64,000 bases of DNA from Hemiscyllium ocellatum (Eukaryota), in contig NC_083427.1 in the NCBI RefSeq assembly GCF_020745735.1, forward strand, positions 1,333,438 through 1,397,437. The letters are read 5' to 3'. Positions 1-64,000 of this stretch are shown here, piece after piece. The position numbers were made by a program, and so were the translations under genes. The number at the start of each line of letters is the position of its first letter. The first letter of the stretch is position 1. The notes under the pieces are model-generated. The model had not been told where the DNA came from. It ran no database searches and saw only the letters and a program-made list of their open reading frames with translations.

Positions 1-1989
1 AGCTTCTAACATTGCAAACTGACTTGTGCCATTTCTTGCTCGCTGTCTCAAAATGTTTTGATAAACTTGTTAAATGTGATGCATTGTTATTCTAAATGAT
101 TTCCCCAGCATTGGAGATGAATTGCAACAGTCAACACAGAATGTCAGTTATTTGAATGACATTTTCACTTTGGACGCAGGGATAATGTCACGAGGGGACA
201 GGCAGGTCTCGGCCCGCAGCTGCAACTGTTTAGGCAGGACCGTTTCGCTGTTGCATGTCATTTCCCTGCTTTTCCCCTTCCTTCGATTTGCCGATTAATT
301 GCATTTTCTAGAATGCTGCTTGTATTCTCTGTCATAAAAACTGTTGGAAAATAAGTGTTCTATTTATTTCTTCTCTGTTGCGTTTGACAGCATGATTTGT
401 CAAACATTCATTTCTTGCATGACTAACTTTCACTTTGTAAATTATTTTATTTTCGAAAAAGTTACAGGACCTCGTCCTCTCTCTTTCTTTTAACTCACTG
501 GTTAGCTTCCTATCATATTCTGATTATGCAATCTTTCTTTCTTAATTTTCAGACATTTCATTTCCGAACATTTTAATATTCTGTCTAATTTTCTGACTTA
601 CCATCTATTTATCCACAATCACACACGTTTTCCTGAATGTAGATATTATCGTAAACCACATAAACCAGTTCTGAAACTTGGAATATTCCTTACTCTTTGG
701 AATGTACCTATTTAAGTGATCTGAAATGTCTCCTGACATGTTTGCCACTTTATCATGTTCGAATTCTCCTCCATCTGATTTTCCAGTTCACTTCAGCCAG
801 CTCTGATTTCGTGTCCACAGAATATGATTTTTATTTAAAAAAAGAACCGTTGTCTATCTCTCACATTGATTGTATTATGCAATGGAGTTATTGTTGCTGA
901 TCCATAAGAGCGCCTTTCCAGTGAGATAATGAGTTAATCCAATTTCATTCCACCATTGCAGGATGTTCAATATAGGTTGAAAACTTGCGATTCGAATGAA
1001 TGATTGCAAGATCTATTTTGATGAGCTGTCTTTGCCCATCTAACTTTCGCAGTTATTTTACAGATAATAGCTTGCATAATGATTTTTTGATTTTCTGACA
1101 AGCTGTTGCAATGCCTTCCTTTATGTTCTCCCTATTATATTGTTACACATGTTGACCCAAACAATGCTCCCACAAATGACTTCTTGAAATGGCAATTTTT
1201 CAGCTTTACTCAAACCCATTCCACGGGCTGCTTTTCTGAAATGGGGTCACCTCTCTCCCTTTCATAAAACAAGAACAGCAAACTCTGAAGAAATTCAGCC
1301 TTCCTGGAAGCATTGGTGGAGAGAAAGAGACAGAATATGCCTCCGGTCTGATGTGACTCTCTGAATGAACTGTAGAACTTGTATAGGTTTCCTACCCCAC
1401 CCCTCCCCGTCATTTCTACATCATCTGCACGAATCCAATCTATATCATCTTGTGGGAAGGATAATGTTGAAGGCCAAGAGTAGTTTCATCACCTATTGGC
1501 CTCTGTATATGCTGACTGTCAGCATGGACCTCACTAATGGCAATTCGAACTAATGTAACTCTGTTACTTGCTGGAAACTATCACAAATTGATGCTTTCGC
1601 ACCGCATGACGGAGAAGACATAAGCATATGCGTGAGAACATCAGTGTGCAGATGGAATCAGTTATTATGTAGGGTATGTTGTTCCCAAGACTGATATACA
1701 TAGTCATTGCCATGGATGTTATTTATAACATTTGATATCTAAATTTACAGCAAAATGATGCAGTTTGTTGACAGTGTGCTTGCTGGAGAGCACGGAACAG
1801 TGGTCATGTGTAAAAGATTCAAAGAATGTAATCAACTCAATATTTCACTCGCGGGTTGATAGCTGCTGCATTCGTGTATTATTTCATTATAAAATTTCAC
1901 ATGCGATATCTTCTCGTGTTATTGATGACGTGACTGTTGAGTATTGGTAGACATTGGGGATTGATTAGAAGTCAGCAATAGCCCAGTTC

Positions 1990-2400
1990 ATAAAGCAAGA
2001 GATTGTTAATCTCGGGCTTTTGTAATAGCAAAACCATGGCTGTCGTTGAATTTGAACAAATGGAAGAGAAAATAAATTCAAAAGTATTGTCTGACTTTGA
2101 GATGAAACGTTGATGGAGGAACAAGAAGTGCAATTCAGGATCTGGGCAGCAGAGCTCAGATCAGATTTACTTGAATGATTTTGAAGATGGGATCCCAGCA
2201 CTGAGAATTGCAGAATAATCTAGAATACCTTTGAAAAGCTTGGAATTTCTGTTCACAGGTCAGCTGAGGTATTTTCGAGAGAGTAATTGATTTGATGGAA
2301 CAAGCAGGTATTCCTGCTGATGGCTGTATTAAGTAGTCTGGTGAGTATAACACGGTCATGAGTAAACACCAAATTGTGAACAGTGTAGTCAGCTGCATTG
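1990..2400 (+). mobile_element. Highly decayed CR1-type RT fragment
   Basis: Residual QGSVLG-like and LYKxMV-like segments. Confidence 0.45.
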
Positions 2401-2409
2401 GTGTAGAAC

Positions 2410-4620
2410 ATATTTGTTCACGTTAGCGGTGGAAAGGGATAGATATATAGGCCAGGAGTCATATCTGGGTAGAAGCAACTTTGATGCGATTAGGCAAGAT
2501 TTAGGAAGCATAGGATGGGGAAGGAAACTGCAGAGGACCAGCACAATTGAAATCTGGAGCTTATTCACGGAACAGCTACTGTCTGTCCTTGTTAATTATA
2601 TACATGTCAGGCAGGATGGAAGTTGTCGGGCGAGGCAGCCGTGGTTAAGTAACGAATTTGAGTCTCTTGCCAAGACAAAGAAGAGGCTTATGTTGGGATG
2701 AGACGTGAAGTCTCAGTTGGAACACTTGCGAGTTACAAGTTAGCCAGGAAAGACTCAAAGAGGGAGCTAAGAAGAACCAGGAGGGTACATGAGAGGTCAT
2801 TAGTGGATGGAATGAGGGAAAACCCTGAGGCTATCATTCGGTATATCAGGACTAAAAGAGTGACTCGAGTAAGATTAAGGCAATGAAAGGTAGGAGTCAG
2901 AAGTTGTGAGTGGAGTCAGAGGAAATAGAGGAATGGCTAAATGAAACTTTTCCGTCAATCTTCACACAGGGAAAATACTATGTTGTTGAGGAGAATACAG
3001 AGATACAGGCCACTAGCCTAGATGGGATTGCGGTTCACAAAGAGGAGGTGTTTGCAATTCTGGAAAGTTTGAAAATAGATAAGTCCACTGGGCCTGATGG
3101 GATTTATCCTCGGATTCCCTAGGAAGCCGGAGAGGGGAGTGAAAAGCCTTTGGCTTTGATCCTGGTGTCTTAATTATCTACAGGAATAGTGCCAGAAGAC
3201 TGCGAAGTAGCAAATGTCGTTCCCTTGTTCAAGAAGATGAGTACAGTCAACTCTGGTAATTGTAGAGCAATGAGCATTAGTTCGTTTATGGGTGTAGTGT
3301 AGGAAAAGATGGTAAGAGATAGAATGTATAATCATCTGGAGTGGATGAAGTTCATTAGGGACAGTAGATACGGTTTTGTGAAGGGTAGGACATGTCTCAC
3401 AAATCTTACTGAGCGCTTTGAGAAAGTGACAAAACAAGTGGATGAGGGTAAAGCGTTTGACGTGGTGTTTTTGGATTTCAGTAAGGTATTTGATAAGTTT
3501 CCCACGGGAGACTATTTCAGAAAATGCAGAAGCATGGGATTGATGGTGATCTAGTGGTTTCCATAAAAAAATGACCAGATGAAAACAGACAGAGGTTGAT
3601 GGTTATGAGAAATATTCGTGCTGGAGTTCATTTAATAGTCGTGTATCACGACGATCTGTTTTGGAGGCACTGCTGTTTGTCATTTTTATAAATGACCTGG
3701 ACGAGGGTGCAGAAGGATGGGTTAGTAAGTTTGCAAATGAAACTAAGGTTTGTAGAGTTGTGGATAATGATTAAGGATGTTGTGGATTGCATTGAGACAT
3801 AGATAAGCTGCCGAGTTGGGCTGAGAGATGGAAAATGGAATATAATGCTGAAAAGCGTGAGGTGATTCACTTTCGAAGGAGGGACAGGAATGCAGAGCAC
3901 TGTGTTCATAGCAATATTCTTGGTACGTGTGGATGCACAGAGAGATCTTGGTGCCCATCTCCGCACATCTCTGAAAGTTATCAACCAGGTTGATAGGTTT
4001 GTTAAGAAGGCATACAGTGTATTAACTTTTATTAGTGGAGGGATTGAGTTTCGGAGCCAAGAAATTATGCTGCAGCTGTGTAAAACTCTGGTGCGGCCGC
4101 ACTTGGAGTACTGTGCAGAGTTATGATCACTACATTCTAGGAAGGATGGAAAGAGTTCAGAGGAGATTTATTAGAATGTTGCCTGGTATGGAGGGAAGAT
4201 CTTACGAGGGAAGGCTGAGGGACTTGAGGCTGTTTTCTTTCCAAAGAAGAAGGTTGAGAGGTGACTTAATTGAGACATATATGATAATCAGAGTGTTAGA
4301 CAGGGCGAATAGTGAGAGCCTTTTACCTTGGATGGTGACGGCTAGCACAGGGGACATAACTTTACATTGAGGAGTGACAAATAAAGGACAGACTTCAGAG
4401 ATATTTTCATTATTCAGTGAATAGTAGAGGCATGAAACGGCCTGCGTGCAACAGTAGTAGAATCGCCAAAGTTAAGGGCATTGAAAGGGCCATCGGATAG
4501 ACATATGAATGAAAATGGAATAATGTAGGTTAGATGGGCTTCAGAACAGTTTCACAGATCGGTGCAATATCGAGAGATGAAGGGCCTGCATTGCACTGTA
4601 ATATTCCATATTCTATGTTG
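2410..4620 (+). mobile_element. CR1-type LINE, 5'-truncated and decayed
   Basis: RT motifs in ORF fragments (KSTGPDGIYPRI; GFVKGRTCLTNL; VVFLDFSKVFDK; QRDLGAH; KTLVRPHLEYC; RRRLRGDLIETY); ttctatg-type tail. Confidence 0.92.
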
Positions 4621-5029
4621 TATAAAAAGAAAATGTGGTCTCGTTCCCTGACAGGAATGCTTTAAATTTACGAGATCCAATCAAAAATTAAATGGAAAGA
4701 AATCCATTTGTCTGTATTGAGAGCACAGGGAATTGTTTTTGAAAAGAAAAACGTCCAAATTAAGGGAAATATTAAGCGATGTCAATTTATGATCAAGATA
4801 AATGTTAGGTTCAAGGAATTTGGCTCCAGAAGGAGGGAAGTTCACAGAAGCAGTGGGTACATTATGCAACACCAAGGCGCGTAACATTTTGAAAGGTAAT
4901 TTTAGGAAAAAAATGAGGTTGTGGGAATTAAGAATAAGATTTCGGCTATAAAATAGGCGTGAACTGTTCATTTCTACTTCCTGGTGAAATTCTGACAACT
5001 GTGATAGAAATCACAGTTCGACGATGGGG

Positions 5030-5372
5030 AATTGATCTATGTGTGCTGCCAACTTGTACAACGTGTTGGCGAGAACCGGGGAAACAGTCTGAGGATTCGA
5101 ACTGGACCATTTAGGAGAAATTTGAGAAGACATTTGTTCACCTAAAGAGTGGTGAGAATGTGGATTTCATTACCACAAGAAGTAGTTGATACTAATATAT
5201 TGAATGTGCAAAACAAGGGGCGAGACGGAGCACTTGGAGGGAACAGGATAAAATGTTGTGGGGAGAAAGCAGGATTAGGCTATTGATTTGGACGATGAGT
5301 AGGATCATGAAGAATGTCAGAGCAGGCTCGAAGGTCTGAATGGCCTGCTCCTGTTCCTATCTTCTATGTTTC
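5030..5372 (+). mobile_element. CR1-type LINE 3' end
   Basis: Similar to the 3' end of 2410-4620; ends tcttctatgtttc. Confidence 0.75.
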
Positions 5373-6021
5373 CATTTTTTGATACCGTGGAGAATTTACT
5401 TGAGTAAGAAACAATTTTGTTCCCTCAAGTACTTGAACAAGGCCTCCAGATTCCTTTTGTCTCTGGTGTGTAAACGCACTTCTGTTGACTTGTCAAAACC
5501 ACAATGATGTCAAAATGAAAAGATTTCTCAAAATTATTTCCTGATTATTACATGAGATCAAATTGTCTCGTTAGCAACAAATATAAAACAGATTATCGGA
5601 AATAAATAATTAATATTTCAATACTTGGTTTTTGTTTTAACATAGAAAGAAATGCTTTAAGAAGTAGATGGGACAAGGTTTAGGGAGCCGTATACAGAAC
5701 GTCGAGTCTCGGAGGCTGAAAGTACATTGATTAGTTTTTGGACAGTTGAAATGAGGAATTCTTCAGAGGTTAGTGCATCAACACAAATGTCTCACACGAT
5801 TTCAGCTCGAGGAAATGTTAGAGTTAGAGTTGAGTGAAGTAATTGAGAGGTTGAGTAAAAGGAAGAGAATTCTGAAATCGAAGGATTGTTTGACATGACG
5901 AAATTATATCACAAAGCAGAGAGCCGGTCCTGCGTACTTGGCCTGAGATTAAGACATTCGCTGCTGAAAATGTGTTGCTGGTCAAAGCACAGCAGGCCAG
6001 GCAGCATCTCAGGAATAGAGA

Positions 6022-6057
6022 ATTCGACGTTTCGAGCATAAGCCCTTCATCAGGAAT
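6022..6057 (-). ncRNA. Minimal hammerhead ribozyme motif, antisense twin in the left arm
   Basis: Exact reverse complement of 8026-8061. Confidence 0.75.
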
Positions 6058-8025
6058 GAGAGAGAGTAGCCAAGCAGGCTAAGATAAAAGGTAGGGAGGA
6101 GGGACTTGGGGGAGTGGCGATGGAGGTGGGATAGGTGGAAGGAGGTCAAGGTGAGGGTGATAGGCTGGAGTGGGGTGGGGGCGGAGAGGTCAGGAAGAAG
6201 ATTGCAGGTTAGGAGGGCGGTGCTGAGTTGAGGGAACCGACTGAGACAAGGTGGGTGGAGGGGAAATGAGGAAACTGGAGAAATCTGAATTCATACCTTG
6301 TGGTTCGAGGGTTCCCAGGCGGAAGATGAGGCGCTACTCTTCCAGCCGTCGTGTTGTTATGTTCTGCCGGTGGAGGAGTCCAAGGACCTGCATGTCCTCG
6401 GTGGAGTGGGAGGGAGAGTTAAAGTGTTGAGCCACGGGGTGGTTGGGTTGGTTGGTCCGGGCGGCCCAGAGGTATTCTTTGAAGCGTTCCGTAAGTAAGC
6501 GGCCTGTCTCACCAATATAGAGGAGGCCACATCAGGTGCAGTGGATGCAAGAGATGATGTGTGTGGAGGTACAGGTGAACTTGTGGCGGATATGGAAGGA
6601 TCCCTTGGGGCCTTGGAGGGAAGTGAGTGTGGAGGTGTGGGCGCAAGTTTTACATTTCCTGCGGTTGCAGGGGAAGGTGCCGGGGGTGGAGGCTGGGTTG
6701 GTGGGGGGTGTGGATCTGACGAGGGAGTCACGAAGGGAGTGGTCCTTGCGGAACGCTGATAGGGGAGGGGAGGGAAATATACCCTTGGTGGTGGGGTCCG
6801 TTTGGAGGTGGCGGAAATGACGGCGGATGATACGTTGTATGCGGAGGTTGGTGTGGTGGTAGGTGAGAACCAGTGGGGTTCTGTCTTGGTGGCGGTTGGA
6901 GGAGCGGGGCTCAAGGGCGGAGGAGCGGGAAGTGGAGGAGATGCGGTGGAGGGCATCGTCGATCACGTCTAGGGGGAATCTGCGGTCCTTGAAGAAAGAG
7001 GCCATCTGGGCTGTGCGGTGTTGGAACTGGTCCTCCTGGGAGCAGATGTGGCGGAGACGAAAGAATTGGGAATATGGGATGGCGTTTTTGCAGGGGGCAG
7101 GGTGGGAGGAGGTGTAGTCCAGGTAGCTGTGGGAGTCAGTCGGTTTATAATAGATGTCTGTGTTGAGTCGGTCGCCCGAGATAGAGATGGAAAGGTCTAG
7201 GAAGGGGAGGGAGGAGTCTGAGACAGTCCAGGTGAATTTGAGGTCGGGATGGAAGGTGTTAGTAAAGTTGATGAACTGTTCAACCTCCTCGTGGGAGCAC
7301 GAGGCAGCGCCGATACAGTCATCGATGTAGCGGAGGAAAAGGTGGGGGGTGGTGCCAGTGTAGTTATGGAAGATGGACTGTTCCACATATCCTACGAAGA
7401 GGCAGGCATAGCTGGGGCCCATGCGGGTGCCCATAGCAACTCCTTTAGTTTGGAGGAAGTGGGAGGATTGAAAAGAGAAGTTATTCAGGGTGAGGGCCAG
7501 TTCAGTCAGTCGAAGGAGGGTGTCAGTGGAAGGGTACTGATTGGTGCGGTGGGAAAGGAAGAAGCGGAGGGCTTTGAGTCCTTCGTGATGGGGGATGGAG
7601 GTGTACAGGGACTGGATGTCCATAGTGAAAATAAGGCGTTGGGGACCGGGGAAGCGAAAATCCTGGAGGAGATGGAGGGCGTGGGTGGTGTCCCGAACGT
7701 AGGTGGGGAGTTCTTGGACTAAAGGGGACAGGACCGTGTCGAGGTATTGGGAGATGAGTTCCACCTGGGAACCCTCCAACCACAAGGTATGAATTCAGAT
7801 TTCTCCAGTTTCCTCATTTCCACACCCCCCACCTTGTCTCAGTCGGTTCCCTCAACTCAGCACCGCCCTCCTAACCTGCAATCTTCTTCCTGACCTCTCC
7901 GCCCCCACCCCACTCCAGCCTATCACCCTCACCTTGACCTCCTTCCACCTATCCCACCTCCATCGCCCCTCCCCCAAGTCCCTCCTCCCTACCTTTTATC
8001 TTAGCCTGCTTGGCTACTCTCTCTC

Positions 8026-8061
8026 ATTCCTGATGAAGGGCTTATGCTCGAAACGTCGAAT
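8026..8061 (+). ncRNA. Minimal type I hammerhead ribozyme motif (PLE terminal repeat)
   Basis: ATTC-CTGATGA-A-GGGC(TTAT)GCTC-GAAA-C-GTC-GAAT: catalytic boxes intact, helix I ATTC/GAAT, 4-bp helix II, palindromic ACGT helix III, GUC cleavage triplet. Confidence 0.75.
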
Positions 8062-8289
8062 TCTCTATTCCTGAGATGCTGCCTGGCCTGCTGTGCTTTG
8101 ACCAGCAACACATTTTCAGCTGTGATCTCCAGCATCTGCAGACCTCATTTTTTACTCTGAGATTAAGACACTGCAGAAGGTGATTAGAAGACCCAAAGTT
8201 AGAAATTGGGAGTTTGGTCAGGGATGCATTTTCTAGATTGTACAAATTTGTCTTCATGTTTGAGCAGTAGATAAGCTCACCGTCAAATC

Positions 8290-9270
8290 AGACAGTGAAG
8301 TTAGATATAAAAATAGGTTGTCTTAACGAGGAAGTTGAGTGGCGACCATTTGGAGGTTTATAAAATCATGAGAACAATGTAAAAGGTAAATATTAAAGTA
8401 CATTCCCGATGGGATATGAGTCCAAATCTGGAATGGATAGTTTTAAGGTGAGATGGAAAAGATTTAAAGGAATCTGTGCTTCAGGTTTTTTTTTGCACAG
8501 AGCGTGGTGTGTATATGAAATGACCTTCCAGAGAAAGTGGTAGATGTCGTACTGTAACAAAATTTAAATGATTTTCGGAAGGTAAATGAAGAGGAAATGT
8601 TTGTAGAATATGGACCAAGTATCAGCAAATGAAGAAGGCCCTTGGAATGCTGTCTGTTATTGGTCAGTGCACTGAGTATGAGTTGGTAGGTCATGTGACA
8701 GCTGTACACGATATTGCTTCGGCCGCTTTTGGAATATTGTCTGTAGTGCTGGTCTCTACAGCTTTCGGAAGAACGTTCTGAAAATTGAAAGACTTCAGAA
8801 ACGATTTACAAGGATGTTTCTAGGGTTCACGGATTTGAGCTATAAGAGAGCTGAATTGGCTGGGAGTATTTCCCTTGGTGCGTCAGAAGCTGATTTGTGA
8901 CCATATCGAAGTATATAACATTATGGATGGTAATGAGAACTTAAATAGACAATGTATTTTCCCCTGTGTGAGGGAGTCCAAAGATGGAGGGTGAAGGATT
9001 AAGGTGAGAGCGGAAGATATGAAAGACTTCTAAACGATAGTTTTTTTTTCTCACTGAGGATGGTGCATGTATGGATTGAGCTACCAGTTGGAGGTTTGCA
9101 AAATTCCATGATTCAAATCGCATTTGAATGGGTAAATGAATAATAAGGGTTTAGAAGGACATAGGCCATGTGCTGGCAAATGGGACAAGACTAATTTCAG
9201 ATATCTGGTCGGCATGGAAGAATTTGACCAAAGCGTTTGACTCTTTGTTATCAATGATTCTATGACCCAA
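8290..9270 (+). mobile_element. Two adjacent CR1-type LINE 3' fragments (~8290-8640, ~8650-9270)
   Basis: Decayed late-RT and 3' UTR segments; tail gattctatgac. Confidence 0.75.
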
Positions 9271-9552
9271 ATGTCACATGTTCAATTTAGAAAAACTGTT
9301 CAGCGTGGACGAATTTGACTGAAATGTTTCTTTCTGCTCCTTGGACTCTATCAGTCGAACAAGTGTGGAGCTCACCTCAAGGTTAAATATGATGCCAACG
9401 TTACAAGGAACCTCATATAGCAACATGATGTTCTGATACAATAATAATCTTATTTTTTGGGTATGATTTGAGAGTAATCGATTGTACATGACATCACCGA
9501 AACAATGTAGCCATCTATACACAAGAGAGTAAGTCTTAATTTGTAATTTTAG

Positions 9553-9873
9553 GCATACAGCCTTCTCCACCAGTCATCAGTCTACACTACTCTGCAACTG
9601 AAGAACAGAGGGCAAACAGATTTCTTCAGCTGATTTGTCTCATCACCGGGTACTATCCTGAAAGAATTGCATTGACCTGGCAGAAGAACGGAAATACCAT
9701 AAGTTCTGGCGTTACAACTACGTCTCCAACGAAAACAGCGACCAATGATTTTAGCTCTACAAGTTTGCTGAAAGTGCCACTGCAGGAATGGAACAGCGGC
9801 TTTGTGTACAGTTGTCAAGTTTCTCATTCTGCTTCCAATAGTAACCAGAGAAAAGAAATTAGTTCAACATCGG
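9553..9873 (+). CDS. IgNAR: IgNAR constant domain C1 exon (321 nt, phase 1-1)
   Basis: Acceptor ttgtaattttag, donor TCG G|gtaaga. Translates (G)IQPSPPVISLHYSATEEQRANRFLQLICLITGYYPERIALTWQKNG...YSCQVSHSASNSNQRKEISSTS: C1-set Ig fold with both Cys and Trp, closely matching shark IgNAR C1 as I recall it. Confidence 0.97.
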
Positions 9874-10984
9874 GTAAGAAAACTAAACAAACTCACAAGC
9901 TCACATTCATTACCATAATCAGTTTTGTCATAAATATTAGACAAGATGGAAAATTATTTTGTTGGTTTATTACTGCGGATGAAGCATTCTTGAATTAGTT
10001 GCAGTGAGTAATATCAATGGGAATTTGTAGTCCAGAGAAATGTTACAGCAAAAATGAGTCAAAATGAACCAGGTACCTAAACCCACTCTTTCAAAAAGAT
10101 AGTTGAGAATAACCTATGAAATTATTTCCCTTTGCTCTGTATAGGTCTGACCAAAATAACCAAAGTTCTTGGAAAAAGACAGAGGAAAAAGACAGATATA
10201 GAGCCATTATGAAGAAAGCAAGTGAATGAGAGAGATTAGTGAGCAAACCTCTTAACTGACAAGTTTAGGCAGAGTTTCTGGATATGCTCGCTATTCAAAA
10301 TTCTTTATACAACGTGGTAGTCCCCCGCTTTTTCTTATTTTCCGAGTCAATTCAGAGTAGCAAAATAAAGCCTTGACACTGCACACACTTCATCACAAAG
10401 GAATCATTTTCAACAATGCGTATTTCTAAAGCTGTGGCTAGTGAGGATTTAGTATTGTCTGTTGCCGATTGTTGCCATGCAATTGTAGAAAGGATGTATT
10501 GGGGGGTTGGGGGGTGGGGGGAGGTGAGAATGTTCAGAGTAGCTTAGGGGAGAGATAAGTTGTCTGGTGGAACAGAGATAGAAATTTGTTATTGGAAGGG
10601 GTGCGACATAAACAACAGGCATGCGCCAATATGTTTATTTGGAACATTTATTACATAGATCATTTTTTAAGCAGGACTTTAAAATACCCATTGGTGATAA
10701 CGATCTCAATGACCTTCTGTGCTTAAAATGCATCGACCATCACAATGTAGTAAATTTTCTCCGTCTCTACCTGTCTACCTTGCTCTACAACTCTCTTTTA
10801 TTCCTGTCAGTTTTTTTCTCACACACAAACAAACCCAGGACACACGAAAGAGAGAGAAAGAGGGAGAGAGACGGTTGCATTTTTCATCCCTTCCTTGTTC
10901 ACTGATTTTGACATTCTTGTTGCGCTCCTGATTACATTATTGGATCACGGAACAGAATCTGAATCTCGGATTTCTCTCTGACAG

Positions 10985-11281
10985 AGATAGCTGTATTATT
11001 AAGGGAGCCATTGGTTGAAGAAATCTGGATCAATAAAAGTGCCATTCTGGTTTGTGAAGTGCTTTCTACAGTTTCCAGTGGGGTAGTTATCTCTTGGATG
11101 GTGGATGGAAAGGTGCGGAATGAAGGCGTTCAAATTGAAGCAGCGAACAGAAACCAATATGTGACAATCAGCCGCTTGACGAGCACCGTGGACGAGTGGC
11201 AGAGTGGGGTGGAATACACATGTTCTGCAAAACAGGATCAATCATCACCCGCAGTATCAAAACGAACAAGAATGGCAAGAG
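10985..11281 (+). CDS. IgNAR: IgNAR C2 exon (297 nt, phase 1-1)
   Basis: Acceptor tctctctgacag, donor AGA G|gttggt. (E)IAVLLREPLVEEIWINKSAILVCEVLS...SWMVDGKVRNEGV...EWQSGVEYTCSAKQDQSSPAVSKRTRMAR. Confidence 0.96.
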
Positions 11282-11361
11282 GTTGGTGACAAGAACAATG
11301 TATTTGTACATGTCATTTAATGAGCGAGGAAATACTAAAAATGTATGTACTTCTATTACAG

Positions 11362-11679
11362 TTAAATCAATGAAGCCATATATCCGTCTCCTGCCTCCAT
11401 CACCAGAAGAAATTCAGAACAGCAGCTCTGCTACTCTCACATGTTTGCTGAGAGGATTCTATCCTGACAAAATAAGCGTTTTCTGGGAGAAAGATGGAGC
11501 TTCTGTCAACGAGAACATCACCAATTTCCCCACTGCTCTGGAACAGGACCTGACCTACAGCGCACGGAGCCTCCTCATTTTACCTGCAGCGGAATGGAAG
11601 AGTGGCGCAAAATACACCTGTACTGCCTCGCATCCACCTTCACAGTCCACTGTGAAAAGGGTCATCAGAAGCCCGAAAG
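11362..11679 (+). CDS. IgNAR: IgNAR C3 exon (318 nt, phase 1-1)
   Basis: Acceptor ttctattacag, donor AAA G|gtaagg. (V)KSMKPYIRLLPPSPEEIQNSSSATLTCLLRGFYPDKISVFWEKDG...EWKSGAKYTCTASHPPSQSTVKRVIRSPK. Confidence 0.97.
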
Positions 11680-12340
11680 GTAAGGACAGTGTTCTAGCAA
11701 CCATGTTCAACATGAACACTTTGTGTTAAATATCAACAGAACATGAAATCTTAACCAAACATTTTAAGGTTCCAGCAATTTTAAAATGCACAAGATCTCT
11801 GGGAATGAAACACCTTTAGCAAACTGCACATGGCTATGAGGTAAACAGCAGAAGCAATAACATCCACAAGCGCATGGTCTCAAGGAGTGTGAAGACTGCT
11901 GATATTAAAAAAAGGAAGGAACCTCTTGTGGCGCATTGCCCTCTTGTGGCATCCTGGACCAAGATGCTTGTGTTTACTTTCCACCTCCTCCAGAGTTGTG
12001 TGTTGAGGTATCTGAACAGGTTGACGAGAAAAATAGGTTAACTAAAAACTTATGTTAAGAGAAAGGGCTGAAACACAAGGTTAATGCTTGAAGGCGTGTT
12101 GCCTTTCGAGAACAATGAAATTTGTTGAGTGGATGATTGTGTCGAAATGATTTTGTGTTTTGCTTGCTTCTGTCACTGCTTCATGCTCCTCCTTTGATAC
12201 CAGCTCGAGCGGTTGCTGACAGTCAACTGAAAGGTACTTAGAAATGCAAACATTTCTCGACGAGTAGAATTCATGCACATGAATTAATGTGTGCATTGGA
12301 AGGATTATATTATTCAGCCCTTTGACCATGGAGAATTAGT

Positions 12341-12661
12341 GGGCGGCACGGTGGCACAGTGGTTAGCACTGCTGCCTCACAGCGCCAGAGACCCGGGTTC
12401 AATTCCCGACTCAGGCGACTGACTGTGTGGAGTTTGCACGTTCTCCCCGTGTCTGCGTGGGTTTCCTCCGGGTGCTCCGGTTTCCTCTCACAGTCCAAAG
12501 ATGTGCGGGTCAGGTGAATTGGCCATGCTAAATTGCCCGTAGGGATAGGTAAGGGGTAATGTAGGGGTATGGGTGGGTTTCGCTTCGGCGGGTCGGTGTG
12601 GACTTGTTGGGCCGAAGGGCCTGTTTCCACACTGTAAGTCTAAGTCTAATCTAATCTAATC
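12341..12661 (+). mobile_element. HE1-like tRNA-derived shark SINE, full length
   Basis: Box A (tggcacagtgg), box B (ggttcaattcc), conserved central domain, CR1-like tail and (CTAAT)n end. Confidence 0.9.
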
Positions 12662-13687
12662 ACATGGAGGACATTGACAATGGATGTTGTAGATTACCGA
12701 TGGACAGAGGTAAGATACAGCCCTGGATTGAGGGTGCCAAGTGGAATTTAATGCGGAAAGCTGTGAGGTGGTTCACTCTGGAAATAGTTAAATGTGTCAA
12801 GAGTACAAGGGGTACATGGTGAGATGTTTGGTGCAGAGAAACCTTCTCTCAAGAAGAAAATTGGTAAGTCGGGATAGTACTGCAATAACAACAAAATAGA
12901 ATTGATTTCGGAAGTCTGAATTGAAAAATAATATTTCGAAGAGGAAGAGCAGGAATGGCAGAATCTATGTAGAGAAAAATAGGTGCAGATGAGCAGAGGG
13001 ATCTCAATGTCCATGTGCAGAGATCTTTGGAAGTTGCCACCCATGTTGATAGAGTTATTAAGAAGAATTAAGCTATTTTAGTTTTGATTGGTAGAGGGAA
13101 TGAGTTTCGGAACCATGAGTTCATATTACCTCTGTGAAAAACTCTGGTGCGGCCACAGTTGAAGTATTGCGTAGAGTTCTCGTCACCACACTATAGGAAG
13201 GATTTGGAAGTTTTGTAAAGGGTTCAAAGGAGATTTACTGGGATGCTGCCTGATACAGAGGCAAGTTCTTATCAGAAATGCTGATGGACGTGAGAATGTT
13301 TTCGTCAGAGTGAAGAAGTTTGGGATGTGACTTCATTGAGATATATAAGATAATCAGAGGCTAAGATAGGGTGGACAATGAGAGCCTTTATCTTCGATTG
13401 GCAATGGATAGCACGCAGGGACATAGCTTTAACTTAAGTGTGATAGACACGGACAGAGGTCTGAGGTAGTTCCTTTATTCACAGAGTAGTAGGAGCATGG
13501 AACGCACTGCCTGCTACAGTAATTGACTCGCAAACTTGAAGGGCATTGACATGGTCATTGGATATGGATATGGACGAGAATGGCATAGGGTAAGTTAGAT
13601 TGGCTTCAGAGTAGTTTTACAGGTCGGGGAAAGATCGAGGGCCGAAAGGCTTGCACTGCGTTGTAATGTTCCATGTTTCATATTCTA
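12662..13687 (+). mobile_element. CR1-type LINE fragment interrupted by a copy of the C4 3' end
   Basis: Colinear with other CR1 copies on both sides of 12838-12981. Confidence 0.88.
12834..12983 (+). repeat. 150-bp copy of 15378-15528 (C4 3' end, donor and intron start)
   Basis: About 7 substitutions and 1 indel by eye. Confidence 0.95.
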
Positions 13688-15086
13688 GATGATTAATTTC
13701 ATTTTGATCAGTATTTTTTTCACAATTCCATTCCCGCCTCGATCATTTAATTGCATGAGCTGAAAGGTTTTGAAAAAGCAAGACTATTTGGATGGAACTG
13801 ATCATGGAACGTAAAATATGAACCACCTATTGAGGAAGAAATGGTAATGGAGCGCAACTGAACTCAGGTCGCGAATCGACAAATTCATGTTAACAGTCTG
13901 CTAGGTTGAACAGAGTCGCAGCGGAATAGATGAACTCAGGACAGCCAGAGGAAAAGCAAGTATTCATACTTAAGAGTTTGGAATGCGAGACAGTAATATT
14001 AATCAACAAGAGAGTAGTTTTTTCAATATTCTCCCTCCCAGACAACCTGACAGAGGCAGTGACGTAACAGAGGAACTGCATAAGCTTTGCAATATGCGCA
14101 CAAAATAAAATTATGCCGTTTGAAGTACAGAATAGACATGAAGCATCATTCCTCACAAGTATTATTGAAACTTTCAGAGATAACCCGTTCTGTGAATTTT
14201 GTAATTGTACGAAAATTTAAGGTAACAATACAAGCAGAACATTCAAGAACCTTCTTTTCATTTGTACTTTACGTCATGCACAAAGAAAGTAACTGTTATT
14301 GTACTAAGAGCAACCATTTTGCCTTTAGCAATCTAGAAGCATGCTTTCCCCTACGTTATGCATTCCTTTAAAATTATCACGATTCTGAACAACTGTTAGT
14401 TTTGGCTATTCCCAACACCAGAGTTGAGAACTGAAAGACATGTGCTCGCAATATTTTAGATTTCCTCACTTAACACTCTACAAAGATGAGTAATATGAAA
14501 AACATCTCTTGAATGTGTCCTTGACTGGAACTGAATCATGCAGCAAGTATCTTTTATTTTCAAATAAAAGCCTGCCTAGGAAATAGGGAGCAAAGTCAGT
14601 TGAAAGGATGCAATCAATAAAATGCAGTTTGATACCAGTTCAATTTCTCCATGAGTTTTTCTGACACAGAGCAAATAATGTAAGCTCATGTACAGGGGAC
14701 ACATATGATATGTGTTTGCTCGTCTGGGACCGGATTCCGATAAATGCAGTTCATGTGGCAGCAACTGTCTTCTGACATTGGTAACTGCAATAGGTGAAAA
14801 TGTGCAGCACTCGAATGGAGACATTAGACCTCAGTATACCCAAGGCAGAGCAGTTTCCAAACTGTTCAAGATTATATCAGAAATATTACTGAAGGCTTAT
14901 CCATAATATTCAGAGTGAATGCAACCAGTACGAAAAGGAAGACACAGCATCTGATTAACTAAGCCTAAACGATCTCAGAAAACAGATAACAGATCGCAGT
15001 AAGTAAAACTATTTGCAACTCTAGTAGTGTTTTGGAATTGATTTCGATATCGCAGCCTGAAAACATGCATTCTTTTCTGTTTCCAG

Positions 15087-15407
15087 GTGATTGCCGTCAG
15101 ACAGATATTGCTGTCCATCTACTGAAACCTCCGTTCGAAGAGATTTGGACACAAAAGACAGCGACCATTGTGTGTGAAATCATTTACAGCAACTTAGAAA
15201 ACATCAACGTTTTCTGGCAGGTGAATGGGGCTGAAAGAACAAAAGGAGTCAAGACAGAAAATCCTGTTTGGAACGGAAGTAAATTCACCATTTTGAGCAA
15301 ACTTAAAGTCATTGCATCAGAGTGGGACAGCGGTGCCGAATATGTTTGCTTGGTAGAAGACAGTGAATTACCAACACCAGAGAAAGCTTCTCTCAAGAAG
15401 AAAATTG
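15087..15407 (+). CDS. IgNAR: IgNAR C4 exon (321 nt, phase 1-1)
   Basis: Acceptor tcttttctgtttccag, donor ATT G|gtaagt. (G)DCRQTDIAVHLLKPPFEEIWTQKTATIVCEII...EWDSGAEYVCLVEDSELPTPEKASLKKKI; includes the extra N-terminal Cys (DCRQ) of the C3-C4 linker. Confidence 0.97.
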
Positions 15408-16204
15408 GTAAGTCGGGATAGTACTGCAATAACAACAAAATGGAATTGATTTCGGAAGTCTGAAATGAAAAAAAAATATTTCGAAGAAACAGAGCAGGAA
15501 TGGCAGAATCTATGTAGAGAAAAATAGGGTTAACGTTTCCAGTCCAGTATGCATCTTCCTAAAAATAGTAATTTACGATATTTTGATATAAGCCTGACTC
15601 ATAAACTAGTTCAATGGAAAAAGAAATCCTGTCAAACCATTAATGCGTTATAGTAAATGGCCCCAAATCAGCAGCAGCAAGTGGCTCACTGGTTGTCACT
15701 GCTGCCTCAGGGCACAGGTTCAATTCCAACTCTGTGGAGAGGGTTCCCAAGTTGACGTGGGCTTCCATTGCGAGCTCCAGTTCTCGTCGAATATGTGCAA
15801 GTTGGATGGATTGGCAATGGGGTACGTGCTTTTGTCGGGAGTGGGTCTTTGAGGGATGCTCTTTGGCGTGTGGGTATGGACTTGTTGGGCCGAATGGTTT
15901 GTTAAAACGCTATGAGGAAATCATGGAAAGTCAATAGCCGTGGCTTCTTCTTTAATGAAAATGAGCGTGAAGAACTGTAAGTGGATGAATCATTTGCACT
16001 CCACGAATAGCAATCTTTACAAAATGTATGATTGGCTCCAAGATTTAAACCAGCAAAGTAGGGGACATGAAATGCTGTAGCATTCAGAAATATTTGCAGT
16101 CTGACAGATACTAAATATTTTATAAACTATATGCATTACTAGCAATGAAATTCTAATACAGATGTAAGATGGTTTCAGCTAAACAAACATCACTCTCTTT
16201 GCAG

Positions 16205-16587
16205 ACGACCAAATGCGTCCGCCTCAGGTTTATCTCATGCAGCCATCAACAGACGAGATTGACGCTGAGAATTCAGCGACCCTTATGTGTCTCGTCACCA
16301 GCTTTTACCCAGCTGAGATCTACATTGGCTGGATGGCTAATGACACCCTTTTGGATACCGGGTACCGAACCCAATTGGATAGCCAGGCGGGGAATGGTTC
16401 CAACTTCGTGACCAGCAGGTTGAGAGTCACAGCGGCGGAATGGAACAATGACATCACTTACTCCTGCTTAGTGGGGCACCCATCCCTCAGCCGGGAGTTA
16501 ATCAGGAGTACAAATAAATCTCATGGTAAACCGACAGCTGTCAATGTTTCAGTCGTACTAAGCGATATTGTTAAAACCTGCACATAA
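16205..16587 (+). CDS. IgNAR: IgNAR C5 exon with contiguous secretory tailpiece (C5 16205-16525; tail 16526-16587)
   Basis: Acceptor ctctctttgcag. (D)DQMRPPQVYLMQPSTDEIDAENSATLMCLV...TYSCLVGHPSLSRELIRSTNKSH, then GKPTAVNVSVVLSDIVKTCT-stop (NVS sequon, penultimate Cys). Internal donor CAT G|GTAAAC at 16525/16526 for the membrane form. Confidence 0.97.
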
Positions 16588-16907
16588 CTTGCAGTGATTG
16601 ACTAACTGTTTTCCATAGATAGGTTCATGTTACTATGGTAATAACTGTTAGAGTAACTGTTTAAGCATTTTCAATTCTTTGCACGCATCAGTCACATTTA
16701 AGATCAGTGATCACTTTTGTAAAAAAGAAAGCAGCTACTATTCCAAATTGCATCTGTTGGTAAAAGATAATTAAGCTTAGACTCTGAAATGTAAAGAAAG
16801 CATTGTCTTTTAATTCTGATCGTTCTGAAGATCGCTTGAAACGTTCCACCCCGCTACTGCAGGAAAAATACACCGTGTTTAAGTCTGTATGTGGCTCCGA
16901 TGGTTGT

Positions 16908-16913
16908 AATAAA
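16908..16913 (+). promoter_or_regulatory. Candidate poly(A) signal of secretory IgNAR mRNA
   Basis: First AATAAA after the secretory stop, followed by U/GU-rich sequence; a second AATAAA lies at 17157-17162. Confidence 0.6.
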
Positions 16914-17949
16914 TGCAGAATGGAAATACTTTGACTTACGTATTCTTGGTTTGCATGCATAGTACTTCCAGAAAGATGATTTTGACATTGATTGAAATGT
17001 GTGTGATACCCACTTGTGAGAAGTCAGCACTACAGCTTGTTTACACGTGCAGACCTTTAGAGCCACTCGGCTTCACTCTGAGTAAGCCACACTTATCCTC
17101 ACCATTTTTGGCTGCACTCCTCCATCATGCAGAGCCAATGGGCTATCGCGTGGTTAAATAAAATGATTGAAGATATTGTGGTGTCAACTTGTTCAGTGTT
17201 GCGAATCAGTTCTCCAAATTGGCCTGACCTTCATGTAGCCAGTCTTGCCAAGTACTCTACGTCCAGTCGTGACGTCCAGTCATAGTCTGTCGTATTTGTG
17301 TTGCATTTTCACAAGGATCCCTGCTTGAGCCCTCATCCTCAGCAGGCTACACGCATTCCATCACAGAGATCATTCTAGCAAGCTCAGACTCCATTTCGAC
17401 ACTGATATCAGATAATTCTCTCTCACAACCGTCTATTTTACCTCTGTGTATGTCTAATACATTCGCAGACATGACATAAAATCAAACAATGCTTAATCCA
17501 CAATCATTGCCCTTTTGTCTGTGGACAACTCAGGTTCGTCACTCATTGGCATCATTCAGCTTTTGTCCATTTCCTGTGGTGACAGTTGTTTTCTTTTCTG
17601 ACTTGAAATTCGACATAAATGGAATATCTAAGTCCATCAATCAACCCAAACGAAGACTGCCATTTTCTGGTTTGTGTGCTTTCACCAAAATCATATGATT
17701 CAAACTGACTGTTTCACCCATTCGTTGTCTGCTATATATCTTTCATTCTCTATAGTCTTAAATTTACACCAAACTGAATTACCAGGTATATGAATTCGTT
17801 GAATTTCCCATTTATCAACACTACTGAACTTTTCAACCATGTCTATTAATGCTTCCCGTGCAAAACGCTTCCTCACTTATCAAAATAATATTCAGTGAGT
17901 CAAATTCGTGTTTGGATACCCTTGCATTCATTTAACCCGTCTTTGCATG

Positions 17950-18205
17950 TATTCCATAGAACATAGAACATAGAACAATACAGTGCAGAACTGGCCTTTC
18001 GGCCCGAAATGTTGCAAAAACATATGGACTTTTCTCAGCTCGACGCCATACACTATCCCCAAATCATCCATGAGCTTATCTAAGGATTGTTTAAATCTCC
18101 CTATTGTGGATGAGTTGACTACCTTAGCATGTAGGGAATTCCCCGCCCTTACCACTCTCTGTGTAAATAACTTGCCTCTGACATCAATCTTAAATCTATC
18201 ACCCA
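17950..18205 (-). mobile_element. CR1-type LINE 3' end
   Basis: (AGAACAT)n tail at ~17958-17978; ORF 17928-18206 GDRFKIDVRGKLFTQRVV. Confidence 0.85.
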
Positions 18206-18609
18206 TTAATTTGAAGTTATAATACAGTTATAATTCTGATACAGTATGAAGAATTTCACTCTTACAGCATCATTCCTGCGTCAGTGTAAGAATCGTTGCT
18301 TCGAACGTCACCCGTGTAGAAACTCCACACTAACCCTAAATATTAGCAGGCGAAATCAGAGTCCACCTGGAAACATCCATTTGAAGTATTATATGTGGAT
18401 GCAAATCCATTATCAATCAGCTGATTCTATCGTTGGTGTAATAGAGTTATGTCATTTCCAACCTGTGCACCAAACAGCCCATTTTCCATGTATCAGTCGG
18501 TCTCCCAGCATCTGTGGAGAGAAAGCATTCTTATTTTGTTCACGTGACCTTCATTAAAACCAACGAGGAAGGGTCAGTCGAAACGAAACGTTATCTCTGA
18601 ATTTCCTCC

Positions 18610-18780
18610 ACCGATGCTTACAGTTGGATTGGTATATAAATAGGAATGATTTATCAGGATATGGGTCAAGTGCTGGCAGGCCGGTCTAGATTGGGTTGGG
18701 ATATCTGGTTGGCATGGACGGGTTGAACCGTAGGGTCGGTTTCCATGCTGTACATCTCTATGACTCTATGACTGTATGTC
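18610..18780 (+). mobile_element. CR1-type 3' UTR fragment
   Basis: ggatatggg..aagtgctggca..ctatgactctatgact tail. Confidence 0.7.
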
Positions 18781-19599
18781 CTGAGTCTTTTGAGCAATTT
18801 TTACTTTAGTTTATGATTTGCAAGATCAACAGATTTTTAAAAACTTTTTTATTTAAAGTGTCATGGCTGAAATAGTGCACACAATAAGCTGAAAACAATG
18901 CAGCAATCTGGAGAGTTGGTTGGCAGGCTTGTGTCTAGATTCAACTGCATCTATGATGCCTCTTCTCCCCCCAAAAAGCTAAGTTTTGACATGGGAGGAA
19001 AAACTGTTGAGCAAAGCATTTGAAACATTCCGAATCTGCAAGGCACAAATTTCACATTGGCTATTCTGATTCGAAGTTTTTCGTGAGGTTATGTGTTCTG
19101 AATAGTTTATGAGGGAAGAATGCAAAGGATTGTGTTCTGAAATGTATACATGACCACGAAAGCCTACACCATTCGTCAGGTGTAAGATAGCACGCTCAGG
19201 TCACCTGCTTTGGTAAACATACATGTCTGAACAGCTGGTCATGAATGTGATGAAATGTTTTGACATTCAGCAGATTTCGCAGTTTCAGGACATGAAATAC
19301 TTATTCTCAGTCGATTGTATCTCCGCATGTGATACTCTGCTTTGCTTTTCGATGTGACAAAACTCCATGTTGAAAGGCATATCTGTGCGTGGATAGATCT
19401 GTTCAACGTGATGTGACAACTGTTCGTGCTGGATTGGTGATTGGAGAGTTCATTTTCAATTGTCTTTTCTGTGTATCCGTACATGAGGCTGTCTCTGAGT
19501 GGGAAAATTTCGAAACAAGTTTTGCTTTTGATGAGTTTCCCCGTGGTAGGCAATTGCACAAAATATTGAGGCATGGGATTGAGTGTGCTTTCACGGTTT

Positions 19600-20655
19600 G
19601 GATCAAGAATTGGCGAGCTGAAAGAAGAAGGTGGTGCTTGATGGGAAATATTCTTCGTGGAGTTCAGTTACTAGTGATGTACTGCAAGGATATGTTTGGG
19701 GTCCACTACAGTTTGTCATTCTTATAAATAACCTAGGTGCAGCATAGAAGGATGGCTTAGGAAATTTGTGGCTGACACTAAGGTCGGTAGATTTGTGGAT
19801 TGTGCCAAAGGATCTTGTGGATTACAGAGAGACATAGATAAACTATAGAGCTATGCTCAGATGCGACAAATGGAGTTTAATGCGGAAAGGTGTGATGTAA
19901 TTGACTTTGGAAAGAATAGCAGGAATAAAGAGCACTGGGCTAATAGTAAGATTCTTGGTTGTGGAGAGGAACAGAGAGATCTCAGTGTCCATGTGCACAG
20001 ATGCTTGAAAGTTGCCTCCCATGTTGATAGGGTTGTTAATAAGGCATACAGTGTGTTAGCTTTATTTGTTAGAGGGATGGAGTTTCGGAGTCATACGGTC
20101 ATGCTGCAGCTTTGCAAAACTCTGGTGTGGCCGCACTTGGAGTATTTTGTACAGTTCTAGTCACCGCATTATAGGAAGGATGACGAAGATTTGGGAAGGG
20201 TTCAGACGATATTTACTCTGACTTTGCCCAGTATGAAAATAAGACCTTATGAGCAAAGTCTGACCGACTTGAGGGTGTTTTCAAGAGAGAGAAGAAGGTT
20301 GGAGGTGACTTAATTGATACATACAAGATAATCAGATAGTTAGATAAGGTGGACAGTGAGATCATTTTACCTCGGATAGCAATGGCTCACTCAAGAGGAC
20401 ATAGCTTTAAATTGCAGAATGATAGTTTCTGGACACTTGTCTGAGGTAGTTGCTTTACTCAAAAAATAATAGGGGATTGAACGCACTGCCTGCAAGAATA
20501 GCAGACTCGCCAACTTAATGACACTTAAATGGTCATTGGCTCGGCATATGGACGAGAATTGAATAATGTTGTTTAAATATACTTCCGATTGATTTCACAG
20601 GGCGTTGCTACATCGATGGCCTTGTACTGCACTATAATCTTCTATGTTCTGTGTT
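19600..20655 (+). mobile_element. CR1-type LINE fragment
   Basis: ORF 19861-20160 QMEFNAERC..EEQRDLSVHVH..KTLVWPHLEYFVQF; tail ttctatgttct. Confidence 0.9.
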
Positions 20656-21879
20656 CTTTGTGGGATCTGGTACTGCAGTGGCTGCTTTGTTGTATATTAG
20701 AAATACCGTGCTGTATACTGTCCAGCTATACTGTGCTGGTGGGGGTGTAGGTAACCACAGTAGATTCCTCAGGTCATGTAATGGGGTATCTATCCATGTC
20801 GGAAACTACTGACATGCTGCTACTAACAAGAATCTGTACATGTACAATCTTGCGTAACATGATGACAATACAAACGGCGAAGCTTTTTATGTGGTATCTG
20901 TTCATGCTAAAAAAAGACACTCATTTACTGAGGGTTCTGTGACATTACGTTTTGGTTAGTTGTTGAATTATGAAAGCCACCATTCTATGTCAGGTATTTG
21001 AAGCATACGGTTTGGATGGACAGAACTGAAACAAAGTTTGGGAATTGCCTTCTATCTATTTCTCAATTTTGCAGTCGAGATCCGCTGTGCCATCGTAACC
21101 TGTCACTTTCATTGTTCTCTCCTCAGTAATTCGATAGCAACTCACCCAACTCCACTGAAGTCTTGTTATCAATTGCATATGCGTAAACTAAACTGATTTG
21201 CTTTTGGGATGCGACAGATGCCAGTTGCAGCAGTTGCTGAGAACACACAGCAGATCAGTTCAAACCGAAATGGCATTGATAGACTAAAGCACTGGACGTG
21301 AGCTTTGAATACATTCTGTGAAGCAGTTTATTTTGTGACAAGTAAGGACACTTCTGCGATCACGATTGTTTTGGATGAAATGTCCAAATGCCTGAATACA
21401 TTATGAACACTAATTTCTTCGCATTAACTATACTGGTGTGAATTCAAGATTTCTTGATGACAGACATTATATTGTTACGAATTAAGGTTTCATTAATTTG
21501 AAGAACACATTGCGTCAGTTGAAATGGAATGCCTAAACTATCTTTCTATTGTTGGACGATTATATCAAGTGATGCAGTGTAAGAAACAACATTTGTGCAC
21601 TCATTATTCCTAAGCTGCTTCAATGATTATGAGGATACCATTCAAGATTTCCAGCATTGTCAGTGGCAATTAACTACGTGGGTCGTGATAAGAAAGCAAG
21701 GAGGCTCCAAACTGATATGGACAGTCTGATGCCTGGGCAAGAAGAGATCAGATGGATTATTTTGTAGATTAATAACAAGTTTATCCTCTTTTTCATAACG
21801 GCCTTCAATGAGGAGTACCTCTGAAAAGCCAGGAGAATGGGAAATGTTCATGCTAAAAGGGAATTGTGAGTCTGACTAT

Positions 21880-22640
21880 ATTAGTTATTGAAATCTAACA
21901 AATGCAAGAAAGAGATGGAATGCTGAGAGGGTTGGTGTAAAGACAACAATCAATAAAACGAAGGAGTCGAGCATTGCCTTGTGGAAGTGAAGCTGATGGC
22001 ATGCCCTTGTCTGCATCAATAGTGCGGAGATGAGGTTCGTCCACAGTGTCAAGGTTCTGGAAGTGATTCCGACCAACAACCTGTCTGGTCTATCCATGTC
22101 GTCTCAATGTTCAAGGGAACAAAAGAGCATCTCTACTTCCTCAGGAGGCTGAAGGAATTTTGACATGTCCACAACCACTCTTAAAAATTTTCACAGATGC
22201 ACCATAGACAACCTTCTCTGTGCATGCATCATCGTGCGATTTGGTAACAGCTTCTCCCATTATCACAAGAAACTGCAAGAGTCATGAATACAGCCCCGTC
22301 CATAACATAACCCAGCCTTCCAGCATTGAAGACGTGTTGATTTTCCATTGTCTTGGGAAACCAACCAATTGAATCAAAGACCGCTTTCACTCCTGCTACG
22401 TTTTCTTCCAGCCTCTTCACTCAGAGAGAAGATATAAAAGTTTGTGCACATGAGCAAATAGATTCAAAAATAGCTTCTTCCCTGCTCTATTAGATTCCTG
22501 AATGGAACTTTCAAATATTATATTTCATGTTGATCTCGCTCTGTTCCTCTTATCTGCAGATGTAAATTTTTATATTCGCTCTGTCCGAGGACCCTGTATA
22601 CTTTGTTTGGTATGATCTGCCTGCAGTGCACCTATGTATG
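21880..22640 (+). mobile_element. Rex1/Babar-type LINE 3' fragment
   Basis: Remnants of the QRLYFLRRL..LTNFYRCTIES..KLQRV..PSIEDI..RCL pattern of Rex1 RT C-termini. Confidence 0.65.
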
Positions 22641-22994
22641 TGTCAATAATAATTCCAATCAAATCAAATTTGTTAGAAAGCAATGAACAGCAACTGTTTT
22701 AAGGAGTTCAATCGAAGTAAATTTGAATGCAAATGCACGTATTGCTTCATATTTGTAGTATTGCTAAGATTGCACCGAGACATAGTGCAAAATCTGTTAA
22801 CATGCAGGATTCTTCCAGATCTTTACAGAATAGGTGCAGAAATAGTTTTAAAAAATACATTATAAAACCAGATTCTAGTCCACGAATGTATCAAATATCA
22901 CACAATTGCCAGTGCCTTGATATTACAGAAAATTTACTGGGATTTCTTTTGTCGACGTGACCAATTTTTCAAAAAAATTCTCCACTAATTGTAG

Positions 22995-23152
22995 GTATCC
23001 CTGAAATAAAAGAGGACCCGGTAGACTATGACATCGAAGAAAACGAACAAGAAAATTTCAATGGAGATGCCAACAGTTCATTATCCATTATGACGTTTGT
23101 CGTCCTGTTTATTCTCAGTACGCTGTACAGCACATTTGTAACTGTGCTTAAG
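22995..23152 (+). CDS. IgNAR: IgNAR transmembrane exon TM1 (158 nt, phase 1-0)
   Basis: Acceptor ccactaattgtag, donor AAG|gtaaga. (G)IPEIKEDPVDYDIEENEQENFNGDANSSLSIMTFVVLFILSTLYSTFVTVLK: acidic connecting peptide plus TM helix with the conserved antigen-receptor TF..LF.LS..YST.VT pattern. Absent from the ORF track. Confidence 0.95.
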
Positions 23153-23675
23153 GTAAGAACACATTTTTCATAGCTGAGTTACATTCGGCTTTCATAGATG
23201 AAGTCAAGCTAATCTGCACATAATAATGCAGAGGTATTTCTCAAAAAAATCATTTATGCTCTTCAAATTGATCTCAAGTGATTAACTGCCGTCTTGAATA
23301 AACGTCCTCATGGGATGATTGCACAGAGGAATGCAAACACATTTTTTTAAAAAATGCGGGATTTAGGAACCAAAATATGTAAGTCATTGAAATAATGCTT
23401 CACTTGTAGTGTCAGCTCATAAAAGGATAGAAAACTGTTTTTTCAAAAAATGGAGTTCATACTTTGTTGTAATAAGCTAGACACGGTGAAATATATTGAG
23501 ACTCGAGAGTATAAAGGTAAAAAAAGGATGGAAAAAGTTCAGCACAAATTGTTTCAAATAGTTCTTCATCTCCATGAAGGAATGAGGAAAATATTAGTTA
23601 ATGAATCAGATTAACTAGTGACAGATCAAAGTGAATTTATAGAAAAAGCATCGGTATGAGAGGCGACTTTATTTG

Positions 23676-23761
23676 TAACATGCAGGATTCTTCCAGATCT
23701 TTACAGGATAGGTGCAGAAATAGTTTTAAAAAATATATTATAAAACCAGATTCTAGTCCAC
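23676..23761 (+). repeat. 86-bp direct copy of 22798-22883
   Basis: 84/86 identical. Confidence 0.95.
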
Positions 23762-23959
23762 CAGTTGCATTTGGAAGCACGGGTTTTCAGAGCACTGATC
23801 CTGTGAAGTGTGATTTTTAACTTTATCCACCCCAGTCCAATACCAAATCCTCGACATCATGCAGAAAGATTGTTTGACTTGGTGGTGGATTAATACAGGC
23901 ACAGAAGACACAAACAGAATTTCTACGGAGTTGTGCTGATCTAACCATTCTAATCCCAC

Positions 23960-24310
23960 GTTGCAGCATTTGAGTTGTATGTTAAAATTCTTGAAGTGTT
24001 CATCCACGTCAACATTTAAATATTATAACGTATTTTCTCACATCTACTACCCTCCGAGGCATTGCCCTGCAGATGCCCACTACCGTCTGGCTGAACAAAT
24101 ACTTCATAAAATTCATTCTAATACACCTACCCTTCAGTTTCAATTTGTTCCTTCCTAACTGAATGAAACAACAGTCTCCCATTTACCCTGTCCATGCCGC
24201 TTGTAGTCATATACATCTCAATCACGTTCCCCTATCTATTTCCTCTGTTGTAAAGAAAACCACCTGGATGAACAAAGTATCTGTTAATAGTTAGAGCTTA
24301 ATCTTCTACA
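23960..24310 (-). mobile_element. CR1-type LINE 3' fragment
   Basis: Reverse complement of CR1 late-RT/3' segments. Confidence 0.65.
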
Positions 24311-25679
24311 AACTCCCTCCACTTAAAAAAAATTCCTTGGTGTCGTGTTGTAAACACAACTACACACAGTAATCCAGCTGTGGAAAAACCAAACTTTTGC
24401 AAAACTCCAACATCACCGTCCTGATCTCACATCTCTGAAATACGTACTGATAAAGGCAAGGGTACAGAATGTCTTCTTAAAAAAAGGCACTCGGCATCCA
24501 CACAATTTTGAGTGGGCGACCTCAACATCTCCAGCATCTTGTATCAGAGGAAATGGTTCATCACATCACTCCCTGTTATGTTAGCACTAATTAATACTGT
24601 TACCAAGCATACTCTGTGACCATCATCATCAATATCACCATTAGATCATGATGATTGAGTTACCAGTTCAATACATAGGTTTGATGGATCTCAAGAGTTA
24701 TCCTGTTTCACTGCATTTCGCTCAGAACTAATTTCAGCCACCTTGTGTAATTTACCTTAATAGAAATTCACCATGATCACTGCAGACACGACATCGTTTG
24801 ATTGACTCTGCATTATGCAGAATCTGCCACCAATATATCCTTCTTGCCATATGTCCTCTGCAGCCAAATGCAAAGTTAAGAATTCGGTGTGACTACAACA
24901 GGATGTCCTGCTCATTGTTTCCCACACATATCCTTGAATTAGGAATCTGTAATCTATTAATGAAAAACAAATACAGAAGCTCTGAAGAAAGTTCTCTGCA
25001 CCTGCAGCATTAAATCTGGTTTCACTGTACAGATGCTGCTGGAGGTTTTCCATAAATTTCAACATTTGTTTTGATTTCCAGTATCCACAGATCTTTAGCT
25101 TTTTGATTAATGATAATGCTTTTTCTGAGAGAAAAAAATCATGCATGACAATTAGTTGCCTTGCAAACAGGTGAAAGCCGCATTTCACGGGGCACCCGAT
25201 TGAAATAGAGAAGAAGATTCATAGATTTTGTTTTGAGATTTTCAAGGAGTAGTCAACGGCCATATTATAATTTTATGTTTTAATCTCTTGTGCTTAAATA
25301 ACACACACAGACGTAGGGTGCCGTCAGTTCATTCTTCCAGCTTTGCTAGAGCATTGAATACTGTTTCTCCTGGAATTTCCCACTCTAACTTTAGAAACTT
25401 GATTCTCAGCAGATTGCCGATGTATGCTGCAGAGTGCACTTTTACATTTTGTCCTTAAATGGCATCGGAAACACGTAATTGTCCCAGCGTTCCTGCACCA
25501 GCGATCACGTTGTCAACTGCAAACTCAGTTTTCAGTGAGGCTCTTCCAAGTTGCAAGCAGAATGATGGAGTCGAGAGAAAATTAATTCAATTAATTTATT
25601 AACAGGAACTCAGAATTTGTTGATGTTTTGTAATGAAATTTGAACTGTCTTCGCCAACTGTAAACAACCTTACATTTGC

Positions 25680-26600
25680 CCAAAAGAGAGAAAATGCTGG
25701 AAAATCTCAGCAAATTTGGCAGCATCTGGAAGGAGAGAAAAGAGCTGACGTTTCGGGTCTAAAAGATCCTTTGTCAAAGCTAAAGAAAGGGAGAAATAAG
25801 GAGGTATTTATACTAGGATGAGAGAAGGTGCCATTTATACATGGCTCCAGAAGCAAATGTAGCAGTAAAGAGGTGATAATGACAGTACAGAGAGATGTTA
25901 TAGGTTTATTAGAAGCTGAAGCTTCGATGTGACAAAATATGTGGGGGTTTGGTTGGGGGAAGGGGGCGAGATGGAGGGCGGGAATTGGTGAAGCAGAGGC
26001 AAAATGGGAAACGAGGGGAAGGGTAGCAAAGGGGGAGCAGGAGAGGTAAAAGGTGATGAAAGAGTGGGGAGCGAGAGAAAGACAGACAATTAAAAAATAA
26101 GAGGCACAGAACAGTGAAAAAAATAGAAAATCAAGATAAATGAAACAAATGAAATGAAATTAAGGAGCAAAATGAAAACAGAGGGGTCGAGATGGGGTAA
26201 TCATCTGATGTTGAATTCAATGTTGAGACCGGCAGGCTGTAATGTGCCTAGTCGGAAGATGAGCTGTTGTTCCTTCAGTTTGCATTGTGCTTCACTGGAA
26301 CATTGCAGCAGGCCAAGGAAAGACATGTGGGCATGGGAGCAAGATTATGTGTTAAAGTGGCAAACCACGGGAAGATCCGGGAACTGATTGCGTACAGATA
26401 TGGCTCCATAAGCAAAGGTAGCAATAAAGAGGTGATAATGACTGTGTAAATACCTCTCTATTTCTCCCTTTTTTTTTAGCTTCGAGAAAGGGTCAGTTCG
26501 GCTCGAAACGTCAGCTCTTTTCTCTCCTTACAGATGCTGCCAGACTTGTTGGGAATGTGTAGTATTTTCTCTTTTTTGGTTTCAGATTTCAGCATCCGCA
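25680..26600 (-). mobile_element. PLE 3'-end remnant with inverted terminal arms
   Basis: Arms 25680-25813 / 26444-26579 each carry a decayed GAAACGTC hammerhead; C-terminal ORF remnant (ORF 26154-26387 is its antisense). Confidence 0.7.
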
Positions 26601-26981
26601 GTAATTTGCTGTTTTCTTACATTTTCCCACGCGAGCCGTGATCTAACTTTATTTCGTTTGATTTGGTAAATTGCCAGAGAATTTCTCTGCGCAATATTTG
26701 CTATGCTACTGAACTTAATCTCCTCTACTAAACATGAATCTATGCTTCATTTATTTTTCTTCCAAGTCCAAATTTCTCTTTGTACATTGCATACTTGAAG
26801 AAACGTCTAACCAGAGTTGAGGTTACCTGGTCATGGAGTTTTTTCAACCCTTTCCAGATCACAACACATACCACTCGATTTCATAATGATAGTCTGCGAT
26901 TTGTCTTTTGTGTATGCTTCAGAATGTTAAACGTTTTTATAGATTTTCCTCTCGTAATTATTGGACTTTTGCTCTCTGCAG

Positions 26982-26990
26982 GTGAACTGA
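26982..26990 (+). CDS. IgNAR: Probable IgNAR TM2 exon start (VN-stop; cytoplasmic tail KVN) followed by 3' UTR
   Basis: Good acceptor ggacttttgctctctgcag|GTG AAC TGA, phase 0 matching TM1. Followed by over 1 kb of AT-rich sequence with no repeat I recognise and AATAAA at 27928-27933 and 28229-28234. Confidence 0.7.
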   Translation: MN

Positions 26991-28729
26991 CCATCACTGC
27001 TGAAAACAATTACTTCTGATTTCATTGAAAGCTTGTGTGTGAAGCTCCATCGGTTGCTGATTAGAAATGGCATTGAATTGATTTTTGCTCTCAATCATAT
27101 CGGCCCTTCCACGGTATCACTTCAACGTGTATTCTTATGTGATCTCAACTCAGGAATGAGAACTACTTGCATATTTTTGTCATTAACGTTTGCCTTCACG
27201 CTTTCTTTTTCAAGTGTTGGTGTTAAAGAAATTTCATGAAACTGCTACAAGCTAAGGAAATCACTCTTCGCCATTTAAATAAGCTGAAGACGAATCTTTC
27301 AAAATTGCCAATTGTTGGCAATATTTTGAAAAAAATTGAAGTGTATCCTATGCTACTCCCCTGCTAGACATGTGTTCAATACATCTTTGAGAAAGGTAAC
27401 CAGAGAAACCTACCAAACAGGCATGCAATCAAGTATAGAATTCTTACCCAAGAGCATTAGATAGATAAAAGCCTATTAATTTGACAGAATGTCAAGTCAT
27501 TACTATAGAAGACATAGGAAATGCATTTTCCAAGACTTGGAAACAAATCTACAAGCATGAATATTTTTCTCCTCACTGTTGTTATTAATTATGACATTTC
27601 CTCTGTTCAGCATTGTCTCTCTCTACTAACAAAAACAAAAGAAGTCTAATTGGCACCAGATAAAGTGTAACATCACAGTTAATAATTAAATGACCTATTT
27701 CTGTGCTGTTTATTTTGCTGCAAACTTTCCAAGTTGCAATGGAAGTGATTAAATGTAAGAGAATACATTTAGTTTGAGTGGATCAGAGATTCATTCTTGA
27801 AATTAATGAGCCATTCACACCCTTGTAAGCTCTTCTCCTTGCTCAGTACCTTCATCCTATTCCCACATGTGTTTTCAAGCCTTTGAGTTAATTTTATTGA
27901 CAAGACTGCAATTCTTATGATTTTCAAAATAAATGAAGTGTCAGAAACAGATGAAACTGGCACTCATTTGTGCAAACTGTAGAAATGTAATGTTGCCTAC
28001 AATTTACATCAGTGTTGTAATATAATTTAGTTATTGACTTCCTATTCTGTCCAGGCAGTGGCGTAAAATGTACTTGCTATTGTCTACTCCATATTGCCAA
28101 TCATTTGTATGTTGTAGAAATTCTGACCTTCAATCTAACATGTTTTCAAAATGTAATGTTATTCAGTTCGTTCCACTGATTACGTCAGTATTCACATATT
28201 TTGCCTTTTAAATGATTTTCCGTTTGCAAATAAAATCAGTTTTTAATTAAGCAACCGATGTTCAGAGCTTTATTCATTTACTTTCAAAGTTTGCTGGCCG
28301 TAACAATTGTCAGATTGAATTGAAACTCAGTCCTGTAAAGTGGGAAGCATTGACACTATCAAACCTTATTGCCCATCTGCAGACTCTCCTTGCGAAATCA
28401 TACGTTTTTATCTGCTACAATCTCTGTTACATCGGGGACTGCAAAAGCATGTGAGGATGTTAACTGAATTGAAGGGGTATTGGCAGACACTGTTTGATCC
28501 CATGCAATGTATATCCTTGTATTTATGCAGAGTAGAGCGACAAGGTTTGATAATTATCATCCAACAAAGGTGAGGGATAAAACGTCACTGAATTACTGCC
28601 ACAGATATTAGTCATCAACGGAATCTTGTCTTCAGTTCAAAATTCTTCCTGAAAGATGTAAGAATTACATCTATCTGTAATGAATCAGAAACGCTATTCA
28701 GTAATGAATGAATCAATTATTGAAGACTA

Positions 28730-30595
28730 ATCAGCAGATCTTGATACCTTGGCCCTGGAAATTACTACCCAAGATCCATTAAACTGACTACCCTGGCTGC
28801 CCGATCATCTCAGTTTCCTCCTGTCCAACTGAACTCATCTCCACATACTTGCTTACTGTCCTGTTCCTCCGGTCCAGGAACTCCCCACATACATTCAGAG
28901 ACCATCCACGCCTTCCAACCCCTCCAATACGTTCGCTTCCCTAGTCCCTGAAGCCTCATTTACACCATGCTCGTCCATACGGACAATAGAACTCCATCTG
29001 CCATGACGAAGGCCTCCAAGCCATCCGTTTCTTCCTCGACAGCTATCTCCACGAGTGGCCTTCCACGAACATTCTCATTCATTTGGATGAACTGACCCTC
29101 ACCGTGAATAATTTCTTCTTTGAATCCTCCCACTTTCTCCAGACAAATGGATAGTCATGGGCACCCGCATGGGCCACAGCAATGCATGTCTCTTTGTCGG
29201 TTATGTTCTACAGTTTCACTGCTTCCATTTTCCACCTTTTCCTCCCCTACATTAATGAGTGTATCAGCACCACCTCGAGCTCTCACGACGAGGTTGAACA
29301 GTTTGTCAACTCCACAGACACATTTCGCCCTGGCCTGAATTTCACCTGGATCATCTCAGACGCCTCCCCCCCTCCAATTGCAGGACTTCTGCATCTCCAT
29401 TAACGGTGACTGACTCAACATTGACATCACCAACAAACCTATCGACTCCCACTGCTCCCTGGTCTAAACCACCTCCCACTTTGCCTGCTGTAAAATCCTG
29501 AACACTTATTCCCACTTGCTCCGCCTCTGCTGCATCTGCTCCCGCGGGAACCAGTTCCACCAGAGAACAAACCAGATCGCCTTCGTTTTTGAAGACAACA
29601 ACTTTCCCTTCCATGTGAGTGAAGATTCCCTCCAACCCATCTCATCAATTTCTCGGAACTCTCAACTAACCCACCCTTCCAACTGCAACAAAGACAGATA
29701 TCCCACGGTCTTGACGATCAGGTCCACCAACCTCTGTATACATCTCATCATTCTCCTGCATTTCCATCACGAACAAATGAACCCCACCAACAGAGATAAA
29801 TGTCCTCCCCACCCCATCCACTTTCCAGAAAGACCGTTCCCTCTGCAACTCCCCTGCAAATTCCACGCCCCCTCCAAATCACCTTCCTCTCCCAGCACCT
29901 TCCCGTGCCAACACAGGAATTGCAAAACTCGCACCTACACCTAGCCCTTCCCCTCCGTCCAACGCTCCAAAGGAGCCTTCCACATTCATCAGAGATTTAC
30001 CTGCATTTCTACACATGTCGTTTACTCTGTCTGTTGCTCCCGATTTTGTCGCCTCGACATTGGAAAGATAGGAGGCCTCCTTGCACAGCACTTCAGATAA
30101 CATCTCCTGGACACCGAAAGCAATCAACACCACTGCCCCACAGCCAAACACACCGACTCCCACTCCCACTCCACCAAGGACATTCAGGTCCTGCACCTCG
30201 TCCATCGCCACTCTTAAGCACCCGACGCATGGAGGAAGAATGCCTCATCTTCTGTCTTGGGACCCTACAACAACACGGCATCAATGTGGATTTTACCAGT
30301 TTCCTCATTTCCCCTCCCCCCACCTTATCCCTGTTGTAAACTTCCAAATCAGCAGTACGCTCATAACTGGTCTGATCTGTCTGCCCTCCTCTCTGACCTA
30401 TCACATTACCCCCATGTTCGTCTATCTATCACACTCTCAGCTACAGTTCGCCCAGCCCACCTCCCTCCCATCTATCCCTCCACCTCATCGGCTCACAGCC
30501 CAAATACTGTTGAAGAGCGTTTGCCCGAAACCTTGACCCTCCTGCTTCTCAGCTGCTGCCTGACCTACAATAATTTTCCAACACAACACGTTCGA
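28730..30595 (+). mobile_element. Old degenerate Penelope-like element (RT to 3' end)
   Basis: Colinear with the 5957-8156 element (RT palm region, PCxxxxCKT linker, C-rich 3' UTR, decayed hammerhead near 30500-30545); many frameshifts and stops. Confidence 0.85.
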
Positions 30596-32709
30596 CTGAA
30601 TATTGCGTAACATGTTTAATGAATTATTTTACATTGTATGAGCGCAATTGTGTTTATCAATGGGAGAACGCAGAGATTTTATATTCTGCAGTGGGTAATT
30701 TCTGCCTTCCGAAAGCTGAAGATTCTGATCAATAAATTTGTCCTGACTGAGATAGCAATGCTCCCGAGACGATATTTAAAAGTGTTTTTACAATGTCTTG
30801 TGAACAATCGTATGAAAGTTCACCCCACAGTGTTACTGCAATTAGCCACATTGTCAGTCTTCAGTAGCCTTAGACAAACAGTGAATTTTCGGTGGTATAT
30901 CCTGCCATGATAAGAAAGCTGAGAGTCCAAAGATTTCTTGACATCATTAAGTAGTTCATTATTAATGAAATTTCTTTCCTGTCTTGAGCCTAGTTAGCTG
31001 TTTCCAACATAATAACGTTTGCAACAATATCTTCATTTCAGGTATTTCCTGAGCATTATAAATGGTTCAACAGCTCTTGTATAGAGACTTTAAGAGATTC
31101 AAGTGGTATCAGCCTACTAAATCAAATTTGAGTCAGTGATTTTCGATAGTTATTGGAATAGATCGAAGTGATCGTCCATTATATTTCATGGAAACAAAAT
31201 CGTCAACGTTACACATGAATTGCCAATCATATCTTAGCAGAAAATGGGTATAAGTGACATAACATTGGGCTTCAGAGAAGTGATGTTAAAACCCTACCAA
31301 TAATACACGCACAAAACAACCGAATGGGTAACATTAATTTCAATGGCCTGAAAACGATGCAAATAAATTCCAGAAACAATGACGTTGAATCTTCAATACT
31401 ATGTCCCTGATAGGTGTGATGGTCAGAGTATGAGAATCTTTGCCCAGTTTCACCAAACTGCATTTAATTAATTATAGATGAAAAACAAAAACCTGTCAGC
31501 ACATTTGCCATGTACTATTTCTTCCCCCACTTAGCACAGTCAAACTGGCGATTTCAATTGAGTAATACAAAAGCGAATCTCAATTGAAATCGTTCAGTTT
31601 TTTCTCTTTGGAGATGAATCAAAGCCACGACCTTTCCTTACTTGAAAACTAAGCCGCATTTAATGGAATTTCGACAGAAAGTTACACTGTGCAACATGAT
31701 CAGAAACCAGTTTATACTTTGTTGTCGTCGTGCACTTCTGGAAAGGAGAATGGGTTTATGTCACTGCATTTCACTCCACCTAGAGACTAACGTTAGCTAT
31801 TAGGTAAAAGCAATGACCGCAGATGCTGGACACCAGATTTTGGATTAGTGGTGTTGGAAGAGCACAGCAGTTCAGGGAGCATCCGAAGAGCTGCAAAATC
31901 TCCTCGGATGTTGCCTGAACTGCTGTGGACTTCCAGCACCACTAATCCAAAATAACGCTAGCTGTTGCACGTCTGAGGAACAGGAGGAGACATATCAGAT
32001 TGCATCGACAGTAATTGTGTTCATTTAGATCGCAAATAATGCCTGGCAGAAAAGTTTATAAACCTTGACACCGTTGTTAACAGATATCCATCTATCTCAT
32101 TGGGAAAGCTTAACTTGCCAGTAACCATTAACTTTCGAGAGTTAATTGCACAGTGTATGTCATAATTGTTTCCTATTTCACTCCAGAATGGCCTATGTAT
32201 AATTAAAACTACCGCTAGATTACTCTTGTCCTATCAAACACGAAGATCGGTTAGTTAATTATGCCGACACAATAAATATCTTTTATGTGGTGTCTGATCC
32301 CAACAGCCATACATTGCTCATGTATAGATGTGAAAGGTGTGCTGATTGATTGGCAATTCAACCGTGATTGGTCGATACATTGCCATTCAGAAAACAATGC
32401 ACAGCTGAACTCTTGTGGTGTTCCTGTGTAATCACCAAAGACTTTACTATAATGGAAAAATCAATTGGAAATGCTTACTATATTTGTTATTCTGTTAAGT
32501 TTGCTATTGTTCTGCTATAAAGCAATTCTGTCTTTATTTTGTTGCATTTCAACGACAGTGAATGAATAAAGCTTGTGTTGTATTTTAATTTCGAAAGGTC
32601 TACCTACCGAATTGCCTCTGGAATGCAACGCGTTATATTTACCTTTAAAATAATAAAATAGTTAGTGCTGAGACTAGACAAACACCAAACTGCACTAATC
32701 CCTTTGAAC

Positions 32710-33600
32710 TTCATTTGTTGCACAGCCTTCTGTGCCCTGAAATGATAACTACTCATCAAGATCCTTCTTAAATGTTATGAGATGCCTCCACCACCCTCTC
32801 AGGCAAATATTATATACTCCTACACCTTCTGGGTAGAAGAAATTTCAAGCCGCTTACTCGTCATTTTGCACTAATGCCATATGGTGTTAAGTACGCAAAC
32901 CATAGAGAAAATAAAATCTCACAATTTCATATGTTGGGGCGGCACGGTGCTCAGTGGTTAACACTTCTGCCTCACAGCGCCATCAAATTGCTCTCCCGCA
33001 GACAAGCCCTGCGTGTCCAGTCTCTCCTCATGACTTTCATGCCAACTAACATTCCGGCGAATCTCGTCTACCTCCTGTCAACTGTTTTGAGATCCTTTTT
33101 GCAGTGTGTCAACAAGAACTGAACACAATATTGCATTTCTGATCTAAGTAATTTCTCTTCTAAAGTTGTAACAAGACTTACTTTCTCCTATTGTTCTATG
33201 CTTTGGTCTTTGAGGGCAAGTGTCCCATATGCCTTGTTTACCACTGCAAATGTCCATGCAACTTCAGTGATCTATAGACGTATATACCAAGCTCCCTGTG
33301 TTCCTCAGTGTTACCTCGAGTTGCATGATTCGTGATATATGTCTTTCCATTTTGCAATCTCCCAAAATGCATCACGTCCCAATACAAAGAATTAAATTTC
33401 ATCTGTCACGGTTCTACCCGATTTCCCAGATTATTAATATTAGACTCTGCTCCGAGACAGTTCTGCTCACTATCAACGACATCAACAATTGTCGAGTCAT
33501 CCATAAACATGCTAATTAGTCATTTTATGTTCACATTCAATCATTAACGCATATCGAACAGTAAAGATCCCAGCATGGATACCGGATCCTCAAACAGACT
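32710..33600 (-). mobile_element. CR1-type LINE fragment with a SINE head (32937-32991) inside
   Basis: Reverse-complement CR1 RT segments; ggggcggcacggtgctcagtggttaacac head. Confidence 0.75.
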
Positions 33601-34759
33601 GACGTAAATAAAAAAGTCATTGACAACGCTCAAGGCCGGTCAATGAGCACTGCAGCCCGCAGAGTCATCACAAAGAATACCATTCCCAACTGAAAGTGCT
33701 CTTTGTGACAGCTGAACAGTTTTATTCCCCACCAGCAATCCTGCTTTGCAATGTTTTATCTGCTTAGTTTCAGAGTTGATATTGCACACCTCTGGAGCAG
33801 ACAGGGCTGAACTCAGGCCTTCTTCAGGAATTCCGGGGTTATTTCCAAAAATTTCGGCTTATGCCCGAAACGTCGATTCTTCTGCCTGATGATGATGCCT
33901 GACCTGCTGCGCTTTTCCAGCAAAAACATTCCTCGGCTCTTATCTCCAAAATCTGCAGTCCTCACTTTCTCCCACTATCACTGTACTGCAAGGGCTCTAA
34001 ATATCTTTTTTCTATGTTTTCGAAACAACTTGTTCAGTTATGCTATTGCATACATCCAAAACAATTATTTTTTGCACCCGAGCCTACAGGTTCAGAGGTA
34101 CCTATATGAATACGTTAAACCTACAGAGATATGATTAAACACCACCAGGTGGAATTTGAAACGAGGAATTGAATAGATTTGAACCCACAGCTTTTGTGCT
34201 CAGGACTCTTCACACATTCATTTCAACTTATTCAGTCAAGCTATTCAAAGATACTAATCTGCTCCTCTGGAGCAGGTGGGATTTCAACTAGGCTCTGTTG
34301 GTTCTTAGATACCTTTTCACATTGTTGTAGGAATTTCCTCATTAAACTGTTCACAGATATTATGACATGCCCCTTGAGCAAATTGGACTTGGCCTCTGAG
34401 CCTCCCGATTCAAAGGCATGAACACTGGCACTTCACAAGAGCCCTAATTCTTCACAATTCTTTTGGCAATGGTGGGGCAGGGTGGGAGGGGTTCCTGAAT
34501 ATTCTGGAGGAGGCCTGTAAGCTCTTTTACATTGAATGTGTTTCTTCCAAATTAAAAGAAGTGGTGAACTGGTGTGCGTGTTCCATCCTGTATTAGCTGA
34601 AAAAACATTCTATTCACGAGCACTTCCTGCTGCCACGTTGCAATATATACCACACATAGATATTTGGACGGAATGTACTGTCAGCTCTAAGAAAGTGTGC
34701 TTGTTTAATACAGAAAGGGCATGAGGGAGAAAGCGACAGACTGAGAGATAGAACGAGGT

Positions 34760-34965
34760 GGGTGGCACGGTGGCACAGTGGTTAGCACTGCTGCCTCACA
34801 GCGCCTGAGATCCGGTTTCAATTCCCGACTCAGGCGACTGACTGTGTCGAGTTTGCAAATTTTCCCTGTGACTGTTTCCTCCCACAGTCCAAAGATGTGC
34901 AGGTAACGTGAATTGGCCATGCTAAATTGCCCGTAGTGTTAGGTAAAGGGGTAAATGTAGAAGAA
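34760..34965 (+). mobile_element. HE1-like SINE with internal deletion
   Basis: Same head and core as 12341-12661. Confidence 0.85.
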
Positions 34966-35009
34966 TGGATGTGTTCTGGCAGATTAGATCGCATGGACTT
35001 ACAGGGTAG

Positions 35010-36070
35010 GTTGGAAAATATCGACGCAAACTTGGCTTAATGGGAGGAGCAGAGGGTAATAATGTCAGGATGCTTGTTGGAGTGGAAGCCTGTGAGTAAT
35101 GGAATGCATCAGGGCTCGGCACCGGGCCCATTGCTATGCCTTATCTATATCCATGATTTGGATGAGAATGTACAAGTCATGATTACTACGTTTGCTGATA
35201 ACACTGATATAGGTTTGGACAGAGGAAGGGTATCAAAAATTGCAGCACGACTTTGTTCAGCTGGGAAGGTCGGCCGTGAAATGGAGTTTAATCTTGATAA
35301 TTGTGATCCTGCATTTCAGAAAATCAAAAGAGGGAAGGAATTTCATGGTGAATGATAGGGCCTTAAGGAGTGTCGTAGAATAGAGGGATCTTGGAGCTCA
35401 GGTTCGCCGTTCTGTGAAAATGGAGTCACAGGTAGACTGGATAGTGAAGAAGGCTCTTGGCACACTGACATTCGTCAGTCAAGGCATTGAGTATCGAAGT
35501 CATGAAGTTATATTGCAGATAAGCAGGACGTTGGTCAGGCCACACTTGGAGTATTGTGTTCAATTTTTAACAACATTTTGTAGGAAAGAAAGAGGTCGGA
35601 AGACATTTACAAGGATGTTTCAAGGACTCAAGAGTCTGAACGAGAGGAAGGGTTGGACAAGCTAGGCCTTTTCTGCTTTACAGCGAAGGAGACCCAGGGG
35701 GGATGTTATAGAATTGCATATGATCATGCGAGGCATAGATAGGGTGAATGCACTCAATCATATCCTCGGGATTGGGGAATGGAGGACTAGAGAGTATCAG
35801 TTCAAGATTGGGGGGAAAGTATGAAATGGAACCAGATGAATAAGCTTTTCTTTAACACACAGAGTGGGACGTTTGCGGAATGAGCTGTCAATGGAAGTGA
35901 CGGAGGCGGGTACGTTATGAATATTTGAAATGCACACGTTTAAATACATGGTTAGGAAAGGATTCGAAAGATGTGGACCAAGTGCAGAGAAATCGGGTAA
36001 TTGTGGGCGGAACCTTTGCTCGGCATGGGACAGTTTGGACTAAAGGGCTGTAGTACTTTATGATTCTTAG
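35010..36070 (+). mobile_element. CR1-type LINE fragment
   Basis: NGMHQGSAPGPLL..TFADNT; RTLVRPHLEYCVQF. Confidence 0.9.
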
Positions 36071-36129
36071 TACAGGATGACCCAGAAGTCTCTGAGTTAG
36101 AAGAAGACATATTGGCAAGGGTTAATGAG

Positions 36130-37870
36130 AAGACCGAATGAACATTTATTTTTCGTAATTGGTTGCTCTTTACAATGTGGTGGTGAACATCTTCTTTGAA
36201 TTGTTGCAGTGCCTTTGGTGAAGATATAACACAATATCTTCCAGGAGCAAGTTCCAGGATTTTTCCTCAGTGAAATCAGAGGACTTGTGATTGATTTGTC
36301 GGTGTCGATGGTGACTGCTGTGGAAGGGAACTTGCAGTTGGTGATGTGCAAGTGCAACTGAAGCCATTGTCATTCTCCATGGAAGTCGAAGTAGATAGGA
36401 AGTTGCTGTTTAAAGATACTATTAAAATTCGCGCCCTGTTGAATTTCTGTCATGCGGTTTGCACATTGTTCTTAGAGAGTACCATGAAATAAATGGCAAA
36501 TGGTGGTGTATTCGCTGCCAATCAAATGACCTGTTTTCTTGAGTGTTGTCAGAGTTAACTGACCAGGCAAATCAAGAATCATCTGGAGTCTGTCGAGATT
36601 GGTCATGCACGAGGCACTTCATTTAATGACAGAATTCTGACAGATTAAAAAAGGCCATTCGGCCCAACATGTCTGCACACACTGCACACAGTTCCACTGT
36701 CTGCCACATCGTTGCAATCCGGCAGTGGAGCTTTTGCCAAAACCAACTCCGAGCATGCAGTTCAGTGGACACCGTTGAGCATATCGTGATATTCGCAATG
36801 CAATGAGCCTGCACATATTTGGACTTTTGGGGGAATCTACAGACACAAGGATAATATACAATCTCGACACAGACAGTCGCCGAAATCGAACCCAGTTAGT
36901 TATCCCTGAATTGAATTTCATTGAATTGAACTGAATTAGCATTACTATCACATGTTCTGGACAGAGAACAATTGTTTGCAAGTCACCACATAATAGGTTT
37001 AAGTCTTAGGTATAAGTCACCAAGATACAGATATTTATGTATTTGTTACTAAATAGAAAGAAAGGTGATCGTATGAATAAGTAGGAAAGTAGAATCATTC
37101 CTGTGCTGCTACTCGCTTTCTTTCATGCATATTTCATTGAACCAGTGTTGAACCCCTTTCATTGCTGTTGTTGCAAATTGGCTCTGCCGAGCTATGAGGT
37201 TGTAAGTTTGTTGGAGAAAAGTTCTCTCTGATACTTCTATGTGCCACTACACTGATGCCCCGTTTTGTTTTTCTAGATCTGTTCCGAGTCCATCTCGTTT
37301 AGCATGACAACAGTACACAATACAATGCAGTTATTCTCACTGTGACAATGATTTGTGCCATGATAACATGCCTGTGCACTGGTCTCTCTTACCATTAATG
37401 TCATGGCGAGGTCCATTTGCAGCAGACAACTTCGTGAGGACGAGGTCAATTATATTTTTCCTTCTTACTGGTCACCCCATTGCGTGCCACCCCAGCTCTC
37501 TTTTCAATTCGTGCTCAGCATGGAGGAGTACTGATTTAATTGGTTGATGAGGATCCCTTGCAAAATGTTGACCTGATGCCGTAAGACTTCATGAACTCCA
37601 GAGTCAATGTTCTGTACTGTGAGATAAACTCATACTTGACTGATTTCCTGCGTCACAAACTCTGCTGGATACGCCCGAAAAAAGGAAATAAATAGCTGAC
37701 AGAAGATGATGGAGGTGTTTGAGACATTTGATTACGTGCATACGGCAATGTCAGGCTCATTTCTGAATCGCCTGTGAAACAGTTTCTTCAATCTGGATCT
37801 AACCGTCAGATACAACGTCATGCAGATTCCACAGGGATGGATTTTCTGTTGTCGTTTTTATGCCTTATTT
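36130..37870 (-). mobile_element. Fragments of a second CR1/L2-superfamily LINE (36130-36620, 37090-37870) with a decayed SINE between
   Basis: Resembles 48250-49800; ORF 36097-36357 KNPGTCSW..QRRCSPPH C-terminal remnant. Confidence 0.6.
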
Positions 37871-38502
37871 GATGCAATGTATCTGTCTGGTATCAGTTGA
37901 GAATATACCGAACATTTTGTGAAACCATTTCGAACTGCAGTTAAAAGTCGATCACATATCTCAGGGCAATCATAAAGGGACATTAAATACTATATTTCCT
38001 GTGCACCCACATTCCTAAACATAATAAAGGAAATCATATTGTCTTCCACCCCAATATCCCTTATTTAAGTTTAATTTATAGATATCCAAAGTGCATCGAG
38101 GAGAAAGACAGCTGAAAGTAGTTACAGTTTGGCCTTTTTTCAAAGTAAAGCATAACAAAGAGCCTCGAAAACAATTCAGGTAACTACCAATGAGACGGAG
38201 AAGAAAAGTAGGAAATTGCTTTAAATAACTTAAATCTCTCTTAAAGATAAACTAGTTATGTTAAATACAAGGATTGTATTTTCTTATATATAATGGATCC
38301 ACTAAACATAAATGTAGATTACATTTGTGGTTAAATTGTTGTGTTCAATGTTGATAAATGCTGTTTCAGAAAGAACCAGTCTATTCAAGCGTTTCATAAA
38401 TCTTGGAGACGGATGCATGATACTGAAATCGGATGTTAGTCATCTTGTCAAAATGCCCCTGTAAGATTCCGTGGAAGGCAACGAGCATTTGGTCATGATA
38501 TG

Positions 38503-38812
38503 ATTAGATTCTCTGCAGTATGGGCACAGGCTCTTTGGCCCAACAAACCCACACTGAGTCTTTGAAGTGTAACCCACTGCAGACTCATTCTCCTAATTTC
38601 ACCCCTGACTAAAGCTCCAAACACGATCGGCAAATTAGCATGGCCAATTCATCTGCTCTGCTGTTCGTTGGAATGTGGGAGGAACCCGGAGCACCCGGAA
38701 GAAACCCACGTAGATACGCGGAGCACATCCAAAGTACACTCGCCGAAAGCTGGAATCGAACCCAGGTGCCTGACGCTGTGAGATCACAGTGCTAACCACT
38801 GAAGCACCATGC
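38503..38812 (-). mobile_element. HE1-like SINE, older copy
   Basis: Reverse complement of head and core with gattagatt tail. Confidence 0.8.
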
Positions 38813-40394
38813 ATTCGAAACTACTGAGCCAGCGTGCTGCTCATTAATATGTACGCAAGTCAAGAACAGTTAACCTGTAAACATTTCCCATTTCATGACA
38901 GGTTTTCATATGATTAAGTTGTGATTTTTGATGTTCAGTGTGATCAAGACAGTCTTTCCCTATTTCCGATTGGCTTCTCGTTCTATGTGACATCACTCGT
39001 CTAAACTTTTACTTCCAGCTTATGTGGGAACGTGAATCATTGAAGCGAATAGCCCAGTGGCACGCCGATCAGCAACTGCGCTTTGTAAAGATAGAATCTC
39101 AGAAAAGCGATTAGAACTGCTTGCTTAACTTCTTCTCTTAACATGCCCCTTCAATTCTCCTTCTTTAAGTTTACTGTTAAATGCAAGAAATCAAAGAACT
39201 GATGAAATTCCATAAATTAAAATAAACTCAGTACAAATGATTAGGCCGGATATTGCATGAGTGGCAGGGTTTCTGATCCAAGCCTTTAACATTGAGCAAG
39301 GCATTTACAAGTAAGTAAACATGAAAAGCGTTCCTACCACAGCCTTTAAATCATAATTAAGAAGCTCAGAATGTCAAACAGCGCATTAATCTTGAATTCC
39401 TCATTGAAACAAGATCCAGACATTCCACGTGGAACAACAAAAAAAAATAGAATTAAGCCAAATAATTAGATAATAAAACAATCCAAAGCAAAATTAAAAG
39501 GCGGAAGTAAACACTCCTCCGCATCACCACAGTGTCCCTGTTCAAGGTATTCTGTACATGGAAGAAATGATCGATGATAAAGGTTTCTGACAATTACATC
39601 AATGACTCAGAAAAGGAAATCTTCAATAAAGCTTTCACATATAAGGATACACATTGAGAAGAAAGTTAACTTTGTGTATTTTCCCTTCCAAATGTAATGC
39701 CAGTCTCAAGACCTTGCCAAATGGGTAAACCCAGAAATAGATTCAGGATTGCCATACCTGGTCGGGAGTGAAACTGCCAAAACTGGAGAAATCTTTCAAA
39801 CCATGTTTTAGCATTATGCGGGGATATATTCCGGAAAGCTATCAGGAACATCAAATAAAACATTCTGAGGCCCTTGGACAAATATTTTGAATGAACCATT
39901 GACTTTTACAAGAAACACGAGGTAAAAAAGAACTTACATTGCCACCTGCATAATGTATTTACTTGTTGATAAAATATGAAATTCTATCCTTCATATCAAT
40001 TGGATGCAATCCTTGGAAATTGCTATCTATCAGAGTTACAATGTGGCTTGATGTATACCAGAATGTTAGAAGCGATATTGTTTTAAAAGAGTTGAATTCC
40101 AAGACAGTGAAAAATCCCTGTGTCACCTCTGCCATGAAAGAAATGAATGTTTGCTTTGTATCTTAAAACTTGTACTCTCTCTTCTTTACAATATAGCTTC
40201 ATAACATATGAAGATAAGGCTATTGTTGGAGTGATATTTACATGAACAATAGCAAACAATCAGAACGTCTGCCACCTTGCTAAGCCTATGAAATTCATTT
40301 GCATCCAACGATAGAATTCAAGCGCACCTTCACTTTGAATGTTGCTCCTGTTTTATTTTATAAGCAAAATTATTTGTCGATCAACGCAACGGTG

Positions 40395-40915
40395 AACTTT
40401 GTCAACATAATGTGCTGGACTATAATAAAAAAGGCTCAGAAAAGGTTGACAAGGATGTATCCAATTTTGGAGGATTTGACTGAATAGGCTGGGGCTGCTT
40501 TCCATGGAGCGTCAGAGGCTAAGGTATATAAAATCATCATAGAGGTTTATAATATCATGGGAGCGTGCATAATAATAAGACACAAATATTTCCCCTAGCG
40601 TGGGGAATCCAGAACTACAGGGCATAAGTTTATGGTGAGTAGGGAAATCTTTAATAGGGATCTCAGGGGAACTTTTTGATGCTTGCTTTGTAAGAGGGTG
40701 ATCCTTGTATGGAAGAATCTGCTGGAGGAAGTGGTGGAGACTGGTACAATTGGTACCATTTTAAAGGCACCTGGATGGATGTATGAATAGGAAGGGTTTA
40801 GAGGGATATGAGCCAAGTGCTGGCAAGTGAGACTAGATTAGTTCAGGATATCTGTTTGGCATGGACAAGTTGAACTGAAGGTTTTTTTTCCCGTGCTGTA
40901 CGCCTCCATGATTCC
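40395..40915 (+). mobile_element. CR1-type LINE 3' end
   Basis: QKRLTRM..RLGLLSMERQRL; tail ccatgattcc. Confidence 0.85.
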
Positions 40916-41105
40916 AAATATTATTGAAGTTTTATTCCAGTTTTCTCGGAAGTTCCCGTCGCTTAATCGAACAAATACTTTCAGAATTTTTTTCCAGCTT
41001 TGTGTTTCCTTCAATGACTCAGTTTGTAAAATTCATCCTGAGTTATTGTAACCATTATGCCACAAATGAATAAATGCATTTTGTGGTAAAATTCAGTCAG
41101 CTGGT

Positions 41106-41409
41106 GGGCGGCACGGTGGCACAGTGGTTAGCACTGCTGCCACACAGCGCTTGAGACCCGGGTTCAATTCCCGACTCAGGCGACAGACTGTGTGGAGTTT
41201 GCACGATCTCCCCGTGTGTGCGTGGGTTTCCTCCGCGAGCTCCGGTTTCCTCCCACAATCCAAAGTTGCGTGGGTCTGGTGTATTGGCCATGCTAAATTG
41301 CCCGTAGTGTTAGGTAAGGGGTAAATGTAGGGCTATGGGTGGGTTGCGGGTCGGTGTGGTCTTGTTGGGCCGAAGGGCCAGTTTCCACACTGTAAGTAAT
41401 CTAATCTAA
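41106..41409 (+). mobile_element. HE1-like SINE
   Basis: Near-consensus copy ending taatctaatct. Confidence 0.9.
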
Positions 41410-43924
41410 GTGGAATCTCTTTCAGTTTTATACGTTTGAAGAGCTGCCAATTGATTTTGTTGTTGAATTCGCTCTTGGGGTGTGCGTGACACTTGTATGG
41501 TCAATAGTAATGCACAATTAATTGCCTTTGAGCTAATGAGCTCAGTATTCGAACTTCTGAAATCTATATCTTGTTGCTGCACATGCTAGTGCTTCAGAAC
41601 GGGACTTCAAGTCATCGATTCATTAAAAGGATGGTAAGTGAAAAATAGTATTCCATATCAGTGTGTTCAGAGTCTTGTATGGGACCATTCGTGTTAGTGT
41701 CCCTTGTGAGTTCTTCCGTTTCAGTTCCAGACTACACAGTTCATCGGATTGGGATGAAGGAACTTAATGTTCAAATCATCGTAAAATGGAGAGCCACAGA
41801 AAAACACTGAGTTAGTGTCGTAGAATTTCACGCACAGCAAATCCACCCTTCAGTTCTAAATAATTAACTACAAACTGAGGACATAAAGCAATTGAATTGA
41901 ATTGAATTGAATGCTTCATTTCAATGACTCTTGAGTGAATTCCACAAAAGAACTGCTAAGTTTCGAAATGAAAACCATTATGAATGAATCATTCTCTCAA
42001 TAATTTGGGATTACGTTTGACCACAGATTTATCGAGCCTCATGACGACAACATAAAGCCAAAAGTTGTGGGTGCTGCAAGTCTGGAAGTCAGAGAAACTC
42101 AGAACACTCTCTGTGGAGAAGATAGCCGTGTTAATGTTGCAAGTCCAGAGATCCATATTCAGCCATCAGCTTTTGGCTGAAAGAAGAGGTCAGGGTCGTA
42201 AACTTCTATGATTGGTAAGTGAACCCCTTGTTTCCAAAAGGCCAAGTAAAAGGGAGGAACTGATGATTCTACAAGTGACGTTATTAACCCAATAATGAAT
42301 TGAGAAAATAACTGTTGACACAAGTGTCATCGAAAATTATATTAAATCATTCATGCAATAAAACTTCGAAAATTTCGTGAGGCACATACTTGAAATGACC
42401 AGATGGAGTAACGGTGAAAAGATTATTTGTAATTGTTTATTATTTCACATGTCATATTTTTCCATAATGATTTAAGGTACTGCTAATTGTCAGCATGCTA
42501 CCATTTTAAAATAAATCTTTCACAGATTTATTTTATTCCTCCAAAAGTAATGTAAATTAAGCGTATTGTTAAAATAAAAACTGACATCAACGAAGAAATT
42601 GGAACTTCAGCATGTAGTGTCTGGTAATTTCAATTTAAAATTTAATATGTAAAACTTACCGAAAAGGAAGCTGATTGATGCTTCTCTCATGTTACAATAC
42701 TAACTTCGTTGGGTCCTCCTCTGGAAAGCGAAATTTACTTCTTACATGTCTGGAGCTTTTCAGAGAAAATGTGCTTCAGAGCTGTCGTTCAGTAAGCCCT
42801 TTCCTGTTAAAAATAAATGTATGCTCACGTTACTAAAGGGGAATCACAAGAACTCTGAGCAGTTTGTCATGCTCAGAGCCAATTTAGTTACTTAAAACAA
42901 ACAACAAAATAAAATTATGATGAAGTTTTCTGAAATTAATACAAAGAAGTCAAGAAACAATGAGTCAAATACACTGAAAGTATTATGGATGCAAGAATCA
43001 GAATGCATCACTTTGACACTATTTCAATGGCGTGCTTTTTCTTATTCACATGTACTTGGAAAACTGTCAGAAAATTGCTAATGCATAATACTTCCGCTAG
43101 TTTCGAGGGCTGAATGCATGGTTTCAAATAAAATAAATTCAGGTGTATTGCTTTCACTTTTAGCTGAGCATGATCGGAATCTTTCTCTCAGTATTCATTG
43201 AAGGAAAATAAGTCGTTATCGAGTGGAGAAAAATGATGTGTTGTGATGTCACCAGAGTGTAGTTGGTGTTCTGTGATTAATTGATGCGTTCAGATTTGAT
43301 CTGTGGAACAGTATCTTGTGTCATCAAGTGACTAACTTATGTAAGTTAAGTAATATGAGCGCTTAGGAAATGCTGAAAGATATTCAAATGCTTTGGTCTG
43401 TTCTGCCATGATTTAAAATCATGTTTAACTTGAGTCTTGAATAAATTCAACAACTTCTACAGTGTATGATGTAAAGCTATATCGCAAATATCTAGCGAAC
43501 TCAGTTGTTAGCAATCCCGTAATCAACTACCTTTTGAGAGACGTAACATCAGAGTTGGAATGGTATACGTCGTGATAACACCTTCGCTACTGAATGCCCT
43601 CGATATAATTCGAGAATCACGGCCGCCAGATGAGACAGTTACTGCAAAATCTATTTGTAAGATATAACCGTTTCGATGGTTGAGGTTAAATAGCTCCTCT
43701 TCGTTCTGTACTTTACAGAAGATATGCCTTGTCTCTGGAAACTGTTTGCTGCACTTTAAGTCAAAGCCCAGGGAATTACTTTTTCCTTAAACTTTTAGAT
43801 AGCACCTCCAAAGACAATGGAAGAACATTGACCAGAAATAATGCAACACTAGCGAAGTTGTCTAAAGCAAACAAGTTACTTGCTCTGCATATCAGTCCAT
43901 TTGACTCATTGCTCTCTCCATCTG

Positions 43925-44340
43925 TCATTTAGCATACTGTTCCTATCATGTGGAAACCGAACACTTGGCCAATAGATTCCACAGCCTACCGTCTGAAAGT
44001 ATCCCACCCGACCTACACTCTACTGTATACCTGCAAATCTGCATTTCTCCTGGCTAATCCACATACACTTGCTTTGACAGTGGAAGTACCATAGCTCCTG
44101 CAGAAGACAGAAAAATGCACAAGCTCCATACAAGCAGTCATCCAAGGTATGAATCGAACCTTCGTCTGTTGTGTTGTTTGGCAGGATTGCCATCCTCTGA
44201 CTTGCCGACTTACTAATTGAAAAACAAAGTGGCCTTCGTCTCTTTGCATCTTTACTATATCTTCAACGTTTTTACCTATTATCTTAATCTTTCTCTGTTC
44301 CTTCATGTCGCTCAATGCTGAACAACATGCTGTGCCTTCT
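43925..44340 (-). mobile_element. Decayed CR1 3' end and SINE-like remnant
   Basis: Reverse-complement CR1 3' UTR motifs and gtatgaatcgaacc box-B-like remnant. Confidence 0.5.
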
Positions 44341-45624
44341 AACTGGTTCACACGTTATTTAATTGCTACAACATTGGTAAAGTGTAACGTTCGTTATTTC
44401 AAGACCAGGAATGTGAGATCATCACAATTTTTTTCGGAAGAAAGAAGTCCAGTTTCTGCTTCCAAATCTCACGATTTCCATTCTCAAAGTCATCATAGGT
44501 ATGTGCCTCAGTCAGTATGTTCGCGGTATTCTGCATTTCGTAGCTTCAGACCCTCTCACAAACCATATCCCTCTCTCTCTCCTCCTGATACTTGTTTCTG
44601 TATCTCTTTACAATTTGCCTTCTTCACCATTCTTCAGATTCACAACCGAAGAAAATATCGGATTAAAACGCTTTGAGAAAAGTGATTTAAATTTCAAAAG
44701 AAGATTACACAACCCCTGCCTACTCGCCAACCAAACACAATTTACGAATGTAAATGAATAAAACCATTGTTATATCACAACACTACCTCGCTCACATATC
44801 CCCAGGAAAGTGACACGGATGGTTTTAGTGATGAAACGCTTAAAAAAAGGAAAGGATTACCAATCTGATATTTTTCTCTACCAAAGAAATATTTCCCTCG
44901 ACTCCATATTGTAAGTTACTCCCTAACAGTCAGTATACCATCGTCATATAATTAATGTCTACAAGTTAACATTTGTTTGCACTTACATCTCTTTCCTGGC
45001 CATATCCCTTTGTTAATCAGCCAGTCGCTAGTCACTCAGCCTTCCCTTGACTGTTTCTGTAACTTTATACAAGAACACATAAACCATAACTGATAATGCC
45101 GCAAGGCAGCCATCCCAGCTCCTTCTGAATGCATGTAGATTTGTTTGCTTTATTAACTTGACGAACAAAGTTAAAAATCGCTGAACAAAAGGCCATAGTC
45201 CAACAGGTTTATTTGGAAGCATTAGCCCTCCAAGCGCTCCTTCTTCTTCAGGTGTTTGCCGAGCATTTCCACAAGACACAGAATTTACAGCAAAATATGT
45301 CAGTGCATTGCAGTTGAAATATGTTAAACCGACTTAGATTACGTCTTTCATGCTTTAGAATTGCTAGCTTTGTTTCATTAATATGTAAATCCCAGAACCC
45401 CTTTTTAAGCCATATTCTCAAGCTGTTCTGAAAAATATTGTCGCAGCACAGGCAATGAATTAAAGGTGTGAGGCAAAAGTTTTTCTATGCACTAATCTTG
45501 AGTCCGACTGGTTCTAATTCTCAAGTGGGATTTGCAAAGTCTTACCTGGATTGTCTGTTGGTTTTGCATTTCTTGAGCAAAATAAAATTCAGTTCTGCAA
45601 ATAAAAATCACCTCATAAACGTAC

Positions 45625-45772
45625 GTGTGCATGCGTGCTGCAGAGCCATTGCGAGTGTGTGCATGTGAGTGTGTACGTGTGGATGTGAGAACATGTGAGA
45701 GAGTGTGTGCTTGCATGCGTAAGCTTGGTGAACTATGTGTTTAACTGTGAAGCGGTATGAGCCTGTGAGACG

Positions 45773-45809
<37 letters not shown>

Positions 45810-45935
45810 GAGTGTGTGTGTGTGTGCATCTGAGAGAGAGCTGGTTGAAGAGAGAGAGTCTATCTTAGAGTGTGTGCATGTTTGAGTGTGGTGCGTAGTT
45901 TGGTGTGTGAACGTGTGGCCGAGAGAGAGAGTGTA
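45625..45935 (+). repeat. (TG)n/(AG)n microsatellite complex; mirrored by (CA)n at ~46795-47085
   Basis: Directly visible dinucleotide runs in the PLE UTRs. Confidence 0.9.
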
Positions 45936-46798
45936 TGGTGCAGTGGGGTAACCTGTAGTGTGCCATGAACCCAAGGTGGCGACAGAGGCCACCCTCATGT
46001 GTTTCGGAATTGGCTATGTGTCTCTGCTCTGCTACTTTGCATTGTTGCATTTCCTGAATCCGACATGGAGAATGGTCACCCTCAGGTCCGCGGCCGAATA
46101 TCTTGGATCACTGAACTTGTCCCCCACTGAGGGAACAGCTTTGCTTGGTGATTGTTGTGGGTGTCCATTCACCCGTTGCTGTGGTGTCTGCTCTACCTCG
46201 CTAATGTACCATGTCTGAGGATATCTTTGCCTGCAGTATATGAGGTAGGCAACATTGGCCGAGTAATATAAATACTGCCACATACATATTGCCTTGTGTA
46301 TGTCACCTTGTGTGTTTGTAGTATGCTTGTTGATACTCTGACACGTCTTGCAGCAGTTGCCGTCAGAGGGTTTTACAGTGATGTGGTCCATGATGCCCTG
46401 AAGGCTGGGCAGCTCGCTGTGAACTGTTTAGGGTTTGGAATTTGCTTAAAGCCAAGAAGTGAAGGTGGGGGCAAGTTCCTGGCTCGTTCCTTAACTTCAC
46501 GCCTTTAAACAACCATCAAACCTTGAACAGATCATTATTCGCAGCAAACTGCGCCACCTTCAGGCCAAGGTTGGCCACAACACCATACAACCGTGTCACA
46601 GCAGCCGTCCGAGACGTTTGGCCTCGGACGTTCGGGTAACCCTCCGCCAATCTGGACTTCTGAACAAGCAATAATTGACAATGACTGAGCAGAGGATGAT
46701 GGCCAAGTTTGTTACGCAGAAGGATGGCCACAACCAGGATCTTGTGTTCATGTGACACAACAGATGACCTCACTGCACTACAATCTCTCCCTTTCACT

Positions 46799-46831
<33 letters not shown>

Positions 46832-47299
46832 ACGCACGCACGAAGACACACACACAGTCCTGCATACTCACACACTAACACAGACCCGCCATCATTCACA
46901 AGTTCTCTCTAATTTGCACACACAGCCACATACCACACTGACAACCATGCATGCTGCACGCTCTCACAGGCTTACACCCCATCACACTCACCCACATATT
47001 TAACCAAGCTTACACACAAGTACACATTGTCTCACATGCATTCACACCCATACACTTACTTTGTCCCTCCTGCATGCACACACATGCAATTTTATGAGGT
47101 GAAAGTGCTTTAGCAAAATTGTACGTTATTTCACTCAAAAATGTATAACCTACAGTCAATCAATGTAAGATCCTGTTAATTCCACTTCAGGAATATGACC
47201 AGTCTGACCCAACATGAGGACACAACCAGACTCTAACCTTACACCTTTAATGCATTATCTGAGCTGAGATGACAGCTTTTGTTCGAAAGCCCGAAGTTA

Positions 47300-47609
47300 T
47301 TAGATTAGATTACTTACAGTGTGGAAACAGGCCCTTGGGCCCAACAAGTCCACACCGACCCGCCGAAGCGCAACCCACCCATACCCCTACATTTACCCCT
47401 TACCTAACACTACGGGCAATTTATCCTGGCCAACTCACCTAACCTGCACATCTTTGGACTATGGGAGGAAACCGGAGCACTCGGAGGAAATCCACGCAGA
47501 CAGGGAGAGAACCTGCAAACTCCACAGTCAGTCGCCTGAGTCGGGAATTGAACCCGGGTCTCTGGCGCTGTGAAGCAGCAGTGCTAACCACTGTGCCACC
47601 GTGCCGCCC
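47300..47609 (-). mobile_element. HE1-like SINE inserted in PLE remnant
   Basis: Near-consensus reverse complement. Confidence 0.9.
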
Positions 47610-47786
47610 AATAATGTTGAGAATGAGTCTTAAGAGGATTTCTGGGAGTTATATATTAACGGACAGGAGCTCGCAAAAGAATTCTGAAAGATGAAAGACT
47701 TAATCTAAGTATGTTTAATATATTTCAGTCGCATGACACTGTAACGTTTTGCTATAAATGCTGTGTCTTATGGTCCTGCTCCACAT

Positions 47787-47823
47787 CTACCTGATGAAGA
47801 AGCAGCGCTTCGAAAGCTAATGC
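47787..47823 (+). ncRNA. Hammerhead-like motif of a second PLE family
   Basis: CTGATGA-A-GAAGC(AGC)GCTTC-GAAA-GC-TA; core and helix II intact, helix I poorly paired. Confidence 0.45.
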
Positions 47824-48249
47824 TTCCAAATGGACCTGTTATTCTATAATCTGGTGTTGTGTCATTTCTAACTTTTTTCACTCCAGTACATTATTGGATC
47901 CTCCAAATCTTGAGAAATAATAATAACATCTCAACTCAAATAATAAAAAAAGAAACATTTGATTTGTCTCTTAACTCTGGCCCTTCTCAGAAAAACCGTG
48001 CTATGCACAGAATATAAATTAACATAAAATAGACTCCTCAAGTTCATGAAATTGTGGATGTAGATTTTGAACATGTGTGCGTATTAATTGAACGTGCGGT
48101 ATATTAACTAATACAGAAACGAATTGAATTCAGAAGGACATTCGGGAGAAAATTGAAAATATTGAATGCATGATCTGGCAATATAAACGTTTGACAAGCA
48201 ATTGGATTTTCCTTTGGAATAGTTGCATATTGGCGTTTTGCTCTGCTGG

Positions 48250-49800
48250 TACTGAGTGTTGGTAGTGAAGCGAGTGGATGCTTCAGGTTTTGGCGCCAAT
48301 CAAGCAGGTTGCTTTTTTCTGGATGAAACCAGCTTCTTGAGTGTCGTCGGGGCTGTACCTTGTCTGGCAAGTGTAGAGTATTCCATCACACTGCTGACTT
48401 GCGAGTTGTAGATTCTGAATAGGCTTTGAGGAGCCAGAGGTGAGCGACTTTCCGCAATATTCTTAGTCTTTGACCTGCTATTGTATCAACTATGCTCATG
48501 GGGTGAATCCAGTTGAGTGTATGGTCAATGATAACCCCAACAACATTAATGACGGGAGATATATTGATGGCAACAGCATTTAATGTCAGAAGGAAGTGAT
48601 TATGTTGTTTTTTACTGGTGATGGTCATTGTCTTGCATTTGTGCGATGCAAATGTTTCTTCACAACTGTCAGCTCAGACTGTAATTATTTTCAGATTTTA
48701 TTGTATTTGCAAATGGAATGCTTTCGTATTTGAAGAGTCATGAATAGTTCGAAAGATGTTGCAATCATCACGAACATCCCACTTCTGACCTAGTGATGGA
48801 GAGAAGGTCATTGACGGAGCAGCTGAAGATGTTTGGACCAAAGTACAGTACCCTGAGGAACCTTGCAGAATTGTCTTCAACTTGAGATGACTCATATTTC
48901 ACAGCCACAAGCATTTTCCTGTGTGTTCTGTGTGACTTTATCCAGTGGCGAGTTTTGCCCTTATTTATTGAAAGTTTACAAAGTCTCACTGATGACAAAC
49001 CCGATGGAATGCTGCATTTAGTCATCGGCTGTCACTTTCACCTTAACTCTGGAATTCAGCTGTTTTGCCCATTATTGAATCAAAGCCGGCATGAGATCCG
49101 GAGCTGTATGGCACTGGCTGATCCCAAACTGGGCATGATTGAACAGGTTTTTGTTGATCAGCTGCTACTTGATTGCACGGTTGGTGGCACATTTCATCAC
49201 TTTACTAATGATTAAGAGATCACTGATGGGAGGATGATTGGCTGCATTGAATTTTTCTAACTTATTGTGTACAAGACATAGATAGGCAATGTCTGCCAAT
49301 GTCGAGTAGACGCCAGGGTTGTCACTGTACTGTGGCGGCGAGGCAACGTGAGTGGCAAGTTGTGGAGGAGATTTCTTCAATACTATTACCAGAATGTTTT
49401 TAGGACACGTAGTCTTTGCAGTATCCAGTGTCTACAACCGTTTCTAACTATGACGTGGAGTGAATCAAATTGGCTGGGGAACACTGGAACAGGCCAAGAT
49501 GTATCATCCACAAAACGCTCCTATCTGAAGGCTTTGCGAAAACTTTAGCCTTACCTTTTGCTCTGATGTGCGAAATATTAATATCAAAATAGGTAGTGGC
49601 TAATAAATGGGAATGAGCACTGACATTTTGTTTGAATGTGGGCACAGAGATCTCAAAAGGAATTACATTGAAAGCCCACGATCATTACCGCGAAAATAGT
49701 TCTCATCACTTTGCGGCTCAATGAAACATCCCTGATCATTTCAATGAAGGAAGTGAAAAGTGGGCTGACTTTGTGGACGTTTAAATCACTTTGATATGTA
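48250..49800 (-). mobile_element. CR1/L2-superfamily LINE (second family), RT region
   Basis: ORFs GVIIDHTLNWIHPM..AGQRLRILRKV; FGPNIFSCSVNDLLSITRSEVG; ANHPPISDLLIISKVM. Confidence 0.85.
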
Positions 49801-51929
49801 TTCTGCCCTGGAGAAATTTCCTCCAATGCATACAAATGGAATTCTCATCAACTATTGCGCAGAGTCTTGCAGTTTAACAGCGGCAACTCAAAGGTTATAA
49901 AGATGCTGCATGAAATTTATCTATTCATTAATGCAAGAAATTATGTCTCTATTAGCTATGCGATTGACACTGGAATCAATTTTATACCGCGAGAATACCA
50001 CAAGCAAATGAGAGGCAATCTTCCGTCTATTTGATACAGAATTGTGCACGCAGGATGAGATAATAACATGAGCTATGAATTTATTTGCCTCCCAAGATTA
50101 CTTGATTCTGTTGGGGTCCGGCTATATCTATATGTGGCAATGATAAGCGAGGTGAATTAGATTTTCGTTGTGAAATGGAGACTGAATAAAAAACGGCATT
50201 GGGCTCACATTTCTACTGGGTATTACAAGGAGAGATGGGCATTAAGTTTAGTTTAGTTTTGATCGGGGGTTTTCAGAGAAGGCAGACCATTGGAGGTAAT
50301 TTTTCCAGCATGCCAGACTGTGGGCTGGCGACTGAGCAATGTAGTCGTTCCCAGATATTTTTCTAGCCAATGAAGAGTGAGGGAATTGGAATCCTACTTT
50401 GTGATTGTTACAACGCCTGATGATGTATTAGGCAGTGCGGTTAGTTTCAGAGTGATATTGGGTATAGGAGAGTGAGTTGAGCTCTGGAATTATTGTTCAT
50501 GACTGCAGAAGAGCCGGATGTGACACAGGCTTAGTTATCATAATCTGCTTCATTAAGAAGAATCTTTCCGTCAGAAGGTCAGAACTAGCAATGCCTACTT
50601 ACTATTGCATAAAATTCAGCACGATCTGCGACTCCTCAGATTGTGAAGACACACGTTTGGGGCAGGTGATCCTTGACCCAGTCAGGACCATGCTTCTTAC
50701 GATTTTACAGCGACGACACAAAGACTGAGCGGTTTGTCATTGAATTCTCCTCATAACATTCGAATCATTTTCCAGGCAGTGCCATGAAATGATTTTGTTC
50801 TATTCTTTCTTATAAATAATAATGACCATTTGTCATTAAACTGTGATTATTTACACTACAATCTTCGAATTAGTCAAACATTAGCAACAATGAGAACGTT
50901 TTTGGTATCCATCTTTCTAGAAAAAGAGATAGAACAGCACAGATCACATGGAGACACCGACCTGGAGCTTGAACTCCAAAGCAACATATGCAATTATGCA
51001 AAATAAGACTCTGTTTCATTGACTACCCTATATCCCAGAGGAAGATCATTCAATGTTTAAATTTTATTTAGTTCAATTCCAAATTCAGTTTTAAATGAAT
51101 TTAAGCATTGCACATGACCAAATGGAAGGATTTAGATGAACGTAACGTGGAATGGAACAAAACGTTAGAAAGGGAGGTTGATTTACATCTGAAGCCTGCA
51201 CTGCCATTGAAATTAATTCTTGTCTTTTACACACTATTCTATGTAACTCCCGGAACAGAACAGGTTTTCACTTGATCTCACTGAAATCGACAGAATATCT
51301 CTTGAAGTCTGTTATGACCAGTGTCCAGATGAGACACAATTGAAAATGGATAACCCTCGCATACCTCAACATGTTTACTGATTTCATTGCTCTGTTTGTT
51401 AGCTATAATGATACACAAATGTTTGCTTGTGAAATGCAAAGAACTACAAAAATATGCTCAAAACGTTCACTTGTGGCATTTTCAGCTCTCCAGTATACCA
51501 CTTCGTACGGGTTTATAATCATTGAAATATAAAACAAACTTGTGCAAGTTTTGATCAATCAATATTTAACTGTAAACATCTACCACCATCTGATGATCTT
51601 CATATCACAATCTCCTGTACTACGCCAAATATGATTTGAACAAGACACCCGATATTTGAAAGATAGCTGTGTCTGAATATCCAAAACGAACAGCAAAAAT
51701 CATGAGCAGTCTGATTCCATTTTGTATCTACTTTTACAGTCTTCTTTACTAAAACTTCAGCTTCACAACTGCAGATGATGAACAATGTCATTTATTTAGA
51801 AGTTTATCTTTCCTTGGAATCTTTGTTTTATATTCTTCAGAGTTATTTACGCCATTTGGAACTGAACCTTATACTGCCATTTTCATTTCCGGTCGGCCAA
51901 TGTCATGCCTCACTTGTAGAAAAATCCGC

Positions 51930-52440
51930 ACGCATTTAATTTTTGTCTCATAGCACATTATGATCTTCAAACACACTGGCCTTGAAAAGTTTGCCTAACC
52001 TTCCATTTTGTTCATCTCCTTTTCCCGTTAGGCACTTTGCAGACTCCAAGAATCAATACTGATTCCATAGCCTCAGAGCCGACCGCATGATACCCGTAAT
52101 CCATTTTCCTCATGTTATTTCCCTGCCCTCCCACCCAGACGTTGACTTATTTGTCTTTTGTTTACTTTTCTCTCAGCAGAGAGGACCCGTCTTTGTCCCT
52201 TCACACATCGAAGAACGCCTGTTATACATCTTTATTTCTCTTTCACCACAATAAACATCGCTTATTTTTATACCACGCCTCCACATTACGGGTTCTCTTC
52301 GCACCTTCTCCACCTCTGTCAGAAGGATAAAATAAAAACACCTTTCAGCACTGTTTCGTTCTGAAAAACAGTCAGACTGGACTTGAAACATTAACTTTGT
52401 TTCTTTCTCCACAGCTGTTGCCAGAAATGCTGAGTTTAAT
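51930..52440 (+). mobile_element. Degenerate PLE 3'-end fragment
   Basis: C/T-rich UTR then tctgaaaaacagtcagactggacttgaaacattaact, a decayed hammerhead-bearing terminus. Confidence 0.5.
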
Positions 52441-53104
52441 CCAACAAGTGCCTCAGTTATTTCGTATCACTTCTTAGTCAGTCAGTTCATTCTTCCAATA
52501 TACTTCATGACCAATGGTAAGTGTGGCCGAATTTCCTCATCAGGCACCTTGAAATACACAATTACAAACGCACACAGCACCCTATGGAGCAGCCTGGATC
52601 AATCCATGCAAGGATTCACAAAGCTGATGGAGAATGGTGAATCCTCTTTGCGATTCCATTGCAGTTACACATATTGACAGTGTCAGGAAGCATCCCAGTG
52701 TACATTGAGGTATGGTAGCATTGAATCTTCTTGCACAGAGAGCATTCAAATGTTCAACGACAGTCAGTTGAAAAAAAGGTTTTCTTTTATTTCAGTTTGC
52801 TTTTTCTAAATAGGATGAACGACAAATCTTTATTTTGATTCTTTCCCAACAAATGCCTGAGATAATATGACACTAGAAAGCGAGAAAAAAAACTGACTTT
52901 GTGTAGAAATTTGTATCTGTTTGCAGATTATTCTTTGGACATGGCGAATAAAACAAATCCTCAGCAGAGTATAAAAATCTCGGTGTGATTGTCTGCATGA
53001 ACATAACTGCACATATTATGTGAAGCCGCAAACATTCATGGGTGCGTTGAGCACAAGATTCCTGAGCAAAAATTGCTAAACAAACTGTTAATTTGAGATT
53101 TTCG

Positions 53105-53420
53105 ACAAGATCTGCTGCTCAGGTTGTGGGACAGTTTGCTGGTTTGCTCGCTGACGTGGGAGTTTTCCTTTCAGACGTTTTACTGCCATGCTAGGCAACA
53201 TAATTAGAGAACATCCATCGAAGCGTTGTTATTCTGTGCCACTTGGTACTGATGTGTCTTGGTATGTTTCGGTGTATGTTATCATTTGCAGTTCAACGTC
53301 TGAGAGGTTGGTAACTGGAGTCCAAATCGATAAGTTTTTTTTTATTGAAGTTCTGTTTTGAATGCTAGCTCTCTCGGAATTCCCACAAGTAAGTTTTGTT
53401 CAGACTGACATAGGATGCAT
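53105..53420 (-). mobile_element. PLE 3'-end fragment (third family)
   Basis: Minus strand resembles the EFLEAWHS..NSINKHIDLD C-terminus of GIY-YIG PLEs; decayed hammerhead region near 53165-53210. Confidence 0.6.
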
Positions 53421-54089
53421 GCATTTCCCCAGTCAACATAGTTATATCGACAGACAGACAGATTGACAGATGGACAGATCGACAGACAGAAGATTTGATT
53501 ACTTTCCTATGACAGGTGTTGAACTGAGTGTTCCACAGCTATTTGGTTTGTGCTCCGGATCATTTGTAAACATGCGAACCTCACCTGGGAACATTCCAAA
53601 ATGCAGGAAATAATATAGATTGAAAAGCCTCACAGAGCAAGATGTTCATCCTGTTAAAGGGTTTAAGCTGCTGCATGGTGTCCATTACTGAAATGTTTAA
53701 ATTCTCGCTAAAGATGTATGCAAAATGTTGAATAACTAATTGAAAAAATAACGTGCTGGTAGACAAAATAGATAGTATACAAGGAGAAAAGTTGCATTTG
53801 AAATGTCATCTTTGCAGCAAATGCAGAAATGTGGAAAGTAGTCAATGATTGTTAGGTATGGAAATATTAGCATGCCAATTCGAATGTCAATACGATTGAA
53901 TGCTGGGTGTGTACAGAGGTCAATGGGGGAAGTCAGGAGTCAGCATACAGCAATACTCTGATTCACAGTTGATTATTGTACAGTTGGATGAATCGATGGA
54001 TAGAGGGATAGATAGTGAGATAGAGTGACAGAGAGGTAGATAGATATATTTCTCTTCAATTTTCTATTTTTCTTCTAAATTTTTCCTTT

Positions 54090-54560
54090 GCACTTCTCTG
54101 ACTCTGGACACACTGTCGTATTCAGACCTGGGTCTCTGCATTTGATCATTTTTATTAAAAAATCCTCAAGTTTGCAACTCTTGACATTAAATGTTATCCT
54201 TTCTTCGAGGTCATTGCTTGATTTTATAGGAACATATTGGGTCTGAACTTCTGCTATTTTCTTCTTGACGACTCCTCGAGTTCTGACGACTTGATCTGCA
54301 AGTATGTTCTCCCAGTGGACATCGACCAATTTGCATTTTTGTTAATTAATTACCCTGTCCAGATGTTAGTGCTCTTATTCTCAGGCAGTCTTCGTTATTT
54401 TTCCTTTGCTATCCAAATTCGAACTGGGTTATGTTTATTATCTCTACATTGCTCATTTGTAAATATAACTTACCAATTTCTTTTCATATTCTTCTGGATT
54501 GCGAGTGAACCTGTCAAGCTTCCTCATTGTCTTTTGAACTACGTTCATTCAGGCAAGTGA
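54090..54560 (-). mobile_element. CR1-type LINE fragment (linker region)
   Basis: ORF 54075-54329 VDVHWENIL..EVQTQYVPIK. Confidence 0.7.
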
Positions 54561-54639
54561 TTAGTAGTCCATCGCACTCCAGATTTAAGCATTCTACATA
54601 GTATAAAGGCTTTAGAATGTCAGGAGTTGAGTTATTCAC

Positions 54640-55050
54640 TGCAGTATTTCAAGCTTCTCAACTGCATTTGCAGCACTCATCTTTGTATAGCTCCTCGAGT
54701 ACACTTTCTGGTCAAGGGCAACGCCCACGATGTTGATAATGTAATTTGTTGGACATATATATTGTCTGAGATGTTTGTGCCATGAATGCTACTTGTCACT
54801 TGCCATTCCAAGCCTGAGTATTGCATTTGCCTTTTTGCATTTGAACGTGGGCCTCTTCATTACGTAGTTAATGGTGCTAACTGTTGTGCAACTATCAGCG
54901 ACCATCTCGTGATATGATAAAGTGAGCATCATTGATGAAGCAGCTAAAGATGGTTTGGACAGGACAACAGCCTGAGGAATTCCAGCAGAGATGTTGTGGA
55001 AGAGAGATGACTGATCTCCAAAATTCGCAAATAGCTTCCTTTCTGCCAGA
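54640..55050 (-). mobile_element. CR1/L2-superfamily (second family) RT fragment
   Basis: SYLAERK..ISAGIPQAVVLS..ADSCT motif remnants. Confidence 0.75.
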
Positions 55051-55989
55051 TATGAATGCAATCATTAAACTTTTGCTTCCAAAATGTTTTGGAAATAAAG
55101 TATCAAAATGTAGTGTTACAATTCTGTTCGGGGTCCACCGAACGCTACGAGATTTGAGAGAATACCATTAAGTCATCATGTAAGTTTGTACAACAATAAA
55201 TGGATTTTAAGTTAGACATCTTTTGGTTTTCCTGTTGTGTGGAGAATATGAAGAAGACTGAACATCAGGACCTAACTATGGAAATGTAATTTTCCGATTT
55301 GCTTCTCATCTGCAAGTTGCGAATAGAGATCGGAGTGCTGAATAGTGTCAAAGAGGGAGGGAAGGCAGAGATAGTTGATTTGGAGGGAGTGCCATGTAAT
55401 TGGGTGTAACAAGTGCCTTGTATCTACCTTCAGCCAATTAAAAGCTGACATCAGGAATCAGACTTTGATAGCATATCGTGATGGTTTGTTACCTCGCAAC
55501 TGATATCTTAATGTCCATTGATATCCCATGTATGTAAATCCCTTAAGATGTTTCTAAAATGTGATGAGATATTCATCGATATGACAGAACAGAACCTGTC
55601 CCCATTAAGGGATTGTTCTTGATTCAGTTTGCAAAGGCATTAATAACTTATTTGGTTTGGTGCCTAAATGTGACAAAAAAGGATTCTTTAAAAAAAAAAT
55701 ACGAAACGATTTCTGTCACCTTCACTTGCCAAATGTTTTTCCAGGTGTGAGAAGAGAAATTCATTACCTCTACCAGATGATACATTTAACCCATGGCTCC
55801 AAGAATGACAGGTAATTACTCGTTCGGAAATTGCTTCGGATCGTAGAAGCAATTCCAATTCTCTTATGTGCAGGAGCAGGAATTCCGATAGTATGCATGA
55901 CCTCAGTTATTACAACATTGACAGTCCATGAACTGGAGATGGTCTTGACTCCCAGTAGTTGCATGTCAGTGCTGAGCATTGGATGAAGA

Positions 55990-57255
55990 TGCATCCAAAT
56001 CTTCAGACATTGCGTTTTCTTTGAAAGAGTCATCGAATCATAGGGATACACAGCGTAGAAACAGACCGTTCTGTCCAAGTTGGCTCTGACGAAAATATAT
56101 TGTCAGCTATTCTAGTGCCATTTTCCAGCACTTGGCCCATATCCCGCGCAACCCTTTCTATTCACACACCCACCCATATGCCTTTCAAATGCTGAGATTA
56201 CACCATCCTCCACCATTTTCTCTGGCAGCTCATTTCATATATGTGCCACAATCTACGCACAAAGGCTGCCCCTTACGTACCATTTATATCCTCCACTCCT
56301 TATACTACAAGAAAACCCTTTAATTCTGGACTTGCACACCTCAGGGAAAAGACTTGTCTGTTTTCTCCTATCGAAGCCCCTCACGATTTCTTTAGGGTTA
56401 ATACTGAGCCTCCGAAGTTCCAGAGAAAACAGCCCCAGCCTCTTCAGTCTCGCCCGAGAAGTCAAATCCTCCAACACTGGCAACATGCTTGTACTTTTTT
56501 CCTCACTTTTTTAAGTTTCACAACATCATTTCGATAAGAAGGAGACCAGAATTGCACAAAATATTCCAAAAGTGGCTTAAGCAACGACTTGTACAGCCGG
56601 AACGTGACATCCGAATTCCTATATTCAGTGCTCTGCCTAATGAAGGAAAGTATTATCAAACACTTCTTGATTATCCGATCCACCTGCAACTCTACTTTCA
56701 AGGAACGATGAACCTGCACTCCAAGGTCTCTCTGTTCAGCAACACTCCCCAGGACCATTCCTTTAAATATAAATGTCCAACTTTGGTTTGTATTTCCAAA
56801 AAAAAACAGCATCTCACGTTTTTCTAAATTAACCTCCGTCTGCCATTCGTCAGCCCAAAGATGGGCGGCACAGTGACACAGTGGTTAGCACTGTTGCCTC
56901 ACAGCGCCAGAGACCTGGGTTCAATTCCTACCTCAGGCGACTGTCGGTGTGGAGTTTACACATTCTCATCGTGTCTGCGTGGGTTTCTTCCGGGTGCTCC
57001 CGTTTCCTCCCACAATCCAAAAATATGCAGGTTAGGTGAATTGGCCTTGCTAAATTGCCCATAGTATTAGGTGAAGGGGGGGCGGGGGGGGGGCGGGGCG
57101 GGGAAATGGGTCTTAGTGTGTTGCGCTTCGGTGGGTTGGTGTGGACTTGTTAGTCCGAAGGACCAATTTCCACACTGTAAACAATCTAATCTAATCTAAA
57201 ATGTGATCAAGATCCCGTTGTCCTCTGAGGTAACCTTCTTCATTGTCCACTTCGC
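55990..57255 (-). mobile_element. CR1-type LINE fragment interrupted by SINE 56863-57198
   Basis: ORF 56462-56812 EQRDLGVQVHRSLKV..KSLLKPLLEYFVQFWSP; resumes after the SINE. Confidence 0.9.
56863..57198 (+). mobile_element. HE1-like SINE with expanded G/C tract
   Basis: Head, core and (CTAAT)n tail; G-run expansion ~57076-57103. Confidence 0.88.
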
Positions 57256-57999
57256 CTCGAAGCTTGGTGCTCTTTCTTGAAACTGTGCAGAATTGTCATT
57301 GGTTTCTCTCTGAGTTCAAATAGGCAATTAATGCTTCCAATACATTGATAAAATCGCCTTGCAACAACAGACAAAAATTGTCAGGTTTTTAAAGGTGAAT
57401 GAAATTTTCAGCAATTAAATGGAAAATGTAATGATGCAGATGCAGTAAACTTTTACTGGCAAAGTTTGGGAGCATATGTAGACGACAGAGGAACTCAGTG
57501 ATGAAATAGCATCATTCATAAGGGAGAGGATAGCATGGAAGATGGGTCAGGCGTGAGGTATGGATGAAAGTATAGAACCCAGAGGTCTGGAGTGAACCAC
57601 AGTGACGGCTTTTAGAAAAGCATGCATAGTTAAGAATAGAATGAAAACGTTAAAATAACTTGCTGATAGAGCACAATTGAGAAAAATTAGTCATATCCAC
57701 GACACATGACATTCCCAACGTTTGCTGCACATCCGCCACTTCATCAACACAATCTTCAAAATTGACATGGTGACAATATCTCAAGTCCTTTTTTTTCGAT
57801 GGACTGCAGCATTTAACTCCCACTGTCTCAGTGAGAGGATCAGTATGTTTGTGGCATAACTGAAAATTATCACAACCAATACTCTATCAGTGCAGGGTCA
57901 GTTTGTTTAGAAATATATTTTCAATTTTCCCACATAGCTCATGGAGTGCACTTTGTTGTTTCGGTAAAGTATCAAAGGCACGTTTTAGAGCTGGAACAC

Positions 58000-58465
58000 A
58001 CCAACCATAGAATCAAAAGTTCATAGAGATGTACAGCATCGAAACAGAGCCTTCGGTCTGACTAGTCCATTTCAGTCTGATGTCCTAAATTAATCGAGTC
58101 TTATTTGCCAGCAGTTGTGTCATATCTATATGAAAACTTTCGATTTCGAAACCCATCCAATTGTGTTTTAAATGTTGCAGTTGTACCAGTCTCTACCATC
58201 TCCTCTGGCAGTTCAATTCCACGCGTGCACTATCTTCTGTCTGGAAAAAGTTGCTGCTTATGTCTCTTTTTAAAACTTTTCGCTCTCACCCTCATTCTCA
58301 GCCCTCTAGTTCTGGACTCTCCGACTCCAAGAAAAAGGTCGTTTCGGTTTATCCTATCCATGTCCTACATGACTTTATAAACCTCAATGCGGTCAACCCT
58401 CAGTTTCTAACGCTTCAGGGAAAACGGTCCCAGCCTATTCTCCCTCTCCCTACAGCTCTTCAAAC
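58000..58465 (-). mobile_element. CR1-type LINE 3' end
   Basis: Reverse-complement 3' UTR and RT C-terminus. Confidence 0.8.
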
Positions 58466-58667
58466 CTGTCTGCGTGGGTTTCCTCCGGGTGCTCTGGTTT
58501 CCACCCACCGTCCAAAGATGTGCAGGTCAGGTGAATTGTCCATGCTAAATTGCCCGTAGTGTCAGGTAACGGGGTAAATGGAGGGGAATGGGTGGGTTGT
58601 GCTTCGGCGGGTCGGTGTGGACTTGTTGGGCCGAAGGGCCTGTTTCCACGCTGTAAGTAATCTAATT
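58466..58667 (+). mobile_element. 5'-truncated HE1-like SINE
   Basis: Core and tail only. Confidence 0.85.
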
Positions 58668-59369
58668 ATCCTCCTTCGTCTCAGAATGGCTATGAATTGA
58701 ATTGTACTATGGCATACGATACAAATGAAGTAAGAGTCATGAATTGCAGCCCTTCTTCTTGTTTTAAGTATCACGAACACTTTGGTTACTTCATTCTATT
58801 TATTAAGAAATGGAATATGTGGAAATGCTCTTTAATACTATACTCTCTGAGGTTCCATCGAAACTTCGTTAATGCACCTTTTAAGATCAGCATGATCATT
58901 GACCCATATATCTCTGTTGTCCATCTAATGAGGATTTGACAATATCCAAAACATTCATACTATGTCATCCTGTCTTATGTAAACTTTTGGCCTTGTTCAT
59001 TGTAAATATGTTTGTACTTGCCGAATTAAAAATAGACATAGCTAATGACAATTTATGTAGTTATAAGTGGTTAAATAAGTTACTTTTCGATGTTAATAAT
59101 TGTTGAAGTTGTTTTGTGAAATTATATTTTTCACTATCCCTAACCTGACCCTGTTGTTTAGGAGCGCGCAGTCAAAACTTGTAAACTTGCACAAGTCAAA
59201 AGATGAAAGTGGATAACCTAGCCACAACACATCATTGCTCTCAAGGTAAACTTCTGGGATATTATAAGGAGCAAAGCAAAAGAGCAGAAAGGTCAACCTT
59301 CCACCAATGGTCTTTATCATACTCCTCTTGATGAACTCCATGACTTACTTTCTAACTCCAACTCTTATA

Positions 59370-60545
59370 AGGTTGGTTTTTAGTTATGGTTTGCGAATTG
59401 TGGAATGCCTGAGGAGTCCTTGCTGGGTCGATTGCTGTTTATTATTTATGTGAATGCTTTGGATGAGAATGTACATGATTAGCATGCTTGCAGACAAAAT
59501 TAAAATAGGACGTACTGTGTGCAGTGAGAAAGTTTATCTGAAATTGCAGCAGGACCTTGATCAACTGGGGAAGTGGTTTGAGGAATGACACATCGGGGTT
59601 GATAGAGATATGTATGAGGGGCTGCATTTCGAAATGCCAAATTGAGGTCAGAGTTTCATTAGTTTCTTCTATTTTGCTTTATTCCTTCTTATGTCCCAGA
59701 ACTTTACCTTGAGAGCTATGATGTGTTGTGGCTAGGTTATGCACTTCCATCTTTTAATTTGTGCAAGGTTAAGAATTTTGACTGCACACACCAAATCAAC
59801 AGGATCAGGGTCTTAAAGAGTGATGAGGAACCGCGGGATCTTGGAGTTCATATCCACGGCTTTCCGAAAGTAGAGTCACAGGTAGGCAGGGCAGGGAAGA
59901 AGGTTTTTGGCACACTGGCCTTCATCAGTCAGGGCATTGATAATAGAATTTGGGACGTTATGTTGCGGTTTTACAGGACGTCGATGAGACAGCACTTGGA
60001 GTATTCTGTTCAGTTTTGGTCACCGAGATCTCGGAAGGATGTTACTAAACTGGAAATAGTGGAAAAGAATTTTAAAAGATTGCTGCCAGGACTCAAAGGT
60101 CTGTTTCATTTGGGAGAGCTTGGACAATGTAGGAGATTTTTTTATTTTGTAGCGGAGGAGACTGAGGCAAGGAAATTATAGAAGGGTGTCAGATCATGTG
60201 AGGCAGGGTAGAAAGTGAATGCATGCAGTCTTTTTACCAGGATTATGGGATCAAGAACTAGAGTGTATCAGTTTAAGGTGAGAGTGGAAAGAATGAAAGG
60301 GATCCTGAGAGTGAACTTTTTTTACACGGACGGTGTTACTGAAATGGATGAGCTGCCAGCAGAAGTATTTGAGGCATGAACATTAACAATTTTTAGAAGG
60401 ACTTTTGACAAACACATGGATAGGAAACTTCTTAAGAGATAAAGGCCAAGTGCAGAAAATGGGATTAACATGGGGGGACATTTTGGCCGTGTGGACGCGT
60501 TTGGGCCAAAGAACGTATCTTCGTCTGTAGGACTCTATGACTCTG
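59370..60545 (+). mobile_element. CR1-type LINE fragment interrupted by inverted local copy 59663-59809
   Basis: EEPRDLGVHIH..RQHLEYSVQFWSP; tail ctctatgactct. Confidence 0.88.
59663..59809 (-). repeat. 147-bp inverted copy of 59144-59290
   Basis: Ungapped, 124/147 identical by my count. Confidence 0.9.
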
Positions 60546-62079
60546 CTGGAAAGCAGAAAGAGAGATAAAAAACAGAGAGAGTAGAAGAACGTGTGGACCA
60601 TGGAATAAAAGTGTTCATCAGTTAATTGTAGATTTTAAGTATTCATACTGAAAGGATGGTTGCCAGATCCATACTTATTTGCAGTTCATGTTCTCAATAC
60701 GAAAAGGCTTCTGTGTCACCATAAAGGTCTGGACTACATATCGTTTGTTCACATCTGATCTAATGCATGTTAAGGCTGGAAACATGATTGCAAAATGATA
60801 TAATGGAAGACAGCAAACAGGAATGGCGATCTCAATCTGTATAGTCAACTGGTCTATAACTTTACTGGGCAGGCCCTCAGAATCGGCGATAATACAAAGA
60901 AAGAGGAAAAACAGAAATGCAAATCTCAATGTGCAATGAGATCTAGTCACCAAAAGAGGGAATCAGGACCTGCAAAAATGTAAATGATGATGCAGTTAAT
61001 GCCACTTTGATACCATAGTCACTGTACTGCTTCGTTATTGATGACAACCTGCAAATATAATATTCCAGAAATATTCATGTGACATGAGACCCACTGAAGT
61101 ATGGGCCTTTGGGCATATACGGAGCTAAGTATAGGAGAAAGAGTGGAAATTGGTTCTTCAATTTTAAAAATAAGTCACCTAAAATGTTTCCCTTAAAATG
61201 TTTGACTTTTGGAGCGTCAAAGGCTAAATTGCTGCTGATCAAAATACTGGAACACTGGAATCGCAAGGAGACCAGATCAGTTAACGGAAGCAGACTTGCT
61301 TCCCTAAACAACAGTACTGAACCAGATTTCGAGGATATCGTCACTTTGTATAAAGTATTTATTTCTGGATTAATAGTTGCTTTCAGCATTTACTAGTTGC
61401 TCTGACACCTGATCTACTGCAGCCTGATGAAGAATTTAACATTCTCCAATTACTTAGCAAAGAAATGAGTGACCAGCTCAACTGCACTTAAGCTTTTTGG
61501 AAACTTATGCACTTAGGAAAACATTTATCACTCATATCCTGAATTTAGCGAGTTTGGAACTATTCCCTCAACTAATCCTTATCAGACAAGATTTAGGATT
61601 TCCCATTAGCTTGCAGTTGTGTCAGTGCCAAGGTGCTTTCTAATGTGAGGCTTTGGGGGATGTTCAGGCAACAAATGCAGTTTGGAAAATGTAAAGATTC
61701 GTTTATCGTAAACGTTGAATGGCGATCCGGTGTGCAGTAACTTCCTGAAGAAGACAGCTGACTGTGTGTCTCGATATTTCATTAAGAGAAAGGGACTAGT
61801 TAATTTTCACTCAGTTTTGATTCAAAAGTTGTAAATGTGGAAAGAAGTGCGTAGATCATTGATCTTCCATGAAAAATATTGTGAAGCAACAGCTAGAGCA
61901 AGTAATGCTTTCAAGCATGCCCCATGTATGCAGAAACAAATGATAGACGTTCCACTGTCTCAGATGGAGGTGATGGACATGAGGTTTTATTTTTCAGAAA
62001 GTCCTGGCCAGAGGTTTAGAACCTGAAAGACTGCATTAACAACTTGCAAGATTGGTGTCAGGTCATGCAATTGACTTGA

Positions 62080-63090
62080 TGGCAAGCTTGCAAAGTTTAA
62101 AAGTGGAAAGATGCTTCTCGGACTGGCGCCTTGCGACTCGTGGAGTCGCTTGTGTACCCATTACTGTTCGTTATCTATATCAATCATTTGGGCGAGAACG
62201 TCTATAACATAATTAGCAAGTTTTGAGAAGACACTAAATCAGAGGTTTGTGAACTGCCAGGAAGGTTATCAGAAATTGCTGCAGGACCTTGACCAGCTGA
62301 GGAAGTGGACTGAGACATTGCAAATGCAGTTTAACATAGGAACCTGTAACTTTTCAGATTTTAGAAACTCAAATCAATGTGGGAGTTTGATGGTGAATGT
62401 CATAGTCTCAAAGAGTGCAGTAGAACAGAGCAACCTTAGAGTTCAGGTGTACGGTTCTCTGAAAGTGGAGTTAGCAGGCAAGAAGACTTTTGGTACACTG
62501 AACTACATTAGTCAGGGCACTGAGAATACAAGTTGGGAAGCTATGTTGCAGTTGCACAGGACCTTTTTGAGGACGCACTCGGTGCATTGTCTTCAGAATT
62601 GGTCACCTTGCTATAGGAAGGATGTCATTAAACTGGAAGGAACTCAGAAGAAAGTTACAAACATGTTGCATATACTCAATGGTCTGGGTTATCTGGAGAC
62701 GTTTTACAAAATGGGACTTTTTTCGTTAGAGCCGATGAGACTGAGAGTGGATCATATGGAAGACCATAAGATCATGGATGTGGTGAATGCACTCAGTGTT
62801 TTATTCGTGGTTGTGGAAACTAGGATTAGAGGTGATTAGTTTAAAGTTTGAGGAGAAAGAATAAAGAGAACCTGAGAGGCAACATATTTGCACAGAGCAT
62901 GGTGTGCATGTGAAATGAGCTTGCGAGTGGAAGTGTTTGAGGCAGGTTCATTAAAAACATTTAAAAGGCATTTGGACAAATAGACAGCGAGGAAAGGTAT
63001 CGGAGGACATCTGCCAAATGCAGGTAAATGGGGTTAGCATGGATGGAACCTTTGGATGGCAACATCCAGTTTGGAACAAAAGGCCTGTAT
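62080..63090 (+). mobile_element. CR1-type LINE fragment
   Basis: ORF 62249-62839 QDLDQLRKW..MQFN..EQSNLRVQV..QNWSPCYRKDVIKLE. Confidence 0.9.
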
Positions 63091-63849
63091 CCACGCTCAA
63101 TGGCTCTCCATTTACGATCTTGTGCTGAAATGAACGTTTAATTCGCATATCAAGCCATGTTCTCACCCATTCAATTTTGGTCAGTAACAGAGCATCCTCA
63201 AAAGAATAAGCACGCCATTAATTTATTGTAACGGCAGTATCTCCACTCAAAAATGCTAAAACGTTGAATATGCAAGTTTTGTTTTCATTCCCAAGTTTAA
63301 GGTGTTATGTAGGCTTTTGCTGTTTTGTTTTTCTACAGTTGTTAACGCTTCATCATGAGAGTCGAAGAGATAGAATGCTGGGATATGACCACTGTTGGAG
63401 TGCAGGGAGTATTGAAGTTTTCTATTCTATTCTGATTTAACATTGGGGAATGGAAACCACATGGGCTGTACAGCACAGTCTGAAAAATCAATTAGATTGA
63501 ATCTTGCTAAGACAGATAAATGATAATGGCAGGCGGAACTGCTGTGTGGGAAGCAATGAATCACAGTATCACAGAAATATTACAGTGCAGAAAGAGACCA
63601 TTAGGACCAAAGAATCAATTAACCAGTGCGAATTTCATACGTTTTTAAACAAAACTGCACACCATTACCACCCAATGAAAACAAGTGTATCCAATGCCCT
63701 CTTGAATGCTTCAGTTGTACCTGTTTCTCTCACATTGCCAGGAAATGCATTCAATGCGCTATTAAATCGCTCTTTGGATGATGCTTTTCTTTCTCAGTGC
63801 AGACCACTGAGTCACCATAGGACCGGATAAGAGCGGATAAGGATCTGAT

Positions 63850-63985
63850 TCATTCATGGTGAGAGCTTATGGTTGAAACGTCGACTCTCCTGCTCGTCGA
63901 ATGCCACATTAACAGTTGTAATTTTCCAGGAACACATTTTCTGACTCTGATCTTCAACATCTGCAGTCCTTACTTTCTCCGACCC
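63850..63985 (+). mobile_element. PLE terminal-repeat fragment
   Basis: gagagcttatggttgaaacgtcgactctcc...atctgcagtccttactttctcc matches the tail at 8040-8156. Confidence 0.6.
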
Positions 63986-64000
63986 AATAACATGCCCTCT

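What the first reader, a model, noticed from the sequence alone, without database searches (positions are those of the whole stretch)
12830..12989. C4 exon end and splice donor copied 2.5 kb upstream into a CR1 LINE, with TSD and microhomology
Seen: 12838-12981 interrupts a colinear CR1 RT fragment and is flanked by the 8-bp direct repeat GGTGCAGA (12830-12837, 12982-12989). It matches 15378-15528 (last 30 nt of C4 plus intron) at ~95%, with junction microhomologies CAGA and AGG to the source. It is unspliced, has no poly(A), and keeps TTG|GTAAGT at 12863/12864. Known: polymerase theta/synthesis-dependent end joining and RT template switching both give such templated insertions. Inference: germline capture of a piece of the Ig gene itself at a break in the locus.
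Basis: partly seen in the sequence, partly recalled or inferred. Interest (0 to 1): 0.75.

Follow-up and report, generated by a model that had tools for sequence, protein, structure and literature searches.

The report
Repair scar copying antibody-exon end
A 144-base piece of a shark antibody (IgNAR) gene, the end of its fourth constant exon plus the start of the next intron, was copied 2.5 kb upstream into an old jumping-gene remnant when a DNA break was patched; this kind of repair scar is already documented in vertebrates, and nothing here shows that it has a function.

Summary
Window 12838-12981 (144 nt) copies 15382-15526: the last 26 nt of IgNAR exon C4, its GTAAGT donor and 119 nt of intron. 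The two differ by 7 substitutions and 1 indel. No other copy lies in the 64 kb.

The copy sits in the C3-C4 intron, inside a decayed CR1-like LINE fragment, between two copies of GGTGCAGA. Removing the insert and one repeat restores an unbroken LINE alignment and reading frame, so the 8-bp duplication is real. Microhomology is CAGA (4 nt) on the left and GG (2 nt, not AGG) on the right.

Contigs of three samples from two studies hold the junction stretch as fully as its surroundings, which argues against a one-off mis-assembly. No reads could be laid.

Every feature fits the "repair-mediated duplications" of Pace et al. 2009: insertions in transposons, donor under 5 kb away, median 147 bp, microhomology with or without target duplication, no poly(A), exon-intron pieces sometimes copied. 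I read it as a DNA-templated repair scar in the germline. The break-repair versus fork-switching sub-pathway is unresolved. Nothing links it to antibody-specific machinery.

The scan has noted many similar local templated insertions elsewhere in this genome, and a second lies in this window. Verdict: new member of a known kind, low to moderate interest.

The parts
12830..12837 (+). Left copy of the 8-bp target duplication GGTGCAGA. Its last 4 nt (CAGA, 12834-12837) are the microhomology to the donor at 15378-15381.
12838..12981 (+). Inserted copy (acceptor), 144 nt: 26 nt of the C4 exon end, the copied splice donor GTAAGT (12864-12869), and 112 nt of further intron sequence (118 nt in all).
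12982..12989 (+). Right copy of the 8-bp target duplication. Its first 2 nt (GG) are the microhomology to the donor at 15527-15528.
15378..15528 (+). Donor segment: 15382-15526 was copied, and 15378-15381 and 15527-15528 are the microhomologies. It spans the C4 exon end (to 15407) and the start of the C4-C5 intron.
15087..15407 (+). IgNAR constant exon C4 (321 nt, phase 1 in and out). About 83% identical in protein to the solved nurse shark IgNAR C4 domain.
11680..15086 (+). C3-C4 intron of the IgNAR gene, which holds the LINE fragment and the insertion. The C3 donor is AAAG|GTAAGG at 11679/11680.
12662..13677 (+). Old, 5'-truncated CR1-like LINE fragment (3' part of ORF2), interrupted at 12838-12989 by the insert plus the duplicated 8 bp. 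It has 6 stop codons in about 130 codons.

Best explanation
This is a repair-mediated duplication: a scar of DNA-templated repair in the germline. Inferred steps follow. A break with ends staggered by 8 bp arose in a dead CR1-like LINE inside the IgNAR C3-C4 intron. The left 3' end (...GGTGCAGA-3') paired through its last four bases (CAGA) with the same chromosome or its sister 2.5 kb downstream. It was extended for about 145 nt across the C4 exon-intron boundary and then released. The new 3' end (..ATAGG) paired through GG with the 3' end of the other break end. Fill-in and ligation left the 144-nt copy between two copies of GGTGCAGA. What is shown: the copy, its donor, the duplication, the microhomologies, and the age difference from the LINE. 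What is inferred: the break, its stagger and the polymerase. A stalled replication fork that switched template and returned 8 nt behind its point of departure would leave the same product. The copy is most likely inert intron sequence carrying a decoy splice donor. Its position in an antibody gene is most likely incidental.
For: The copy matches the donor at 95% and is found nowhere else in 64 kb. The 8-bp duplication is proven by LINE colinearity and a restored frame. The microhomologies of 4 and 2 nt lie exactly at the 3' termini of the two ends. The donor is 2,544 bp away in cis and in the same orientation. There is no poly(A) or T-rich target, and the segment is unspliced. The insert differs from the donor by JC 0.05 in total, whereas the LINE fragment has 6 stops in about 130 codons and is only 71-72% identical to other copies, so the event is much later than the LINE insertion. 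Every feature lies within the published class. There, 824 human cases have a donor under 5 kb away (66% under 3 kb) and a median length of 147 bp. Microhomology is 2-9 nt and target duplication 4-21 nt. 'MH+TSD' accounts for 3 of 39 proximal cases, 0 of 39 have poly(A), and partial exon/intron donors are recorded. The junction stretch is held at 0.66-0.69 of sampled words by runs of 3 samples in 2 studies. That equals the background for the region, and at most 0.39 is possible without insertion-specific words.
Against: No empty site was seen in a relative or a paralogous cluster. Genome-wide copy number of the intronic part is unknown. Most published proximal cases show deletions or filler rather than a clean duplication. 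The sequence alone cannot separate a DNA template from a nascent-RNA template, or break repair from fork switching.
Confidence: 0.78

Rival explanations
1. The copy was made from an RNA template. A fragment of unspliced IgNAR pre-mRNA was reverse transcribed at a nicked target, either by a LINE enzyme (target-primed reverse transcription) or during RNA-templated break repair using the nascent transcript in cis.
For: A target duplication and microhomology at both junctions are also what target-primed reverse transcription of a non-polyadenylated template would leave. The copy has the same orientation as the gene, and the exon-intron span is compatible with pre-mRNA.
Against: There is no poly(A) or A-rich 3' end used as a primer site. 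The target is not a TT|AAAA-type site. The copied piece is internal to an intron, with no natural RNA 3' end at 15528. A trans-acting retrocopy landing within 2.5 kb of its own source in a multi-gigabase genome is roughly a one-in-a-million event. In the published survey, none of 39 proximal duplications carried a poly(A), against 59% of distant ones. CR1-type enzymes are thought to need their own 3' UTR (own knowledge). The cis nascent-RNA version needs IgNAR transcription in germ cells, for which there is no evidence.
Confidence: 0.08
2. The CR1 reverse transcriptase switched template while this LINE copy was being inserted. The patch would then be as old as the LINE, and the 8-bp repeat would be a re-copy made on return to the LINE RNA.
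For: A second local patch (59663-59809) lies in another CR1 about 18 nt from the equivalent ORF2 position, which could hint at a pause site in CR1 RNA.
Against: The insert is 95% identical to its donor, while the surrounding LINE carries 6 stops in about 130 codons and is 71-72% identical to its relatives. That makes the patch several-fold younger than the LINE. The second patch is 84% identical to its donor and inverted, so the two events differ in age and geometry.
Confidence: 0.04
3. This is the footprint of a cut-and-paste transposon. A hAT-type element made the 8-bp duplication, later excised, and the gap was filled with nearby DNA. Alternatively, the 144 nt is itself a small mobile element.
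For: An 8-bp duplication is the hAT length. Both repeat copies are intact, as in excision footprints with filler DNA (own knowledge).
Against: The insert has no terminal inverted repeats. The duplication GGTGCAGA does not fit the hAT target pattern nTnnnnAn (own knowledge). There is no further copy in 64 kb of repeat-rich DNA. Part of the insert is conserved coding sequence of C4, with KAS in the donor and in nurse shark. Published repair duplications show target duplications of 4-21 nt, so 8 is not diagnostic.
Confidence: 0.05
4. It is an assembly artefact or a collapsed or chimeric join, not a real allele.
For: No reads could be laid. One of the holder samples may be the source of the assembly.
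Against: Contigs of 8 runs from 3 samples in 2 studies hold 19-20 of 29 sampled words of 12780-13040. That is the same share as for the surrounding 5.4 kb, and at most 39% of the words could be held without the insertion. An artefact would not create a clean 8-bp duplication, microhomologies and 5% divergence from the donor.
Confidence: 0.03

Closest known systems
[quoted passage not shown]
   Same: The insertion exceeds 50 bp and colinearly interrupts a transposable element. It has a single donor on the same chromosome under 5 kb away (here 2,544 bp). Its length of 144 bp compares with a median of 147 bp. It has microhomology plus a target duplication, both within the published ranges, and no poly(A). 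[quoted passage not shown]
   Different: The host is a shark, whereas the survey covered mammals, chicken and zebrafish. The clean 'MH+TSD' pattern without deletion or filler was a minority there (3 of 39). No cross-species empty site was available here. This window seems to hold several such events, which would be far denser than the 0.08-0.65 per Mb of TE DNA reported (not properly measured).
Microhomology-mediated break-induced replication / fork stalling and template switching (MMBIR/FoSTeS) templated insertions
   Same: Templated insertion is started and ended at microhomologies of 2-4 nt. A return switch behind the point of departure would explain the 8-bp repeat. A cluster of three adjacent substitutions in the copy fits error-prone synthesis (PMC8421209 abstract).
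   Different: There is no accompanying larger rearrangement, and a single switch out and back cannot be told from break repair by sequence.
Polymerase-theta end-joining templated insertions
   Same: Microhomology-primed copying of nearby DNA into a repair junction.
   Different: Those inserts are typically a few to some tens of nucleotides, copied from the immediate vicinity of the junction (own knowledge). Here 144 nt were copied from 2.5 kb away, and target bases were duplicated rather than deleted.
Class 1 / class 2 templated sequence insertion polymorphisms of the human genome (PMC5110952)
   Same: Short pieces of genomic sequence are inserted elsewhere, some with target duplications (abstract).
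   Different: Those are templated from distant regions and are thought to be largely RNA-derived, and class 1 shows LINE-1 hallmarks. Here the donor is adjacent and unspliced, and no poly(A) or LINE-1 site is present.

Membership tests
Repair-mediated duplication (Pace et al. 2009) | Insertion of at least 50 bp that interrupts an otherwise colinear transposable element | tested here: met
   Removing 12838-12989 gives one continuous alignment to two other CR1-like copies and a colinear reading frame.
Repair-mediated duplication (Pace et al. 2009) | Inserted sequence present at only one other place (a single donor) | tested here: inconclusive
   There is only one other copy in the 64-kb window. 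Genome-wide copy number could not be tested. Paralogous IgNAR clusters are expected to carry the homologous C4 end.
Repair-mediated duplication (Pace et al. 2009) | Donor on the same chromosome within 5 kb | tested here: met
   The offset is 2,544 bp, in direct orientation.
Repair-mediated duplication (Pace et al. 2009) | No poly(A)/poly(T) tract at either end of the insertion | tested here: met
   The ends read GAAACC... and ...GAAAAATA, both continuous with the donor sequence.
Repair-mediated duplication (Pace et al. 2009) | Breakpoint signature of imperfect repair (microhomology, filler, deletion and/or target duplication) | tested here: met
   Microhomologies are CAGA (4 nt) and GG (2 nt), and the target duplication is 8 bp. 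The published ranges are 2-9 nt and 4-21 nt.
Repair-mediated duplication (Pace et al. 2009) | Empty pre-insertion site in a related species or copy | not testable with these tools
Only the TE-colinearity substitute, which the authors also used, was applied.
LINE-mediated retrocopy (target-primed reverse transcription) | 3' poly(A) or the LINE's own 3' tail, an endonuclease-type target site, and a processed template | tested here: not met
   There is no poly(A). The target is TTT|GGTGCAGA. The segment is unspliced and internal to the transcript. Only the target duplication is shared.
hAT-type transposon or its excision footprint | Terminal inverted repeats, 8-bp duplication fitting nTnnnnAn, and multiple copies | tested here: not met
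   The 8-bp length is met. There are no inverted termini, the duplication does not fit the pattern, and no further copies exist in the window.
RAG-mediated event at an Ig locus | RSS heptamer or nonamer at the break, and a duplication of about 5 bp for transposition | tested here: not met
   There is no CACAGTG-like heptamer within about 100 bp of 12830-12989 (read), and the duplication is 8 bp.

The most novel reading that the evidence does not exclude
The repair scar has created a usable 27-nt in-frame micro-exon. The junction supplies an AG (12835-12836) and the copy supplies the C4 donor (12864). Inclusion of 12837-12863 between C3 and C4 would keep phase 1 and add EKPSLKKKI to the C3-C4 linker of IgNAR. 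That would be a new antibody-hinge variant born from a repair-mediated duplication. The evidence does not exclude it, but the acceptor is poor: 7 of 17 pyrimidines upstream, against 14 of 17 for the real C4 acceptor. No RNA could be examined.
Probability: 0.05. Interest if true: 0.6.

Novelty: new member of a known kind. Interest (0 to 1): 0.25.

Why it matters
As a single event it matters little. It is a clean, well-resolved example in a cartilaginous fish of a repair process already shown to duplicate exon and splice-site pieces in other vertebrates. Two things could make it useful. First, its presence or absence is a simple marker for ordering the duplications of the IgNAR clusters and for dating them against related species. 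Second, this window holds at least one more such patch and perhaps three more. The scan has also noted many elsewhere in the genome. If that density is real, this shark lineage may use or fix such error-prone repair far more often than the vertebrates surveyed so far, which a genome-wide count could test.

Tried and rejected
- **Reads.** They were included only in closed, local self-comparisons of the window file in scripts.
- **Independent contigs.** The look-up of encoding contigs with the minus-strand ORF that spans the whole insert (12748-13044) and with the C5 ORF found nothing on record, so no independent contigs were fetched.
- **Transposon reading.** Rejected: no inverted termini, single donor, part of the insert is conserved coding sequence.
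- **LINE-1-type retrocopy.** Rejected: no poly(A), wrong target, cis location.
- **RAG or AID involvement.** No RSS-like motif. A WGCW motif in the target is too common to count.
- **CR1 assignment.** Pfam gave no domain for this part of ORF2, and the protein atlas gave only chordate hypothetical, RT and jockey-type clusters. The CR1 assignment therefore rests on the ..LVRPHLEYCVQFWSP.. / ..RRRLRGDLI.. motifs that I know from CR1 elements.
- **Paralogous clusters.** Comparison with the other IgNAR clusters, said by scan notes to lie 0.49 and 1.0 Mb downstream, was not possible because only the window is readable.

Full report
**What is there**

The window carries one IgNAR heavy-chain cluster. 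Pfam finds C1-set domains in the ORFs over C1 (ORF 9672-9998), C2 (ORF 11011-11289), C3 (exon ends 11679), C4 (15087-15407) and C5 with a secretory tail (ORF 16213-16587). The C4 translation matches the solved nurse shark IgNAR C4 domain at E = 1.5e-50 and about 83% identity. The animal is therefore a shark, but not the nurse shark. Scan notes place the V-D-J part of the cluster just upstream of the window and mention bamboo shark. I did not verify the species.

**The observation**

- GGTGCAGA occurs at 12830-12837 and again at 12982-12989.
- The 144 nt between the two copies align to 15382-15526 with 7 substitutions and a one-base indel (JC distance 0.050).
- With the shared junction bases, the match is 12834-12983 against 15378-15528 (E = 6e-64).
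- A sensitive self-search finds no third copy in 64 kb.
- The donor spans the end of exon C4 and the start of the C4-C5 intron, and the copy keeps TTG|GTAAGT at 12863/12864.
- There is no poly(A), and the piece is unspliced.

**The 8-bp repeat is a true target duplication**

The flanks belong to a 5'-truncated CR1-like LINE fragment (about 12662-13677). When the insert and one repeat copy are removed, the sequence gives a single continuous alignment across the junction to two other copies in the window (72% over 860 columns and 71% over 866). The ORF2 frame then reads straight through as ..FGADEQRDLNVHVQRSLEV.., parallel to ..GCGEEQRDLSVHVHRCLKV.. in the copy near 19861. The ancestral element therefore had the octamer once.

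This part of ORF2 lies just downstream of the Pfam RVT_1 core. The CR1 label rests on motifs that I know from CR1 elements, and on jockey-type and RT neighbours in the protein atlas.

**Junctions**

- On the left, target and donor share CAGA (4 nt).
- On the right they share GG (2 nt).
- Both microhomologies lie exactly at what would be the 3' termini of two ends staggered by 8 bp: ...GGTGCAGA-3' on the top strand, and ...CC-3' on the bottom strand.

**Relative age**

The copy and donor differ by 5% in total. Three of the seven substitutions are adjacent (GGA against AAC) and may be one event. In the exon part the donor keeps the Ala codon, as in nurse shark KAS, and the copy has changed it.

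The LINE around the copy has 6 stop codons in about 130 codons and is only 71-72% identical to its relatives. With about 4% of random substitutions creating stops (own estimate), 6 stops imply well over 10% decay. The patch is therefore several-fold younger than the LINE. This speaks against template switching by the LINE's own reverse transcriptase at the time of insertion.

**Is it an assembly artefact?**

No reads could be laid.

As a substitute I asked which public runs hold 12780-13040. Eight runs from three samples in two studies of the same organism hold 0.66-0.69 of the 29 sampled words. That is the same share those data sets hold of the surrounding 5.4 kb (0.67-0.73). Only 39% of the 31-mers of this stretch lie wholly in the flanks or are shared with the donor, so insertion-specific words must be present. 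One sample may be the source of the assembly, but the others are independent. This is indirect evidence and does not replace spanning reads.

**Mechanism**

The product is what a microhomology-primed, DNA-templated copying step would leave:

1. The left 3' end pairs through CAGA 2.5 kb downstream, on the same chromatid or its sister.
2. It is extended by about 145 nt and released.
3. It pairs through GG with the other end.
4. Both staggered ends are kept, which gives the 8-bp duplication.

A replication fork that switched template and came back 8 nt behind its point of departure would give the same sequence, so I cannot separate the two.

An RNA template would also fit the junctions. It is disfavoured because there is no poly(A) and no suitable target site, and the 3' boundary is internal to an intron. 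The strongest point is that the donor lies 2.5 kb away in cis. A trans-acting retrocopy would land there only about once in a million insertions.

A hAT-type footprint is not supported apart from the length of the duplication. No RSS-like sequence is near, so nothing points to RAG.

**Comparison with what is known**

Pace, Sen, Batzer and Feschotte (2009, PMC2671141) searched vertebrate genomes for exactly this configuration: insertions of at least 50 bp that interrupt a transposable element and have one other copy. Their results:

| Feature | Published survey | This case |
|---|---|---|
| Donor distance | 824 of 1,136 human cases under 5 kb; 66% under 3 kb | 2,544 bp |
| Length of proximal cases | median 147 bp | 144 bp |
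| Microhomology | 2-9 nt | 4 nt and 2 nt |
| Target duplication | 4-21 nt; 'MH+TSD' in 3 of 39 proximal cases | 8 bp |
| Poly(A) | 0 of 39 proximal; 59% of distant | none |
| Donor content | partial exon/intron pieces and splice sites recorded | exon end plus intron with donor site |

They also found such events in chicken and zebrafish, and attributed them to synthesis-dependent strand annealing. Every tested defining feature is met here. The single-donor criterion is met only within the window, and the cross-species empty site was not testable. A search for the term found no report from cartilaginous fish. I therefore file this as a new member of a known kind.

**Function**

None is shown. 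The copy is a sense-oriented decoy donor in a 3.4-kb intron.

An earlier scan note (s1-191661) points out that the junction AG and the copied donor delimit a 27-nt in-frame exon. The arithmetic is right: phase 1 is kept and the peptide would be EKPSLKKKI. The acceptor has a poor pyrimidine tract, 7 of 17 against 14 of 17 for the real C4 acceptor, and no RNA could be checked.

**Context**

The same window holds a 147-bp inverted patch (59663-59809, copied from 59144-59290, 84%) in another CR1, about 18 nt from the equivalent ORF2 position. It also holds two more small local duplications. Scan notes list many local templated insertions elsewhere in this genome, one of them followed up as a repair scar. 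If these counts hold, the density here far exceeds the 0.08-0.65 per Mb of TE DNA reported for other vertebrates. That, rather than this single event, is the lead worth measuring.

Noticed in passing
window 59663-59809 and 59144-59290: A second local templated patch: 147 bp inside another CR1-like copy is an inverted copy (84%) of DNA about 370 bp upstream. Its insertion point lies about 18 nt from the ORF2 position equivalent to the 12838 event (just before the ..QRDLGV.. motif). This may be coincidence (roughly 4% for two random points in about 1 kb) or a weak spot in CR1 sequence.
   Followed up: partly
window 22798-22883 and 23676-23761: An 86-bp direct duplication, 98% identical, 878 bp apart, in sequence that is otherwise unique in the window. 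Which copy is the acceptor, and whether it has a target duplication, was not resolved.
   Followed up: partly
window 25680-25886 and 26400-26579: A composite local duplication: 46 bp direct (91%) next to 134-136 bp inverted (82%), about 560-760 bp apart. It looks like an older, two-piece local rearrangement or templated patch.
   Followed up: no
window 5963-6324 and 7759-8120, with ORF 6532-7785 (-): 362-bp inverted repeats, 98% identical, bracket a 417-aa reverse-transcriptase ORF (Pfam RVT_1, E = 2e-08) in the J-C1 intron. This layout, together with the scan's note of hammerhead-like motifs at 8026-8061, suggests a Penelope-like or similar retroelement.
   Followed up: no
window 12837-12863: A potential 27-nt in-frame micro-exon is bounded by the junction AG and the copied C4 donor, and would add EKPSLKKKI between C3 and C4. 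The acceptor tract is weak, and no RNA evidence could be obtained.
   Followed up: partly
window 12944-12946 versus 15489-15491: Three adjacent substitutions (GGA in the copy, AAC in the donor) turn the copy into a perfect tandem GAAGAG GAAGAG. This is probably one multi-base event, possibly made by error-prone synthesis at the time of copying.
   Followed up: no
window 12335-12660: A member of a repeat family with four other copies in the window (89-92% identical) ends in a (TCTAA)n-like tail and abuts the 5' end of the CR1 fragment.
   Followed up: no
whole window: There are two to four small local templated duplications in 64 kb. That would be tens of times denser than the repair-mediated duplication densities published for other vertebrates (0.08-0.65 per Mb of TE DNA). 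It was not measured properly here.
   Followed up: partly
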